Source: a phage
Sequence record: PZ000613.1
Reading direction: 5' to 3' (one strand)
Length of the DNA stretch: 64,000 nucleotides
Shown here in pieces: positions 1 to 64,000 of this stretch. The notes beneath the pieces are model-generated. The model worked only from the letters and a program-made list of their open reading frames with translations, made no database searches and was not told the DNA's origin. The first letter of the stretch is position 1. Each line of letters opens with the position of its first letter. The position numbers were made by a program, and so were the translations under genes.

Positions 1-1713
1 GCGAGGAGTCTTTATAGCGAGACATGTGCAGCAATGCCGCATACGCGTCCCCCCAGTTAACCCCATTAGCCCCAGCACCTGCATAAATGCCGTTAGTAGT
101 AAAGTCGTTTGCATTTAGGCTGACACCTACTGATATACCTCCCTCATCACCTAATCCTGTTTTTACATCAGTTAGAATCTGTCCAGACGGTCCATTCAAA
201 TAGTAGTGAGCATCGGTGATCGCAGTTCCGCCGCTATTGGTTGCGTTATTGTAAAAATGGATTGATGATTGGTTGGCATCCCCAACCTGCCAATCGGCTC
301 TCATGCTGGCAATGGCGCGGTCTACTCCGTTAATCTGATACTTAGACATAACCTGCCCGCCAGATACATAAGCGTCGGGAGTGGCAGACGCATCACTGTT
401 AATAACAGCCCAAGATGTATTAGCAGCTACGAATCCACCATGAGCACGGATGGTCCACACACCAGTAAATGCGTTAGGACGAACCTCTGCTGTCCCATCT
501 CTGCCGTAAGAGGGGTTTGATAGACTGGCATCTATTCTAAGACCATTCCTATAGTTAAGGCTTGTATTGCCTGTGTTGTCAATTTTTAGGCCCGGAATAA
601 TAACTTCAGCGGGGACGATAGCCCCTTCGCCAGTCTGACCGGCTGTGTTGTATTGAGTGCTGATAGAGACTCCGACACTACCTGTAATATTCGGAGCAGC
701 GTTACTCCTTACAATACCGTTAAGAGAACTATCACCGCCATCCCCACGACCAAATAGTCCGGGAACAGAGCCACTCTGAACACCATTCTTATCAGGAACA
801 CGGAAGGTAGTAGTACCGTTACCTGAAGAGTATTTACCTCTCTGAGCTGTTGAGCTTAGCCATAAAGAATCCTCAATAGGGGAAAGCAGTTGTGCGTAAG
901 CCCACAGGTCAGGGTAGTCTGCTCGGTTAAGAAGCTGACCATCAGCAAACACCTCAAAAGCTGGGATAAAAGCTCGACTATCACGTAAGTGGAAATCACC
1001 AATACCGTAGTTAGAGATACCACTCATGGTAGGACCACCAGAACCACCCCCACTGTTACGTAACTGTCTCATAGTCACAGCATCATAATCACCCACACCA
1101 TCTGCAATTGTTACAGGCTGTTGGAAGGTAACTTTCTGAGTAAACTGTTTGATATCAGAGTTGATTCCTGTACGGTTCACCCCAATAGTACGGCCTTTAG
1201 AATCTTTAACATAAGAACCAATAGCTGCAAATGGCAGATCCTCAATCTCAGGACGAAATCGTTTGGAATAAATTGGATATTTAGTTTCCACACCAGAATC
1301 GTTTTTGTCAACAACTGAAACACGACCAGCAGAGTGAATCTCAACCCCTTGAACAGAAGACTCATAGCTGCCAAGCTTGATTGAGTTCTCTGGAGTGACC
1401 TTAATCATATCTACGGATTCTACACCATTAGCTCCAGCAGAACGGAAAGGGATATTATTATCTACGAAAGGGTCAGCTTTAAACAGAGCACCTTCCATGA
1501 TAGGTTGGATTGAATCTAAAACGTAAGTCTTAGAAGCACCTTCGGTTTTTGTTTGATAAGTAGCTGCCGCATCTGTCTTCTGTAGATATTTACCAGTAAG
1601 ATCGACTGCACCAGCAACCCCGTCGACAGTAGAAACACCAACTACCGCAGCATCTCGGTTAATCACTACGTGTGGCATCATTATGCCAGATTTGGGCATT
1701 AATTCTCTAGACA
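1..1713 (-). CDS. tail fibre / receptor-binding protein paralog, partial (about 570 N-terminal codons in window; 3' end beyond window start)
   Basis: Minus-strand frame open from ATG at 1713-1711 (AGGAGG RBS just upstream) to the window edge; nt ~800-1300 are clearly homologous to nt ~2880-3300 of the 1075-aa fibre (shared FTQKVTFQQPVT, DYDAVT, LLNRADYPDLWAYAQLL, GNGTTTFRVPD motifs, tail-collar-like). Confidence 0.6.
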
Positions 1714-1723
1714 TTAAATCCTC

Positions 1724-1747
1724 CTAAAAGCTCCCCGAAGGGAGCGT
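1724..1747 (-). terminator. hairpin plus T-run between the two fibre genes
   Basis: Minus-strand GCTCCC-TTCG-GGGAGC stem-loop followed by TTTTA, immediately after the stop of the 1075-aa fibre and before the RBS of the next gene. Confidence 0.4.
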
Positions 1748-1753
1748 TGTTAA

Positions 1754-4700
1754 TCATTTAGCAGCTAGCTGCTTTTCCAACTCTTCTACTTTAGCAGACA
1801 AAAGCTTGATAGCAGCAAGGGCATCTAGTAAAAGCGGGTTAGTGTCAAGAGTCATGACTCCACTTTTTTCTGCACTGTGAACATACTGAGGGTCCACCTG
1901 TTCTGCTTGTTGTGCAATAACCCCTCTACGTGGTGATTTCTTCTCATCGTTCTTATAAGTAAAGTTTTTAAACTCAAGAGATTTAATATTACTTAGAGCG
2001 ACATTTAGATCTAAATCATCTCCAATGTCCTTAACGTTTGCGTCAGAGGTTCCAGCATTCTGAAGAGTTGTCCACGGAAGATTGGATTTGAGTTCTTTTG
2101 GGTTGTTGTTCAAGGTGTTAGATCTGATATAAGCCGACCCACTCAGACTTACCCAAAATTGACAGATTCTATTTACAGCATAGGAAGTTTGTATACCCCC
2201 TCCATTAGCAGCTGCCCACGAAGAGTTACCATCCGAGTCGGTTATGAATTGGTTATAGTTAGAATCAGGTAATACTGTACCACCCTGAACCCCAACACCA
2301 TAATCATCTTTCACCAAAACACGACCCCTAGGAGTCTCTATATTACCAGCCTCAGTGAAATCAAAAGTAGTTCCTTTACTTGATGTTTTGTTGTAAACAC
2401 CAATTCTAGCAGAGTAAGAGCTTCCTATCGTCCCAACCATTCGGAACTCGGCTGAACCTTCAGATTCTACTCCTACTTTATACTCAGATACCACATTACC
2501 GCCGGTTACAGGGGTTCCATCAGAAGGGCGAGTGCCGTCGCTATTGATTACTGACCATGTTGTGTTGGCAGCAATGAATGCACCCTTAGCACGAATGACC
2601 CAAACACCTACAAAGTTATCAGGACGGACTCTTGAAGAACGACCATAAGCAGGGTTGTTTATTGATGCGTTAAGGGACAAGTTGCTTGAACGATTACCAC
2701 CTACATCACCTTCTGTGATTTTTGGTGGGTTCTTAGTTTCACCACTTGGTTGTAAGGCTGATTTACTAATAGACCCACCTACATACGCAAAAGCACCACC
2801 CACTGAAACAAAGTCAATAGTGCCTGTTATATTGGGGGCACCATTCTCAAAGACATCGCCGTTAGAGCCACTATTACCACCATCACCTCTGCCATAGAGT
2901 TCATTGATAGAGCCAGACTGAACACCGTTCCTATCAGGAACACGGAAAGTTGTTGTTCCATTACCTGTAGAGTATCTCCCCCTTTTGGATGGAGAGGCCA
3001 ACCAATCTGAATCAGATATCGGTGTTAATAACTGTGCATAAGCCCACAGGTCTGGATAATCAGCACGGTTGAGAAGCTGTCCGTCTGATGTTACATCATT
3101 TGGGTGAATAAAAGCCCGGCTATCCGCTAGTCTGAAATCACCAATGTTGAAATTGGAGATACCATTCATTGTAGGACCACCACCGCCACCACCTTGGTTT
3201 CTTAATTGACGTAAGGTAACGGCATCATAGTCACCAACAGCATCTGCTACAGTAACCGGCTGCTGGAAGGTAACCTTTTGAGTGAAAGTCTTAATATCAG
3301 AGTTCACACCATTAACATCGATACCAGCTGCGCCAACATCAACATTCGTGGGTTTATTATCCTCTGTATAAAATTTATAGTCCCCTCCCGGCTTAGAGAA
3401 GATCGGTGTTTCGGAAGAAGCTACTACAGTTCTAGCTAAGTGATCCCCAAATACAGAAGAATCAGAGCCGCTTCTTGATACCATGTTAACTTGAGTGTCA
3501 TTATCTTTTATTCTGCGTAAAGCTATAGTTTTGTTAAGGACTAAGTTTCCATCCATGATACCACCGGATTTAGCCAAAGCCCCTATGTTTGCAGCTGTTA
3601 TGTTAACGTTTCCTGTGATATCATTAGGGGAGATTCCGTTAACAGTAACAATATAAGGTTTCTGGTCTATTGGTTTACCATCATAAGAAGTATCTCCAGT
3701 TAAGCTAGGAGATCTAATAGCTTCACCACCAGTCCAATCAGGAAGACGGATGTTGATGTAGTTGGTAGAGTCTGCATCAGTCAGCCCATCAGCCAGTTTA
3801 CCCCAAGAATAATACTGCTTAGCGCCTGCTTGCCATTCTGTTTCAGACACAACTGGAAGTTGACCGCTAACCAAAGAAGCACCTAAATCACTAGCCAAAT
3901 CCTTGGACACCAAACGACCGTCAGCAGGTAAGATCCCCGGATAGGAAATAGGGCGAGTTGGGTCATAAGGGAACATTAACAGCTCACCAAGATATAAGGA
4001 TGGGTTACCTGTAGGGATTGTGATATCAATATTGCCACTAGAGTCAGGAATACGAGAGTTAACAGTAACAACCCGAGGTTCAGTTTTACTCAAATCAAGA
4101 ATCTTATCGGCAGCCACTTTGTAGAAAACATACTGAGTGTTTTCCCACACTAAAACAGTTTCTCCTGCCTGACGATTAACAGCATCTGCGTCCGCTTCAG
4201 CTTTAGAGCTGTATGTTTTAATAAAACCATCAACTTTGTTATCAACAACTTCTTTACTATAAGAAGCTACGTTCTCTACATTACTCAGCCCAACAGTGCT
4301 TTTGTCAAGAGTTAAAGAAACCTCACCACTCTCAGCAGGACCGCCGTTTACAGAGATAGAACGAACAGATGGGATAAGGTTTGCAATATTCTCTAAAGAT
4401 GTTTTGTGAACAGTGTTGTCATCTTTATCAACATAGAAACCTACATCACCAAGAACAGGAACGCCAGTTGGTGCGTTATCTAAATCTGTTACTGTACCAT
4501 CTTTACCCGGAGCACCTTGAGGGATACCCAAAGAGATAACACCAGTATTAGGATCAAAATGCCCAGAAGCTTCATTTCCCGGAGGAAGTGTGGTGACGTC
4601 TACTGACATACCTAACAGGATATCCAGTCGTTCCTGAACCTCAATCAACTTCTGGTCCATAAGAGCCAGAGCGTTCTGTGCGTCAGAGACTGCTGCGTTA

Positions 4701-4981
4701 GTTTGAGCAATAAGTTGCATTAAACGAGCATCTTGATCTTTAAAGTCCTGCTTCAAAGCTTCAATGTCTTGCTGCATCAGGACACCCTGTTGATACAGAC
4801 GTTCTACTTCAGCGATCAGATCATCAATTGTACCAAACTTAGACTCAGCTAGTAATGCCCAATATTTAGAATCAGCTGCATATTCTGCTGCCTGCTTGTA
4901 AGCTCCGATAGAGCCTTCTGTAGCACCAAACTGCCCAACGTTATTCACTGCATCAGGTGCTTGGTTATTATAAACGATCAT
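1754..4981 (-). CDS. tail fibre / receptor-binding protein (1075 aa)
   Basis: Long ORF after the capsid genes; Gly-X-Y-like stretch (GIPQGAPGKDG), poly-Gly hinge, tail-collar-like motif (LLNRADYPDLWAY ... TTFRVPDRNG), Ser/Gly/Asn-rich beta-type composition, coiled-coil C-terminus. Confidence 0.7.
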   Translation of the reverse strand: MIVYNNQAPDAVNNVGQFGATEGSIGAYKQAAEYAADSKYWALLAESKFGTIDDLIAEVERLYQQGVLMQQDIEALKQDFKDQDARLMQLIAQTNAAVSDAQNALALMDQKLIEVQERLDILLGMSVDVTTLPPGNEASGHFDPNTGVISLGIPQGAPGKDGTVTDLDNAPTGVPVLGDVGFYVDKDDNTVHKTSLENIANLIPSVRSISVNGGPAESGEVSLTLDKSTVGLSNVENVASYSKEVVDNKVDGFIKTYSSKAEADADAVNRQAGETVLVWENTQYVFYKVAADKILDLSKTEPRVVTVNSRIPDSSGNIDITIPTGNPSLYLGELLMFPYDPTRPISYPGILPADGRLVSKDLASDLGASLVSGQLPVVSETEWQAGAKQYYSWGKLADGLTDADSTNYINIRLPDWTGGEAIRSPSLTGDTSYDGKPIDQKPYIVTVNGISPNDITGNVNITAANIGALAKSGGIMDGNLVLNKTIALRRIKDNDTQVNMVSRSGSDSSVFGDHLARTVVASSETPIFSKPGGDYKFYTEDNKPTNVDVGAAGIDVNGVNSDIKTFTQKVTFQQPVTVADAVGDYDAVTLRQLRNQGGGGGGPTMNGISNFNIGDFRLADSRAFIHPNDVTSDGQLLNRADYPDLWAYAQLLTPISDSDWLASPSKRGRYSTGNGTTTFRVPDRNGVQSGSINELYGRGDGGNSGSNGDVFENGAPNITGTIDFVSVGGAFAYVGGSISKSALQPSGETKNPPKITEGDVGGNRSSNLSLNASINNPAYGRSSRVRPDNFVGVWVIRAKGAFIAANTTWSVINSDGTRPSDGTPVTGGNVVSEYKVGVESEGSAEFRMVGTIGSSYSARIGVYNKTSSKGTTFDFTEAGNIETPRGRVLVKDDYGVGVQGGTVLPDSNYNQFITDSDGNSSWAAANGGGIQTSYAVNRICQFWVSLSGSAYIRSNTLNNNPKELKSNLPWTTLQNAGTSDANVKDIGDDLDLNVALSNIKSLEFKNFTYKNDEKKSPRRGVIAQQAEQVDPQYVHSAEKSGVMTLDTNPLLLDALAAIKLLSAKVEELEKQLAAK

Positions 4982-4990
4982 ATTATCTCC

Positions 4991-5743
4991 TTATACACGA
5001 GAAGTACGAATACCATAAATATCAGGCAAGCTGCTCTGAAGTCGAGTCATGTTATTCGGAATTGCGATAGGTGAACCTGAGTACTCTTGTTTCTTATTCT
5101 GTTCTACCATTTCATCAAGGATAGCTTTTCCTAATGCTGACCATTTCTGAACTCCATTATCATCTTGAACAAACAAGCAAGCATGACGTAGAGTGAAATA
5201 CAGAAGAAGTTCTGGTGCAATAGTAAGAATAGCACTGGTATCTGTATCTTCGTGGAATTCCGGTGGGTCTGCATAATAACTAAGAATCACTGAGTTTTCT
5301 GCTGGGATCAAAGGGCTTCCATCATCAGGATAGTACGGAGTATCTGCTTCAATACTAGGGTAGAAAATGAAACGACTCCCGAAACGAGCAAAGTTAACAG
5401 GTTGGTTATTCCAGTGAGATGGGTTAATTGCTCCATGCTGTCTACGATAGCTAATCTCCTCAGGAGATGTTACTTGGAAGATTGCACCATCTTTGGCTCT
5501 CATCATCCATTGAGCTTCTAAGTAATCAGGAGGAATATAAGCCACCCCATCTTTGATATCTAAATAGACTTCTTTTTCCAGAGGAGGAATACGTAAGTTA
5601 CGATAAATCTCTTTCTCTGCAAAGTTAATAAAGTTTGGAATTTGATTAACAAATTCATCATCGTCCCTATCTGCCCAGAGGGCCACGGCCTTCTTTAGCC
5701 ACCCATAGGTATTGATGGGGTATTGAACATCTGGCATTGCCAT
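4991..5743 (-). CDS. hypothetical virion protein (250 aa)
   Basis: ORF with AAGGAGG RBS, located between capsid and fibre genes; no motif recognised. Confidence 0.4.
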   Translation of the reverse strand: MAMPDVQYPINTYGWLKKAVALWADRDDDEFVNQIPNFINFAEKEIYRNLRIPPLEKEVYLDIKDGVAYIPPDYLEAQWMMRAKDGAIFQVTSPEEISYRRQHGAINPSHWNNQPVNFARFGSRFIFYPSIEADTPYYPDDGSPLIPAENSVILSYYADPPEFHEDTDTSAILTIAPELLLYFTLRHACLFVQDDNGVQKWSALGKAILDEMVEQNKKQEYSGSPIAIPNNMTRLQSSLPDIYGIRTSRV

Positions 5744-5807
5744 AGGTTGTCCTCCTTGTTATATGTAGACAAAGAATATACATTACACACTGGCTTGTAT
5801 AGGTCTT

Positions 5808-5838
5808 AAAACGAAAAAACCCCGCCCGAAGGCAGGGT
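5808..5838 (-). terminator. rho-independent terminator after the capsid/Ig genes
   Basis: Minus-strand GC-rich hairpin (CCCTGCC-TTCG-GGCGGGG) followed by TTTTTTCGTTTT; sits directly downstream of the Ig-like ORF stop. Confidence 0.55.
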
Positions 5839-5844
5839 CTAGTT

Positions 5845-6357
5845 TTAAGCAGGTGTTACACCAGTAAAAGTGCATGTTGCATTGATGGACGGGTCAGCTG
5901 TCAAACTTGCTTGAACAGTAACTTCGCCACTTGCAGCAGCATCTAAGGTTAACGCACCAGCGGCGCTTACTGTACCAGCTTCTGTAGGAGTTACAACAAA
6001 CGTGTAATCCGCAGCAGCAGAATTAGTTACAGTAAACATGGTAGTGAAATTAGTGGAGGAACCACCAGTTTTACCCGTAATTGGACCCTTAGCTACAATA
6101 GTAGGAGCAGGAGCAACAATTTCAGAAATGGTTGCTGTACCAGAAACACCTTCTAAAGTTGCAGTAATGGATACATCAGTGGATTGAGACGCACTCGGAG
6201 CAGTATACAAACCCGACTGAGTGATAGAACCACCTCCTGTCACTGACCAAGTAAAGCCAGTTGTTTCGGTAGAACCATCACTTTTCTCCGCGCTTGCAGT
6301 GAACTGCCGAGTAGCCCCTGTCTCTAGACTAGCTAAAGACGCAGGGCTAACAGTCAC
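5845..6357 (-). CDS. Ig-like (Big_2-type) domain ORF, probably expressed as a C-terminal extension of the capsid protein by -1 frameshift
   Basis: Thr/Ser/Gly/Ala-rich beta-strand sequence typical of bacterial Ig-like domains (VTVSPASLASLETGATRQFTA ... ITATLEGVSGTATI); no AUG or RBS of its own (GTG only); frame is -1 relative to the capsid ORF and open across its stop codon. Confidence 0.6.
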   Translation of the reverse strand: MTVSPASLASLETGATRQFTASAEKSDGSTETTGFTWSVTGGGSITQSGLYTAPSASQSTDVSITATLEGVSGTATISEIVAPAPTIVAKGPITGKTGGSSTNFTTMFTVTNSAAADYTFVVTPTEAGTVSAAGALTLDAAASGEVTVQASLTADPSINATCTFTGVTPA

Positions 6358-6368
6358 ACTGTCTACTG

Positions 6369-7427
6369 TTACGCCGCCACCTTTCCCGCAGCAGTGAACA
6401 GAACGCCGGAAGCATACGGGTTGCGGTGACGCAGACCAACTTCCATTTCAATCATCCACTTCTCGTAAGAACCATCTTTCGCCAGTTCAGTACGTTTCGG
6501 AGCACGCAGAACCATCTGGGTCCAGTCAGCGCTACGGAAGAAGTAAACTGCATCGGTAGGCATCCAACGGTTAACGATGATTTTGTAGCTCTGGCCCAGC
6601 GGGTCAGTGATGCTGTTAACTTCGTAGATGAACTGCTTGGTGTTCTCAAAGATACGCTTACGTGAACCCTGAGTATTTTCTTGCAGACCAGCGAAGATCT
6701 TAGCATGAGCCGGGTTAATCATGATGATATCTGCTTCAGAACCAGCGGTATATAGTTGCAGAGTCATATCAAAGATATCAGCTTCGTCGAAACCAATGTT
6801 AGTGGTCGGGTTAGAAGCATTCTGTGCAACTTTAACAGTTACTGCACCAGTATCCGGGTCAGCAGGGCCATTTTTGGTCTTGTCAACAAAACCACCAGAC
6901 AGACCGCCGTGAGCACACAGGAACTGGAAAGCACCAGTCTTACGAGCTGCATGGGTGTCGTTCAGACCAACAACATCGGGATCAGTTGCAGAGTTAGTCA
7001 GGTACTGGTCAGCCAGAACGTCGGTACGAGCCTGACCGGACAGAAGGATCTTCTCGAGGTCACGCTTGATCTCTTTACCTTTCTTCTCCAGCTGATACAT
7101 CAGTTCACGACCACGACCATAGTTAGCGGTGGTGTTAGCAGTATCAGAAACACGAACAACCTTACGCAGAATCTGAGTAACGTTAGATTTGATAACAGTC
7201 GGTTTCATTTCGCCGTCTTCAGCACGAGAGCCTTCGACGTGTGCGTTATTAGCGTCAACGCTTGCCAATGCATCGGTCTGCCAGCTAAAGATAGTCTGGT
7301 TGATAGACTCTTTACCGGTCATAGATACGAACGGGGTATCCTGAGGGGACAGAACAGAAATCCAGTTAGCAAAAGAAAGTTTTTTACCATTCTGGTCATA
7401 CGATACAAATAAAGTTGGATTAGCCAT
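6369..7427 (-). CDS. major capsid protein (352 aa)
   Basis: Position between scaffold and Ig-like extension, size, strong RBS, followed by terminator; assignment by gene order and composition, not by a diagnostic motif. Confidence 0.6.
   Translation of the reverse strand: MANPTLFVSYDQNGKKLSFANWISVLSPQDTPFVSMTGKESINQTIFSWQTDALASVDANNAHVEGSRAEDGEMKPTVIKSNVTQILRKVVRVSDTANTTANYGRGRELMYQLEKKGKEIKRDLEKILLSGQARTDVLADQYLTNSATDPDVVGLNDTHAARKTGAFQFLCAHGGLSGGFVDKTKNGPADPDTGAVTVKVAQNASNPTTNIGFDEADIFDMTLQLYTAGSEADIIMINPAHAKIFAGLQENTQGSRKRIFENTKQFIYEVNSITDPLGQSYKIIVNRWMPTDAVYFFRSADWTQMVLRAPKRTELAKDGSYEKWMIEMEVGLRHRNPYASGVLFTAAGKVAA
6381..6387 (-). promoter_or_regulatory. -1 programmed ribosomal frameshift slippery heptamer G GGA AAG
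   Basis: Minus-strand GGGAAAG in X XXY YYZ register with the capsid frame, 4 codons before the capsid stop; the -1 frame continues without stop into the Ig-like ORF. Confidence 0.6.
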
Positions 7428-7467
7428 GTTATGTTAGCTCCTATACTATTAATAATTAATTTGTCGA

Positions 7468-8553
7468 TTAATCTACGAGGAATTTGAATGCGTCTTCGTG
7501 ACTAACGCGACCCTCTGCGAATGCCTTGGCAACCTTAGCGTTGTCGGGCTTATTGGAAGTACGAGACTTTGCAGCATCAGACTTCACAACCTTGCGTGGA
7601 GCACCGGGACGTTTAATCTTAGCCATCACCTGTTGCTTACCTTTATCAAATTGGTATGCTTTATGGAGAGCTAGGAAAATAGACGGACGGTTTTCCTTCA
7701 ATACTTCTTCTTCAGTAGCACCTAAGTCAATTGCGTATTGCATTAAGTTTTGATATAAGTTTTCATCCCAATTTGGAATCTCACGTTTCAGAATATTAAC
7801 ACATTCAATACTCTTGGCTTGGAAAGCTTCCTGCTCTTTAGCTGCTGCTTCCTGCTTAATACGGACCTGAGCCTGTTCAAGCTGTTGACGGCGAGCTGTG
7901 TACTTCTCTAAGAAACGTTTGTTTTCAACATATGCTTGAGGATCTTCTACTGCAAGCTTGTCCCAATCAAAACCGTTATAATCTTCAATTACTCGGTCTG
8001 CTTCTAAAGACGCTAGTTCTAATACATCCTTCAAACCTACTACACGTTCCTCAAATGCTTCCATATGACGCTGAAGAGTTGACTCTCGTTCTGTCATATC
8101 AGCACCAGTAAGATAGCCATTGGAGAGCTCTTCAATAGTCATCTCACGTCCATCAGGAAGGGTGATAACGGTTTCGTAGTCTACATCAAAGACTTCACCT
8201 TCACCGTCAGCAGAATCATCTTCATACCCTGCATCGCTTGAGTCTTCCTCTTCTACTTCAGTGTCTTCAGCACCTTCATCAGAGTCGTCCTCATCTTCTT
8301 CGACTTCGCCTTCCTCATCGTGATCTTCCCAACCATCTTCATCTTCGAACTTAAGCACATCGCTTTCACCGAGAAGGTCGGTATCAAAGTCGAAATCATC
8401 ACCGTCTTTTTCCGGGAACTCATCGTCAATGTCCACTTCTGGTTCTTGTTCAGATTCTAATCGACCGAGTTCTTCTTTGAAAGAACCTTTCAGGTCATCC
8501 AGTTGGAGGAAAGATTTAAAATCGTTCGGGTCAATATAATTATCTTGTGGCAT
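7468..8553 (-). CDS. scaffolding protein (361 aa)
   Basis: Highly acidic, Glu/Asp-rich with predicted coiled coil, located between portal and major capsid genes. Confidence 0.55.
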   Translation of the reverse strand: MPQDNYIDPNDFKSFLQLDDLKGSFKEELGRLESEQEPEVDIDDEFPEKDGDDFDFDTDLLGESDVLKFEDEDGWEDHDEEGEVEEDEDDSDEGAEDTEVEEEDSSDAGYEDDSADGEGEVFDVDYETVITLPDGREMTIEELSNGYLTGADMTERESTLQRHMEAFEERVVGLKDVLELASLEADRVIEDYNGFDWDKLAVEDPQAYVENKRFLEKYTARRQQLEQAQVRIKQEAAAKEQEAFQAKSIECVNILKREIPNWDENLYQNLMQYAIDLGATEEEVLKENRPSIFLALHKAYQFDKGKQQVMAKIKRPGAPRKVVKSDAAKSRTSNKPDNAKVAKAFAEGRVSHEDAFKFLVD

Positions 8554-8789
8554 TATGAAACATCTCCTGCACTATTGATAGCAGCTTTTATGACCTCTTT
8601 TAAGCTACCAACCATTTTATACTTTTGATAACAATCTTCGCGTTTCTTATTCTCATGAGGTTCTGTTTGAACTATCTCTGTCATGAGTCTTTCTTTCAAT
8701 GCCTCTAATGCTGCGTCAAGACTGCCGTTAAGGTTGAGAGCCGCCAAAGCGGCGGCGTGCTCTTTATTAAATTGATGTCTAATGTTCAT
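8553..8789 (-). CDS. hypothetical protein (78 aa)
   Basis: Small ORF between portal and scaffold genes, start overlaps the downstream gene (coupling). Confidence 0.35.
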   Translation of the reverse strand: MNIRHQFNKEHAAALAALNLNGSLDAALEALKERLMTEIVQTEPHENKKREDCYQKYKMVGSLKEVIKAAINSAGDVS

Positions 8790-8798
8790 TCGACGTCC

Positions 8799-11042
8799 TT
8801 AGTTTTTACTTCCAAGACGTTTGCCTGGAATCCGTGAATCTTTGAGAGAAGCTTGTTGCTCTTTCTTAGTTACATTAGCCTCTTTCTTTTGGAGTTCCAA
8901 AGTTTTATCCTGAACACGAGTTTGCTGAACAATCTTCTCTTGGTCTACTTGATGAGACATAACCATCTGCAATTCTTTCAGTACAGATTCATACTGACGG
9001 ACCTGCTGTTGCATAAGAGCTAACTTGTGCTTAGCTTGTTCCAGAGTAGCATTGTTATCTTCTTTACGGTTTTCCAGAGTCATTGCATCTGCTGCATTTT
9101 CTTGCTTGAACTGCAACTCTTCCTGACGCAGACTTAATTCATCCGCAGCTTTCTGCTGTTCGAATGTAGTACGTTCACGTTGGTCGAATGCATCAGCAAT
9201 CATCTTCTGAGAAGAAGCCTGTACGTTCTCAACCTGTGCTTTAGTCATCTCAAGCTGGAGGATTTCCATCGGAGACGGCTCAGGAGGCTGATACTGTTCC
9301 AGAGGCAGAAGGTATTTATGAGTATCTTTAATACCCATCAACTCAAAGATCTGTGCAGTCATGTAACGGTCTTGCTCCAAACCAAAGAGAGGTGCTAACT
9401 GTGCATCTGCTGCAATCAACTGTTTCAAGCTAATCAATTTCTGTGCACGTTCTGCTTTCTCATTAGGAGAGATAGCTACAACAACTTGAAGATTGTGGCG
9501 AGCTGGCAATTGTTTCGGATTTACCTGAATCATACCACGAGGGGTTTGTACCTCGATAGGAACTTCACCATTTTCTCTGATAAGATTGTAAATACCACGC
9601 ATCAATTCAACCATACCGTTGTGAGCAATGTTACGACATACCATACGGAGACGGTTCTGTGCAGCATTCATCATCAAGCCTACAGTTGCATAAGCGTTAT
9701 CATTCTTAAACACATCAGGGTTGATACCCATGCCAAGTTTAGTTACACCTGTACGAGTCTCTTTAAGCTCCTCAGACATACCTAGGAGGCCGTCAATACC
9801 TTGAGGTAGGTTATGGTATGGGAACAGGTCAATAGCATCCTGACGCTCCATTTCAACCACTCCACCGGGACGGTTATCAAGCAGAGAGCGACGATCGTAT
9901 GCACCAACAAGAGCTTTGTATCGACCATAGTTAGCATTGTTGACGTTATCAATATAACCACGAACTAACGCGGTACGTAAATCTTGAATATCTTTCGTAA
10001 TGTCATAGACGGATTGACCATAGAAGGAACCCGGAATTGGATACGGGCAGAAGGTTACAAACGGAATGTGAGTTACTTCTTCAGTGTGAAGGATATGCTC
10101 ACCAGCTTGAATAACCTGATAGAGTTTAGACTCTTTATTCTTATCTAGAACACCAGTACGAATGTAGTGCTCATAAACCCAAACCATAGAAGCAATGTCT
10201 TCGGTATCTGTACCAATATCAGCATCAATATCCTGACGCCAGTCAGTACGAGACCAAGCAACTGTAGATTGAGTAGTATCCATCGTGTCTGTCCAGTCGT
10301 TGAATGCTTCAATCTCGTCTTTAGGGAAGCCCATAGCAACCAGATCTTCTTTAGAACGACGTACACGATGACAGAAATATTGTGCATCTGCAAAAGAGGT
10401 AGCATGTTCATCAACAAAGATTTGCTCTGAAGGAACATATTCAACTTTCACACGTTTAACAGTTTGTTCATAAGTGACTTTAACATCCACTGTACCGTCT
10501 TCATTTTCTTCAGTGAAGATTTCCAGATTCTTGAGTCCACCAGCTTCTAATCCCTGAACATATGCAGCCAATGCTTCCGGTGGTACACCTTCAGCCTCTT
10601 CAGTTTGAGTAGAAGTTTGCTCATCCCAATAGTATTTGATAAAAGAGTTACGAGTAACCAGACATTCTTGTGCAGCAGAAGAGATAATATTGTATCCCGG
10701 ATTATCACGCAGAAGAATTTGGTTAACTAACTTAGTTGCTACATCAGCAGCATCAGAATCCTGTTGGTTGTCAGCTACGAAAGTAACTGCTTCATCACCA
10801 GAACAGAATACGTTAATAATATCTTGCAATGTACCGTTAACAGATTCCCAAACAGTACGATCTACCCAACTAGAGCTGCCAGCAGTTACTGGTGCAGGTA
10901 AGTTACCATAGAAATATTCCCAAGCTTCACGAGCATAGCCCTTAACAGCCATGTCCACGTATCCTTGAGCGTAATTAAAACGACGTTGAAGGTCAACACG
11001 TAACTCGTCCAACACCTCTTCACTATATTTTTGCTTAGCCAT
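8799..11042 (-). CDS. portal protein (747 aa)
   Basis: Large ORF immediately downstream of the large terminase and upstream of scaffold/capsid; size and order typical of portal. Confidence 0.6.
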   Translation of the reverse strand: MAKQKYSEEVLDELRVDLQRRFNYAQGYVDMAVKGYAREAWEYFYGNLPAPVTAGSSSWVDRTVWESVNGTLQDIINVFCSGDEAVTFVADNQQDSDAADVATKLVNQILLRDNPGYNIISSAAQECLVTRNSFIKYYWDEQTSTQTEEAEGVPPEALAAYVQGLEAGGLKNLEIFTEENEDGTVDVKVTYEQTVKRVKVEYVPSEQIFVDEHATSFADAQYFCHRVRRSKEDLVAMGFPKDEIEAFNDWTDTMDTTQSTVAWSRTDWRQDIDADIGTDTEDIASMVWVYEHYIRTGVLDKNKESKLYQVIQAGEHILHTEEVTHIPFVTFCPYPIPGSFYGQSVYDITKDIQDLRTALVRGYIDNVNNANYGRYKALVGAYDRRSLLDNRPGGVVEMERQDAIDLFPYHNLPQGIDGLLGMSEELKETRTGVTKLGMGINPDVFKNDNAYATVGLMMNAAQNRLRMVCRNIAHNGMVELMRGIYNLIRENGEVPIEVQTPRGMIQVNPKQLPARHNLQVVVAISPNEKAERAQKLISLKQLIAADAQLAPLFGLEQDRYMTAQIFELMGIKDTHKYLLPLEQYQPPEPSPMEILQLEMTKAQVENVQASSQKMIADAFDQRERTTFEQQKAADELSLRQEELQFKQENAADAMTLENRKEDNNATLEQAKHKLALMQQQVRQYESVLKELQMVMSHQVDQEKIVQQTRVQDKTLELQKKEANVTKKEQQASLKDSRIPGKRLGSKN

Positions 11043-11102
11043 CTATTCTCTCCCTCGGTTGATAGCTTAAATAAAAGAAGGGAGGACAAACCTCCCCTTA
11101 CT

Positions 11103-12644
11103 TTAGTAGCTCTGATTCCATCTGCTTACGTTTGCCTCATACAGAGAAGCACTTCCGTAGCTAACGTCATGCTTAGAGCGACCACGATGTGTAACAGAGC
11201 ACGCTGAATAGCGCATTGCATCCATTAAGTCATCATGTTCTTTAATAATCTTACCAACCTTACGGTGATATCTAGCTTTCTCTTCGAATAGCTTAGCGTT
11301 AGCGGCTGTGTTAAAGACTTTAAAGCGTCCACTCATCATTCTTTCTCGGATATCTGTGATTCCGGGTTCTACAAAGAAGTTCTTTTTACCATCCATTCCA
11401 ATTTTGTTGTAGAAGGTCTCACTCTGCACATTAACTCCTGCATTCTTATAGAATTGAGCAACAGATGAGCCACTGCCTTTCTCAATATTGTCCGCATCAT
11501 GCGGTAGGATGACAGGAATCCACTGACCACGACCATTAATAGCTGGAGCATGATACACTGGAGTAAAGCCACCTTCTTTATATGAGTCGTAAACATAGAT
11601 AGTATCCGTGTTTGCATCGTAAGCTGTCCAAACAGCAGCAGTTGGGTGATCAATACCAATATCAATTGCACAGACACGTTTCCACGTATCAGGAATTTCG
11701 AATGGTTCACATTTAATTGTGTCATCCGATACATCATATATCAAACCACTTCCTAACAATGGCATACCTTTCGAACGCATCTCTAATTGCCACGCTGGAA
11801 TACCTTCAGTCATATCTTTTATATCTTGGTCAGTGATATGTCCACCTAGGTCTGCATGAGCATCCCACCAAGAGGCATTCTGGAAATATAGAGAACCTGT
11901 GTTCTCATCCCCTTCACCTTTCATAAATTTATCTACCAGTTCAGTTAAACCGTTCTCTGGTGTAGCTGTAATTGTAACTAGACCTTTAGTTGTGAGTGTA
12001 CGTGTGACGCACTGTGCGAATATAGCCATAGACTCGTATGGATCTTCTTCGTCTAACCAAATGTAGTCAACTGTTGCACCCATCAATGTGTGTTCACCCT
12101 GTTGGGTTGAACGGAATTCTAATGTACTTAAACCGTCAAACTCTCCTCTTTCATTTTGATGTTTGATTTGTACGATTTGAAGTTTGTTACCATCTCGCTC
12201 TATCGTGTCAATGACGATAGCATCACGAGGAATGACACCTGTCCCTAATAAATTTGTATCCTTTCCGATAGGTGTACCAAACAATTCCTTTTGCAATACT
12301 TTCCTTGTGGAATCCCCTGTAATACCAACTGCCCATGCTAAGATAGGTCTTTTAAATTTATATCCTGTCCACCAAGTTGGGTAGCGACCTGTGACATGAC
12401 AAGCAAACTCGTATGCCTCGCTGTAAGATTTACCAACACGGTTCGCTGCACACAAGAATCTAAAGCGATGCTTCAATCCTGCTGCATAAAATTTCTTTTG
12501 GAAGTCATACGCCTTGAAAGACAAAATCCTATTATACTTCCTCCATTGGTCACGCTCTTTCAACATATTCAATAGTGCTTTCTTTTCCTCTACACTAAGA
12601 TTGTTACCAGTTAGAGCTTCATAAATTTGTTTATCTAATGACAT
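11103..12644 (-). CDS. terminase large subunit (513 aa)
   Basis: ATPase P-loop-like segment (ANRVGKS), Walker-B-like IWLDEED, and RNase-H-like nuclease motif (AIDIGIDHPTAAVW) in the C-terminal half. Confidence 0.8.
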   Translation of the reverse strand: MSLDKQIYEALTGNNLSVEEKKALLNMLKERDQWRKYNRILSFKAYDFQKKFYAAGLKHRFRFLCAANRVGKSYSEAYEFACHVTGRYPTWWTGYKFKRPILAWAVGITGDSTRKVLQKELFGTPIGKDTNLLGTGVIPRDAIVIDTIERDGNKLQIVQIKHQNERGEFDGLSTLEFRSTQQGEHTLMGATVDYIWLDEEDPYESMAIFAQCVTRTLTTKGLVTITATPENGLTELVDKFMKGEGDENTGSLYFQNASWWDAHADLGGHITDQDIKDMTEGIPAWQLEMRSKGMPLLGSGLIYDVSDDTIKCEPFEIPDTWKRVCAIDIGIDHPTAAVWTAYDANTDTIYVYDSYKEGGFTPVYHAPAINGRGQWIPVILPHDADNIEKGSGSSVAQFYKNAGVNVQSETFYNKIGMDGKKNFFVEPGITDIRERMMSGRFKVFNTAANAKLFEEKARYHRKVGKIIKEHDDLMDAMRYSACSVTHRGRSKHDVSYGSASLYEANVSRWNQSY

Positions 12645-12760
12645 ACTTCCTCCAGTTTAAAAATAGAAAAGGGAAAGTCCCTTCGTCAAAGAACCTCCCC
12701 TCTTCGTATAGGGTAACAAGTCTCCTAGCGCTTTACTAGAAGGGGAACCCTTTCCTTTAC

Positions 12761-13234
12761 TTAACTCTCGTCCGCTTCCTCCCCCTTTTCAGCGTCCTCA
12801 GAGTTGTCTTCTTCTGGAGGCATAACGTCGATACCAAGTGCTCCAGTCAAGAAGTCCTTGATTTGTGCATTCAATGATTCTTCGTTGATTACATTCTCTT
12901 CCTCAATCTTAACTTCAACAGAGGCCGCCTTAGGATATACCAGATCTGCAACTTTTGATGCAGCCTTGAATCTAAGATCAGGTGGAATATTAGGATCTTC
13001 GTAAATTTGAATTAACACTTCATCAGGAGACAAATGACTTGCAGCAACACGGTCCAACATTAATTGTGTCAGTTTACCTCTACTACCTTTGGGTCGTCCG
13101 AATTTATTTCCCTTTTGAAACTTCCCATTGCTTGGGTTCATACCACGGCTTTCGAGTTCTTCCGTTACTCCGGGTAATCTTCCTGTAACCTCAGCTACCT
13201 GTGCAGGCGTGAGTTCTCCGTTTTCTCCAAACAT
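12761..13234 (-). CDS. putative terminase small subunit / DNA-binding protein (157 aa)
   Basis: Directly upstream of the large terminase; N-terminal GNKFGRPKGS motif common in small terminases, acidic C-terminal tail. Confidence 0.45.
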   Translation of the reverse strand: MFGENGELTPAQVAEVTGRLPGVTEELESRGMNPSNGKFQKGNKFGRPKGSRGKLTQLMLDRVAASHLSPDEVLIQIYEDPNIPPDLRFKAASKVADLVYPKAASVEVKIEEENVINEESLNAQIKDFLTGALGIDVMPPEEDNSEDAEKGEEADES

Positions 13235-13290
13235 TTTATACTCCTTCTACATTATCAACAACACAAAAAGCCTCCCAAGGGAGGCAAACA

Positions 13291-13860
13291 TTACTTACAA
13301 TCACCAACGGACAGGTTGAACATCTTACCTAGAGCAATCGTCTCACCTTCCCACGGAAGTTCTGCACCCTTCTCTTCCTCTAAAAGAATAGAGCCGTCGA
13401 CCAAAAATTTTTCGTAGTCTCGCAGTGCGTCGTCTACTAACTCACTCTTGTGAATCCACGTAATTGTTTCTGTACCATCCTCTTCGATTCGAACATCACG
13501 ATGCCATTCATCTTTGGAGGTAATGTAATCATGGAGCATTTCATATTCAGCTTCTTCAATCATCTCAATCATTGCACGAGCATAGTCAGGGAGGTGATCA
13601 TGTTTAGTAGATTCGTATTCAACTACTTCCAGAGTAGATGGTGCTGATTTAGTTTTAGAATTAGGGCGAGTAGTATGAATCAAATCTAACATGTTTTTGT
13701 TCTCCGTAATATTTGGTTTAAGAATACTTCCACTATATAGATCTTGTACAGCCAGTCCTGAAACATTTCCCATAGTCTCTAAATGCTGTAAGCTACAACC
13801 AGAGCGACACAGCTGTGAATTGTATTCGTTAAGGTCCATCGCTTTGATTAAATTATTCAT
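13291..13860 (-). CDS. hypothetical protein (189 aa)
   Basis: ORF with RBS in the late (minus-strand) block; no motif recognised. Confidence 0.4.
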   Translation of the reverse strand: MNNLIKAMDLNEYNSQLCRSGCSLQHLETMGNVSGLAVQDLYSGSILKPNITENKNMLDLIHTTRPNSKTKSAPSTLEVVEYESTKHDHLPDYARAMIEMIEEAEYEMLHDYITSKDEWHRDVRIEEDGTETITWIHKSELVDDALRDYEKFLVDGSILLEEEKGAELPWEGETIALGKMFNLSVGDCK

Positions 13861-14158
13861 CTGTCTCTCCCTTGCTGTAGTCTTTGTATGTTTCTACTTT
13901 GTAAGTGCGGAATGCTCTGAAGAAGAGCCAACCTAAGCTACTCACATCAATTGTAATATCGAAATCTGTTTCATCATCTAAGTCAACAAGTCGACCTAGG
14001 CATGTAGCTTCCATCCCTTCTTCAGAGTCACTGTTGACCACGAAAGCGTATGTCTCCGTTCTGAACCGAGGCACAATCTCTGATAAAAAGTCTAATACTA
14101 AATTCATAATTCTTCTCCTCTGAATAAGAGTATAAAGGGCTAGGCATATCGTCATCAA
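13853..14158 (-). CDS. hypothetical protein (101 aa)
   Basis: ORF overlapping the start of the downstream gene by 8 nt; no motif recognised. Confidence 0.35.
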   Translation of the reverse strand: MMTICLALYTLIQRRRIMNLVLDFLSEIVPRFRTETYAFVVNSDSEEGMEATCLGRLVDLDDETDFDITIDVSSLGWLFFRAFRTYKVETYKDYSKGETDE

Positions 14159-14347
14159 AGATGACTATCCAACCCGTAAAGGCCTCCTCATACCAACAAC
14201 CCGTGATCGCTGAAGTAAAGGGGACTTCATGTTAAGGCACCCTCACGTTAAGGCCATGTCATTAGTCATACTTGATACATCTTGCTATAGAGAAGCAGAT
14301 GAATAAACAGAAGACTATTACTAACCAAAAGATTATTTCCATTAAGG

Positions 14348-14635
14348 CTACCCCATCTCCCGTAAAGCTTTAGTTAGCATTAATACTAAAGAGACTGCTT
14401 CTACCCGTTCATCGTCTGGAAGAGAGGGATTTGATACTTTCTTTAAATTGTTTTCTATTGCAATCTCAATGAACTTTTTAGTGTCCAGATTCATACTCAT
14501 CCTTATATATAAGAGTTTAAAATTCTGATTTGACCGAATGGGGCTAGCCGCTCCGCGACGAATTCCTAAAAAGGGGGAGTCCTCATTTAAAAAAGGGTTA
14601 TTCAGGATGCCTTTAAGCCCATTCCCACGTTCCAA
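14348..14635 (-). CDS. hypothetical protein (95 aa)
   Basis: First minus-strand ORF after the divergent control region. Confidence 0.35.
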   Translation of the reverse strand: MERGNGLKGILNNPFLNEDSPFLGIRRGAASPIRSNQNFKLLYIRMSMNLDTKKFIEIAIENNLKKVSNPSLPDDERVEAVSLVLMLTKALREMG

Positions 14636-14640
14636 CCTTT

Positions 14641-15088
14641 CCCCGTGCCTACTCCCCGTAATTATTTCCCCGTGTATACCATCCTATTCATTAACTACCC
14701 GTTAAATTAGTTCCCCTTTAGAGAGTGAGAGAAAGGCCAGCACTGTACAGGCACTACCATAACAGGTCTAATAATACCCATAAGCAATAGCCCACATCCC
14801 CCATAGTTTGAATGTAAATAGTTTCAATAGTTGTTATTATGAGTGCAATAATGATATATGTATTAATTAAGTGGAAAGATTATGTTTGATGTTTATTATA
14901 TTCTTTTTATTCTTTTCTTTTTCAGCGTTCTTTTATTCTTTTTCTTTTAACGTTTGATGCTTGAGTAATGCTATTAATAGTTAACTAATTATTTAAGTGG
15001 TATATTATTACCGCACTATCTGGCTATGTTTCCCCGTGGTCTGTTCTGCGGTTGTGTGTTCCCCGTTTGTCCTGGTATGTTGGTCTGC
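14641..15088. repeat. array of seven (T)CCCCGT / CCCGT(A/T) repeats in the divergent control region
   Basis: Copies at about 14641, 14654, 14668, 14698, 15024, 15054, 15082; the first three are 13-14 bp apart, the last three 28-30 bp apart. Confidence 0.5.
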
Positions 15089-15212
15089 TACCCGTAGGAT
15101 TAGTGTTATAAAGTAACAATATCCAGTAAGCTGATGCTCTGAGTATGGGAAGTTTAGTAAATTAAATTTCTTTAGTTTTCAGTAAGATGCAAGAAAGTTA
15201 GAAAATAAATGG

Positions 15213-15240
15213 TTGACAGTCTTTTCCTTTATTATATAGT
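15213..15240 (+). promoter_or_regulatory. sigma70-type promoter TTGACA-16-TATAGT
   Basis: Consensus -35 hexamer, 16-nt spacer, TATAGT -10, AT-rich upstream; about 40 nt before the first plus-strand gene. Confidence 0.55.
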
Positions 15241-15278
15241 CGGTGACAGTTGATTGAATTTATATAAGGGATAAAGAA

Positions 15279-15770
15279 ATGACTAAAACGATGCAGATAG
15301 TTAATCTGGCAAGTTATGCAATCGTTGCAGCGATCGGTGTTAGTGCACTGGTAACATCTTTTTCTGATAAGGCTATCGCTGGCCCTACTCCTACAACTGA
15401 TGCGGCTAGTGTCTTTATTAGTTCCATCAATAAGGGTTGGCTGATTTGTAACGGTGCAGATAGTGACACCAATAAGATCGTTTTAAAGGTTAAATTCAGC
15501 AACGTTTCCCGTGATGGTCTGGTCGTTAGTACCAAAACACTAGATAATCAGTCTAACAGTGATCTAGTTCTCAAGCGCACCGATAATGATGCGGATATGG
15601 TTACATTTGGCACTGTACAACGTTACAACCATGCGAAAGCTGTTACAAATCTGGTTAGTTATGGTCCGGTTAATGAGTCGATGATCGCCACCACGGTTTA
15701 CAATAACGCTGATAACGCTGTTTATACTGTTCACGTTAATTTAGCCAACTGTATTAAGGCTAGTAAATAA
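15279..15770 (+). CDS. secreted/periplasmic protein with N-terminal signal peptide (163 aa)
   Basis: RBS plus hydrophobic N-terminus (IVNLASYAIVAAIGVSALVTSFS); first gene of the plus-strand block. Confidence 0.5.
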   Translation: MTKTMQIVNLASYAIVAAIGVSALVTSFSDKAIAGPTPTTDAASVFISSINKGWLICNGADSDTNKIVLKVKFSNVSRDGLVVSTKTLDNQSNSDLVLKRTDNDADMVTFGTVQRYNHAKAVTNLVSYGPVNESMIATTVYNNADNAVYTVHVNLANCIKASK

Positions 15771-15797
15771 ATAACCTATTTTCAGGAGTGTAAAAAC

Positions 15798-16064
15798 ATG
15801 ACTATCAAAGAAGTTAAATTGTCTAGCGGCTTTTCTGTTTTTGTTGGCGATACCGCTATCACGTTCAATCTGCGTCATGGTCAGCTAATGTTGCCCGTTG
15901 TTACTTTCTGCGTCATGGATTTTAAAAAGGCTAAAAATTGGTTATCTGCTGTAGGGATTGATATTAACCGCGATGACTTCCGTTCAATTTATTTTGACGG
16001 TGGGTTGTCACTGGCAAATCTGCTAAATCATGGGCTTAATGGGGATGATACTAATGGGAAATGA
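15798..16064 (+). CDS. hypothetical protein (88 aa)
   Basis: ORF with CAGGAG RBS. Confidence 0.45.
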   Translation: MTIKEVKLSSGFSVFVGDTAITFNLRHGQLMLPVVTFCVMDFKKAKNWLSAVGIDINRDDFRSIYFDGGLSLANLLNHGLNGDDTNGK

Positions 16065-16317
16065 AACTATTGCGATAATTGATACGCATAATTACGGTGG
16101 CGTTACGTTGTCTTTCGATGAACCTATCGACGCTGGTTATTTGTCTTTTCTTTCTAAGGGTGAGATACAAACTATCCGTTTTCCTATTGTCTGCTTAGTG
16201 CAAGATTATCTAACTATAGGTAAGTATCTTGCCCAACGTGGGATTTTGTTGTCGCTGGAAGAAGTGGAACATATCAGCGTAGCATTTTTTAGCGAGGGTA
16301 ACAATGATGATTCATGA
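16030..16317 (+). CDS. hypothetical protein (start uncertain, 16030 or 16054)
   Basis: ORF overlapping the end of the previous gene; several in-frame ATGs. Confidence 0.35.
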   Translation: MGLMGMILMGNETIAIIDTHNYGGVTLSFDEPIDAGYLSFLSKGEIQTIRFPIVCLVQDYLTIGKYLAQRGILLSLEEVEHISVAFFSEGNNDDS

Positions 16318-16411
16318 TTATTTCTGGCGTTGCTTGTTCGTCGTTACAGTGGCGTTATTCGTCGCTGATATGCTTTATTCTTACATCCTTTAATTAAAGA
16401 GGTTTATATCT

Positions 16412-16777
16412 ATGCGGTTCATTAGATTCGTCGTTAAAATGGTTGTGGGCTTTTTCCTTGTCGTTCTCTTATTGGGTGTTCTCCTATCGTCTATGGGTAG
16501 CGTTAAAGCTGCAACCTTTTCCCCTGATACGGTGGAAGGTTTACAGTGCACCTATTTGATAGAAAACTATTCGACCGGTAAAAAGTCACCTAAGGTTATT
16601 ATTTTGCATTTAAATGATTTTGATCAAGTGCATTCATATGATAAAACCATTCAACTGGTAAATGAAACTACCGGTAAACAAATCACGGTCAATCACTTGA
16701 TGCGCTCATCGTTGACGCTCTTTGATGAGTCCATGAATGAAATGGCATCCGGTAACGGTCAATGTGTAAATCCATAG
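16412..16777 (+). CDS. membrane/secreted protein (121 aa)
   Basis: RBS AAAGAGG; N-terminal hydrophobic segment (MVVGFFLVVLLLGVLLSS). Confidence 0.45.
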   Translation: MRFIRFVVKMVVGFFLVVLLLGVLLSSMGSVKAATFSPDTVEGLQCTYLIENYSTGKKSPKVIILHLNDFDQVHSYDKTIQLVNETTGKQITVNHLMRSSLTLFDESMNEMASGNGQCVNP

Positions 16778-17038
16778 GCTTAATCTTTATCCTGTATTGT
16801 GCCGTAGTCATGCCTATGGTCATAATCTATCTGATTCTCTAATCCTTCCTGTAAGCCTCCCAGTGAGGCTTTTCTCTTTTATAAGGTGATTGTATTCCTT
16901 ACTCCCCTTTAGCTCGTTGTGATGCGTTATAGGCCGCTTATTATTGCTTTACAGGCTGTTTCCTATGATGTATCGCGTGCGCCCGTTCCTCTATCTCTCC
17001 CTACAGTGAAAAAGTTTAAAATATTTTGCTTTACCCTA

Positions 17039-17066
17039 TTGCATAGCCATAAAACTGGCGTATACT
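17039..17066 (+). promoter_or_regulatory. sigma70-type promoter TTGCAT-16-TATACT
   Basis: Near-consensus -35 and -10 hexamers within the ORF-poor 16780-18560 region. Confidence 0.45.
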
Positions 17067-17165
17067 GATTTCTATCGGGTACGATGTAAAACATACAAGG
17101 CAAGGAAACTTGCCCCGCTCTTTAAGAGTCAGGCTAGAAAGTGAAAAATATTCTTAAAAAGAGTA

Positions 17166-17194
17166 TTGACACCAGAAAAAGCCTGATATATAGT
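17166..17194 (+). promoter_or_regulatory. strong sigma70-type promoter TTGACA-17-TATAGT with A-rich UP element
   Basis: Upstream AAAAAGAGTATTGACA closely resembles classic strong phage early promoters. Confidence 0.6.
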
Positions 17195-17310
17195 GAGCAT
17201 AGTCAGCGATGACGTGAAATATCCCGCTCTTTAATAATTTATCATCTTGCCCTTTCGCAAAGATTCACGCGAGATAAGGGAAAAGAATAAAAGAAGATGA
17301 TAAAAAAGGG

Positions 17311-17339
17311 TTGCAAACGTGGTTAAGGTAGTTCATACT
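17311..17339 (+). promoter_or_regulatory. sigma70-type promoter TTGCAA-17-CATACT with A-rich UP element
   Basis: -35/-10 hexamers at optimal spacing, A-tract upstream. Confidence 0.5.
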
Positions 17340-17612
17340 AACCACAAGTTAGCAAAACATCGCTAACTAGTTCCCAAATCAACGTATCACGGGAAAGGTA
17401 GCACATAGTGCAGTGAGTAGTTCAGGTGTAGGCGGCCTGTTAATGAATAAGTAAGCCTTTAATGTGACAGTGATTAGCAGACACTCTAAAAGGCTAACGC
17501 TCTTTAACAATATGAATCATAAGTTAAGCCTCACCGCTTAATCTTCAATCAAATAAAGCTGATTGATATATCCTCCCAATAGCGGGAACGACGAAAAAGA
17601 TTAAAAAAGCGG

Positions 17613-17641
17613 TTGACAGCTAAAACAACATGATTCATAAT
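17613..17641 (+). promoter_or_regulatory. strong sigma70-type promoter TTGACA-17-CATAAT with A-rich UP element
   Basis: Consensus -35, 17-nt spacer, CATAAT -10, upstream GAAAAAGATTAAAAAAGC. Confidence 0.6.
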
Positions 17642-18561
17642 GAGCACACTTAAGCAAATCACCGCTTAAGGAAAGCGTAACAACGGCTAACGGTTGCATA
17701 GTGTGAGAAAGCACACTGATAGATTTACCGCTCTTTAATAATTTAAACATTCTCCTATATCGGTTGAATATGTTAGATGATAATAACCATCGGATAACAT
17801 ACCAGATAAAACGGTGTAAGACTCTCTAAACTATCAGAGAAAAACAGCCTTACAATCCCTTACTGGAAACGTCACCACTGATAAACGGATTCATTGAGTG
17901 CACGCAAAGACTTAAGCTAATCGCCCACGGTTAAGGGTAGCGGCGGTCATCGCTAACAAGGCGCTACAGTGAAAGAAGTTAATCAGGGTAGGCAAGCCCG
18001 AAGAAATAACGCTCAATTGAGAGCGGCGGGGAGTGGTTAAAAAGTGGCAAATTGCTATTTAACAATGAGGTTTAGTGTGAACGTTTATGATGTGAACGGC
18101 TTGAGATTCATCTTATGATGAAAGTACATAGTCGGTTTATGTAGTAAACTTGCCGAAAGATATAAAACGTCGGAACATTAGACGGTCAATGACTCTTTCG
18201 CAATAGTATCCCGTAGTGGGCGATGACTGGCGATTGAGAGTTGATATAAAAGGATAGGCGAGAGCGAAAGCAAAGTAAACGATATTGCCGACGGTTACAA
18301 TAACGTAACTAATTAGAGTCGGACGCACTGCCTTATTGTGATGATTGATCATCGCTATCAGGTCGGCTTCGTTTATAGCGGCTAATTAAAGATACCAGAT
18401 GAAACATCACGGATAAGGGGGCGGCAAGGTTAACTCCTGATAAGACCGCCCCGCTTACCTATAACTACTTACAATGAGTGGTTATAGTTAAGTTAATAGT
18501 GACTTAAACAAGCTCATAGAGAGCGGGGCAATAGCGCCCTTACAATTGAAAGGTGAATATT

Positions 18562-19461
18562 ATGGCTAAAATCTTTAATCTGGTAAAAGAATCTGGCTTT
18601 AACGCACTGGCTAACAACATCCGTAGCAATAACGCGGCTATCAAACAAGATGTTTCTAATTTTCTGTTAGGGCACTTACAGCACTTTCGTAGCAACGGCA
18701 AGAAGTTAGATGTATTGCAATCGGCGGTAGATTTTCTGTTAACCGAACGTTTCCGCGATATGGACGTGATCGCCACTGCAATCACTTTCTTAACACCTAT
18801 CAAATATAACACCGAGGCGGCGAACGGTCGTAAAAAGTGGATTAATCTGGAAGGTGAGGCGAAAGCGAAAGAAGATGCGAAAGAAGCGCAGATCAAGGCG
18901 AAAATGGAACAAAACCGCGCTCGCTGGTCGAATGCTTTCGAGAATTTTGCTTTAGGTCGTGAAATTGAAGTGGATAACCCTAACTTCTTTAAAGGCTGCA
19001 ATGACAACGTGGCGGCCCACCTTCAAATACCGGCGAAAAACAAGGAAGATTTTAATCAGGATATTTACGCTTTAGTTGAACGCTTGAATGCAATCCGTAT
19101 CGAAGCCAAATTGCTGGCTGATGAGCGCAACGGCGCTACCAGTGATAACACTATTGCCTTAAGTGAAGAAGTGGGCAAGGTTAAAAAATCTTTCGACACA
19201 CTGATCAAGAAAGTCACGGCCTCAACGGTAGCGATCTCCGATGACTATCTGATGAACGCATCAAGCAAAGAACTGGAGTCACTTGATTCATACGCCGATG
19301 AAATGGAAAAGGCTGTTACAGCTATGCAAGAGAAGTTAGAAAGTCTGCGCGGTCGTATCTCCTCAACGGTTGCTACCCGTACCGAACAAGCGGCGAAAGC
19401 AGAAGAGGAAGAAGTATTGCGTAAAGCGGCTGAAATTATGGCGGCACGTCAGGCGGCATAA
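18562..19461 (+). CDS. hypothetical early protein, Lys/Glu/Ala-rich helical (300 aa)
   Basis: ATG with AAAGGTGA RBS; first sizable ORF after the promoter array; terminator follows. Confidence 0.55.
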   Translation: MAKIFNLVKESGFNALANNIRSNNAAIKQDVSNFLLGHLQHFRSNGKKLDVLQSAVDFLLTERFRDMDVIATAITFLTPIKYNTEAANGRKKWINLEGEAKAKEDAKEAQIKAKMEQNRARWSNAFENFALGREIEVDNPNFFKGCNDNVAAHLQIPAKNKEDFNQDIYALVERLNAIRIEAKLLADERNGATSDNTIALSEEVGKVKKSFDTLIKKVTASTVAISDDYLMNASSKELESLDSYADEMEKAVTAMQEKLESLRGRISSTVATRTEQAAKAEEEEVLRKAAEIMAARQAA

Positions 19462-19483
19462 GTAAGACAATTCGAATAAACAT

Positions 19484-19519
19484 AAGGCGCTATCTTAACG
19501 GGTAGCGCCTTTTCTTTTA
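19484..19519 (+). terminator. rho-independent terminator
   Basis: AGGCGCTATC-loop-GGTAGCGCCT hairpin followed by TTTTCTTTT. Confidence 0.55.
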
Positions 19520-19563
19520 TCAGTGCATTGATTTAGTGCATTAATCAAAGAATCTAATCAAAG

Positions 19564-19791
19564 GTGACGATCATGTTAATTACACATACCACGATCTATA
19601 GGAATCTTGTCAACGGTCAACATTACCGCCTATCTAAAAAGTATGGCGTTGAATGTAAATGTGTTATTACCGGTGAATGGTATCCGTCGCCAATGAAAAT
19701 TGAAACGTTGGAACGTGAAGCGATCAGTTATATTATCACGCAAGAAACAACGCTAGGCCGTATCTTAAGAAAGTTGGGATTAAGAAAATGA
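19564..19791 (+). CDS. hypothetical protein (75 aa)
   Basis: ORF with RBS AAAGGTGA. Confidence 0.45.
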   Translation: MTIMLITHTTIYRNLVNGQHYRLSKKYGVECKCVITGEWYPSPMKIETLEREAISYIITQETTLGRILRKLGLRK

Positions 19792-20012
19792 TATTCAGTA
19801 GTAATTTTGGCAAGTGTCCTATTTGTGAGAAACATCGCAGCACGGGGAATCATCGCAAATGTAGTAAGATACTACAGCGCCAACGCGATAACAGTCATTG
19901 GGATACTGTACACACTAACCAGCGTAAAGAAGAAGTTAGAAAAATGGCTGTTAAAGCGTCGTTTGCTCAATCCACACGTATTGAACACATTCAAAGGTAT
20001 CAAGCATTATGA
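19788..20012 (+). CDS. hypothetical Cys-containing small protein (74 aa)
   Basis: ATGA overlap with the upstream gene; CPICEKH motif. An alternative frame 19807-20019 also exists. Confidence 0.35.
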   Translation: MIFSSNFGKCPICEKHRSTGNHRKCSKILQRQRDNSHWDTVHTNQRKEEVRKMAVKASFAQSTRIEHIQRYQAL

Positions 20013-20218
20013 TCACTAATATTTCAGAGTTTAAGAAAGCACCTTCCCGCTTGTTAGGCCGTCGTGTTGTATACCTTTACAGCAACAAAGGTAAATGTAC
20101 AACCGGACGAATTACAACGGTAAGCAGTGCCAATAAGAAACTACTAAAATTATGCGTAGCTATGGATGACGGTACAATCCTTCTACGTAGTTGGAAATCA
20201 TTTAGTTTACTTGATTAA
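20009..20218 (+). CDS. hypothetical protein (69 aa)
   Basis: ATGA start/stop overlap with the previous ORF. Confidence 0.4.
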   Translation: MITNISEFKKAPSRLLGRRVVYLYSNKGKCTTGRITTVSSANKKLLKLCVAMDDGTILLRSWKSFSLLD

Positions 20219-20287
20219 GTTATTTGTTCAAGCCTATCTCCTTGATGGGCTTGCCCGATATAACTTATCACTGAAAGGAATAAGATT

Positions 20288-20731
20288 GTGGCTAAATCTA
20301 AAATCAGCATGAAGGGCGGGCGTTGTTTTTCTATCTCTGAACTGGAGAAAGAGAAACCAAAGGCAACCAATCACGTTAGCAAGCGTAGTTTAAAACGTCG
20401 TGCTGTAAAGGCTGTGGCTGAATCTCATATTCCTTCCAGTGTGGCAAAACGTGTAGGCCATCGTGTCCATCGTGCTGATGCGTTGTTGTTAGCTGATCAT
20501 AAACGTTCTCTGTTAAAGAGCGGGGGAGCTAAAACAGAAGAAGAGAAGAAGTTAGAAATCTTCTGTAATGGTCGCACTCGAGGTAAACAGAAGTTTAAGG
20601 GGAGCACGAAAGACCCTCAGGCATTCCCTAAGACAAGCCAGTGTGCACCTGATGTTTTCTACGCAGATAGTAAACACAAGTGGGGCGTTGAGAAATACAT
20701 TGACCCCATCAAAGAGGCAAGGGTTAAGTAG
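20288..20731 (+). CDS. hypothetical basic protein (147 aa, GTG start)
   Basis: Lys/Arg-rich ORF with GTG start after AAAGGAA. Confidence 0.4.
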   Translation: MAKSKISMKGGRCFSISELEKEKPKATNHVSKRSLKRRAVKAVAESHIPSSVAKRVGHRVHRADALLLADHKRSLLKSGGAKTEEEKKLEIFCNGRTRGKQKFKGSTKDPQAFPKTSQCAPDVFYADSKHKWGVEKYIDPIKEARVK

Positions 20732-20892
20732 TAGGAATATAGCCCCCCCTCTTTTAGTACTATGACGCTCTTTCTGTAGCGTCGTGCCCTCTCCCCATTT
20801 GAAGCTTCCGCATAGCCGCCTTTGAGCGGCTTTTTGCGTTGCTGTAAGTGCATTTGCGAGTGTATTTATAGCAACGGTCATGTGTTGCTTTC

Positions 20893-20926
20893 AGGTTTGC
20901 CCCGGCTACGGCTGGGGCTTTTTTAT
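20893..20926 (+). terminator. rho-independent terminator
   Basis: GCCCCGGC-TACG-GCTGGGGC hairpin followed by TTTTTTA; a second hairpin plus T5 lies at about 20816-20840. Confidence 0.55.
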
Positions 20927-20973
20927 GCCCGTAAAACAGGAGGTATCAAGTTCTGATAACAACGGCCCAGCTA

Positions 20974-21363
20974 ATGTTGACATTGACTATTTATTATGAG
21001 GCAGGGAATCAGCCAACCGCATGTAAGGCTTTAGTTGCGGATACCGTAATAAATAGAATGGCACAACGAAAACTGACCGCTGAACAGGTGATAAGACAAA
21101 AGAACCAGTTTGAGTGGATTCCGGTACTATTAAAACAGGAGAAACCTTATAAACGTTATGTAAAGCTGATTCGTGATAAAAATCCGATGACTGAGCAAGC
21201 CATTGGAGAAAGCGAGCGACTTGCTAAACGTGCCCTTAAGAAGAATTATGTTCCTCTGTATAGTGGGACTTACTTTCAGAGTAAGAGCGAAGGGGTGCCA
21301 AAATGGTATGCCAATCCTATGTATTGTGGTGATTTAGTGTTCGATAATAGCTCTAGGGAATAA
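20974..21363 (+). CDS. SleB-like cell-wall hydrolase (candidate endolysin or virion lysin)
   Basis: Motifs IYYEAGNQ ... VADTVINRMAQ ... QKNQFEW match the SleB/Hydrolase_2 signature; start codon uncertain (weak RBS at the ATG, AGGAGG further upstream). Confidence 0.5.
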   Translation: MLTLTIYYEAGNQPTACKALVADTVINRMAQRKLTAEQVIRQKNQFEWIPVLLKQEKPYKRYVKLIRDKNPMTEQAIGESERLAKRALKKNYVPLYSGTYFQSKSEGVPKWYANPMYCGDLVFDNSSRE

Positions 21364-21561
21364 TCACTAGTGCCAGATTTGACAAACTAAATTCCTTTAT
21401 AAACCAACCACTTAGTAAATTTATTGAAAAAGATGGTAGTATTCTGGGACTATGGGTAATGCTCTGTATATAGACCCTTTGAAAATTTCTTAGAAAATAA
21501 GTTTACTAAATATAACTTACTTAAATAATATTACTTTTAATCTCTGATAAAGGTGAATAAT

Positions 21562-21858
21562 ATGACTTTAGAAGTATATAAATTCCTTTTTGTAAGCTGT
21601 TTAACTATCAGCGTTATAGGGTTTATTGTTCTCAGAAACAAAGCAGCAAGCTGGGAGAGAATGTATAAATCTCTAGTCCGAGTGGATGAGATGTATAATG
21701 AGAAAGTTAAAGTAACACTCAACGATCTTATTATGCAAGTTGAAGACAGAAACAAACGTCTTCAGAACCTCAACCACGAGGTGTTACGCCTTGCTCGTGC
21801 TAATGAAGACTTGCGAGTGGCTATTGCTAAGCAGCAGGAGATTAACAGTGAAAGTTAA
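21562..21858 (+). CDS. membrane-anchored coiled-coil protein (99 aa)
   Basis: RBS AAAGGTGA; N-terminal transmembrane helix followed by charged helical region. Confidence 0.45.
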   Translation: MTLEVYKFLFVSCLTISVIGFIVLRNKAASWERMYKSLVRVDEMYNEKVKVTLNDLIMQVEDRNKRLQNLNHEVLRLARANEDLRVAIAKQQEINSES

Positions 21859-22084
21859 TATTAAATCCGATCGTACAATGCTTCGCTTAAACAACATGAA
21901 GCCGGGCGTTCTATTTGAGCGTAAAGATTCCCTTTACATTAGAACCGACACCCTGTACGCAGATAATTATGTCAACTGTGTTGATGTGGTAACTGGAAAG
22001 CTCATGCCTTTTAAACGGGATGAAGTCTGCCAAGTACGTAACGATCTCCACATAACCAACATAGAGGCTAAAGATGAAGATTGA
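21848..22084 (+). CDS. small paralog-family protein (GTG start, 78 aa)
   Basis: Shares the L-x-x-G-x-x-F ... V-x-L ... V-P-V pattern with eight other small ORFs in 22074-28669. Confidence 0.4.
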   Translation: MKVNIKSDRTMLRLNNMKPGVLFERKDSLYIRTDTLYADNYVNCVDVVTGKLMPFKRDEVCQVRNDLHITNIEAKDED

Positions 22085-22325
22085 TCTTGAGTTGAAGAGT
22101 CCGGAGCTAAAAGTGGGTGATTTGAAACTTGGAGATGTATTCCAAGTGAAGGCAACATGTATTGACCATTACATGATTGTTCAGCTATACACACCACATG
22201 TATCAGAGACTGATCTTCGGGATGGTTGTGTGGTTCTTAGTTTACGTACTAATCAAGTGATGAAGCTAGACCCAAACTTACCTGTTTCAGTTATCCATGA
22301 TGTAGTAATTACTAATCGGAAGTGA
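22074..22325 (+). CDS. small paralog-family protein (83 aa)
   Basis: Family pattern KVGDLKLGDVFQV ... VLSLRT ... LPVSVI. Confidence 0.5.
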   Translation: MKIDLELKSPELKVGDLKLGDVFQVKATCIDHYMIVQLYTPHVSETDLRDGCVVLSLRTNQVMKLDPNLPVSVIHDVVITNRK

Positions 22326-22633
22326 GTATGTCTGTTTCTTCTTTTGTAATATGCAAACCAACCGTAATAATTCGTGCTCAAATGAAACACTGTTCTGGTG
22401 TCACATATCTAGAGTTCGATCATAGTGATAGCCGATATAATCCCGGATTTACAGTGGCGATTAAATCTCCGTGGTTTAATATGACATTGTTGCCGGAAGA
22501 AGTAGAGTCAGCGTGTCGTGGCATCAAGACGGGGAGTTTGAGTCTTCTGTCCTCTAACTTAGGGGACGAGTTTATGCCTTTGATTCAGAAAGGTGTGGCT
22601 AACGTTCGTAAGATGAAGGAAGCGGTTAAGTAA
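22322..22633 (+). CDS. hypothetical protein (103 aa)
   Basis: ORF with ATGA-type overlap to the upstream gene. Confidence 0.45.
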   Translation: MSMSVSSFVICKPTVIIRAQMKHCSGVTYLEFDHSDSRYNPGFTVAIKSPWFNMTLLPEEVESACRGIKTGSLSLLSSNLGDEFMPLIQKGVANVRKMKEAVK

Positions 22634-23121
22634 CACCGACTTATAGCCCTTGTGTCTATCAGAGGGCTATGTGAGGGTGTTCCTCATTAACTTATTAATT
22701 CAGGCATATGCCACACCGCTAGGGAGAGCTTGCTCGAACATCCGGTGTTAGACTAAAACCTGTTAATTTTCGAAAGACTTTCTGATATGTAGGGGTACAT
22801 ATTGGTTTGGGATTCAGGAGACTTCCTAGGGGTAGGGAGTCTTCACCAGTTGGAATAAGAGATAGCTCTAGAACCTGAACTCTTAGGCAGAGAAGGTCGG
22901 CAATGAGTACGCGGTCAGGATTAGTCTACTGACTAGGGCTATCCCTTATATCAACTGGCAATAATGCCTCCACTAACAAAGAGAGATAGGTATGAAAGTA
23001 TCAACCAAACGTATGAACCGCCCTGAACGTATGGATGCAGTAGCTAACGGTGCTCTGAAACTGGAAGGCTTCTGGATTCATGCAATGTCAGCTGTTCGTA
23101 ACAAGCAAGGCAATTGGACCT

Positions 23122-23331
23122 ATGCCGGTTAAAACAGTTCATGTAATAGGTATGCGAGAAATCATTCGCATTGCCTTGATGGAACACACTGAACGTAACA
23201 TGCAACTAACTCAAATCTCTAAGTGTCTTAATTGCTCAAGAGATGTGGCTAAGGAGTTGATGTTCGCATTCCTGTATAATGCAGAAGACGGGACGCTACA
23301 GAATCATCTGATTCGTGGTGTGAGTCAATAA
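23122..23331 (+). CDS. hypothetical protein (69 aa; start uncertain)
   Basis: ORF ending just before a terminator; start chosen at the first ATG after the upstream small ORF. Confidence 0.35.
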   Translation: MPVKTVHVIGMREIIRIALMEHTERNMQLTQISKCLNCSRDVAKELMFAFLYNAEDGTLQNHLIRGVSQ

Positions 23332-23336
23332 AGAGA

Positions 23337-23366
23337 GGCTGCCTTCGGGCGGCCTTTGTTGTTTTA
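23337..23366 (+). terminator. rho-independent terminator
   Basis: AGGCTGCC-TTCG-GGCGGCCT hairpin followed by TTGTTGTTTT. Confidence 0.55.
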
Positions 23367-23409
23367 ACTAAGGGACAACTCTTACTTAAACTAACAAGAG
23401 GAAGCTAAA

Positions 23410-23586
23410 ATGTCTAAGCAAACAATCAAACATACGCAAGCTGGTTACTCTTATGTCAACTCTCCTTGCTGTGGTGCTCGTGTTAATCTGGTTAAGGAAG
23501 AGGTTCGTATCGTTCAGCGTGGAGCTACTGTTGTTCGTTCATGCTGTGTCTGTGGTAATGATATTTTCATTAAAGGTAAAGTATGA
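23410..23586 (+). CDS. small Cys-rich zinc-ribbon-like protein (58 aa)
   Basis: RBS GAGGAAG; paired Cys clusters (CCGARV ... CCVCGND); stop overlaps the next start. Confidence 0.4.
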   Translation: MSKQTIKHTQAGYSYVNSPCCGARVNLVKEEVRIVQRGATVVRSCCVCGNDIFIKGKV

Positions 23587-23810
23587 ATATTGTTTTAGAT
23601 TCAACTAAACCAAATCAAAAGACTTTCCGAGATTTGAGTGTGGGTTCTGTTTTCTCACTTGATGATTGCCCTTGTGATAGAAAGAAATTCTACATGAAGA
23701 TTGGGGGAGGTTTTTCTGTAAATCTATCACACCCTGCTCATAAACTCTCATTCGCTGGTCAAGTACCAGTTACAGAATATAAAGCAACTCTTAAGTTAGA
23801 GGAAATGTAA
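23583..23810 (+). CDS. small paralog-family protein (75 aa)
   Basis: Family pattern FRDLSVGSVFSL ... VPVTEY. Confidence 0.5.
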   Translation: MNIVLDSTKPNQKTFRDLSVGSVFSLDDCPCDRKKFYMKIGGGFSVNLSHPAHKLSFAGQVPVTEYKATLKLEEM

Positions 23811-24061
23811 TGAAAAACTTCCAAGCTGCACCAATAACTAAAGTGATTGAAGTTGACGGTGTAATGATGACTGTTCCTCTGAACACTCGTTACATTGCAA
23901 TTGACAAGATGGGTTATGTATGGGCTTGGAAGATTAAGCCTAGCTATAACGCATTATTTGATGAGTTTGTTTGTACTGGTACGTACAGTCCTACATTCTT
24001 AGGTTTGTTTGGAGAGTTTGACGGTCAGTATAAAATCATCACTCTCCCTGCTTGTGCTTGA
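23810..24061 (+). CDS. hypothetical protein (83 aa)
   Basis: ORF with overlapping stop/start to the upstream gene. Confidence 0.45.
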   Translation: MKNFQAAPITKVIEVDGVMMTVPLNTRYIAIDKMGYVWAWKIKPSYNALFDEFVCTGTYSPTFLGLFGEFDGQYKIITLPACA

Positions 24062-24068
24062 GGTTAAT

Positions 24069-24245
24069 GTGAGAGTAAAGCAAATCCATAAAGACTACTG
24101 GAGAGTCGCTGATAGTGAAAACCAAAGGCTTGCAGGAATCTCTCTTATAGGTCAATGGTTTGTTGTAACTTCTGCCGCAGGTCAGTATGTTGGACGGTTT
24201 CGTTCCCTAAATGAAGCTATATCCTTTTCTATCAAAGGTTCTTGA
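24069..24245 (+). CDS. hypothetical protein (GTG start, 58 aa)
   Basis: ORF in operon context; start uncertain. Confidence 0.3.
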   Translation: MRVKQIHKDYWRVADSENQRLAGISLIGQWFVVTSAAGQYVGRFRSLNEAISFSIKGS

Positions 24246-24246
24246 T

Positions 24247-24411
24247 ATGATCAAGTGGTTTAAACGTTTCTTCCATCTCCATGATTGGGAGACAATAAAA
24301 GAAATTCGTTTACACATATACAATGAGATCGGTCAAATAGAAGACACAGGTACTCGTTATATACTTCGATGTAAAACATGTGGTCATATCACCAAGCGAG
24401 ATATGATCTAA
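24247..24411 (+). CDS. small zinc-finger-like protein (54 aa)
   Basis: CKTCGH motif; starts 1 nt after the upstream stop. Confidence 0.35.
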   Translation: MIKWFKRFFHLHDWETIKEIRLHIYNEIGQIEDTGTRYILRCKTCGHITKRDMI

Positions 24412-24419
24412 ATAATTCT

Positions 24420-24495
24420 GCGCTCTTAGCTCAATGGATAGAGCAGTAGCCTTCTAAGCTATTGGTTACAGGTTCGAGTCCTGTAGGGCGCACCA
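24420..24495 (+). tRNA. tRNA-Arg (anticodon UCU), CCA encoded
   Basis: Cloverleaf read by eye: acceptor GCGCTCT/AGGGCGC, D-arm GCTC-AATGGAT-AGAGC, anticodon stem GTAGC/GCTAT with loop CTTCTAA (UCU), T-arm ACAGG-TTCGAGT-CCTGT, discriminator A plus CCA. Confidence 0.85.
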
Positions 24496-24635
24496 CATTT
24501 AGGGCTAGTATGGGTGCGGCACCAGAGTTAGTGTATCCCTGTTGAGGCAAGTGCTTTTATAACAGTGGGAATTACTTTCTTAGTGAGCTTCTGGTTCGAT
24601 TCCAGATAGTCCACCAAATCAAATAGGAGGTAGTT

Positions 24636-24917
24636 ATGAGTTGGGGTGGTGTAATATCCTTAATCTGTATCTTCCTTGTCTGCATAGCCCTTACAGGCTG
24701 CGTACAGAGCCGTCCTGATGGATGGTGTGCAGTAGCAGTGGAAGGTATTTGTGTTTCTCGCTGGCACCAAGGCGAGAAGGTTCCTTCTGGTGAAATTGAT
24801 ATGCGTTACAGTGGTATCTCATGTCTTAACGGTGCAGCAGTAGATGAGGAGACTAAAACCTTATCCAATGCTCAATGGTGTGGCGGTTCTGTAACAACAA
24901 CCGGTAAGGAGTGGTAA
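24636..24917 (+). CDS. lipoprotein (93 aa)
   Basis: Strong RBS AGGAGG; signal peptide ending in lipobox LTGC; several further Cys residues. Confidence 0.55.
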   Translation: MSWGGVISLICIFLVCIALTGCVQSRPDGWCAVAVEGICVSRWHQGEKVPSGEIDMRYSGISCLNGAAVDEETKTLSNAQWCGGSVTTTGKEW

Positions 24918-24918
24918 T

Positions 24919-25167
24919 ATGACAGCTCATTATTGGAATACAAAGAAGCTTCTTGAAGAGATGGCTGGAGGTAGTAGGGTACAGTTAATCTCTATGCTTC
25001 GAATGGATGCTCGCTCCTTACGCTTCCAAGTAAAGATTGGTAACTTCAGTGACGGCCTTTATTACACGCTGAAGGAAAGGATTAAGAAGACTCACTTCAT
25101 CATGTACGGAATCAAACCGAGAACGTACGTTAACTACATGTATTGGAATACATGCTACGATAATTGA
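24919..25167 (+). CDS. hypothetical protein (82 aa)
   Basis: ORF starting 1 nt after the upstream stop. Confidence 0.4.
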   Translation: MTAHYWNTKKLLEEMAGGSRVQLISMLRMDARSLRFQVKIGNFSDGLYYTLKERIKKTHFIMYGIKPRTYVNYMYWNTCYDN

Positions 25168-25174
25168 GGTTATT

Positions 25175-25396
25175 ATGAAACTAGACTCTAAGCAGTCACT
25201 TAAAACCGTTGAGCTGTCCACTCTGCCAAACGGAAGTATTTTTGGTCATGATAAACACTTCTGGATTAAAACAGACATCATAAACGATGGATATATCACC
25301 TGTGTCAATCTTTGGAACGGCTCAGTGGATGGCTATCGCCCTAGCGCAAAGGTGGTGCCTCAGCCTGATGCAAAGGCTACAGGTTTGGTTTACTAA
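25175..25396 (+). CDS. small paralog-family protein (73 aa)
   Basis: Family pattern TVELSTLPNGSIF ... ITCVNLWNGSVDG. Confidence 0.5.
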   Translation: MKLDSKQSLKTVELSTLPNGSIFGHDKHFWIKTDIINDGYITCVNLWNGSVDGYRPSAKVVPQPDAKATGLVY

Positions 25397-25698
25397 GGAG
25401 TTCAGTATAAATGAAACTCAAACGAATGCTTTTTCGAAATGGAATGTACACTCTCCGAGAATCCCCTAAAGGGGACACTACAAAGTGGAGTGTAGGGGAT
25501 TGGATTTCATTCATAGATGAGAAGGGCAGCTGGATTCTCGAGTAACAGGAGCCTGTATGAGTTGTTTTGGTGGCGGTGAAGTGGATGACGATGATGATAT
25601 GGAATCTAACGGTACATGTCCTGATTGTGGATGTGAGACGTGGGATGGCGTGTCAGTGTATCCTGCCTGTAGTTACTCACCAGTGATCTGTAAAACAT

Positions 25699-25956
25699 GT
25701 GGAGATCAACCTTGTGACCAGTCTTGTTAGTGTGTTAATAGCCTATTTAATAGGGTCAGTAGTATCAGGTGTTCTAATTAAGATCATAGATGTTAAAGGT
25801 AATCAGTGTTTCAGAGGTTGGGATGGTGAACCAGATCTCGGAAAGATAGCAGCTATGGTTTTCTTATGGCCTATTATTGCTGTACTGTTTATAGCACTTG
25901 TAGCATGGGCTGCCCTTTGGGATTTCATCCTTCCTAACAAAAAGTATGAGGACTAA
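25699..25956 (+). CDS. small membrane protein (start uncertain)
   Basis: Two predicted transmembrane helices; shares an LWPI motif with the 26099 ORF. Confidence 0.35.
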   Translation: MEINLVTSLVSVLIAYLIGSVVSGVLIKIIDVKGNQCFRGWDGEPDLGKIAAMVFLWPIIAVLFIALVAWAALWDFILPNKKYED

Positions 25957-26098
25957 TGACTGAAGAATTTTTAAAGTGGTTTGGTGATACCTTCAAAGAG
26001 TATCTATTCTCTCCAGAAGACTTTGAAGAACTGAAAACCTACACTTGGTTGGCTTGGAGAGATAGCCGACGAAAGTTGAACAAGTAAGAGACGATTAA

Positions 26099-26356
26099 AT
26101 GGGTTTACTTGATATTTTTATCTCAGTTTACTTTATTGGAGTATTCCTTTCTGTTTTAGTGCTGAAACTACTATACAAGAAAGGTCTACTAAAAGGGGTC
26201 ATTACAACAGGGTCTACCAGCTCTGAACCTGATGAGATGATGGTTGTGATCTTAATTGTGTTATGGCCCATCTCAATACTGGCAGGAGTCTGTTATCCGA
26301 TAGGTTGGCTTCTGTCTAAAGCATATGATGCAGTTATACGTTTTATATTTAAGTAA
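26099..26356 (+). CDS. small membrane protein (85 aa)
   Basis: Two hydrophobic helices (ISVYFIGVFLSVLVL, VVILIVLWPISILAGV). Confidence 0.45.
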   Translation: MGLLDIFISVYFIGVFLSVLVLKLLYKKGLLKGVITTGSTSSEPDEMMVVILIVLWPISILAGVCYPIGWLLSKAYDAVIRFIFK

Positions 26357-26596
26357 TATCGTGAAGGATTCTTACGAGAGTCCTTTGAGATAGGACTTCA
26401 GATCTCCTATCAAACTAACATTCATGTAACTAGCCCATAAGGGCGTTACCCTTTAATAACCCAGCCCACTAAGGGGGCGGGAGTTTAGTGCTGGATTGGC
26501 TTTACGCTTATTCCTACAAAGGCAACCGATTGTTAGATCTTACATGCAATATTAACTAATAGGGTAAGGGAGGATTCGTCCCCTCCCCCTATTTTA

Positions 26597-26625
26597 TTGA
26601 ATCTTTATCTAAGCAAGTCTTATAT
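26597..26625 (+). promoter_or_regulatory. candidate sigma70-type promoter TTGAAT-17-TTATAT
   Basis: Follows a GGGAGG...CCTCCC hairpin; about 20 nt upstream of the RBS of the 26647 gene. Confidence 0.35.
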
Positions 26626-26646
26626 AAATGTTTAATTGGAGGATGT

Positions 26647-26958
26647 ATGAAAGCACGAAGAACTATATGGACTCCTATGCAGATTGAAAACCTTCGGAGA
26701 CTAATCAAAGAGTACTCGGTTCAAGAAGTTGCTCAGATTATGAATGTAACGGAGAATGCTGTTAACACAGCTTGCACTAAATTCGGAATATCAAGAGCTT
26801 CAATCCGAGTTAAATGGTCTGAAGAAGAAGACCAGTTCCTTATCCGTAATGCTGGGTTCATGTCTATTCAGAGAATGGCTGACATGCTCGGTAGAAGTTA
26901 TGCTGCTGTACAGAACAGGGCATGTATGCACCTTAACATTAGCCTCAAACTTAAATAG
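26647..26958 (+). CDS. putative DNA-binding regulator with two helix-turn-helix-like repeats (103 aa)
   Basis: RBS GGAGGA; internally repeated segment (VQEVAQIMNVTENAVNTAC / IQRMADMLGRSYAAVQNRAC). Confidence 0.45.
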   Translation: MKARRTIWTPMQIENLRRLIKEYSVQEVAQIMNVTENAVNTACTKFGISRASIRVKWSEEEDQFLIRNAGFMSIQRMADMLGRSYAAVQNRACMHLNISLKLK

Positions 26959-26966
26959 GAATCGAT

Positions 26967-27221
26967 ATGAAAGTTAACGAGTTGAACAAAACCATCAAGA
27001 CTGTGAAACTCCACACTCTAAAGAATGGTGACACATTCCGTAAAGAGGAGAACGGCCCAATCCACATGGTGTGTACTGCGTCGTCTACCAATTGGGTGGA
27101 AGTTGCACGAGATCGAATTGTGTGCGTAAGACTGGAAGATGGCAGTCTGAGTGGTCCGGTTGACGGCATCTCTGTCATACCGGTCAAAGTTGAAGCTAAC
27201 GTTATTAAGGGTTCTAAATGA
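26967..27221 (+). CDS. small paralog-family protein (84 aa)
   Basis: Family pattern TVKLHTLKNGDTF ... VRLEDGSL ... VIPV. Confidence 0.55.
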   Translation: MKVNELNKTIKTVKLHTLKNGDTFRKEENGPIHMVCTASSTNWVEVARDRIVCVRLEDGSLSGPVDGISVIPVKVEANVIKGSK

Positions 27222-27457
27222 AGATTACAAAGAGAGTGGATCGTGTCCCACTTGAGTCCTTAGAAAACGGGGCCGTGTTTAAGCATCCAGACAGTGACAC
27301 ACTCTATGTTAAAGGTTTTGTTCACGGCACACCTAATGTGTCCGTAAATAATGGACGTACTCTATCTCTTCGTCTACATGACGGGCTTGTAACAGCACCT
27401 GATTCTACGTGCCAAGTTATCCCTGTGTCAGCTGAACTTTTAGTGAGTGATTGCTAA
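27218..27457 (+). CDS. small paralog-family protein (79 aa)
   Basis: Family pattern RVPLESLENGAVF ... LRLHDGL ... VIPV. Confidence 0.55.
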   Translation: MKITKRVDRVPLESLENGAVFKHPDSDTLYVKGFVHGTPNVSVNNGRTLSLRLHDGLVTAPDSTCQVIPVSAELLVSDC

Positions 27458-27702
27458 TGAAAATCATCCCAAAGAAAAAGGATAATACGGTTCGATTGGA
27501 AACAATCATTCCCGGAAACCCTTTCGTGGTTCAGAACGGAAGTGCTTCTCCTCAGTATTATATGAGGGTTGAAAATGCTTCTGGTAATATCCGTATAGCT
27601 AGTGGTTGGATTCCTGTAGTGAATCTATTCACAGGTGTGCTGTGTGTTAAAGGTGCTGACGAACAGGTTGAAATGATTCGTATGTCAGTTGTTCAGGAGT
27701 AA
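27451..27702 (+). CDS. small paralog-family protein (83 aa)
   Basis: Family pattern TVRLETIIPGNPF ... IPVVNLFTGVL. Confidence 0.5.
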   Translation: MLMKIIPKKKDNTVRLETIIPGNPFVVQNGSASPQYYMRVENASGNIRIASGWIPVVNLFTGVLCVKGADEQVEMIRMSVVQE

Positions 27703-27704
27703 TC

Positions 27705-27965
27705 ATGAGCACTATTCATATTAAAGTTAAGAGCAAAGAGGAAACAGTCCTCCGTGTTAAAGATCTAAATATGTCAGATGTGTTCACTCTCCAAGAGTGC
27801 CATCTTCAAAAGACTTACATGCTGACAGCCAAGAGTAGGGGCAGTCAACCTGCTGGAGCTGTTAACCTAGGCACTGGAGAACTACGTGTCATCTCTGGTG
27901 ATATGGTTGTTGGTGAGAAGTTTAGTAAAGCTGAAATTATCTTAACTCCACAGGAAAACAAATGA
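27705..27965 (+). CDS. small paralog-family protein (86 aa)
   Basis: Family pattern VLRVKDLNMSDVF ... VNLGTGEL. Confidence 0.5.
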   Translation: MSTIHIKVKSKEETVLRVKDLNMSDVFTLQECHLQKTYMLTAKSRGSQPAGAVNLGTGELRVISGDMVVGEKFSKAEIILTPQENK

Positions 27966-28184
27966 GACGTAAAGCATATTCTTATGACGATATGATTAAC
28001 CAGAAAGGTTTTGGTCAACGACAGCCTGATGGTTCAATTATCTGGTTTGTAAACGGACAGAAAAAGGTAACTAAATAAGCCCTCTTCTCTCCTCCTTTTA
28101 GTACTATGACGCCTCTTTTTAGACGGCCCAATTTGCGTAGGGAATTCCCTCTACGCAGCCATGACTTTTTAAGGAATTTCCCCT

Positions 28185-28418
28185 ATGTCTAAAGTAAGCG
28201 CAATCGATGCAATCCGTCAACCGTTCCAGTTCCAATCCAAATCAACCCAAACCTTCAGTGAACCTAAGCAAATTCGCTTGGGCGGCACGGAGAAAACTGT
28301 GTTCGATCTGGCTAAAAACAAGAGCGTTACCGTAGTTGATGGTGGCACTCTGGTTAACGTTTCCCATCGCATCCGCACTGGCAAAACTGCCAAAGATCGT
28401 GCTAAGAAAGGTCTGTAA
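28185..28418 (+). CDS. hypothetical protein (77 aa)
   Basis: ORF preceded by the conserved 19-nt intergenic motif and a hairpin. Confidence 0.45.
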   Translation: MSKVSAIDAIRQPFQFQSKSTQTFSEPKQIRLGGTEKTVFDLAKNKSVTVVDGGTLVNVSHRIRTGKTAKDRAKKGL

Positions 28419-28669
28419 TGCAAATTTCCAATAAAACACCTCCTGAGCCTACTGTTCAAGTAAAAGATATGACACCGGGAGATGTGTTTCGTTCGGTTGA
28501 ATATCCGGGGGAATTCTTTATCCGAATCCCTTCTGCCTCTGTTGATGGTGTCACTAAGCCGGTAACAGCAGTTCAGTTGAGCACAGGTCATCTCTTCCGT
28601 TTAGAGCTTGACATGGCAGCTATTCCTGTTCCGACAGCAATCCTCCGCTTCGACGGAGACACAGAGTAA
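28418..28669 (+). CDS. small paralog-family protein (83 aa)
   Basis: Family pattern TVQVKDMTPGDVF ... VQLSTGHLF ... IPV. Confidence 0.55.
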   Translation: MQISNKTPPEPTVQVKDMTPGDVFRSVEYPGEFFIRIPSASVDGVTKPVTAVQLSTGHLFRLELDMAAIPVPTAILRFDGDTE

Positions 28670-29058
28670 CATCTATAGCCCTCGTAAGTATCAGAGGGCT
28701 ATGTGAGCTATTCTGGCTCAACTAACCTAATCTTAATATATTTCCCGTATGGGGCCGATGCTAGGGCGAGGAGTGTTCCTCAAACATCCGTCGGATAGAT
28801 ATTTTAAGAGCAGGTTATCCACAGATATTGGGTAATATCTTTTTTTGGATTTAAAGCTTGGCTCTTTTCGGAGAGTCCTTTTTTAAATTCAACGAGAGGA
28901 AATATGTCTAAATTAGATTTAAAACTGCTAGCAGCAGCGGTAGTGATTTGTGCACTAGCACTGGTAACGCAGAGAACATCTGGATTTATTCAGTGTTTCT
29001 TTTCTGGGCAATCCACTTATCAGTGGGTTATTGACGAGTGTAAACAACAGGAGTAAGT

Positions 29059-29421
29059 ATGAATACACGTCCCATCAAGGGCAACGTTAATATTGAAACT
29101 CTGAACAAGGTTGCATCAAACCTCGGTGGTATGTCCAACGAAGAACTTGAGCAAGAACTTGCTTGGATTGCAAATGGTATCACAATTGCTAAAGGTAAGA
29201 TGGCTCGTGAGCAAAGTAATATGAAAGCTCACAAGTATATCATCCGTCGTGCAAACATGTTACCGGATCGGGTTGTACATCTTGCCCGTAAGAACTACGA
29301 AAGTGCTAAAGAAGCCCTGCTTGAAGCAGAGTTTCAGAAGCATCAATTTATGAACAACTATCGAAACTTCCGAGATATTCTTTATATCCGTAAATCGATT
29401 GAGTTGATTAAAAACCAATAG
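29059..29421 (+). CDS. hypothetical protein (120 aa)
   Basis: ORF with RBS AGGAG. Confidence 0.45.
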   Translation: MNTRPIKGNVNIETLNKVASNLGGMSNEELEQELAWIANGITIAKGKMAREQSNMKAHKYIIRRANMLPDRVVHLARKNYESAKEALLEAEFQKHQFMNNYRNFRDILYIRKSIELIKNQ

Positions 29422-29432
29422 AGGTTGGTATA

Positions 29433-30629
29433 ATGTTTCCAGTAACATTAGAAGATACTGAAGGTAATGTTTTAACGGTCAACCCCCCTTGTTATGGGTT
29501 CCTTCAACTTCGAAACTATAATGGCGGCGTTGATGAAAATGATGACGAAGATGATGACTACTTCGACCCTAACATGTATGAGGCAACTCATGGATGGAAT
29601 ATGCACGTTCGAGTGTGGCATGAAGAAGCTAACGTTCGTAGTGCTGATGGGGAAGAGTTCCTGTTAAGCCGAGAGATGGATATGTGTAAAATCAAACATA
29701 TCTGGAACTCCGGAACTCACATGAAGATGTTAGGTTTTAGACGTTGGAGTGATGAAAAACCTGTATCCGCAGCTTTAGGTTGGGGTGCAATCGATCATGA
29801 AGGCGAGCTTAAAAATAACATCGAACGTTGGAACGACAAAAACCCTGAACACCGAACCACACCTCGTGCTGTACTGGAAGCTATGGAAGCATTTGTGGAC
29901 AAAGATCGTCCCTCCTGTTTACGCTGGCACGATAAAGGTTTTATGGGGGTAGCAACTGAGAACATCCCTGCTGATCGTTGTCTGTTCTATTTGATGTTAG
30001 ACCGAACCTTCTATTGTGAAGATGAAGAAAGTCAAGTTGAAACCTTCCTCCATAAATGGTTGGTTGAAGGCTGGACAATCCTTCAGGCTTATGTTTACTC
30101 ACGAATGGTTAGCACTTACACTAACCTCTTGGGTGAAACGAAAGCAACTCTGGTTGGTAATGATTGGGATGCTTGTATCTTCCCAGCGTCGCTATTTACA
30201 GTTGGTATGGCTGATAAATACGCTGAAGCATTTCAAGTGCCTTGGCGTCAACAGTCATACAGAGATGGATGCGGTCACTTCCGTGATGAAGACTTTAAGT
30301 GGATCCATTATGAGAATGATGAAACAGCAGAATTACGAGTTAACAACTCAATGTTCTTGCCAGTGATGCACCCCGATCTAGTAAAAGATGGTTCAGAGAT
30401 ACTTAAAGGTGATAATCTTTTGGTTAACTTTACCCGTCGCGTGTCTAAAAATGAGAGAACAGCTAACAAGCTAATCTACGGTATTCGTGCCGAGGCTAAA
30501 GACCTGTTCAACATCTACAACATCATTCAGCGATTTAGTAGTGGAACTCTGGACCAAAGTTCGGAGTATTCAGTGATTCCATCCTCTGAGTGGGATGGTA
30601 TTATGAGCGGATTATTTTTAGGAAAATAA
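29433..30629 (+). CDS. hypothetical protein, first gene of the amidoligase cassette (398 aa)
   Basis: ORF with RBS GAGG; tightly spaced with the downstream cassette genes; no motif recognised. Confidence 0.5.
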   Translation: MFPVTLEDTEGNVLTVNPPCYGFLQLRNYNGGVDENDDEDDDYFDPNMYEATHGWNMHVRVWHEEANVRSADGEEFLLSREMDMCKIKHIWNSGTHMKMLGFRRWSDEKPVSAALGWGAIDHEGELKNNIERWNDKNPEHRTTPRAVLEAMEAFVDKDRPSCLRWHDKGFMGVATENIPADRCLFYLMLDRTFYCEDEESQVETFLHKWLVEGWTILQAYVYSRMVSTYTNLLGETKATLVGNDWDACIFPASLFTVGMADKYAEAFQVPWRQQSYRDGCGHFRDEDFKWIHYENDETAELRVNNSMFLPVMHPDLVKDGSEILKGDNLLVNFTRRVSKNERTANKLIYGIRAEAKDLFNIYNIIQRFSSGTLDQSSEYSVIPSSEWDGIMSGLFLGK

Positions 30630-30639
30630 AAGGTTAGTT

Positions 30640-31611
30640 ATGTCAATCTCCACAACGATCGTACCTCTGAATCTTCAACAAGATTTAGGGGAACAGAAGT
30701 TCTTAGGTCGTGGGTGCTTCGGTATTCACAACTACATGCAAGGCCAATGCGTAATTGATATTAATGGCGAAGTTATCACGGAGGAAGGGCGTTATAGACG
30801 CTTCAACCGTGATATCAACTTGCAATTGGAGATGTTGAATTACTGGACTCACTCTTTTCACGGTCATGTTGCATCTGATATTGAAAAGAACCTGGTTGAA
30901 ACAGCAGACATTATGAACTCTATGTCTTGCTATCGTGACGTATTTACAATCACTTCAGCGAATAGTGTAGCTGTCAACCTCCGTGAGCATCCAGCAGATC
31001 AAATCTTCACAGGACTTATGCTCTTTCGTAGTATTCTGGAAGGGCAATATCGTGGAATGGATTTCCTAGCAGAAGGAATTGAAGACAGGGAAGAGTGGCT
31101 GAAGCGTAAACGCATCGGCATCGCTTTAGTGTTAGCTGGGTTGGGTCGTGACTTCTTCGGTGGATGGTCTCAACGAGGAAGAGCCAATGGGAGTAGTGAG
31201 AGCACATCTATTGTTGTCAACAATAATATGTCAGCAGCAGCCTTCCTTCCTTTGGTTGTAGACTCTGATGAATACACGAAGCAAGTATGGGTTCAAAACC
31301 CCTTCGGTGTTGGCGACAACGAGAATGGTTATGTTCGTAACCATAACCAAGATGCCTTACGAAGATTTGCTCGTGCTAAAGATCAATACCCTGGCGAGTA
31401 TGAAACAATGTCAGAGTGGTTAAGACTCTGGTCCAACTGTCATGGTCACAAACGTGAAGCAATAGACAATAAGTTGGAAAACATTACAGTACAAAACTTT
31501 ACAGCCCGACTAATTCAGCGTACTGGAGCAGATTCCGGTCTTACTCTTGAAGAAGTTGGTAACACAATCTCATCTCTCTTTTCTGAACTAGTGGAGTATT
31601 ACAATGACTAA
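30640..31611 (+). CDS. hypothetical protein in the amidoligase cassette (323 aa)
   Basis: ORF overlapping the downstream amidoligase start; no motif recognised. Confidence 0.5.
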   Translation: MSISTTIVPLNLQQDLGEQKFLGRGCFGIHNYMQGQCVIDINGEVITEEGRYRRFNRDINLQLEMLNYWTHSFHGHVASDIEKNLVETADIMNSMSCYRDVFTITSANSVAVNLREHPADQIFTGLMLFRSILEGQYRGMDFLAEGIEDREEWLKRKRIGIALVLAGLGRDFFGGWSQRGRANGSSESTSIVVNNNMSAAAFLPLVVDSDEYTKQVWVQNPFGVGDNENGYVRNHNQDALRRFARAKDQYPGEYETMSEWLRLWSNCHGHKREAIDNKLENITVQNFTARLIQRTGADSGLTLEEVGNTISSLFSELVEYYND

Positions 31612-32410
31612 GCGCAAATTTCTTATCGGCTCTGACCCTGAAATGTTTGTTCGTACTAGCAACGGTATCATCACCTCTGTAGCCGGTTTATTAGGCTGCT
31701 CTAAGGACGATAAGATCGCTCTGGCTAAGGATGTTCGTCTCCAAGAGGACAACGTACTGGCTGAGTTTGATATTGACCCACAGAGCGGTTTTGAAGCGTT
31801 TAACGATAACATGCAACGTGGTATTGATCTCACCAATAATGTCCTGAACAAACTGGACATGGAAACAGCTCCGGGTGTTAGCTCTCACATCTTCACTGAA
31901 GAAGAGATGAAGACTTTCAATGAATCAGCGTTCATCTTCGGATGTACTCCTGACTTCAACGCTTTCACTGGTCAGAAAAACCCATCCCCAACTTCTCAGA
32001 ACAAGGGACTTCGTACTGCCGGTGGTCACGTACACCTTGGTGTGGTTGGTGCTTTGGATATCACTCTTCAAACTCAGATGATGCTTGGCGTGCTGTGTGA
32101 CTACTTCCTGTCACTCCCAGCAGTAATTATGGACAAAGACACTCGCCGTAAAGAACTCTACGGTAAAGCATCTGCAATCCGTTATAAAGACTATGGTATT
32201 GAATACCGTTCGCTGTCTAACTTCTGGATTAGTGATCGTGAAAACCGTAAGTTTGTTTACGATCAGGTTGACAAGGTTGTTCAGCAGTGTGATATGTCTA
32301 CTCTCATGGCATTGCACTCTCGCCTTCCGATTGAGAAGCTTCATGAAATCATTAACGGTAACAACGTTAAAGAAGCGGACCAGCAGATCAAACTCCTTCA
32401 GGTAGCATAA
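31604..32410 (+). CDS. GCS2/amidoligase-type carboxylate-amine ligase (268 aa)
   Basis: N-terminal LIGSDPEMF (acidic E/D motif) and central GGHVHLG (HVH motif), typical of the glutamine-synthetase-like amidoligase fold. Confidence 0.55.
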   Translation: MTKRKFLIGSDPEMFVRTSNGIITSVAGLLGCSKDDKIALAKDVRLQEDNVLAEFDIDPQSGFEAFNDNMQRGIDLTNNVLNKLDMETAPGVSSHIFTEEEMKTFNESAFIFGCTPDFNAFTGQKNPSPTSQNKGLRTAGGHVHLGVVGALDITLQTQMMLGVLCDYFLSLPAVIMDKDTRRKELYGKASAIRYKDYGIEYRSLSNFWISDRENRKFVYDQVDKVVQQCDMSTLMALHSRLPIEKLHEIINGNNVKEADQQIKLLQVA

Positions 32411-32419
32411 GAGGTTATC

Positions 32420-33037
32420 GTGAGCTTAGTAGCTGATTTTTCTCATTACTATAATGGTACATGGATTGCTAAACGAGCAGGTAATATCAACCTTCCATGT
32501 TTTGTGATTGGTGTTGAGCAGAGCGGTAACTTCCGCAGTGATGACTTCTCTCACGAAGCAGAGCAGGCTCTGTACTTTGTTGTAGAGCAGTGGTACAAGA
32601 ATGAGCATGGGAATCTCCGAAACACTACGATGAATATTCCAGTGTTCGACCCAACCTTGATTCTTGAATCACCTGATGTTGGTTATCTGTTCCATAACGG
32701 TAACACTGTAAGCTGGACTCATATCAACCCTGTTCGACAGAGAGCGAAGGGTTTGATGGGTAATAAGATTAGAAACGCTCCGGGGATTGGTCGTTCTATC
32801 TCTGGTGAAATGGTTTACAGTCTGTTCAATCCTGAATTTGATGGATTGGTTACTCGTTATATTTACATCAATCCTACAGATGGTAAAGTGCATTATAAAG
32901 GTGCACTGGTAGGTCAGGTAGATCTGGAAGCACCTCGTGACTCTTACGGTCAACAACCGATGCGACTTCTGGAATATTTTCATCACATCTCTGAAAACCT
33001 TAGCAATTATAATATTACGTTGGTGGATTCGTTATGA
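32420..33037 (+). CDS. hypothetical protein in the amidoligase cassette (205 aa)
   Basis: ORF with ATGA-type overlap to the next gene. Confidence 0.45.
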   Translation: MSLVADFSHYYNGTWIAKRAGNINLPCFVIGVEQSGNFRSDDFSHEAEQALYFVVEQWYKNEHGNLRNTTMNIPVFDPTLILESPDVGYLFHNGNTVSWTHINPVRQRAKGLMGNKIRNAPGIGRSISGEMVYSLFNPEFDGLVTRYIYINPTDGKVHYKGALVGQVDLEAPRDSYGQQPMRLLEYFHHISENLSNYNITLVDSL

Positions 33038-34137
33038 CAACTGTAGCGCAAACTTTTGGATATCGAGAAGGTCGTTTAACTGAGGCGCATAGTTCAATTG
33101 CACTTCAGTGCGGTGTCGGTATTGAACTTGAACTCGAAGGTTCTGAACATATCGAAGCAGATATGTGGGATTGCACAGAGGATGGTTCCCTGCGTAATGG
33201 TTGTGAAATGGTATGTTCACGGCCTTACAATGGACAGGAGTTGTTAGACGCTATCAACAACCTGAGTGAAGCAGTAGCTGAATCGCACGCCGAGGGGACT
33301 TGGCGTTGCTCTACTCACGTTCATATGGATATGAGGGATGCTGATAGTAATATCCTCAAGAAGACCATCCTTGCTTGGACCTTCTATGAAAAGATGCTGT
33401 TCAAGTGTTCAGGCTACCATCGTTACCGTAGCAATTTCTGCCCTGCGTTTGCAGTGGTACAAGCGCAGGTAATGAATGCCTCTGACGCATTTAACTACGA
33501 TGGTGAAGAGTTCTTCAACCGTCTGGTTCGTTCATGGGATAAATATACATCTCTGAACCTTCTGCCACTTGCCCAATACGGTTCAATTGAGTTCCGTATC
33601 AGTGAGCCTAAGTGGAAACGTGGTCAACTTCTCAATCTGGTTAACCGCTTCTTGATGTTGAAGAAGCTGGCTTTAGATAACGCAGACATGAGCAATGATC
33701 AGTTTATCGAGCACTTAAATACTGTACGATTTGCCCCAATGCTTCCTTACCTTCCTCTGGATTACAATCTGGATGAATCGGATTTGCATTCAGGGTATTG
33801 TATGGCCCGTGATGTTTTGTATTGTCGTTCTCATGAAGTAGAACAGTCTGGTCGTATTCGTTTACGTCGAACCAACTCCAACGGAGAGGTTCTTGTTGAC
33901 TTACGTCTTATGTCAGACTTCTACGGATTCCTTGGGTATGTCCGAGGGAACGCTAACAATTTGTACCAAGAGATTCTGGTTATGCTTCGTACAGCAGACC
34001 TATCTCAAGTAAGACACGCTCCAGAACAACGTATCCGTGCTATTTTTGACTTACTTCGTGAGTCAGGTCACAGTGATAACAATATCACAGGGTACATTCC
34101 AGACCATCTGGAAAATCAGTTAGAGCAAGCGCTGTAA
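33034..34137 (+). CDS. second GCS2/amidoligase-type ligase (367 aa)
   Basis: GVGIELELEGSEH (E-x-E motif) and CSTHVHMDM (HVH motif). Confidence 0.55.
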   Translation: MTTVAQTFGYREGRLTEAHSSIALQCGVGIELELEGSEHIEADMWDCTEDGSLRNGCEMVCSRPYNGQELLDAINNLSEAVAESHAEGTWRCSTHVHMDMRDADSNILKKTILAWTFYEKMLFKCSGYHRYRSNFCPAFAVVQAQVMNASDAFNYDGEEFFNRLVRSWDKYTSLNLLPLAQYGSIEFRISEPKWKRGQLLNLVNRFLMLKKLALDNADMSNDQFIEHLNTVRFAPMLPYLPLDYNLDESDLHSGYCMARDVLYCRSHEVEQSGRIRLRRTNSNGEVLVDLRLMSDFYGFLGYVRGNANNLYQEILVMLRTADLSQVRHAPEQRIRAIFDLLRESGHSDNNITGYIPDHLENQLEQAL

Positions 34138-34216
34138 TCAATGGGTGCCTCTGACAAAGGGGCACAATTTAAAGGTTAATTAGATGAAAGGGTTTACCCT
34201 TCAGGTGGATTAGAAA

Positions 34217-36247
34217 ATTTGTGGCATCGTATTAGCTGGCGGTAATCTGTCAAGCACTGATTTAGACGTATTTAACCAACTCTTTTATGCTGGGGTGTTC
34301 CGAGGGCAGCATTCCTCTGGTATCTTCGGTCAGCGTAAAAGCACTAAGGAAGTCTTCACTTATAAAGAAGCTCTTCCTTCTTTCGCATTCATCCTACAAG
34401 ATGAGTACAAGAAGCATACCACTGGTGAAACAGCTTACACTGTAGCACCTTCATGGATTGTTGGTCACAGCCGTCATGCAACGAAAGGTGCAGTTAACGC
34501 CAAGAACGCCCATCCTTTCCAACATGGTAACATCACTCTGGTTCATAACGGAACCTTGATGGACCAAGATCTGTTACCTGACAGCAAAAACTTCGAGGTA
34601 GACAGTGAGAACATCTGCCACTCTATTAACACAATTGGTGCAGCAGAGACTATTCAAAAGCTGGATGGTGCTTTCACTTTAATCTGGCATGATGCTTCTG
34701 ATAACCGCCTTCATATCATCCGTAACGAAGAGCGTCCATTCCACCTCGCACGTTGTAACAGAGATTGGTTTGGTGCTTCTGAAGAAGATATGTTGATGTG
34801 GATTCTGAAGCGTTCTAAGTCTCATAAGAACCGTATTGACGAGCATTTTGAATGTAAAGTTGGTACAGAGTATATCTTTGATATGTCAAACAACGGCATG
34901 ACTTTGGTTGAAGAGGTCGCCCACGAGCTTCCGGTTTTTACGGTAGCCAATCGTTGGGGCAGTTATTACTCGAACAACTACAGCCAAAGCAACTATCAAA
35001 GTTCCTCAAAAAGCAGTACAAGCAATCCTTACGACACGAAGCCGGGAGTGACAGCGGCAGACGTTCGTCGAAGAAACGCAGTGGTAAGTCAAAACAAAAT
35101 CGCAAGCGATCGAAACATTGATATTCGCCGCGATATGACTGTGGAAATCACTCCGCATGAGTTTGTTCCTTATGCAACTGCTGGTGCTGTTCCTTCTCGT
35201 GGTAAGATGATTGGTTATATCTACGATGAGAAATCTCAAGAGTATATCGAAGGGGATGTTCATAACGTAGACATTAAGGCTTATCAGGATGCCCTGAAAG
35301 ACCCTAAAATTGTTTACCGTGGGACAGTATCCTGTATCTCCGAAGTTAATGCTATGGTTCGCTTAGTGATCACAGCAGGTCGTTTTGTTGACCCATCTCT
35401 GGAGAAAAAGGAGCCTGAGTCTACTACTGCTGACTTTGATGATGATATCCCTTTTGACATGAATGATAGTTTCGTCAACAAGAATGGCGTTACTATCACT
35501 CGTAAATTCTGGGAAGCACATTCTCATGGTGATTGTGGTGGTTGTGACAAACACATTGATTGGAAGGATGCACCTAAAGCAGTCTTCGCATATCAGTGCT
35601 ACTGGCATCCTGAATGTCTGGAAGGTTTGACTAAACCTAAAGAGGAAGAAGAGGAGGAGACTCCTATTGGTGTTTGTGAAATCTGTGGTGAAGTTAAAAC
35701 AGAGAATGAGTTCGATGATGAGCTTAGTCGTCTTCGTGGTGAAGATATCTGTAAAGTCTGCGCTGTAGAAGTAAAGAAGAAAGTATCTAATGCTACGATC
35801 AAAGATGGTTATGTCTGGATTAAAGCGACAGATACAACAAACGCCCGTCGTCCTGAGTTTGCTTTACGTGTAACTGAAGACATGATCGGTCGTATGACGG
35901 TATTACCTTCCTCAGCGAAACAGACAGGCATCACTCTGGAGGATGTTGTTGATGCTTATGTTGAGAAACGTAGCAACAGTATTTTTGCAATCTCAACTAA
36001 GCCAAAAAAGGAGGAACCTGCTGAGAAAGCAGGTGTGTTTCCTGAATCACGAACAGCTCTCCGCAAAACTGTTGTCAGCTTCGACGGAAACCGAAGCACT
36101 GACTTCACCAAAGCCATGTGGTCAACCCTCGGATACTGCTCAGAGTGTTTTAAGCAGATTCCGTGGCGCGATGCTGAAAGTTGTACGCTTGGTTCTATGA
36201 ATCAAGTTTATTGTAATTCTCCTAAATGTTCATTGAATAGAGGTTAA
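34217..36247 (+). CDS. class-II (Ntn) glutamine amidotransferase domain protein with Cys-rich C-terminal region; apparent AUU start (about 676 aa)
   Basis: In-frame ATT-TGT-GGC-ATC-GTA right after a TAG gives the canonical GATase-II N-terminus (M)CGIVLAGG; further motifs FRGQHSSGI, GHSRHATKG, NAHPF, HNGTLMD; C-terminal half has paired Cys clusters. The ORF track starts at the internal GTG 34295. Confidence 0.6.
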   Translation: MCGIVLAGGNLSSTDLDVFNQLFYAGVFRGQHSSGIFGQRKSTKEVFTYKEALPSFAFILQDEYKKHTTGETAYTVAPSWIVGHSRHATKGAVNAKNAHPFQHGNITLVHNGTLMDQDLLPDSKNFEVDSENICHSINTIGAAETIQKLDGAFTLIWHDASDNRLHIIRNEERPFHLARCNRDWFGASEEDMLMWILKRSKSHKNRIDEHFECKVGTEYIFDMSNNGMTLVEEVAHELPVFTVANRWGSYYSNNYSQSNYQSSSKSSTSNPYDTKPGVTAADVRRRNAVVSQNKIASDRNIDIRRDMTVEITPHEFVPYATAGAVPSRGKMIGYIYDEKSQEYIEGDVHNVDIKAYQDALKDPKIVYRGTVSCISEVNAMVRLVITAGRFVDPSLEKKEPESTTADFDDDIPFDMNDSFVNKNGVTITRKFWEAHSHGDCGGCDKHIDWKDAPKAVFAYQCYWHPECLEGLTKPKEEEEEETPIGVCEICGEVKTENEFDDELSRLRGEDICKVCAVEVKKKVSNATIKDGYVWIKATDTTNARRPEFALRVTEDMIGRMTVLPSSAKQTGITLEDVVDAYVEKRSNSIFAISTKPKKEEPAEKAGVFPESRTALRKTVVSFDGNRSTDFTKAMWSTLGYCSECFKQIPWRDAESCTLGSMNQVYCNSPKCSLNRG

Positions 36248-36249
36248 GT

Positions 36250-36483
36250 ATGGAAATTCGTAAGATGATGCTGGATAACGTTGTAACTACTCGACGTATC
36301 CCGATGACGAGCACAGGATGTGATAACCTTCGTGCAATCCAGAAGTGGATGCAAGCTGGTATTGGTCAAGTACTTGAAACACAGGTTGAGGTTCCTTTCC
36401 CAACGGTGATCAATAACGTACTTGCTGATTATGTAAAAATCAAAGGCATTAAGGTAGAACCTCATGTCAAATCTGGTTCCTAA
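36250..36483 (+). CDS. hypothetical small protein (77 aa)
   Basis: ORF between the amidotransferase and ATP-grasp genes. Confidence 0.4.
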   Translation: MEIRKMMLDNVVTTRRIPMTSTGCDNLRAIQKWMQAGIGQVLETQVEVPFPTVINNVLADYVKIKGIKVEPHVKSGS

Positions 36484-36688
36484 GAAACCGAAGATTACTC
36501 TCCTACAGTATTACATAGGAGTTCATATCGAATTAGTAACGGAGCAGCGAAAGCTGTATCCGTTTGCTTTCGGTCTGATTGATGCACCATCCGACGAAGT
36601 AGAGAACGATGCGTTCAATGACTACTTCGAAATTGAAGCTCAGATTCAAAAAACTCGTAACGAAATTCTTAAACTTAAAGGTATCTAA
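36464..36688 (+). CDS. hypothetical small protein with acidic C-terminal region (74 aa)
   Basis: ORF immediately upstream of the ATP-grasp gene. Confidence 0.4.
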   Translation: MSNLVPKKPKITLLQYYIGVHIELVTEQRKLYPFAFGLIDAPSDEVENDAFNDYFEIEAQIQKTRNEILKLKGI

Positions 36689-36690
36689 CA

Positions 36691-45929: not shown

Positions 45930-46157
45930 ATGAAGATTCTTAAGTCAGGCTCCACTTTGTTATGGGCAATTACTATATCAAACAAAAATCCTGAGTTAGA
46001 TCAAAAACCGATTGTTTCTTTTTTCGAAACTAGACAGCGTGCACGAGATCGAGTAAAAGATCTGAGATCTGTAAGAGTCCATATGAACGTATCTATGCAC
46101 AAATGCATCATCTCTAAAGTAGGGATTATCACTATTTTACATAAGAAAGAATATTAA
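45930..46157 (+). CDS. hypothetical protein (75 aa)
   Basis: ORF in operon context. Confidence 0.4.
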   Translation: MKILKSGSTLLWAITISNKNPELDQKPIVSFFETRQRARDRVKDLRSVRVHMNVSMHKCIISKVGIITILHKKEY

Positions 46158-46172
46158 TAAGGATATTCACGG

Positions 46173-46829
46173 ATGAATGAACAACTACAAGCAACATTAA
46201 TCGAAGCTATGGGAAGTGATCGTAGCGTAGTCAACGCAGCTCGAGTTTCCTTTGGCGTAACCCGTGAAGGTGATTTAAATGAACGTGATGAACGTCTCAT
46301 CAACTTCCTCGCAAGAGAGAAGCATGTTACCCCATTCCGACACCCGCAAGTCAGTTTCCGATGCAAAGCACCTATCGCAATTGCGAGACAGCTGGGCAAG
46401 CATCAGGTTGGATTCTCGTGGAACGAAATGTCCCGGCGGTATAAAGATGGAGCAGTTGAAGTCTTCATCCCTAAAGAGATTTTTGCGAGACCTTCGGACC
46501 TCCATGCAGGTTCAGGGGTTCAGCTCATCGACGGAGAGCGAGCTGAAGCATTAATGTTAATTAACGATGCATATGAAGCTTCTCTAGCAGCATATGACAA
46601 GTTGATTGAGTTTATTGCACCAGAGCAAGCCCGATTTGTACTCCCTCAGGGGATGATCACTGAGTGGGTGTGGACTGGTTCTTTGTATGGATGGTTTGAG
46701 TTGTGTCGTCAGCGACTCTCCTCTCACGCTCAATATGAAGTTCGAGTGTTTGCTCAATCTCTGGATGAAGAGATGGCTAAACTCTACCCAATCTCATGGG
46801 CAGCTCTGAAGAAAACTTTGGAGAGCTAA
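46173..46829 (+). CDS. thyX: flavin-dependent thymidylate synthase ThyX-like (218 aa)
   Basis: ThyX-type motif KHQVGFSWNEMSRRY (RHR-x7-S-x-RY variant), upstream FRHPQVSF and downstream ARFVLPQG. Confidence 0.7.
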   Translation: MNEQLQATLIEAMGSDRSVVNAARVSFGVTREGDLNERDERLINFLAREKHVTPFRHPQVSFRCKAPIAIARQLGKHQVGFSWNEMSRRYKDGAVEVFIPKEIFARPSDLHAGSGVQLIDGERAEALMLINDAYEASLAAYDKLIEFIAPEQARFVLPQGMITEWVWTGSLYGWFELCRQRLSSHAQYEVRVFAQSLDEEMAKLYPISWAALKKTLES

Positions 46830-46830
46830 G

Positions 46831-47076
46831 ATGGTTAGGAAGGATATTTGGATTCTGAGGCGCGTTGAAGTCACGGACAGAGGTGAAGACATAGAAGTAC
46901 TTTGCTCTTTCACTGACTACCCTACAAAACAACAGATTGAGGATGTTGGAGTAGAAGAGAGTGTTTCTCAATCTCTTTTTGATAAAAAAGTTTCCAAGTC
47001 AACAGCCCCATTCTTTGGTTATTATTATACACTTGACAGCGTGGAATTACTGTCCAATGGTTCTTGTTTGGAGTGA
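46831..47076 (+). CDS. hypothetical protein (81 aa)
   Basis: ORF abutting the thyX stop. Confidence 0.4.
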   Translation: MVRKDIWILRRVEVTDRGEDIEVLCSFTDYPTKQQIEDVGVEESVSQSLFDKKVSKSTAPFFGYYYTLDSVELLSNGSCLE

Positions 47077-47231
47077 TAATATTGGAAGAGGAAAATGATG
47101 ATGATGTGTTCTGCACCAAGTGTGGGATGACAGTTGATGATGCATATGACCCAAGTGTAGAAATTTGCCCTTGTTGTGGAGTATGTGAATATTGCTGTTC
47201 CCACAACTCAGAGGATTAGCAGGAATTTCTG

Positions 47232-47465
47232 ATGAAAATCAAACATATTACAGATATTCAGGAGGCATTTAGAATGCTTCCTCGAAGAGAGAAGGATAAG
47301 ATTAAAAAGCTTATTCAAGTTTATGGTCATACATCTAAAAATGATGTAGACTATATGCCTTCTACTTTCGTAGAGTGTGGGATTGCTCGCGGTTTCACAT
47401 TCGACCATAAAGTGTTTCAGCAATTTGTTGACCACTGGAGAAAAGATGGAAAAGAAAGTCTGTAG
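47232..47465 (+). CDS. hypothetical protein (77 aa)
   Basis: ORF with RBS GGAA. Confidence 0.4.
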   Translation: MKIKHITDIQEAFRMLPRREKDKIKKLIQVYGHTSKNDVDYMPSTFVECGIARGFTFDHKVFQQFVDHWRKDGKESL

Positions 47466-47631
47466 CTTCTGTAAGAAAGAGAAGCCTGTCGCCAACTTTA
47501 AACCTAATCTTGTAACCGGTCTGACTCATGTCATGTGTCACTCTTGCAGGATATATCTTGAAACAAAGCACACTATCAATAGGTTGCATTATTATCACCC
47601 AACAACATTCAAATTTAAGGTTGTGAAATGA
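47446..47631 (+). CDS. small zinc-finger-like protein (61 aa)
   Basis: CSFC ... CHSC Cys pairs; start overlaps the upstream gene. Confidence 0.35.
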   Translation: MEKKVCSFCKKEKPVANFKPNLVTGLTHVMCHSCRIYLETKHTINRLHYYHPTTFKFKVVK

Positions 47632-47831
47632 AAACTTTGTGGACTCTTGACTGCCAAGATGATGACGGAGAGCGTTGGACTTGGAAATATTTCCTAGGGA
47701 AACCAACACCCGATAACCCTGCTTTGGATTGTGCTTCGTATGAAGATGCTAAGAAATTAGTAAATGGAGAAAAGGTTTGGTCTCCAGATAATGAAGTTCA
47801 ATACTTTTTAACAGAACGGAAATTTTCATAA
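47628..47831 (+). CDS. hypothetical protein (67 aa)
   Basis: ATGA overlap with the upstream gene. Confidence 0.4.
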   Translation: MKTLWTLDCQDDDGERWTWKYFLGKPTPDNPALDCASYEDAKKLVNGEKVWSPDNEVQYFLTERKFS

Positions 47832-48154
47832 TGATCGACGGTAATACATTTAGGACTTCAAATGGAAGTGAGATAAGTCCCGCTGAAGTAATCAATCGGC
47901 ATAGAAGGCAATTGATCATCCATTCCTATTTGTATTACTGGTTGGATGACCCTATCTGGTCTGATGATAAATGGCAACAAGTTGCTAACGATCTAGTGGA
48001 GCTGCAAGCTCTGTATCCAGAACCTACCGGAGTCTTTGACAATGAATTCAGAGATTGGGATGGTTCTACAGGTATGCATCTCCCACATAACGAAGCTGTT
48101 GCTTGTATGGCGACAGCTGTTTACAGACTTCATAAAGAGGTTAACGTCGCATGA
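47831..48154 (+). CDS. hypothetical protein (107 aa)
   Basis: ORF in operon context. Confidence 0.45.
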   Translation: MIDGNTFRTSNGSEISPAEVINRHRRQLIIHSYLYYWLDDPIWSDDKWQQVANDLVELQALYPEPTGVFDNEFRDWDGSTGMHLPHNEAVACMATAVYRLHKEVNVA

Positions 48155-48351
48155 GCGTAGTTTATGTTCTAGAAAGATACGCTGAAGATCACAACAGTAT
48201 TGTTGCCATATTTAAATATGCCCCGGATGTTGAGGACATTTTGAATGTGACTCACTTAACTGATGTTGATAAAATCAAAGACCTCATCAGGAATGACAAT
48301 GCCCACATAGGTGACTCTCTGTGGTCTCTTACTGAATGGACATTGTGGTGA
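48151..48351 (+). CDS. hypothetical protein (66 aa)
   Basis: ATGA overlap. Confidence 0.4.
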   Translation: MSVVYVLERYAEDHNSIVAIFKYAPDVEDILNVTHLTDVDKIKDLIRNDNAHIGDSLWSLTEWTLW

Positions 48352-48533
48352 AGTGCTCTAAATGTGAAGGAACCAACCTTCATTTAAGTAACAAGGTTAT
48401 CAGAGAGCTTGCCAAAGGCTCTCCAACCAAAGGGAAGAACAAACGATTTACTAACGTCAGGGTTTATACAGCAATCTGTAAAGACTGCTTAACTACTGAG
48501 TGTCATTACGAAGAAATTGGAGAGCGTAAATGA
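48336..48533 (+). CDS. small zinc-ribbon-like protein (65 aa)
   Basis: CSKCEG ... CKDC Cys pairs. Confidence 0.35.
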   Translation: MDIVVKCSKCEGTNLHLSNKVIRELAKGSPTKGKNKRFTNVRVYTAICKDCLTTECHYEEIGERK

Positions 48534-49267
48534 GTCGTCGTCAATCACGGAAAGAATCACGGAAAGACCTTCGTCGGGAAGCACTTGTTACTCGTAAAGG
48601 TAAGCGAGAGTATGAAGAGGTGGTTTTAGCAAAGCCTGTAGTCCCTCAGAACCAGTTTCAGTCTGAGCTACTCAATGCTATTAAGACTAAACAAGTTGTG
48701 TTCACAGACGCTCCTGCGGGCTGTGGTAAGACCTTTGTAATCACTTCCACAGTTATTGATGCACTGAAGAGCGGTAAGATTCAGAAGATCATCCTGAGTC
48801 GACCTTCAGTTGGCATGGGCAATTCTCTTGGGTTACTTCCGGGAGGAATGCGTGAAAAGTTTGAACCGTACCTGATGCCTATTATTGATGTTATTACTCA
48901 GCGATACGGTAAGGGGTTCTATGAATGCCAAATCGGAAATGGTAACATTGAATTCGTACCTCTGGAATACCTCCGTGGTCGTTCTTTCAATGATGCCATT
49001 GTTATCGTGGATGAGTTCCAGAACACCACTAAAGATGAAGCCTTCTCAATCATGACTCGATTGGGAGAAACCTCTCAGTTGTTCTGTATGGGTGATACAA
49101 ACCAGCATGATATGCGTGGTCGTGAGAGTGGTCTTACTTGGGCTACGAACTTTATTGATGAACATGATTTGTATGAGTTCGCTGAGATTGTGGATGGTGA
49201 ATCAGATGACATTGTTCGTTCTGGTTTCTGTAAAGCGATTGTTAAAGCGATGGAAAAGAAAGCTTAA
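48530..49267 (+). CDS. phoH: PhoH-like ATPase (245 aa)
   Basis: Walker A APAGCGKTF, Walker B IVIVDEFQN, consistent with the PhoH family. Confidence 0.75.
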   Translation: MSRRQSRKESRKDLRREALVTRKGKREYEEVVLAKPVVPQNQFQSELLNAIKTKQVVFTDAPAGCGKTFVITSTVIDALKSGKIQKIILSRPSVGMGNSLGLLPGGMREKFEPYLMPIIDVITQRYGKGFYECQIGNGNIEFVPLEYLRGRSFNDAIVIVDEFQNTTKDEAFSIMTRLGETSQLFCMGDTNQHDMRGRESGLTWATNFIDEHDLYEFAEIVDGESDDIVRSGFCKAIVKAMEKKA

Positions 49268-49323
49268 ATAGTAACTTATAATGTATACTCCTTAGTGTAC
49301 ACTGATATATTAAGGAGTTCTAA

Positions 49324-49641
49324 ATGGCAGACCATGTAGGAAAGAGAGATTATGCACAAGAAAGACGTACCGCAATTGCCCGTGGTGAAACAGGCGTTGG
49401 GAGCAAGAGCGGAGATGCTCAGCGCCACCGTGCACGTCGCATCGTTGAAAAGCGCGATGGAAAAGCTGCTATCAGAGGTAAGGACGTTGGACACAAACGA
49501 GCTGTCAAGTCTGGAGGCTCTAATGCGTCAAGCAACTTACGTGTTGAATCAGTCAGCTCAAACCGTTCAAACGGCGGCAAAAGTGGTGATCGAGCTGGAA
49601 AAGCAAACGGAGCTAGGAAGGGGGCGTTGAGTGGTTCTTGA
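49324..49641 (+). CDS. hypothetical basic Gly/Arg/Lys-rich protein (105 aa)
   Basis: Strong RBS AAGGAG 8 nt upstream of the ATG; an overlapping alternative-frame ORF (49352-49630) also exists. Confidence 0.4.
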   Translation: MADHVGKRDYAQERRTAIARGETGVGSKSGDAQRHRARRIVEKRDGKAAIRGKDVGHKRAVKSGGSNASSNLRVESVSSNRSNGGKSGDRAGKANGARKGALSGS

Positions 49642-50122
49642 TGACACCCTATCTTACGATGCGGTCACAGGTAACCTATACTACACAAGATCTCCAAGCA
49701 AAGGAGCGATGTGGAACAAAAGCCATCCCGGAAAGATAGCTGGGTGTAGGATATCGAAAGGTTATATAGGTGTGTATTTCCAAGGAAGACAATGGAGAGC
49801 GCACCGACTTATAGCTACACACTTTATACCAAACCCTAACAATTATCCAGAAGTCAACCACATTAATGGGGTAAAAGACGATAATCGACTGGAGAATCTT
49901 GAATGGGTATCCGCTTCTGAAAACATACAACATTCCTTTGATATAGGATTGAATAAAGGACATATTCGTGACAATAACGGAATGACCAAGCTATCCTCTG
50001 GAGATGTTGTAAAGATCAAACAGATGTATGTGAAGGGTTCTAGGGATTTTGGCTCTAGAGGTCTTGGTAAGCTGTTTGGCGTGAGCCATACAGCTATACT
50101 CCATGCTTTAAAGGAGCTTTAA
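49631..50122 (+). CDS. HNH homing endonuclease (163 aa)
   Basis: HNH motif EVNHINGVKDDNRLENLEWVSASEN with C-terminal helix-turn-helix-like region. Confidence 0.75.
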   Translation: MVLDDTLSYDAVTGNLYYTRSPSKGAMWNKSHPGKIAGCRISKGYIGVYFQGRQWRAHRLIATHFIPNPNNYPEVNHINGVKDDNRLENLEWVSASENIQHSFDIGLNKGHIRDNNGMTKLSSGDVVKIKQMYVKGSRDFGSRGLGKLFGVSHTAILHALKEL

Positions 50123-50140
50123 GCTCATAAAGAGGTTATA

Positions 50141-50434
50141 GTGTCAGCAGAAACAAAAAGATGTACAATTCACACTTACTGTAAATTCTGTAAAGCAGAG
50201 GGTGTAAAAAGAGTTGCAACTTTAATGACCAAGTATTCTCCAATTAGGGGGTACAGGGACAACTATAAGCACTACTCTTGCAGTGATCACTCCCATCTGT
50301 TAGAAGATACAGATCCGAATAGAACAAGGAGAGAGCATAACATCAACCTGAGAGCTACTCTCAAGGAGATGAAAAACAGCTCTCGGAACAACCATTACAC
50401 TGAAGCTGACTATCAAACTTGGCTTCGTCTCTAG
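50141..50434 (+). CDS. hypothetical Cys/His-containing protein (97 aa)
   Basis: ORF followed by a terminator. Confidence 0.4.
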   Translation: MSAETKRCTIHTYCKFCKAEGVKRVATLMTKYSPIRGYRDNYKHYSCSDHSHLLEDTDPNRTRREHNINLRATLKEMKNSSRNNHYTEADYQTWLRL

Positions 50435-50439
50435 AACAA

Positions 50440-50469
50440 AGGCTGCCTAATCGGGTGGCCTTTTCTTTT
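50440..50469 (+). terminator. rho-independent terminator
   Basis: GGCTGCC-TAATCG-GGTGGCC hairpin followed by TTTTCTTTT. Confidence 0.5.
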
Positions 50470-50503
50470 ATATAAACTAAATTAAACTTCTTAGGTAATA
50501 ACT

Positions 50504-50752
50504 ATGTCTATTGTAAAAACTGTAACTATTATTGATGTAATGCCTATCCGTCTTGTTAAGTGGAAATTCACTAATAATCACGGCATTGCTGATATCATTG
50601 CAAACCAGATTAGCCACAACCCAAAAACAGCTCGTACTAACGTAATCCTCCGTGGTGCTGACGGGAAGTTCATTTCTTATAAGAATAAAGATGTAGAGAA
50701 AGATTTTCGTGTTGCAGTAGAAAACCTCATCCCATTCCCTAAAGGAGTTTAA
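50504..50752 (+). CDS. tandem paralog 1 of 2 (82 aa)
   Basis: Shares KTARTNV-x-LRGADGKFISY ... PFPKG with the next ORF. Confidence 0.5.
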   Translation: MSIVKTVTIIDVMPIRLVKWKFTNNHGIADIIANQISHNPKTARTNVILRGADGKFISYKNKDVEKDFRVAVENLIPFPKGV

Positions 50753-50753
50753 T

Positions 50754-51038
50754 ATGAATAAGTTAGCTATGGTTCAAATTCGGGACACATACCCTAACCG
50801 CCCGGAGCAGAAACCGCGTACTTGGTCTTATCTGTTGGCTGAAAGTAAGACTATTGACAAATACGCTGTAGGAATTGATGCTATCCCAACTAGTATCACA
50901 TTGCTCCCTCACAAAACAGCCAGAACCCATGTGATGTTACGTGATAGTAAAGGTAAGTTTATCTCTTATCGTGATTCACGAATCAATAATGAAATTAAAT
51001 CTGCTATGGAATTTTTGATGCCATTCCCGAAAGGTTGA
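50754..51038 (+). CDS. tandem paralog 2 of 2 (94 aa)
   Basis: KTARTHVMLRDSKGKFISY ... MPFPKG. Confidence 0.5.
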   Translation: MNKLAMVQIRDTYPNRPEQKPRTWSYLLAESKTIDKYAVGIDAIPTSITLLPHKTARTHVMLRDSKGKFISYRDSRINNEIKSAMEFLMPFPKG

Positions 51039-51201
51039 GTGATGAAAGAATACATTTACGTAGGACAGCGCTGGTTCGGTGATGAATGGGAAGGTGGATA
51101 CAGCGTTGTGAAAGCTTTTAAGTCTGAAGAAGATGCCAAGTCATGGGTCTTAAAAGACGACGTTGGCGAGAGAACTTACATTGAAGTAGAGGTGGAGTAG
51201 G

Positions 51202-51624
51202 ATGCCATTACCAGCTAGACACCAAAACCGTTTCTTAGTTCTAAAGTGGGATGATATCGAAATGAATCTCACTGAACATGAACTAGATTTGTTCCATGAA
51301 CTATTATCAGAGATTCGCTCTGGTATTCCTGAACGTCAGTATGTGGTTATCAGCGATAAACACCCTCAAGAGTTTGAAGAAGCTTGGGGTATGAAGCTAG
51401 CTTACATTCAAAGAGCTATTCGAGAAAGGGAAGAGGTTGCTAATCAGAGAGTTGTGGCTCATCTGGTACGAGAACAACCTCGTGAAGCCAGAGCTACACA
51501 TACACCTCCTCCGCCCCCTCCTTGGACAGTTGTCAACGGGACGGTTAGGGCTTATAGTGATGAAGCAACTATGCTGAATGTAGTAGAAGATAACCAAGCA
51601 TTTACAGATTTACTTTACCAATAA
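51202..51624 (+). CDS. hypothetical protein (140 aa)
   Basis: ORF immediately upstream of the DNA polymerase. Confidence 0.45.
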   Translation: MPLPARHQNRFLVLKWDDIEMNLTEHELDLFHELLSEIRSGIPERQYVVISDKHPQEFEEAWGMKLAYIQRAIREREEVANQRVVAHLVREQPREARATHTPPPPPPWTVVNGTVRAYSDEATMLNVVEDNQAFTDLLYQ

Positions 51625-51640
51625 TTTAAAGGAGTATAAA

Positions 51641-53485
51641 GTGAGCAACCCGGACGCTCTTCCATTTTTGACAGAGATGACTGTCGCTGATATAATCTCT
51701 AAGCAAGCAAAGCACGGAGTGAGTTTCAACCGAAGAAATGCTCGGTGGTATGTTCACCTCCTTAAAGAGATTATTGTTAATATTGACAGAGAGTTGATTC
51801 CTCTCTTACCTAAGATGAGATTAGACGGCTCTACTTATATGAAGCCGTTTAAGAAGTCTGGAGCTTTACAGAAGTGGCCTCAAGCCTATTGTGATAGGGT
51901 TGGGCTGAAGAGAGAAGATATTGGTGGAGCTTTCACCTGTGTCGAATACGTAGACTTTGACCCATCGAAAGATGCACGAGTTAAAGAAGCTCTTATGGAT
52001 GAGGGCTTTCTTCCTCCAGAGTTTAACGTATCTAAGAAGCCTTGGAATACTTTCGAAATTAAGAAAGATATGAGAAAGTATGGAACATATCAAGCATGGT
52101 ATACTGCTTGGATGCGAGGCAATGCTAAGCAGAAGCAGACAGCCGAGATGGTTGACGCTGATATTAAGAAGTTCTTAGAAAAGCATTTCAGGTTTAAGAC
52201 TAAGAACTATATGAAGGCTTACGTATTTGGTTTAGGATTAAACCCTAATCGCCGTAACCCTGTAACGTTTGATGAGATTAAGAAAGCACTAGCCACATCA
52301 AACAAGTGGCCTACAGCTCCTACAAACCTCGAGGAGACTCTTGAAGAAGGGTTAGGGGGTGAGCTAGGGAGTGTTGGAAGTTTGCTTAAGAGACGCGTTG
52401 TAGCGGCTCACAGGCTAGGTCTTATCAGTGGACTCATAGCAAAGGAACGCGAAGATGGTAAACTTTCGGCAGAAGCTAACAGCTGCGCTACGCCAACTTT
52501 TCGATTCAAACATCGTATCGTGGTTAATATTCCCTCCCGTGGTTTGTTTGGTCACGAGTGTCGCAGTTTGTTTGAGTCTGACTATAACTCAGACAGTGAT
52601 CACTCTCGTCCTTTCGTTATTACTAACGTTGTTCCTGATGGTTGTTATATACGAAAAGGTACTAACGTAATTTATGAGAAAGGTAAGCCGGGGAAGAAAG
52701 ATAAACCTATAGGTGCTTACAAATATTACATACCCGCTGGTAAAGAAGTATTCTTAGGGTATGATGGTTCTGGACTTGAACTTCGTATGCTCGCTCACTA
52801 CCTCATTAAAGAGTGTAGAGATATGCTTGCTGAGGCAATTGAAGAGAACAATCCAGCTAAGAAAGCTCTGGCAGAACGTGGTTTAGCTTCTGCTATTATG
52901 TATCGTGATATCCTTCTTGAAGGTGATATCCACTCCCACAACCAGAAACTTGCTGGCCTTCCTACTCGTGACAACGCTAAAACGTTTATCTATGCATTCA
53001 ACTATGGTGCTGGCGACGCTAAGCTTGGCTCAATTGTAGGTGGTGGGGCTGACGAAGGTTCAGTGATGCGAGCACGTTTCTTAGCAGAGAACCCATGTAT
53101 TGCAATCCTCATTGATCGTATGACAGAGAAAGCTGCTCAGGGATACTTGATTGGTGTTGATGGTCGTAAGATTACAATGAGAAGAGATGCCACTGGTAAA
53201 GTTATGGTTCATAAAGCCCTTAACACACTTCTGCAATGTGCTGGTGCTGTTGTTATGAAATACGCTATGATGTTCCTTAACAAGTGGATTGAGAAGGATG
53301 GGGTTCGTTGTGCTAAGGTAATTGATATGCACGATGAGGGCCAATTCTCAGTGAACCGTAATGATGTACAGAAACTCAAAGAACACACTGAGCTTTGTGT
53401 TAAGAAAGCTGGTGAGTACTTGAACATGGAATGTCCTCTGGCTTCTGATTGTCAGATTGGATTAAATTGGATGCATACGCACTAA
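51641..53485 (+). CDS. family A DNA polymerase, polymerase domain only (GTG start, 614 aa)
   Basis: Motif A DGSGLELRMLAHY, motif B RDNAKTFIYAFNYGAG, motif C IDMHDEGQF; no exonuclease motifs in this ORF. Confidence 0.85.
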   Translation: MSNPDALPFLTEMTVADIISKQAKHGVSFNRRNARWYVHLLKEIIVNIDRELIPLLPKMRLDGSTYMKPFKKSGALQKWPQAYCDRVGLKREDIGGAFTCVEYVDFDPSKDARVKEALMDEGFLPPEFNVSKKPWNTFEIKKDMRKYGTYQAWYTAWMRGNAKQKQTAEMVDADIKKFLEKHFRFKTKNYMKAYVFGLGLNPNRRNPVTFDEIKKALATSNKWPTAPTNLEETLEEGLGGELGSVGSLLKRRVVAAHRLGLISGLIAKEREDGKLSAEANSCATPTFRFKHRIVVNIPSRGLFGHECRSLFESDYNSDSDHSRPFVITNVVPDGCYIRKGTNVIYEKGKPGKKDKPIGAYKYYIPAGKEVFLGYDGSGLELRMLAHYLIKECRDMLAEAIEENNPAKKALAERGLASAIMYRDILLEGDIHSHNQKLAGLPTRDNAKTFIYAFNYGAGDAKLGSIVGGGADEGSVMRARFLAENPCIAILIDRMTEKAAQGYLIGVDGRKITMRRDATGKVMVHKALNTLLQCAGAVVMKYAMMFLNKWIEKDGVRCAKVIDMHDEGQFSVNRNDVQKLKEHTELCVKKAGEYLNMECPLASDCQIGLNWMHTH

Positions 53486-53682
53486 AGCCAGAACTGAAAG
53501 ACAGGAACACAAATGAACTAGTATTATTGATTAGTTCATCATAAGGAGATTGAAGTGGAAGAGATGCCATCGGATTGGTGTTATCGTCAAAGCGCCATCT
53601 GTAATGAACAAGGACGTCCTGATGAGGCTGAGTTCTATCTAGAGCTGGCTGAGTTGTGGAAAGAACGAGAGGAGAAAGAGTG

Positions 53683-53847
53683 ATGGAAGGTATTTACCGT
53701 AAACCACCTCCTAAGTACAACATCCTATATACTACATCGGGTGGTGTATTTGAGAGTGTGCTAGTGTATACAGATTTAGAACGAGATGAGAAGATTGCCG
53801 AAATTGAACTAGCCGGTGGTACAATCATGCGAATTTATACAATGTAA
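53683..53847 (+). CDS. hypothetical small protein (54 aa)
   Basis: ATG with AGGAG RBS. Confidence 0.35.
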   Translation: MEGIYRKPPPKYNILYTTSGGVFESVLVYTDLERDEKIAEIELAGGTIMRIYTM

Positions 53848-53861
53848 AATAAGGAATATCA

Positions 53862-54038
53862 ATGACTGCTTCTGAATTAAAAGAAACCCTATCCACGGAA
53901 GAAGGTAAAGCTTTCTTCTTATCTCAAGTACACTCTATGGGTAAAGATGCCCTTCGCCAAGCAGTCGTTGAGCTTACTGGTGTAGTGATTGACTTGAGTA
54001 TTGAAAATGAAACACTTGAAGCTAAAGTGAACGGTTAA
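53862..54038 (+). CDS. hypothetical small protein (58 aa)
   Basis: RBS AAGGAA; followed by a terminator. Confidence 0.35.
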   Translation: MTASELKETLSTEEGKAFFLSQVHSMGKDALRQAVVELTGVVIDLSIENETLEAKVNG

Positions 54039-54043
54039 ATAAG

Positions 54044-54070
54044 AAGCTGCCTTAGGGCGGCTTTTCTTGT
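54044..54070 (+). terminator. rho-independent terminator
   Basis: AGCTGCC-TTAG-GGCGGCT hairpin followed by TTTCTT. Confidence 0.45.
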
Positions 54071-54477
54071 CTAAAGGATTTGACATGAATATTGGTTTAG
54101 ATTACGATGATACTTACACCTCAGATAAGAAGCTGTGGCGCTCTGTGGTGGCATTAATGCAAGCCAAAGGTTATGATGTACGATTTGTAACTTATCGCTT
54201 TGCAGAGCCTAATGGATATGATAATCACGACATTAAGATTGATGCAGAATGTTTGCAGATTCCTATCATCTTTTGTAATGGTGTGCAGAAGGATGAGGTC
54301 TGTCGACAGTTAGGCTTCTTCGTTGATATCTGGATTGACGACTTCCCTGTTGGAATCCCCAAAAAGGACCACCTAGACGGTATGCTGAAGGGCGTAAGAC
54401 TTAATGACCTTAGGGCAGCACCTCCTGTAGAAATAGCCGCTCCTGTGTACTCTGAAGAGCCTTTGGTGATTCGATGA
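54067..54477 (+). CDS. hypothetical protein, possibly HAD-like phosphatase (136 aa)
   Basis: N-terminal IGLDYDDT resembles HAD motif I; weak. Confidence 0.3.
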   Translation: MSKGFDMNIGLDYDDTYTSDKKLWRSVVALMQAKGYDVRFVTYRFAEPNGYDNHDIKIDAECLQIPIIFCNGVQKDEVCRQLGFFVDIWIDDFPVGIPKKDHLDGMLKGVRLNDLRAAPPVEIAAPVYSEEPLVIR

Positions 54478-54650
54478 AGAAGATAATTCTTTGGGCTTTA
54501 GGTATAGCTCTATTCCTGTATCTTATCGATATCGGAGGGGATGCCAGTAGAGAAGACTGTGAAGTGAGATTGTCTCAGGAATTTAAGTCAGAGACAAAGT
54601 GGGTTAACGGTCGATGCTATGTAAAAGATTGGGGAAGAACTTCTCGATGA
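54474..54650 (+). CDS. small membrane protein (58 aa)
   Basis: ATGA overlap with upstream gene; N-terminal transmembrane helix (IILWALGIALFLYLI). Confidence 0.35.
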   Translation: MKKIILWALGIALFLYLIDIGGDASREDCEVRLSQEFKSETKWVNGRCYVKDWGRTSR

Positions 54651-54814
54651 AAAAGTATAGTGTATGGTTTAACGAAGTAGAAGAAGGTTTTGATGAAGTT
54701 GGAGGATGGGTAAATATCCTAAACACTGACGACATAGAAGAGGCCGAGAAGTGCGCCCTAAACTATAACTCTGGATATTATGAAAGAAATTGGGAATATA
54801 AGGAAGAAGTATGA
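54647..54814 (+). CDS. hypothetical small protein (55 aa)
   Basis: ATGA overlap with the upstream ORF. Confidence 0.3.
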   Translation: MKKYSVWFNEVEEGFDEVGGWVNILNTDDIEEAEKCALNYNSGYYERNWEYKEEV

Positions 54815-54969
54815 TTTGGATTCACACTTACAGAATTGGAAAGAAAGAGATCACCGTTGTACATCACTCTGAGGAAAGTGCAATTGCTTCTCAGGAAGTC
54901 TTGAAAGGTGAAGTTAAAACATACGTCGAAGTAAAAGCTAAATCTTGGTCATAATTAATAGGAGTAAAA

Positions 54970-55185
54970 ATGGAATACATTGATAAATACTCAAGTGAAG
55001 ATTCAACAAACGCTGAAGTTTTATTTATACTAAAAACAGACTGTCTTGAACATGGTCAACTTATCAATTTCATTGAGTTGGCAAAACTTAAAGAAGAGAT
55101 AGATCAACTGTATAGCGATGAGCAGTCTCGTTTGTTGTCACTGTCCCTTCTCGGAGATCTTACCTGTGATGGATGTACTATCTAA
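54970..55185 (+). CDS. hypothetical protein (71 aa)
   Basis: RBS AGGAG. Confidence 0.4.
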   Translation: MEYIDKYSSEDSTNAEVLFILKTDCLEHGQLINFIELAKLKEEIDQLYSDEQSRLLSLSLLGDLTCDGCTI

Positions 55186-55345
55186 CTCTGAGAAAAAGAA
55201 GATCTCAGTATTTAAAGAACCTGTAGTTTATAAAGACTCTATCAGAGATCAATATAATGAGATGTTAAAGAAACAAGCTGATTCTAATCTTCGTTATCAG
55301 AGGATATTAGAACAAACTAACTTTAAAGGTTTACTTGAATGGTAA
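55169..55345 (+). CDS. hypothetical small protein (58 aa; start uncertain)
   Basis: ORF overlapping the previous gene end. Confidence 0.3.
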   Translation: MDVLSNSEKKKISVFKEPVVYKDSIRDQYNEMLKKQADSNLRYQRILEQTNFKGLLEW

Positions 55346-55761
55346 CTTATATCCTTTACTTTTTAGCTTTCTTAGGAATAATCTTTTTATCTATTATTCT
55401 TGAATTTGGTTTAAGTAAGTTAGTTAATTATTTAGGTAATAAGTAATTAATATTCTTTTAAATAGAGAATCAAAGTCCCTAGGAGTCCCTACAACCTAAA
55501 TCAAGGATTCCTTAATTCTCTATTTTTATCTCGCAGGTGGCTCCTGCCCTTCGGTACTTGCAAGGGATTCTGTGAATTGCCCAATATACAAGCCTGCAAT
55601 AACTTTATCAGCTATACAATATATACATTACTAGTGTGTTATATCTACTACCAAAGATACTTATATTATATAGTACTCTTATCGGTATAAGCGTAATGTA
55701 TACTATACATAACCGCTCAAAGAGAGCAACAATCTTTCAAATTAAATAAGGAAATTAAAAT

Positions 55762-56508
55762 ATGTCTATGATTCCAACTATCGCAACTGCTTCCCGTAAA
55801 TCCAACTACGATGTAATCCCTGATGGTGAATACGAAGCACGTATCGTTCGTGTGGTAGGTTTAGGTGTTCACAATCGTGACCCTTGGATTGACCCGAAGA
55901 CCAAAGCAGTAACTCCTAAGAATCCGGCTTTCCGTATGGATTTGGCTTTCGAGCTGATTGGTGTTGATGCTACTGGTAAAGATTCCGATGGTAAGGCATT
56001 AGAACCACGTCCTGCTTGCCAGTTCAAGAGCTATGATGTAAACCCACGAGCTAAGAACTCTGGTATTCTTGATCTTTGCAAGATGATTGACCCAAGTATT
56101 CAAGCACTGAAAGGTGATCTGTCTTGGTTCAAGGATGTTCTGTTAGGCCAGCCTGTTAACATTCTGGTTAACTCTTACACTAACAAAGCTGGTGAAGTTA
56201 AAAACTCCATCAAAACCATTTCTCCAATCCCAACCAAATATCGTGCAGCAGTTGGTGAAGCTCGTAGTCCTCTGGTATTCTTCGAACCGTATGCTGAAAC
56301 CGATGAGAACGTAGCATCCTATCAACTGATGTTCCCGTTCCAGCGCAACCTGCTTACTCAAGCTAATGACGCTAAGAACATGCCTCTGGCTGGTCGTGAA
56401 ATTACTCGTGCTTCTGAAACAGAGCAGAAAGAAGCTACTCCTTCAATCCCTACGATTGATAAAGAGCCTGCTTCTACTTACGAAGACGACAACGATAGCC
56501 CATTCTAA
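55762..56508 (+). CDS. putative single-stranded DNA-binding protein (T7 gp2.5-like, 248 aa)
   Basis: Acidic C-terminal tail ending in Phe (YEDDNDSPF); flanked by a promoter-rich leader and a strong terminator. Confidence 0.5.
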   Translation: MSMIPTIATASRKSNYDVIPDGEYEARIVRVVGLGVHNRDPWIDPKTKAVTPKNPAFRMDLAFELIGVDATGKDSDGKALEPRPACQFKSYDVNPRAKNSGILDLCKMIDPSIQALKGDLSWFKDVLLGQPVNILVNSYTNKAGEVKNSIKTISPIPTKYRAAVGEARSPLVFFEPYAETDENVASYQLMFPFQRNLLTQANDAKNMPLAGREITRASETEQKEATPSIPTIDKEPASTYEDDNDSPF

Positions 56509-56528
56509 TAACTCTCCTTGTTATAGCT

Positions 56529-56553
56529 TAGCCACCTCCGGGTGGCTTTTTTC
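56529..56553 (+). terminator. rho-independent terminator
   Basis: GCCACC-TCCG-GGTGGC hairpin followed by TTTTTT. Confidence 0.65.
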
Positions 56554-56800
56554 GTTGGAGACAACATGCAAAACACATTAAGTGATAACTTAGGGTTTAT
56601 CGTTTTCTCAGCTCTTGTATTCTTTGGTGGTATGAAGTTTAACGAGTACCAAACAGACAGCAGTAATCTGGACAAAGAGAAGCACCAGCAAGAGTTAGAG
56701 ATTGAAAGAAGTAGGGCAGCTGATGAAGTTGCTCAGAGGGTTCTTACCGGTTTATCTAACTGGAAGAAGAACACGGAAACCGTTTATAAAGAGATGCATT

Positions 56801-58084
<1,284 letters not shown>

Positions 58085-58094
<10 letters not shown>

Positions 58095-58621
58095 CCGAGT
58101 TTGAATCCAAAAAAGCAGAAGTTATTGTACTAACAGAGAAGTTAAAAGCGAAGACTAAGACAATCTCTATGTTACGTGCAATTATTGACAGTTATCGTAA
58201 ATCCATTGAAGAGGTTTCATCCGGTTCTGCTGATACAGAGATACGGTATGCAATGAGAAAATTGACAGTAAAACCACCAGTAGGTGAAGAATACCCAATC
58301 TATTCTTCTGTTCCTGTGGTTAGTTTTAAGAATATAGCTGAACAAACCAGCAAAAGAAGTCCAGCTTTAGACACTATGGTTGGGGGTGCACACTATAACC
58401 CTGAATCTAAAGTTATTCAGCCTATTGAATTTTACCATGCAAACCCACAGTTGAACTTCCAACAAACCAACATGATCAAATATGCTTATCGACACAAAGA
58501 TAAGAACAAGACTCAAGATTTGTTGAAGGTTGTTCACTATGCACTACTTGAGTGTGGGTTTGAGTATCCTGAAGAGTACGATAATTTCCGCAATGAAATA
58601 CGTAAGCTGTTAGGAGAATAA
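58085..58621 (+). CDS. conserved phage protein (DUF3310-like, 178 aa)
   Basis: C-terminal NMIKYAYRHKDKN ... DLLKVVHYALLE pattern resembling a phage domain of unknown function. Confidence 0.3.
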
Positions 58622-58622
58622 T

Positions 58623-59441
58623 ATGGAAGACGTTAAGCTCCCTGAAGTAGCTATAGTGGATGCTGACGTTCTTCGATATGAAGTGGGTGCTCTTACTCAG
58701 GAGCATCCCTTCCTTGACACAGGACGTGTTCCAGTTGATTACAATTTCATGATTGAACGACTTCAGTATAAGATTGATACGATCATAGCTAGATCGGGTT
58801 GCAGTAAAGTTGTGTTCTACTTCAGCGAAGGTGGTAATTTCCGTTTCGATGTTGCCAAGCAACAAGGTTACAAAGCAAATAGACCTCCTGGAGAAAGACC
58901 TTTCCACTGGCAAAACGTTGGTGATTACATCAAAGACAAGTACGAATACATTGATGTATTTGGAAGAGAGGCTGATGATGCGCTAGCTGAGAGACAGCGT
59001 AGGGATAAGAACACTATCATCTGTACCAGAGACAAAGATTTATTAATAACCCCCGGATGGCACTATCGTTGGGCCTGTGGAGAGAAACAAAGAGAAGTAC
59101 CTCCTCATTATGTATCTGACTTGGTATCATGGCAAAATTTCTTCTATCAAATGTTGATTGGGGATGGTACAGATAACATTCCCGGATGTGGTGAACGTAA
59201 AGAAGTTATGTGGGGCGGTAAGCTCCAGCTACGACGTCAAGGTGTCGGGAAGAAAGCAGCAGCTAGTCTGTTGGCTGGTGTTACAGATAAGTGGACCATG
59301 TATCATATAGTACGAATGGAATATTATAAGAAGTTCGATACTGAAGATGAAGAGAAGATGCTTGAGAATGCTCGGCTGCTCTTTGTTGGTCAGACTCCGG
59401 AAGACCTGTTCGACTGGACATGGTTAGATAAATCTTGGTAA
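58623..59441 (+). CDS. 5'-3' exonuclease / flap endonuclease (272 aa)
   Basis: PIN/FEN motifs: IVDADVLRY, YKANR, GREADDA, TRDKDLL, IGDGTDNIPG. Confidence 0.8.
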   Translation: MEDVKLPEVAIVDADVLRYEVGALTQEHPFLDTGRVPVDYNFMIERLQYKIDTIIARSGCSKVVFYFSEGGNFRFDVAKQQGYKANRPPGERPFHWQNVGDYIKDKYEYIDVFGREADDALAERQRRDKNTIICTRDKDLLITPGWHYRWACGEKQREVPPHYVSDLVSWQNFFYQMLIGDGTDNIPGCGERKEVMWGGKLQLRRQGVGKKAAASLLAGVTDKWTMYHIVRMEYYKKFDTEDEEKMLENARLLFVGQTPEDLFDWTWLDKSW

Positions 59442-59620
59442 TAAGGATATTGTAATGGGTAAATTTGATTATCGTTCATATGATGAAAACTCCTCCAATC
59501 GTGAATCTCGTAAAGACCAAAAGATTAAACATCAACTGTTTGATCAGCGGACTGGTCGTATTCCTCGTGAGGGCAAAGTGAGCCATCGTGTAAACAAACG
59601 AGTTTGGGAAGAAGCTGATT

Positions 59621-60022
59621 ATGGCGAAGTCTGAGAAGACTCGCTGTAGTGGAATGTGGACTGAAGCTCGTTACAACTCTTTCATCAAGTCAGGGATTCG
59701 TTCTCTGACTAGAAAGTGGAAGCCCATGTTCGATGCACTAGCAGACGCCAAGACAGAGCAGAAGATTAATCCGAAGACAGGAAGACTGGCAATGCACTTT
59801 AAGTGTGCCATGTGCGGTTCTGACCACCCTGTAAAGGATATGGCTATTGACCATATAGAACCTATAGTCCCTCTTGACCACGAAGCAACTTGGGATGAGA
59901 TCATCTCTCGTGCTCTGTGTGAGAAAGAGGGTTTTCAGGTTCTATGTAAAGACCCTTGTCATAAGATTAAAACAAAAGAAGAGAATGATGCAAGAAAACA
60001 ATTCAAAAAAGGAAATGAGTGA
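59621..60022 (+). CDS. HNH endonuclease (133 aa)
   Basis: CAMCGS ... AIDHIEPI ... LCKDPCHKIKT (HNH zinc-finger nuclease signature). Confidence 0.65.
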   Translation: MAKSEKTRCSGMWTEARYNSFIKSGIRSLTRKWKPMFDALADAKTEQKINPKTGRLAMHFKCAMCGSDHPVKDMAIDHIEPIVPLDHEATWDEIISRALCEKEGFQVLCKDPCHKIKTKEENDARKQFKKGNE

Positions 60023-60242
60023 TGATCAAAAATCTACGCAACAAGTGCTTCGCTTTCGCTATCGCAATTGGAGAGGCGAGGTTGCTGACCGGTCCGTTAT
60101 TCCACTCCGAACCTCCGTTGCTAGCTCCCGTTTTCATAACGATGGCAAACCTTGTTGGATTATGACAGCGATAGATGTAGAGAAAGATGAGATTCGAGAG
60201 TTCAAACTCTCTGACATTATTCAGTATTACAATTTAATCTAG
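60015..60242 (+). CDS. hypothetical protein (75 aa)
   Basis: ATG overlapping the HNH stop by 8 nt. Confidence 0.4.
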   Translation: MSDDQKSTQQVLRFRYRNWRGEVADRSVIPLRTSVASSRFHNDGKPCWIMTAIDVEKDEIREFKLSDIIQYYNLI

Positions 60243-60569
60243 GAACTGACATGATCACACAAGCAGATAAAAATAAACTCTTCGACTTAATCCACGATCT
60301 ATTAGAAGCTCAGAGTTTTATTGACAATGCCGATACTTGGGAGATGGAAGCAGCTGGAAAAGCTTTTGATGAAAGTGAAGAGAAACTTACTAATTTTATA
60401 AACACAATCTAGGGGGAGTTATATGAATGAAGAAGTTGTTATTCTTGGAAGTAAATCAGATTGGTTCTACGGAGGCATCTCAGGATGCTTTGAAGATGAA
60501 CATCCAGACTTCTGAAGAGAATTGGAATGTATGACGAATTTGATGGTTTTTAAAACTTAGAAACAAATA

Positions 60570-60605
60570 AAGCCCCTTCCTTTCGGTTGGGGCTTTTCTT
60601 TTATC
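60570..60605. terminator. bidirectional terminator between convergent plus and minus blocks
   Basis: AAAGCCCC-loop-GGGGCTTT hairpin flanked by A-run and TTTTCTTTT; lies between the last plus-strand gene and the stop of the minus-strand giant gene. Confidence 0.55.
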
Positions 60606-63600
60606 ACTCCTTAGGTCGAACTCTTACACGGAGTCTCGATTGACGCTTACTGCGTTCAAGCTTCTCTGACAATGAGCCACGTTTAATCTTCGGCTTCCCT
60701 TCGTCATTAAACTTCTCCAAGAACTGCAAGTACTCAGTACGATTGGTTGTCTTGTAAGAAGGAATCTTAATATCAGGGTTCTCTTCAATTACACGTCTCA
60801 TCTTCGCTACATCATCCCTACCAAGCAATTTACTCTTAGCCTGTTCAGCTGTAGAACCAAAGATCTTCTCCAGTGCTCTGGATTTGTTACCACCTGCGGA
60901 AGAAGCACCAAGTTTAGCAATGGCAGAGTAATCATCAGCACTAAACCAAGCTACTGGATTATCACCATACTTCTTCTTGTTTTCAGCAGCGGTCTGCAAT
61001 GCACGTACAAAGCGACGGTTGTTACCAGCCTTATCTGCACCATGAACCCTGTCTAAAACTTCAGCCACACTGGCTAACTCATCCAAACTCTTCCCATTCA
61101 AGAAAGCTTTCTCTGCTTTATCAGCAAAGGCTTCTTCCTGCTGTTTAATACTTTCCAAGATATCAGAACTTGCTTGAGATCTTTCATCATCAGGCAGAGC
61201 AGAACGAATCTTCTCCATCTCCATCTCTTCCTCTTGCAGTTTCTTAATATCAGAGTCAACCTTCTGAGCCTCCTCAATAGCCTTCCTAGTATCCGCATCC
61301 AAGTTATCAAGCTTACCTTCAGTATCTCCAGTAACCTTAGCAATCTCCTTCTCGATAGGAGTCATTGATTCATACTTCTTAGCGAACTTCTCAACATCAG
61401 CTTCGATACGAGAACGAGCATTCTGATGTTCAGTAGGAGTCATAGGCTTCTCAAGAAGTGCATAACGGTTATCCATATAGGAACCAGCAAACGCTTCAGC
61501 ATCCTCTCTAGATATGCCCTTATCTTCCATAGTACGCATCAGGCGGCGATGAATGTCATCACGTTGACGTTGTACTGCCATAAGGTCATTCTCACGTTCT
61601 TGGGCCGCTTTAAGCTCTTCGCTGCGCTTAACTCTCTTGTCCACATCAAACTTACGGTTCATTTCTTCCGCTTGCTCATACATCTTATTCCACTTAGCCT
61701 GACGAGCATCTTCCTCTGCATCAGTTAAACGACGCTGACGATCAAGGTAGTCTGACTCGGCGTTATGGATACGTTCAATGTAACTACGGAACTTCTCTGG
61801 AGGAACTGGAGAGTTCTTATCGTGGTGAGCAGCCAACTGTTTCAATGTACGAGATTCCTGAGCCTCACGAACAGGTTTAGGTAAACCTTCCATCATCTTC
61901 TCAATCTCACTCTTCTGAGCTGCAATAGCCTCTAGAGTTTTACGTTCATTCTCAACAGCAGCCTTAGCATCTGAACGAGCCTGAGCCTTTTTCCTGAGGG
62001 TAGCAAGACGTTCTTCACGAGCCTGTAAGTGCTTAGCAGCAGCTTCGTACTGAGAGTTCTTGTTAGCTTTGTTGAAGGCATTCACTTCTCTGTTGTAGGT
62101 GTTAATAAACCCATCCCAAATATCCTTCATCTGACCAACTTCCAAAGCCTCTTCCCTACCAGCCTTCTCTGAAGATTTAAACTTCCCATCTACAAAGTCA
62201 TTCATCAGCTTACGCATAGCATCTTTCTGAGCAGGACGTAAAGGTTCTGAATCAATCAAAGTATCAATCTCAGACTGAAGCTCTTTCTTCTGGTCAACCA
62301 GTTTAGGAGCATTCTTGTTGTCGAAAGCTTTGTTCTCTTCTAGAGCTTGTTGATACAATCTATCAAACTCATCCTCACGCTGCTTCTGATATAACCTTTC
62401 AGCACGACGTTTTAAACTATCCAAGTTAGTTACGTTCCCACCTAAACCCTTCTCTTCAGCACGTAATGCCTTAGTAGCAATGTCTTCTGGCAGACCACGT
62501 TCCTTAACCCATTCAGCAAAATTAGTTCGTACAGTGTTGTTCTTAGCAGTAGCAATACCTTGCTGAGAAGCTAGCTGGTTACGAGCCATCTCTTCATGAC
62601 GTTCAGTGTTGATAGCATTATCTTCCTGACGAATACGACGCATCAATTCCTTAGGATCACCCTTATAAGCCAAGAAGTTTTCAGCAGTAGCTTTAGCCTT
62701 AGCAGCCTTAGAGTACAGAGAACGAGCAAAACGTTCTGCACGATCTTTAGTAGCCTGACGAGCAGCACTAGACATAGCAGCTAAACGTTCTACACCACTT
62801 GCCGGTTTAACGTCCTGTACAGCTTCCTTAGGAGCTTTAGGGGCACGGGCAGGTAATGGCTCAGCTTTGACTGTTGGTTCCTCTACGGTTGGTTCTGGAG
62901 CCTGTGCGGCCTCTTCTTGAGCACGTTGCTGCTCCATTGCACGACGCTCCTCTAAAGGATTGCGAGCAGGGAGAGGTTCAGCCTGTGGAGCTTGTTCGAC
63001 CGGAGCTTCTTGAGCAGCCAATGCCTCTTCTTCAGCGCGACGCTGTTCAGCCTGACGGATAGCACGTCTTTGCGCAACTAAATCACGAGCTGTAAGAGGG
63101 GTTTCTTGAGGAGCAGAAGAAGGAGGATTTTCTTCCGTCACAGTACTAGAAGAAGGCTCCCGAACCGGTTCGGTTTCCACGTCATTTTGCGTCTTAAATT
63201 TAATGTCATCAACAACTGGTTCTTCTTCCATCTTAGCACGAGCTTCAGCAGCAGTAGACTTAGCACGAGCAACTTCCAAATCACCACGAGCAAGAGAGCG
63301 GATAGCTTCGCTGTTAGCTTCTTGTTGCTTAACACGTTGAGAACGAGCACGCTGAGAAGAGAAGCGATTCAGGGCATACTTAGCAGCACCGAGGGTGTTC
63401 ATTACTAGACTAGGTGAAGAAGCCTCACGGAAGCCATCATCAGTCAGGGAAGTCCAACCACGATCTTGGTTACTCATGAACTTAGCTGTATTGTTCAGAG
63501 TGTAAGCATCTTGAATAGGATTAAAACCTTCAGGCATACCTTTCAGTTTCTTCAACCCACCGATAGCTTTCTTCATCTCTGGAGAAACATTATCAGCCAT

Positions 63601-64000
63601 CTTCTGTAGTTCAGCAGCTTTCTCTACAAAGTTATTAAAGTCTTCACCATCACGAGCTTTGAATCGATTTGCTTCATTGTAGAAAGTCTTGTAAGCATCA
63701 ATGAAATCACGGTCAGCTTGTGTACGATTCTTAATATCAATCGGACTACCAGTAAAATCACCAGAAGCTCGGAGAGAAGTTAATTCACGATCTAGGTTAT
63801 CTAGAACATCTGTAAGAGCTTTCGTGTTATCTTTGGTGTAGTCAGCCATTGCATCCTTCATAGCAACAGCCTGCTTCTGGTTGTGCTCGTTGTCAGCGAA
63901 TGCTTTACCGCGAGTCTTAGCAGGAGAAGCTAAAGGATTGAGGCCCGGAATGTTGGAATGTTCTTTCTGAACGGAAGCAGCTTTCTCAGCACGAGCTTGG
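60604..64000 (-). CDS. giant charged coiled-coil protein, partial (over 1130 aa; N-terminus beyond window end); candidate internal virion / ejection or tape-measure-like protein
   Basis: The minus-strand frame stays open upstream of the annotated ATG (63861) to the window edge, so the 1085-aa track ORF is truncated; Ala/Glu/Lys/Arg-rich heptad-like sequence. Confidence 0.45.
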   Translation of the reverse strand, partial: QARAEKAASVQKEHSNIPGLNPLASPAKTRGKAFADNEHNQKQAVAMKDAMADYTKDNTKALTDVLDNLDRELTSLRASGDFTGSPIDIKNRTQADRDFIDAYKTFYNEANRFKARDGEDFNNFVEKAAELQKMADNVSPEMKKAIGGLKKLKGMPEGFNPIQDAYTLNNTAKFMSNQDRGWTSLTDDGFREASSPSLVMNTLGAAKYALNRFSSQRARSQRVKQQEANSEAIRSLARGDLEVARAKSTAAEARAKMEEEPVVDDIKFKTQNDVETEPVREPSSSTVTEENPPSSAPQETPLTARDLVAQRRAIRQAEQRRAEEEALAAQEAPVEQAPQAEPLPARNPLEERRAMEQQRAQEEAAQAPEPTVEEPTVKAEPLPARAPKAPKEAVQDVKPASGVERLAAMSSAARQATKDRAERFARSLYSKAAKAKATAENFLAYKGDPKELMRRIRQEDNAINTERHEEMARNQLASQQGIATAKNNTVRTNFAEWVKERGLPEDIATKALRAEEKGLGGNVTNLDSLKRRAERLYQKQREDEFDRLYQQALEENKAFDNKNAPKLVDQKKELQSEIDTLIDSEPLRPAQKDAMRKLMNDFVDGKFKSSEKAGREEALEVGQMKDIWDGFINTYNREVNAFNKANKNSQYEAAAKHLQAREERLATLRKKAQARSDAKAAVENERKTLEAIAAQKSEIEKMMEGLPKPVREAQESRTLKQLAAHHDKNSPVPPEKFRSYIERIHNAESDYLDRQRRLTDAEEDARQAKWNKMYEQAEEMNRKFDVDKRVKRSEELKAAQERENDLMAVQRQRDDIHRRLMRTMEDKGISREDAEAFAGSYMDNRYALLEKPMTPTEHQNARSRIEADVEKFAKKYESMTPIEKEIAKVTGDTEGKLDNLDADTRKAIEEAQKVDSDIKKLQEEEMEMEKIRSALPDDERSQASSDILESIKQQEEAFADKAEKAFLNGKSLDELASVAEVLDRVHGADKAGNNRRFVRALQTAAENKKKYGDNPVAWFSADDYSAIAKLGASSAGGNKSRALEKIFGSTAEQAKSKLLGRDDVAKMRRVIEENPDIKIPSYKTTNRTEYLQFLEKFNDEGKPKIKRGSLSEKLERSKRQSRLRVRVRPKE

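Follow-up and report, generated by a model that had tools for sequence, protein, structure and literature searches.

To our knowledge, confirmed AUU or AUC starts are extremely rare, and E. coli has two that are confirmed. The documented AUU initiators are infC and pcnB, and in other bacteria infC starts at AUU or AUC. In reporters, near-cognate starts work at 1-3% of AUG, with AUU alone typically reaching a few percent, and a protein started at AUC was found to carry Met at its N-terminus. In vitro, the translation of AUU mRNAs responds to the state of the initiation machinery (IF3, ppGpp). A further case is the ebpA gene of Enterococcus faecalis, where an ATT start is reported to attenuate expression; as in the records described below, that ATT had been overlooked and the annotation had chosen a downstream ATG (PMC4447247). 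The ebpA case concerns a single gene in one species, whereas the pattern described here recurs across a protein family.

Here we describe a phage gene that is very probably of this kind. The DNA analysed is a 64,000-nucleotide stretch (the window) of a phiEco32/SU10-like Kuravirus of E. coli. It contains the counterpart of phi32_83 (phiEco32 gene 83), which encodes a phage class-II (Ntn) glutamine amidotransferase. Comparison of the sequences of this gene and its relatives supports translation from the near-cognate AUU at 34217, a reading to which we assign a probability of roughly 0.85. As in infC and pcnB, the near-cognate AUU lies within an otherwise ordinary initiation region led by a Shine-Dalgarno (SD) element. 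The likeness to infC goes further, in that the upstream stop ends exactly 3 nt before the AUU (UAG-AAA-AUU in the window, UAA-GGU-AUU at thrS) and in that, in the amidotransferase family, AUU and AUC occur whereas AUA does not, a restriction also reported for infC. The two systems also differ. At thrS-infC the upstream frame is a full gene, whereas in the window, in a phage gene, it is a mini-ORF of 9 codons. In the amidotransferase, unlike infC and pcnB, the start is pinned by the catalytic Cys1. Finally, IF3 autoregulation and low expression are only possibilities for the amidotransferase.

The amidotransferase gene and its product

The gene sits inside an amidoligase / COOH-NH2 ligase / ATP-grasp cluster, with an amidoligase gene (33034-34137) as its upstream neighbour (Table 1). 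The N-terminal ~250 residues form the class-II glutaminase domain and are followed by a C-terminal region of ~430 residues. In a Pfam scan, the protein scored 55 bits with GATase_6 (cut-off 27) and 27.4 bits with GATase_7 (cut-off 25). The same scan matched no family and no recognisable acceptor domain in the C-terminal ~430 residues, which contain three CxxC...CxxC motifs. When the N-terminal domain was compared as a single sequence with PDB sequences, no matches were obtained, and a family profile was required instead. With this profile, position 1 (Cys) was aligned with residue 1 of E. coli GlmS (1xff, E = 4.7e-19) and likewise with Cys1 of PurF (1ecb and 1ao0), the B. subtilis PurF entries 1ao0/1gph showing mature numbering in the match. 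Counterparts of GlmS Arg26, Arg73, Thr76, Asn98-Gly99 and Asp123 are conserved in the phage family, and the motifs GHxRxAT, HNG and VDSE, invariant or nearly so across it, align with catalytic or glutamine-binding residues of GlmS. The match to class-II amidotransferases (GlmS, PurF, AsnB, GltB) starts at Cys1 and takes in both the Asn-Gly oxyanion hole and the glutamine-binding Asp. Cys1, the Asn-Gly pair, the Arg, Thr and Asp counterparts and Pfam scores above cut-off together place the protein among the class-II glutaminase-domain enzymes.

Outside the glutaminase domain, to which the PDB profile match is limited, the resemblance to these enzymes ends. GlmS, PurF and AsnB have SIS, PRTase or asparagine-synthetase acceptor domains, whereas the phage protein has none of these; in particular, a Pfam scan at E <= 0.01 found neither of the two C-terminal SIS domains of GlmS. 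The subfamily is also essentially phage-restricted: a scan of bacterial genomes gave little besides phage-like fragments and unrelated partial matches in myxobacteria, and hence yielded no cellular control set. Because these acceptor domains are missing, the subfamily is restricted to phages and the gene lies in an amidoligase cluster, the widespread product name "L-glutamine-D-fructose-6-phosphate aminotransferase" is unjustified.

Table 1 Features of the amidotransferase locus (positions in the window)
Feature	Position	Strand	Remark
Stem-loop GTGCCTCT-GACAA-AGGGGCAC	34145..34165	+	just past the amidoligase stop; MFE and centroid folds
Invariant leader block	34170..34224	+	55 nt; contains mini-ORF, small hairpin, SD, TAG, ATT and Cys codon
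Leader mini-ORF MKGFTLQVD*	34184..34213	+	in frame with the amidotransferase; stop 3 nt before ATT
Small hairpin AAGGG-TTTA-CCCTT	34188..34201	+	ends 1-2 nt 5' of the SD; from folds
Shine-Dalgarno-like AGGTGGA	34203..34209	+	7 nt upstream of ATT
Full amidotransferase CDS	34217..36247	+	676 aa, ~76 kDa (calculated from the SU10 orthologue); translation, Pfam, PHROG 4736
ATT, putative initiation codon (decoded as fMet)	34217..34219	+	aligns with the ATG of homologues
TGT, catalytic Cys (Cys1 of the mature Ntn amidotransferase)	34220..34222	+	invariant in family alignments
GTG (Val27), first canonical in-frame start, rejected	34295..34297	+	not conserved

The probable AUU start and its leader

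A first-pass annotation, made from the window alone, had proposed that the gene starts at an AUU just after an in-frame TAG. Direct reading confirmed that TAG (34211-34213), AAA (34214-34216), ATT and TGT share one frame, which continues as described, GGC ATC GTA TTA GCT GGC, and translates from the AAA as K-I-C-G-I-V-L-A-G. The stop is thus separated from the Cys codon by two codons, AAA and ATT, of which ATT alone is near-cognate. The GTG at 34295 is indeed the first canonical start, and it is there that the mechanical list of open reading frames begins its entry (34295..36247). The comparisons that had been suggested as checks all favour the AUU. In relatives at 50-65% identity, the Cys codon is directly preceded by ATG (ATG-TGY; MCGIV, extending to MCGIVLAG), I1 of the window protein is placed under M1 of these homologues, and position 2 of the PHROG 4736 profile coincides with position 2 of the protein. 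The AUU therefore occupies the position of the orthologues' AUG, with an in-frame stop two codons upstream, and it has a Shine-Dalgarno-like element at a functional spacing. This element had been recognised too, although with a gap of about 8 nt, which is in fact 7 nt (TTAGAAA). As an annotation, the AUU start is not new, since the phiEco32 (2008), SU10, LAMP and BASEL records already use ATT: the CDS is annotated from ATT in the phiEco32, SU10 and Bas86 records, and in the LAMP and other BASEL records the annotated CDS overlaps the leader block.

In an alignment of 13 distinct Gordonclarkvirinae sequences, the 55-nt leader block is the longest invariant run, the runner-up being 14 nt long; in the adjacent CDS of the same 13 sequences, nucleotide identity goes down to 75% and 24% of third codon positions are invariant. 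The block is 100% identical in 97 phage records from three genera; two Aeromonas phage records match it at 91%, one of them that of BUCT695, whose amidotransferase protein is 49% identical. An invariant leader leaves hardly any covariation to examine, and its constancy might owe something to a role other than translation control, for instance that of a promoter-like element or of a site bound by a protein.

Two hairpins are predicted in this region. The stem of the first, at 34145, is retained in relatives, with 4 pairs in which both sides have changed. This stem-loop is annotated "terminator" in two related records and lacks a U-tract; it looks like a terminator or an RNA-stability hairpin, and a terminator scan around the leader called none, this stem-loop included. 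The second, immediately 5' of the SD, is changed in its loop only in BUCT695, and at a related locus, L169, it is one A:T pair longer (AAGGGA-TTTA-TCCCTT). An alternative pairing of GGUUUACC with GGUGGAUU, which would sequester the SD and act as a masking switch, was considered and dropped because it is broken in BUCT695. Compared with shuffled sequences, the stability of the leader RNA is not unusual (z = -1.6 over 123 nt, z = 0.1 over 68 nt), and against Rfam the leader gave only a chance match far below threshold (astro_FSE, 16 bits versus a gathering score of 70). A sigma-70 promoter scan around the leader returned nothing relevant, only one chance-level match on the minus strand. The leader motif TTAAAGGTTAATTAG had 5 matches at <=3 mismatches across the window versus 2.9 expected, and the gp36-type motif TAATGTATA was not enriched in the window. 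As the former is not repeated and the latter not enriched, a Kuravirus promoter family at the leader is unsupported.

The leader also contains a short open reading frame that the first-pass annotation had missed and that ends at the very TAG it had noted. This mini-ORF consists of 9 codons and a stop (ATG AAA GGG TTT ACC CTT CAG GTG GAT TAG). It is present in all Gordonclarkvirinae and has a counterpart in BUCT695, MKGLTLQAD*, with two non-disruptive changes. At L169, CTG replaces its ATG, and the hairpin, SD and ATT are retained.

We propose the following sequence of events. AGGUGGA would position the 30S subunit at the AUU, which would be read by initiator fMet-tRNA. Since the next residue, Cys, is small, fMet would then be taken off by deformylase and methionine aminopeptidase, exposing Cys1, the presumed glutaminase nucleophile. 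Since residue 1 has to be the nucleophile, the position of the start is fixed, which would leave the choice of start codon and the surrounding ribosome-binding context as the sole means of tuning expression. Two routes may both lead to the AUU: direct initiation guided by the SD, and the re-use of ribosomes fresh from termination on the mini-ORF.

That the second of these routes predominates is a tentative suggestion: ribosomes would start mainly at AUG 34184, stop at the UAG (34211-34213) and re-initiate 3 nt downstream, the SD merely holding the post-termination ribosome. This is a variant of initiation at AUU 34217 rather than its opposite. The geometry suits it, since the mini-ORF is in frame, its AUG is preceded by AAAGG and its end is 3 nt from the AUU, and so does its retention in the Gordonclarkvirinae and BUCT695. 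In the window, the SD has a central mismatch (GGUGGA) and a predicted SD-anti-SD duplex energy of -5.9 kcal/mol, weaker than the GGAGGA of other ATT/ATC lineages, which, like the low activity of AUU alone, counts against initiation at 34217; the two clades with a mini-ORF have the weakest SDs (GGUGGA and GGCGGA), and L169, where the mini-ORF AUG is missing, has a stronger one (GGAGAGGA). In a reporter with the UAA-GGU-AUU arrangement, re-initiation and de novo initiation contributed roughly equally. However, L169 has the hairpin, SD, TAG and ATT yet no mini-ORF AUG, nine or so other lineages with ATT or ATC have no comparable mini-ORF, and the mini-ORF offers no synonymous variation from which selection on its peptide could be judged. 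Moreover, a gp36-type AATGTA motif in BUCT695 would place the start of transcription on the mini-ORF AUG or beside it, and this AUG may then do no more than mark the mRNA 5' end.

Alternatives to initiation at 34217

Initiation at a downstream canonical codon, giving a product without the nucleophile and with some non-glutaminase role, is improbable. The candidates are GTG 34295 in the window, an ATG at codon 11 in Suseptimavirus and TTG/ATG at codon 114/115 in SU10 and Paul. Such starts are used by most deposited (GenBank) annotations; these, however, just reflect gene-callers that disallow ATT. In SU10 the protein was detected by mass spectrometry (9 peptides, 23.7% coverage), and the proteomics table lists an expected mass of 63.8 kDa, that of the truncated model, with no peptide positions; the SU10 supplementary tables, checked for start-codon and peptide information, contain none. 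Against a downstream start, its position varies from phage to phage. Position 34295 begins a GTG solely in the window and two near-identical contigs, other relatives having GTA, GTC or GTT, and the next canonical in-frame start of SU10 lies past the catalytic Asn-Gly. In addition, the segment that would be lost behaves as coding sequence. Over codons 2-26, the 25 codons from the ATT to GTG 34295, there are 6, 4 and 19 variable sites at codon positions 1, 2 and 3, respectively. This predominance of third-position changes indicates that codons 2-26 are under coding constraint, and purifying selection acts on them (on codons 2-113 in SU10), with the Cys, Arg, Asn-Gly and Asp invariant.

Similarly improbable is a start at AUG 34184 followed by read-through of the UAG, whereby a 12-residue propeptide (MKGFTLQVD-X-K-I) would be removed autocatalytically. 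A propeptide is the other route to an exposed Cys1, as in B. subtilis PurF and glutamate synthase, and B. subtilis PurF removes its 11-residue propeptide autocatalytically. In its favour, the mini-ORF shares the frame of the amidotransferase, the propeptide would resemble that of PurF in length, and the arrangement is retained in BUCT695. In contrast to PurF, however, a stop lies between the mini-ORF and the Cys. The relatives in which ATG immediately precedes the Cys codon show that a propeptide is unnecessary in the family, L169 has tandem stops (TAG TAA) before its ATT and no upstream AUG, and in the other ATT/ATC lineages a stop is found in frame 1-14 codons upstream, together with no in-frame start. 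Ordinary E. coli hosts have no amber suppressors and read through UAG very rarely.

A sequencing or assembly error at the ATT, or a decaying pseudogene, has a negligible chance of being correct, as nothing but the rarity of ATT starts speaks for it, whereas 97 phages, sequenced independently, and several metagenome contigs share an identical sequence with this ATT, the 676-codon frame is intact with strong codon-position asymmetry, and the SU10 protein has been seen by mass spectrometry.

Recurrence of putative ATT and ATC starts in the family

Initiation at an AUU in place of AUG would not be peculiar to the window. In an anchor-unbiased sample clustered at 70% identity (~84 lineages), ATT or ATC, and never ATA, precedes the Cys codon in about 12 lineages, i.e. 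around one in seven, and 9 of these ~12 have no in-frame canonical start upstream. An NJ/Fitch reconstruction of the history of the start codon needs 12 state changes. A GGAGG core SD is present in 8 of 11 ATT/ATC lineages versus 3 of 63 ATG lineages (Fisher p = 1.6e-6), and GGA with a spacing of 7 nt in 12 of 14 ATT/ATC cases. Most of the other ATT/ATC lineages also have a hairpin at the same place, just 5' of the SD, and these hairpins are of unrelated sequence. For the metagenome scan a narrower alignment was used, the broad alignment of 27 sequences being too diverse; INPHARED contains ~330 homologues, and there are 363 metagenome hits. We found no earlier description of this wider pattern of ATT or ATC, SD and hairpin in the amidotransferase family.

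The first-pass annotation had suggested that the AUU might keep enzyme levels low. Judged from these comparisons, the strong SDs that other members of the family pair with ATT or ATC are more suggestive of compensation or regulation than of simple down-tuning. A possible, if speculative, extension is that the AUU in the window is one case of a selected and repeatedly evolved module (hairpin, GGAGGA, 7 nt, AUU/AUC, UGY) that makes synthesis conditional on IF3 occupancy and on ppGpp or nutrient status. The effect would then not be a mere lowering of expression, and Kuravirus and Libingvirus would have swapped part of the SD strength for an infC-like re-initiation junction at the mini-ORF.

These observations bear firstly on the records themselves. 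Around three quarters of Kuravirus-type records, together with the RefSeq entries of Pseudomonas phage O4 and Aeromonas phage BUCT695, annotate a truncated CDS; the truncated entries lack the catalytic cysteine, some lack half of the catalytic domain, and many carry the wrong GlmS name. The error will recur with gene-callers that do not admit ATT or ATC starts. Secondly, the family amounts to a natural experiment on what makes near-cognate initiation work and why it persists, because chemistry fixes the N-terminus and AUU or AUC occurs in about one in seven lineages, nearly all of them with a strong SD at a fixed spacing. Finally, the dosage or timing of the phage amidoligase / ATP-grasp / amidotransferase cluster seems to matter.

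Sequence anatomy and identity of the amidotransferase gene

Read from the window, the frame of the class-II (Ntn) glutamine amidotransferase runs TAG, AAA, ATT, TGT and then GGC ATC GTA TTA GCT GGC; it translates as K-I-C-G-I-V-L-A-G and stays open up to 36247. The mechanical ORF list gives this frame GTG 34295 as its first start. The first-pass annotation had described both this codon order and the GTG as first canonical start, and both are borne out. The Shine-Dalgarno (SD)-like element that it placed about 8 nt upstream of the ATT is present, at a measured distance of 7 nt (TTAGAAA). The observation thus holds, refined in two respects: the SD spacing and an in-frame mini-ORF closed by the TAG. 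ATT followed by TGT also creates a canonical UUG one base downstream (A-UUG-U), opening an 8-codon out-of-frame ORF; an overlapping GUG is likewise present in ATG-TGY members of the family.

Features in and around the start of the amidotransferase gene (window coordinates)
Feature	Coordinates	Strand	Remark
phiEco32-type COOH-NH2 ligase	31604-32410		cluster member
Amidoligase_2 protein	33034-34137		cluster member
Stem-loop GTGCCTCT/AGGGGCAC	34145-34165		directly 3' of amidoligase stop codon
AAAGGTTAA	34168-34183		counterpart of gp36-type motif
Leader block	34170-34224		55 nt, contains ATT
Mini-ORF	ATG 34184 to TAG 34211-34213	+	in frame, read from sequence; ATG AAA GGG TTT ACC CTT CAG GTG GAT TAG = MKGFTLQVD*
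SD-spacer-start CAGGTGGATTAGAAAATTTGTGGC	34202-34225		
SD-like purine-rich element AGGTGGA	34203-34209	+	read from sequence
ATT, proposed start	34217-34219	+	
ORF from overlapping UUG	34218-34244		frame +1; TTG TGG CAT CGT ATT AGC TGG CGG TAA
TGT, catalytic Cys	34220-34222	+	
CxxC...CxxC motifs	~35500-36247		C-terminal third of the protein
ATP-grasp enzyme	36691-37887		cluster member

With 96-98% identity, the region matches E. coli podophages of the phiEco32/SU10 type (Kuravirus, Gordonclarkvirinae), where the gene is phi32_83 / SU10_085; besides the members tabulated above, its cluster holds several ORFs that are small or unknown. Over its N-terminal ~250 residues the protein scores above the cut-offs of the Pfam class-II amidotransferase models GATase_6 (55 bits) and GATase_7 (27 bits). 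A PDB search with the single sequence gave no match; a profile built from 27 family members placed its first position, the Cys, on residue 1 of the glutaminase domain of E. coli GlmS (1xff, E = 4.7e-19) and on Cys1 of PurF (1ecb, 1ao0), and counterparts of Arg26, Arg73/Thr76, Asn98-Gly99 and Asp123 are conserved, with invariant columns in the family alignments. Since a Pfam scan of the remaining 430 residues found no SIS and no other Pfam domain, the name 'L-glutamine-D-fructose-6-phosphate aminotransferase' is unfounded; many records call this SIS-less protein GlmS. Its C-terminal third carries three zinc-ribbon-like motifs (CGGC...CYWHPEC; CEICG...CKVC; CSEC...CNSPKC). When bacterial genomes were scanned, one for each species, almost all matches were phage-like fragments, and the subfamily is essentially phage-restricted.

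Probable initiation at AUU

The proposal that translation starts at AUU 34217 is well supported by six agreeing lines of comparative evidence, among them the invariance of the leader block and the detection of the SU10 protein, both described below, and we consider this codon the probable start (probability about 0.85). Homologue alignment places Cys1 directly after an ATG (ATG-TGY, MCGIVLAG) in relatives of 50-65% identity, namely Proteus J3S/Privateer, Cronobacter A24, Vibrio Vp_R1, Salmonella SE131, Aeromonas 4_4572 and several IMG/VR and metagenome contigs. The window's Ile falls under their Met, and position 2 of the PHROG 4736 profile matches position 2 of the protein. The 25 codons from ATT to GTG 34295 evolve like coding sequence, with 6, 4 and 19 variable sites at codon positions 1, 2 and 3. 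Apart from the window, only two near-identical contigs have that GTG; other relatives have GTA, GTC or GTT, and SU10 offers no canonical in-frame start past the ATT until codon 114/115, which lies beyond the catalytic Asn-Gly. The stop-to-Cys interval holds two codons only, of which ATT is the sole near-cognate of AUG.

Both infC, the IF3 gene, and pcnB start at AUU, and methionine aminopeptidase removes a Met that precedes Cys. In reporters AUU, AUC and AUA reach about 1-3% of AUG, with Met on the product; only two AUU starts are confirmed in all of E. coli. Proteomics detected the SU10 protein with 9 peptides (23.7% coverage, peptide positions not given). The expected mass in the published table (PMC4281155), 63.8 kDa, corresponds to the truncated model that starts with the ATG at codon 115, and the GenBank SU10 CDS from ATT gives 76.2 kDa; table and deposited record disagree.

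Family-wide recurrence and the leader

To avoid start-codon bias, loci from viral, metagenomic and annotated sequence were collected by scans anchored on motifs ~100 residues downstream ([KR]NAHPFxHG, HNGTL). Among the 114 unique sequences, the codon before Cys is ATG in 81, ATT in 16, TTG in 8, ATC in 5 and GTG in 3. In another (L066, IMG/VR 3300025276_000050, ~595-606) it is a second Cys codon with ATG one codon further up, giving Met-Cys-Cys-Gly, and an extra Cys before the conserved CG is odd for an enzyme needing Cys at position 1. ATA precedes Cys in none of the 114 sequences (0 of 12 ATT/ATC-type lineages). ATG to ATA is a transitional mutation, and infC genes likewise use AUU or AUC.

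On clustering at 70% identity, ATT or ATC is found in about 12 of ~84 lineages: the Kuravirus clade, Aeromonas phage BUCT695, L169, a Zobellviridae-like group (L035-37), Pseudomonas phage O4, L054, L110, L122, L123, L137, L143 and L160. In 9 of the 12, no canonical in-frame start lies between the upstream stop and Cys. These lineages often neighbour ATG members (L137, with ATC, is 83% identical to L034, with ATG), and a neighbour-joining tree with Fitch parsimony requires 12 start-codon changes; merging lineages with homologous leaders leaves, conservatively, at least 8 independent ATT/ATC lineages.

A GGAGG core SD accompanies 8 of 11 ATT/ATC lineages versus 3 of 63 ATG lineages (Fisher p = 1.6e-6), the two groups differ in SD duplex energy (Mann-Whitney p = 6e-4), and the exact arrangement GGA, 7 nt, ATY occurs in 12 of 14. 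Compensation for a weak start codon predicts such strong SDs, which independently support ATT and ATC as true starts. ATT/ATC lineages also carry a small hairpin, of unrelated sequence, ending 0-3 nt 5' of the SD: the 30 nt upstream fold with a median energy of -6 kcal/mol versus -0.8 in ATG lineages (p = 2e-5), or -6.1 versus -0.6 where the intergenic gap is at least 30 nt (n = 11 and 19; p = 7e-5). Hairpins placed directly before an SD were mildly inhibitory in published reporter experiments; here possible roles of the hairpin are stabilising a 5' end, presenting the SD or binding a factor. Strong SDs with adjacent hairpins also tend to accompany TTG/GTG starts (e.g. L142, L136, L168).

The Kuravirus SD is imperfect (GGUGGA, duplex energy -5.9 kcal/mol), and the UAG of the 9-codon AUG mini-ORF ends 3 nt before the AUU, the same geometry as the thrS-infC junction (UAA-GGU-AUU). 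BUCT695 (Grimontviridae), whose protein is 49% identical, has a leader 91% identical over the 55-nt block, with three changes, in the motif upstream of the mini-ORF, in the hairpin loop (TTTA to TTAA) and in the SD (GGTGGA to GGCGGA); it keeps the mini-ORF, as MKGLTLQAD*. In L169 (60% identical) the hairpin persists, lengthened by one A:T pair, and the SD is stronger, GGAGAGGA; TAG TAA directly precedes ATT, and CTG stands where the mini-ORF ATG would be. Hairpin, SD and ATT thus form the constant core across these three lineages, and the mini-ORF is optional. At L123 (metagenome Ga0102925_1009287, 370-410), with no mini-ORF and a protein only about 41% identical, SD, spacer and start (CAGGAGGATTAGAAAATTTGTGGC) are almost identical to the window's, a likeness that either convergence or an anciently shared leader might explain.

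In reporter work on the thrS-infC junction, about half of initiation was attributed to re-initiating ribosomes. The mini-ORF appears where the SD is weakest, which across three lineages is suggestive of re-initiation; a substantial contribution of this kind to the AUU start is nevertheless somewhat doubtful. Amber read-through of the UAG, yielding a PurF-like propeptide, is highly improbable given the tandem stops in L169 and the Met-Cys relatives.

The leader block shows 100% identity across 97 phage records and is invariant in 13 distinct sequences from three genera, among which CDS nucleotide identity falls to 75%, only 24% of third positions are invariant and the next-longest invariant run is 14 nt. 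The fold of the Kuravirus leader is not unusually stable, the leader matched no Rfam family, and sigma-70 promoter and terminator scans of it were uninformative. An SD-masking alternative pairing was rejected, not being conserved in BUCT695. The stem-loop behind the amidoligase gene is kept in relatives despite changes on both arms (GGGCGCTC...GGGCGC in ECBP2); two related records label it 'terminator', but it has no U-tract and is not called by a terminator scan.

In Grimontviridae relatives TTTAAATGTAA(A/T) is found shortly before the amidotransferase gene (BUCT695, L162 880-960; upstream of ATG in L014, L015, L006 and L016), matching the AATGTA element that is centred at -11.5 in promoters of phiEco32 gp36, the phage sigma. 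The motif implies a probably very short 5' UTR in these relatives, and in BUCT695 transcription would begin close to the ATG of the mini-ORF. In Kuraviruses the counterpart, AAAGGTTAA, has two mismatches yet is invariant; a motif scan of the 64-kb window shows it once only, so a promoter surviving there is at most putative.

Annotation status and significance

The ATT start is not new as annotation: the CDS begins at it in the phiEco32 records (EU330206 / NC_010324), SU10 (KM044272) and Bas86, and in LAMP and other BASEL records a CDS overlaps the leader block. Among the 60 records listed, 54 are annotated; 14 do so, and the remaining 40 carry no annotation over the block, their CDS starting at one or another codon further downstream. 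A literature search, its scope excluding the phiEco32 genome paper, found no paper discussing this start. Owing to the ATT or ATC start, many CDS records are shortened at the 5' end: the RefSeq CDS of Pseudomonas phage O4 (NC_031274) lacks 37 codons, and the records of BUCT695 (NC_070977), Paul, EP335, ECBP2, 4E8, 101114UKE3, 172-1 and about 40 others are cut short likewise; 10 to 114 codons are lost, and with them the catalytic Cys.

The gene is thus a well-supported, though already annotated, candidate addition to the AUU-initiated genes. What gives it wider interest is that ATT/ATC recurs across the family along with a near-perfect SD and a hairpin, that the Kuravirus clade has an infC-like junction and that a large number of database entries are shortened. 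Because AUU mRNAs are sensitive in vitro to IF3, ppGpp and nutrient status, conditional expression may be a testable alternative to the view that AUU merely lowers the enzyme level.

Follow-up and report, generated by a model that had tools for sequence, protein, structure and literature searches.

The 11-nt sequence at 49279-49289 of phage record PZ000613.1 lies shortly upstream of the gene starting at 49324 and recurs before several other genes of the 64,000-nt stretch analyzed here (the window). The preliminary description took it for the recognition motif of a sigma-like protein encoded in the same window or, alternatively, for an unusual extended -10 element of the host enzyme. The question is which RNA polymerase holoenzyme, if any, the repeat serves. 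On the basis of sequence comparison with phages of known transcription, we consider the TAATGTATA elements to be very probably (approximately 95%) -10-like recognition elements of phiEco32-like middle and late promoters. Such promoters have been described for phiEco32, and published work already extends the system to close relatives. The main finding is a confirmation of the phiEco32 transcription program that leaves knowledge of phage transcription unchanged; the gain lies in annotation, with five promoters, operon boundaries, and temporal classes assignable in the window.

The phage, its sigma factor and its co-activator

The window derives from a Kuravirus, a phiEco32/SU10-like podophage of E. 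coli. Ninety-nine phage records of the phiEco32/SU10 group matched it at 80-99% identity, and the alignment with phiEco32 (NC_010324) extended over 56.7 kb at about 93% identity, in reverse orientation and running across the ends of that record. At 14497-15240, the window joins the two ends of the phiEco32 record (window 14497-14737 matches phiEco32 242-2, and window 14546-15240 matches phiEco32 77554-76861); it thus has one copy of the terminal repeat, and the order of its source assembly is a permutation of that of phiEco32.

The sigma factor gene (57061-57705, plus strand) encodes an orthologue of phiEco32 gp36 with 100% amino acid identity (214/214), and its product is also 100% identical to PDB chain 9m7y_F, in which the N-terminal domain is sigma2-like and the C-terminal domain is sigma4-like (PMC12276001). 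The Pfam Sigma70_r2 model scored 18.3 bits on this protein, below the 24-bit cut-off, and no Pfam match to region 4 was found in it. The orthologue of gp79 (37894-38142, plus strand) is identical to the phiEco32 protein at 82 of 82 residues; gp79 is an inhibitor of sigma70 transcription and a co-activator of gp36 transcription (PMC12276001). All nucleotide differences from phiEco32 in these genes (23 in the sigma gene and 7 in the gp79 gene) are synonymous, a sign that purifying selection on the two transcription proteins is very strong.

Motif frequency and the probable promoters of the window

Site presence, position, enrichment, and conservation were computed here, as was the identity of the sigma factor and its co-activator. 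The exact motif TAATGTATAYT occurred three times in the window (5775-5785 on the minus strand; 49279-49289 and 55694-55704 on the plus strand), against 0.08 matches expected, and none of 100 dinucleotide-preserving shuffles of the window reached three. The motif WAATGTAKA was found 8 times (3.6 expected). Shorter or looser versions behaved differently in the same window: TGTATA showed no enrichment (31 seen, 36.6 expected), AATGTA was near chance (48 seen, 44.5 expected), and the 8-mer and 9-mer with one mismatch allowed gave chance-level counts. The enrichment is confined to the near-exact element; loose versions, found at chance frequency, are therefore unusable for calling sites.

According to the preliminary description, a motif equally common within genes and in upstream regions would speak against the promoter reading. 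This outcome was not seen: all exact TAATGTATA copies (4/4) were intergenic on a crude ORF map with a non-coding share of 12%. Sites with an intact AATGTA (9-mer, at most one mismatch) were intergenic in 7 of 9 cases on that map (binomial P ~1e-5, computed before the site at 21659 proved genic); the corrected count is 6 of 9 near-consensus sites. The site concerned, GAATGTATA, seemed intergenic on the crude map but lies within the orthologue of phiEco32 gene 116 (21562-21858) and was rejected. Two further matches, TAATGTAGA at 4275 (minus strand) and AAATGTAGA at 57926, fall inside genes and were taken as chance occurrences.

For phiEco32, three papers describe six promoters of the gp36 holoenzyme with a single consensus, tAATGTAtA, and starts 6-8 bp downstream (PMC8948821), located before genes 6, 13, 26, 40, 58, and 68 (PMC4331800) and divided into three middle and three late promoters (PMC4281155). 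For these promoters, PMC8948821 and PMC4331800 refer to Pavlova et al. 2012 (J Mol Biol 416:389); the results of that study enter here second-hand, through four later papers. The phiEco32 start sites were reportedly mapped by primer extension, and the published in vitro transcription had the templates used by the gp36 holoenzyme and not by the sigma70 holoenzyme. The motif has already been reported in SU10, with a sigma factor 100% identical to gp36 (PMC4281155), and is also known in other phages of the phiEco32 subgroup (PMC4281155, PMC8948821).

For each of the six phiEco32 genes and its orthologue in the window, we extracted the preceding 90 nt and compared them. Synteny and sequence placed five of the six published promoters (all but P26) before orthologous genes, and the five co-oriented intergenic sites carry a tAATGTAtA-type element with an AATGTA core. 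The orthologue of gene 26 has no stop codon and is cut by the window end at 64000; P26 therefore lies approximately 1 kb outside the window. The 11-mer copies of the preliminary description were all recovered at their positions, including AAATGTATATA at 44298-44308, and the start-codon distances it gives, like the terminator it places shortly before the 5775-5785 copy, agree with the sequence. Its four strong sites stand, but the list missed P6 (13246-13254) and a minus-strand copy at 55622-55630.

Both late promoters of the window are on the minus strand. The P13 orthologue, TAATGTATA at 5777-5785, is 34 nt before the start codon of a virion protein gene (4991-5743), with a predicted +1 at approximately 5770. 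Its upstream region (93 nt) is identical to that of phiEco32, its element is invariant in five relatives, and an intrinsic terminator with a 10-pair stem followed by a T run (5840-5817, minus strand) lies directly upstream. The P6 orthologue, TAATGTAGA at 13246-13254, is 12 nt before the orthologue of gene 6 (12761-13234), with a predicted +1 at approximately 13239, and is likewise directly preceded by an intrinsic terminator (13285-13270, minus strand). Its upstream region shows two differences from phiEco32; four of five relatives have the element, as GATAATGTAGAAGG, and one contig has no exact P6. With only 12 nt between the element and the annotated ATG, the predicted P6 start falls downstream of an AGGAG Shine-Dalgarno sequence. 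A promoter so close to the start codon would give the gene 6 orthologue an almost leaderless transcript that lacks the Shine-Dalgarno sequence, which is odd and has no bearing on recognition.

The middle promoters are on the plus strand. The P68 orthologue (44274-44306) consists of a -35 box, TTGGTAGTAGATAT (44274-44287), an 11-nt spacer, and AAATGTATA (44298-44306), with a predicted +1 at 44313; its upstream region has one difference from phiEco32, and the promoter is conserved in seven relatives. The P58 orthologue, which is the element in question here (TAATGTATA, 49279-49287), is 37 nt before the 49324 start, with a predicted +1 at 49294, and is identical to phiEco32 from the element downstream. 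The P40 orthologue (TAATGTATA, 55694-55702) is 60 nt before the 55762 start, with a predicted +1 at 55709; its upstream region is identical to that of phiEco32, and its element is invariant in the relatives aligned. The sigma gene falls in the block of genes downstream of P40.

In P68 numbering, the predicted +1 was a purine at every site, and A was found at -34 in all six window sites, whereas G was found at -37 only in P6, P68, and an antisense site described below. Apart from A-34, the -35 region was not obviously common to all sites. P13 (window 5800-5808, minus strand) and P26 (phiEco32 25991-25999) have TAAGACCTA in common, located exactly 15 nt upstream of AATGTA, a possible -35 region of the late class that would differ from the TTGGTAGTAG box present in P68 and at the antisense site.

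A weaker copy near 21465 had also been counted as a member of the class, and this assignment was not borne out. The composite around it (21434-21472, plus strand, early region) consists of TGGTAGTA, 16 nt, AATGCT, and then TGTATATAG / CTGTATATAGACC, with TGTATATA at 21465-21472. In the register originally chosen, TGTATATAG agrees with P68 and P26, but positions -14/-13 are TC; the AA is absent and the sequence does not fit the consensus. With the register shifted 4 nt upstream, the site has all six bases that gp36 reportedly contacts, at P68 spacing, but CT at -10/-9. Six genomes keep both blocks, two of them with a 1-nt indel in between; because the whole spacer is 88% conserved, this block conservation says little. 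The composite could be a weak promoter, a decoy, or an unrelated sequence.

Conservation, recognition and rival readings

The conservation of the elements was followed in IMG/VR contigs (phiEco32, NJ01, ECBP2, and two others) and in GenBank records of two further genera (SU7, IME267, and EK010, Suseptimavirus; EP335, Nieuwekanaalvirus). We observed that the elements are kept in place in Kuravirus, Suseptimavirus, and Nieuwekanaalvirus, with adjoining spacers that diverge or carry indels; P58 was absent at the expected place in SU7. The sigma factors of these relatives share 80-83% identity with gp36, and every one of the ten DNA-contact residues is retained. In three more distant metagenomic contigs, the sigma factor is 54% identical to gp36 and carries H80N and R84Q, and AATGTA was absent at these promoter places. 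One of them (IMG/VR contig 3300013307_000002) has TAATGAA upstream of three late genes, at approximately 460, 1770, and 8960. The sample is small, and the joint occurrence of TAATGAA and an altered sigma factor may reflect co-variation, as fits a motif that tracks its sigma.

These comparisons bear on whether the repeats have been kept through close kinship only, or as an operator for some other regulator, and have no role as promoters. Many relatives are >90% identical overall, which makes raw conservation weak evidence, and P40 sits in an imperfect palindrome, TAATGTATACTATACATAA. The element is invariant, however, amid a diverged or indel-bearing spacer in ECBP2, in SU7, and in the L004 contig (with an insertion of ~120 nt), and it occurs at six non-homologous places in the genome, always with the correct orientation and distance to genes. 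The palindromic partner of P40, TTATGTATA (55704-55712, minus strand), was rejected, this right arm not being conserved in ECBP2 or SU7. Start sites have, moreover, been mapped in phiEco32. We regard this explanation as highly improbable.

Equally hard to sustain is the reading of the element as an unusual extended -10 of the host sigma70 holoenzyme rather than a target of the phage sigma. The element is TATA-rich, and sigma70-like pairs matching at 9 of 12 positions overlap P6 (TTGGGA-16-GATAAT) and the antisense site (TAGATA-18-TATATT). Such 9-of-12 matches were, however, at or below chance frequency in the scans, and the scan of the window for TTGACA/TATAAT-like pairs 16-18 bp apart found none over P13, P40, P58, or P68. 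The conserved core AATGTA is no variant of TATAAT, dependence on the gp36 holoenzyme has been published, and gp79 inhibits sigma70 transcription. The host alternative of the preliminary description is thus not supported, since no sigma70-like pair covers these four promoters and the literature assigns them to the gp36 holoenzyme. Host use and functionless conservation are both very unlikely and run counter to the published biochemistry. The preferred reading of the preliminary description, the element as the recognition motif of the phage sigma, is supported by the identity of this sigma to gp36, by the sites being the orthologues of P13, P40, P58, and P68, and by the published biochemistry.

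Promoter activity, start sites, and contacts were taken from the literature, and we infer that the same holds in the phage of PZ000613.1. A 2025 cryo-EM structure shows an open complex of core polymerase with gp36, gp79, and P68, in which AATGTA occupies -14 to -9 (PMC12276001). Within gp36, A-14, A-13, and T-12 are read by N95, S91, and S94, and G-11 by E79 and H80; W90 and Y83 make stacking contacts at the fork junction, and the C-terminal domain recognizes G-37 and A-34 through R187 and Y186 (PMC12276001). In the same work, gp79 displaced sigma70 region 4, stabilized the C-terminal domain of gp36, and increased the output of P26 and P68 three- to four-fold (PMC12276001).

By extension to the phage analyzed here, the host sigma70 holoenzyme would transcribe the early genes and those of gp36 and gp79 early in infection, after which gp36 would bind the E. 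coli core RNA polymerase. With its N-terminal domain on the clamp helices, gp36 would read A-14, A-13, and T-12 in duplex DNA; W90 and Y83 would stack at the fork junction, G-11 would be read, and the DNA would open from -11 to +2, so that transcription would start 6-8 bp downstream of the 9-mer. The C-terminal domain would touch the -35 region (G-37 and A-34 in P68). By displacing sigma70 region 4, gp79 would shut off host and early transcription and, by clamping the C-terminal domain of gp36, would stimulate the middle and late promoters. P68, P58, and P40 would then serve the plus-strand middle genes (replication and nucleotide metabolism), and P6 and P13 would serve the minus-strand late packaging and virion genes.

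Compared with the gp36 promoters of phiEco32, the window shows the same element, the same genomic positions, identical or nearly identical flanks, and identical gp36 and gp79. Nothing of substance differs: the window comes from another isolate (~93% nucleotide identity), P26 is outside it, and the antisense copy is unlisted. The late promoters of T4 also have a single short -10-like element, TATAAATA, which is read by gp55, a small divergent phage sigma; gp55 has no region 4 and requires gp33 together with the sliding clamp. T4 middle promoters rely on sigma appropriation by AsiA/MotA. Unlike gp55, gp36 has a sigma4-like C-terminal domain at the -35 region, stabilized by gp79, and the sequences are unrelated. 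The pair gp79-gp36 has been likened to AsiA-MotA, as a repressor/co-activator with a specificity factor (PMC12276001). The gp47 late promoters of Salmonella phage 7-11 are alike in that a phage sigma steers the host core RNA polymerase from similar genome positions (PMC8948821), but they have a different, bipartite motif, GTAAtg-(16)-aCTA. The gp47 sigma, with only ~15% identity, is considered an independent acquisition, and phage 7-11 has neither a gp79 homologue nor a middle class.

As a separate observation, the DNA polymerase gene contains, within its opening 60 nt (51668-51696), a sequence that agrees perfectly with the sigma70 consensus and includes an extended -10 (TTGACA, 17 nt, TGaTATAAT). 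The sequence is unchanged in phiEco32, NJ01, and one metagenomic contig, and inexact in ECBP2, SU7, and EP335.

An antisense candidate upstream of P40

The only part of the system that may be new is the minus-strand copy upstream of P40, where an exact GTAATGTATA occupies 55622-55631, at a distance of 61 nt. The candidate promoter (55615-55654, minus strand; about 80 bp upstream of P40) resembles P68 in both parts: TTGGTAGTAGATAT (55654-55641) is followed by an 11-nt spacer and by TAATGTATA (55630-55622), with a predicted +1 at 55615, and TTGGTAGTAGATAT plus 11 nt reproduces the -39 to -26 block of P68 and its spacing. Its direction is away from gene 40, so that it would read into the 315-nt spacer that separates genes 41 and 40. 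The composite TGGTAGTAGAT-N13-AATGTATA was found twice in the window, with none expected; in the IMG/VR collection, it was found only in five kuravirus-like contigs, twice in four of the five. Across 11 genomes from three genera, TAATGTATATA and the -35 box were invariant or nearly so, and the spacer varied in sequence and not in length. Promoters are expected to show this pattern, with a spacer free in sequence and fixed in length. Eighty-six phage records contain the 70-nt antisense region, almost always without annotation.

At its 5' end, the predicted transcript from 55615 has a 17-nt hairpin, in which pairing across the 11 genomes reaches 97%. One of its pairs appears as C-G, U-A, or A-U, and another appears as G-C or G-U. 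The G-U form pairs only in RNA of the minus strand, which constitutes modest comparative evidence for a minus-strand hairpin RNA. Rfam gave no match in 55000-55900, and no credible minus-strand ORFs were found downstream of the antisense site.

The candidate is outside the six phiEco32 promoters listed in the later papers. A full-text literature search, the reach of which did not extend to Pavlova et al. 2012, returned nothing relevant on antisense transcription in phiEco32. We tentatively propose, at a little short of even odds, that phiEco32-like phages have a seventh, antisense gp36 promoter that fires at middle or late times into the spacer of genes 41 and 40, which is rich in AT and in hairpins, and whose product is an antisense or non-coding RNA. 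This product could counteract read-through coming from upstream genes or, by analogy with the origin promoters of T7, could prime or activate DNA replication. If active, the promoter would add a non-coding/antisense, or possibly origin-activating, transcript to a model system that has a cryo-EM structure; this structure and the existing in vitro assays make the test cheap.

On the minus strand downstream of the antisense site, a hairpin (55460-55525) is followed by an AT-rich stretch. In plus-strand order, the region 55346-55560 comprises the AT-rich stretch and then this hairpin, which is large and perfectly conserved, holds the direct repeat AGTCCCTA twice and the palindrome AAGGATTCCTT, and is followed by a plus-strand T run. 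The region could terminate transcription ahead of P40, bind protein, or act as an origin.
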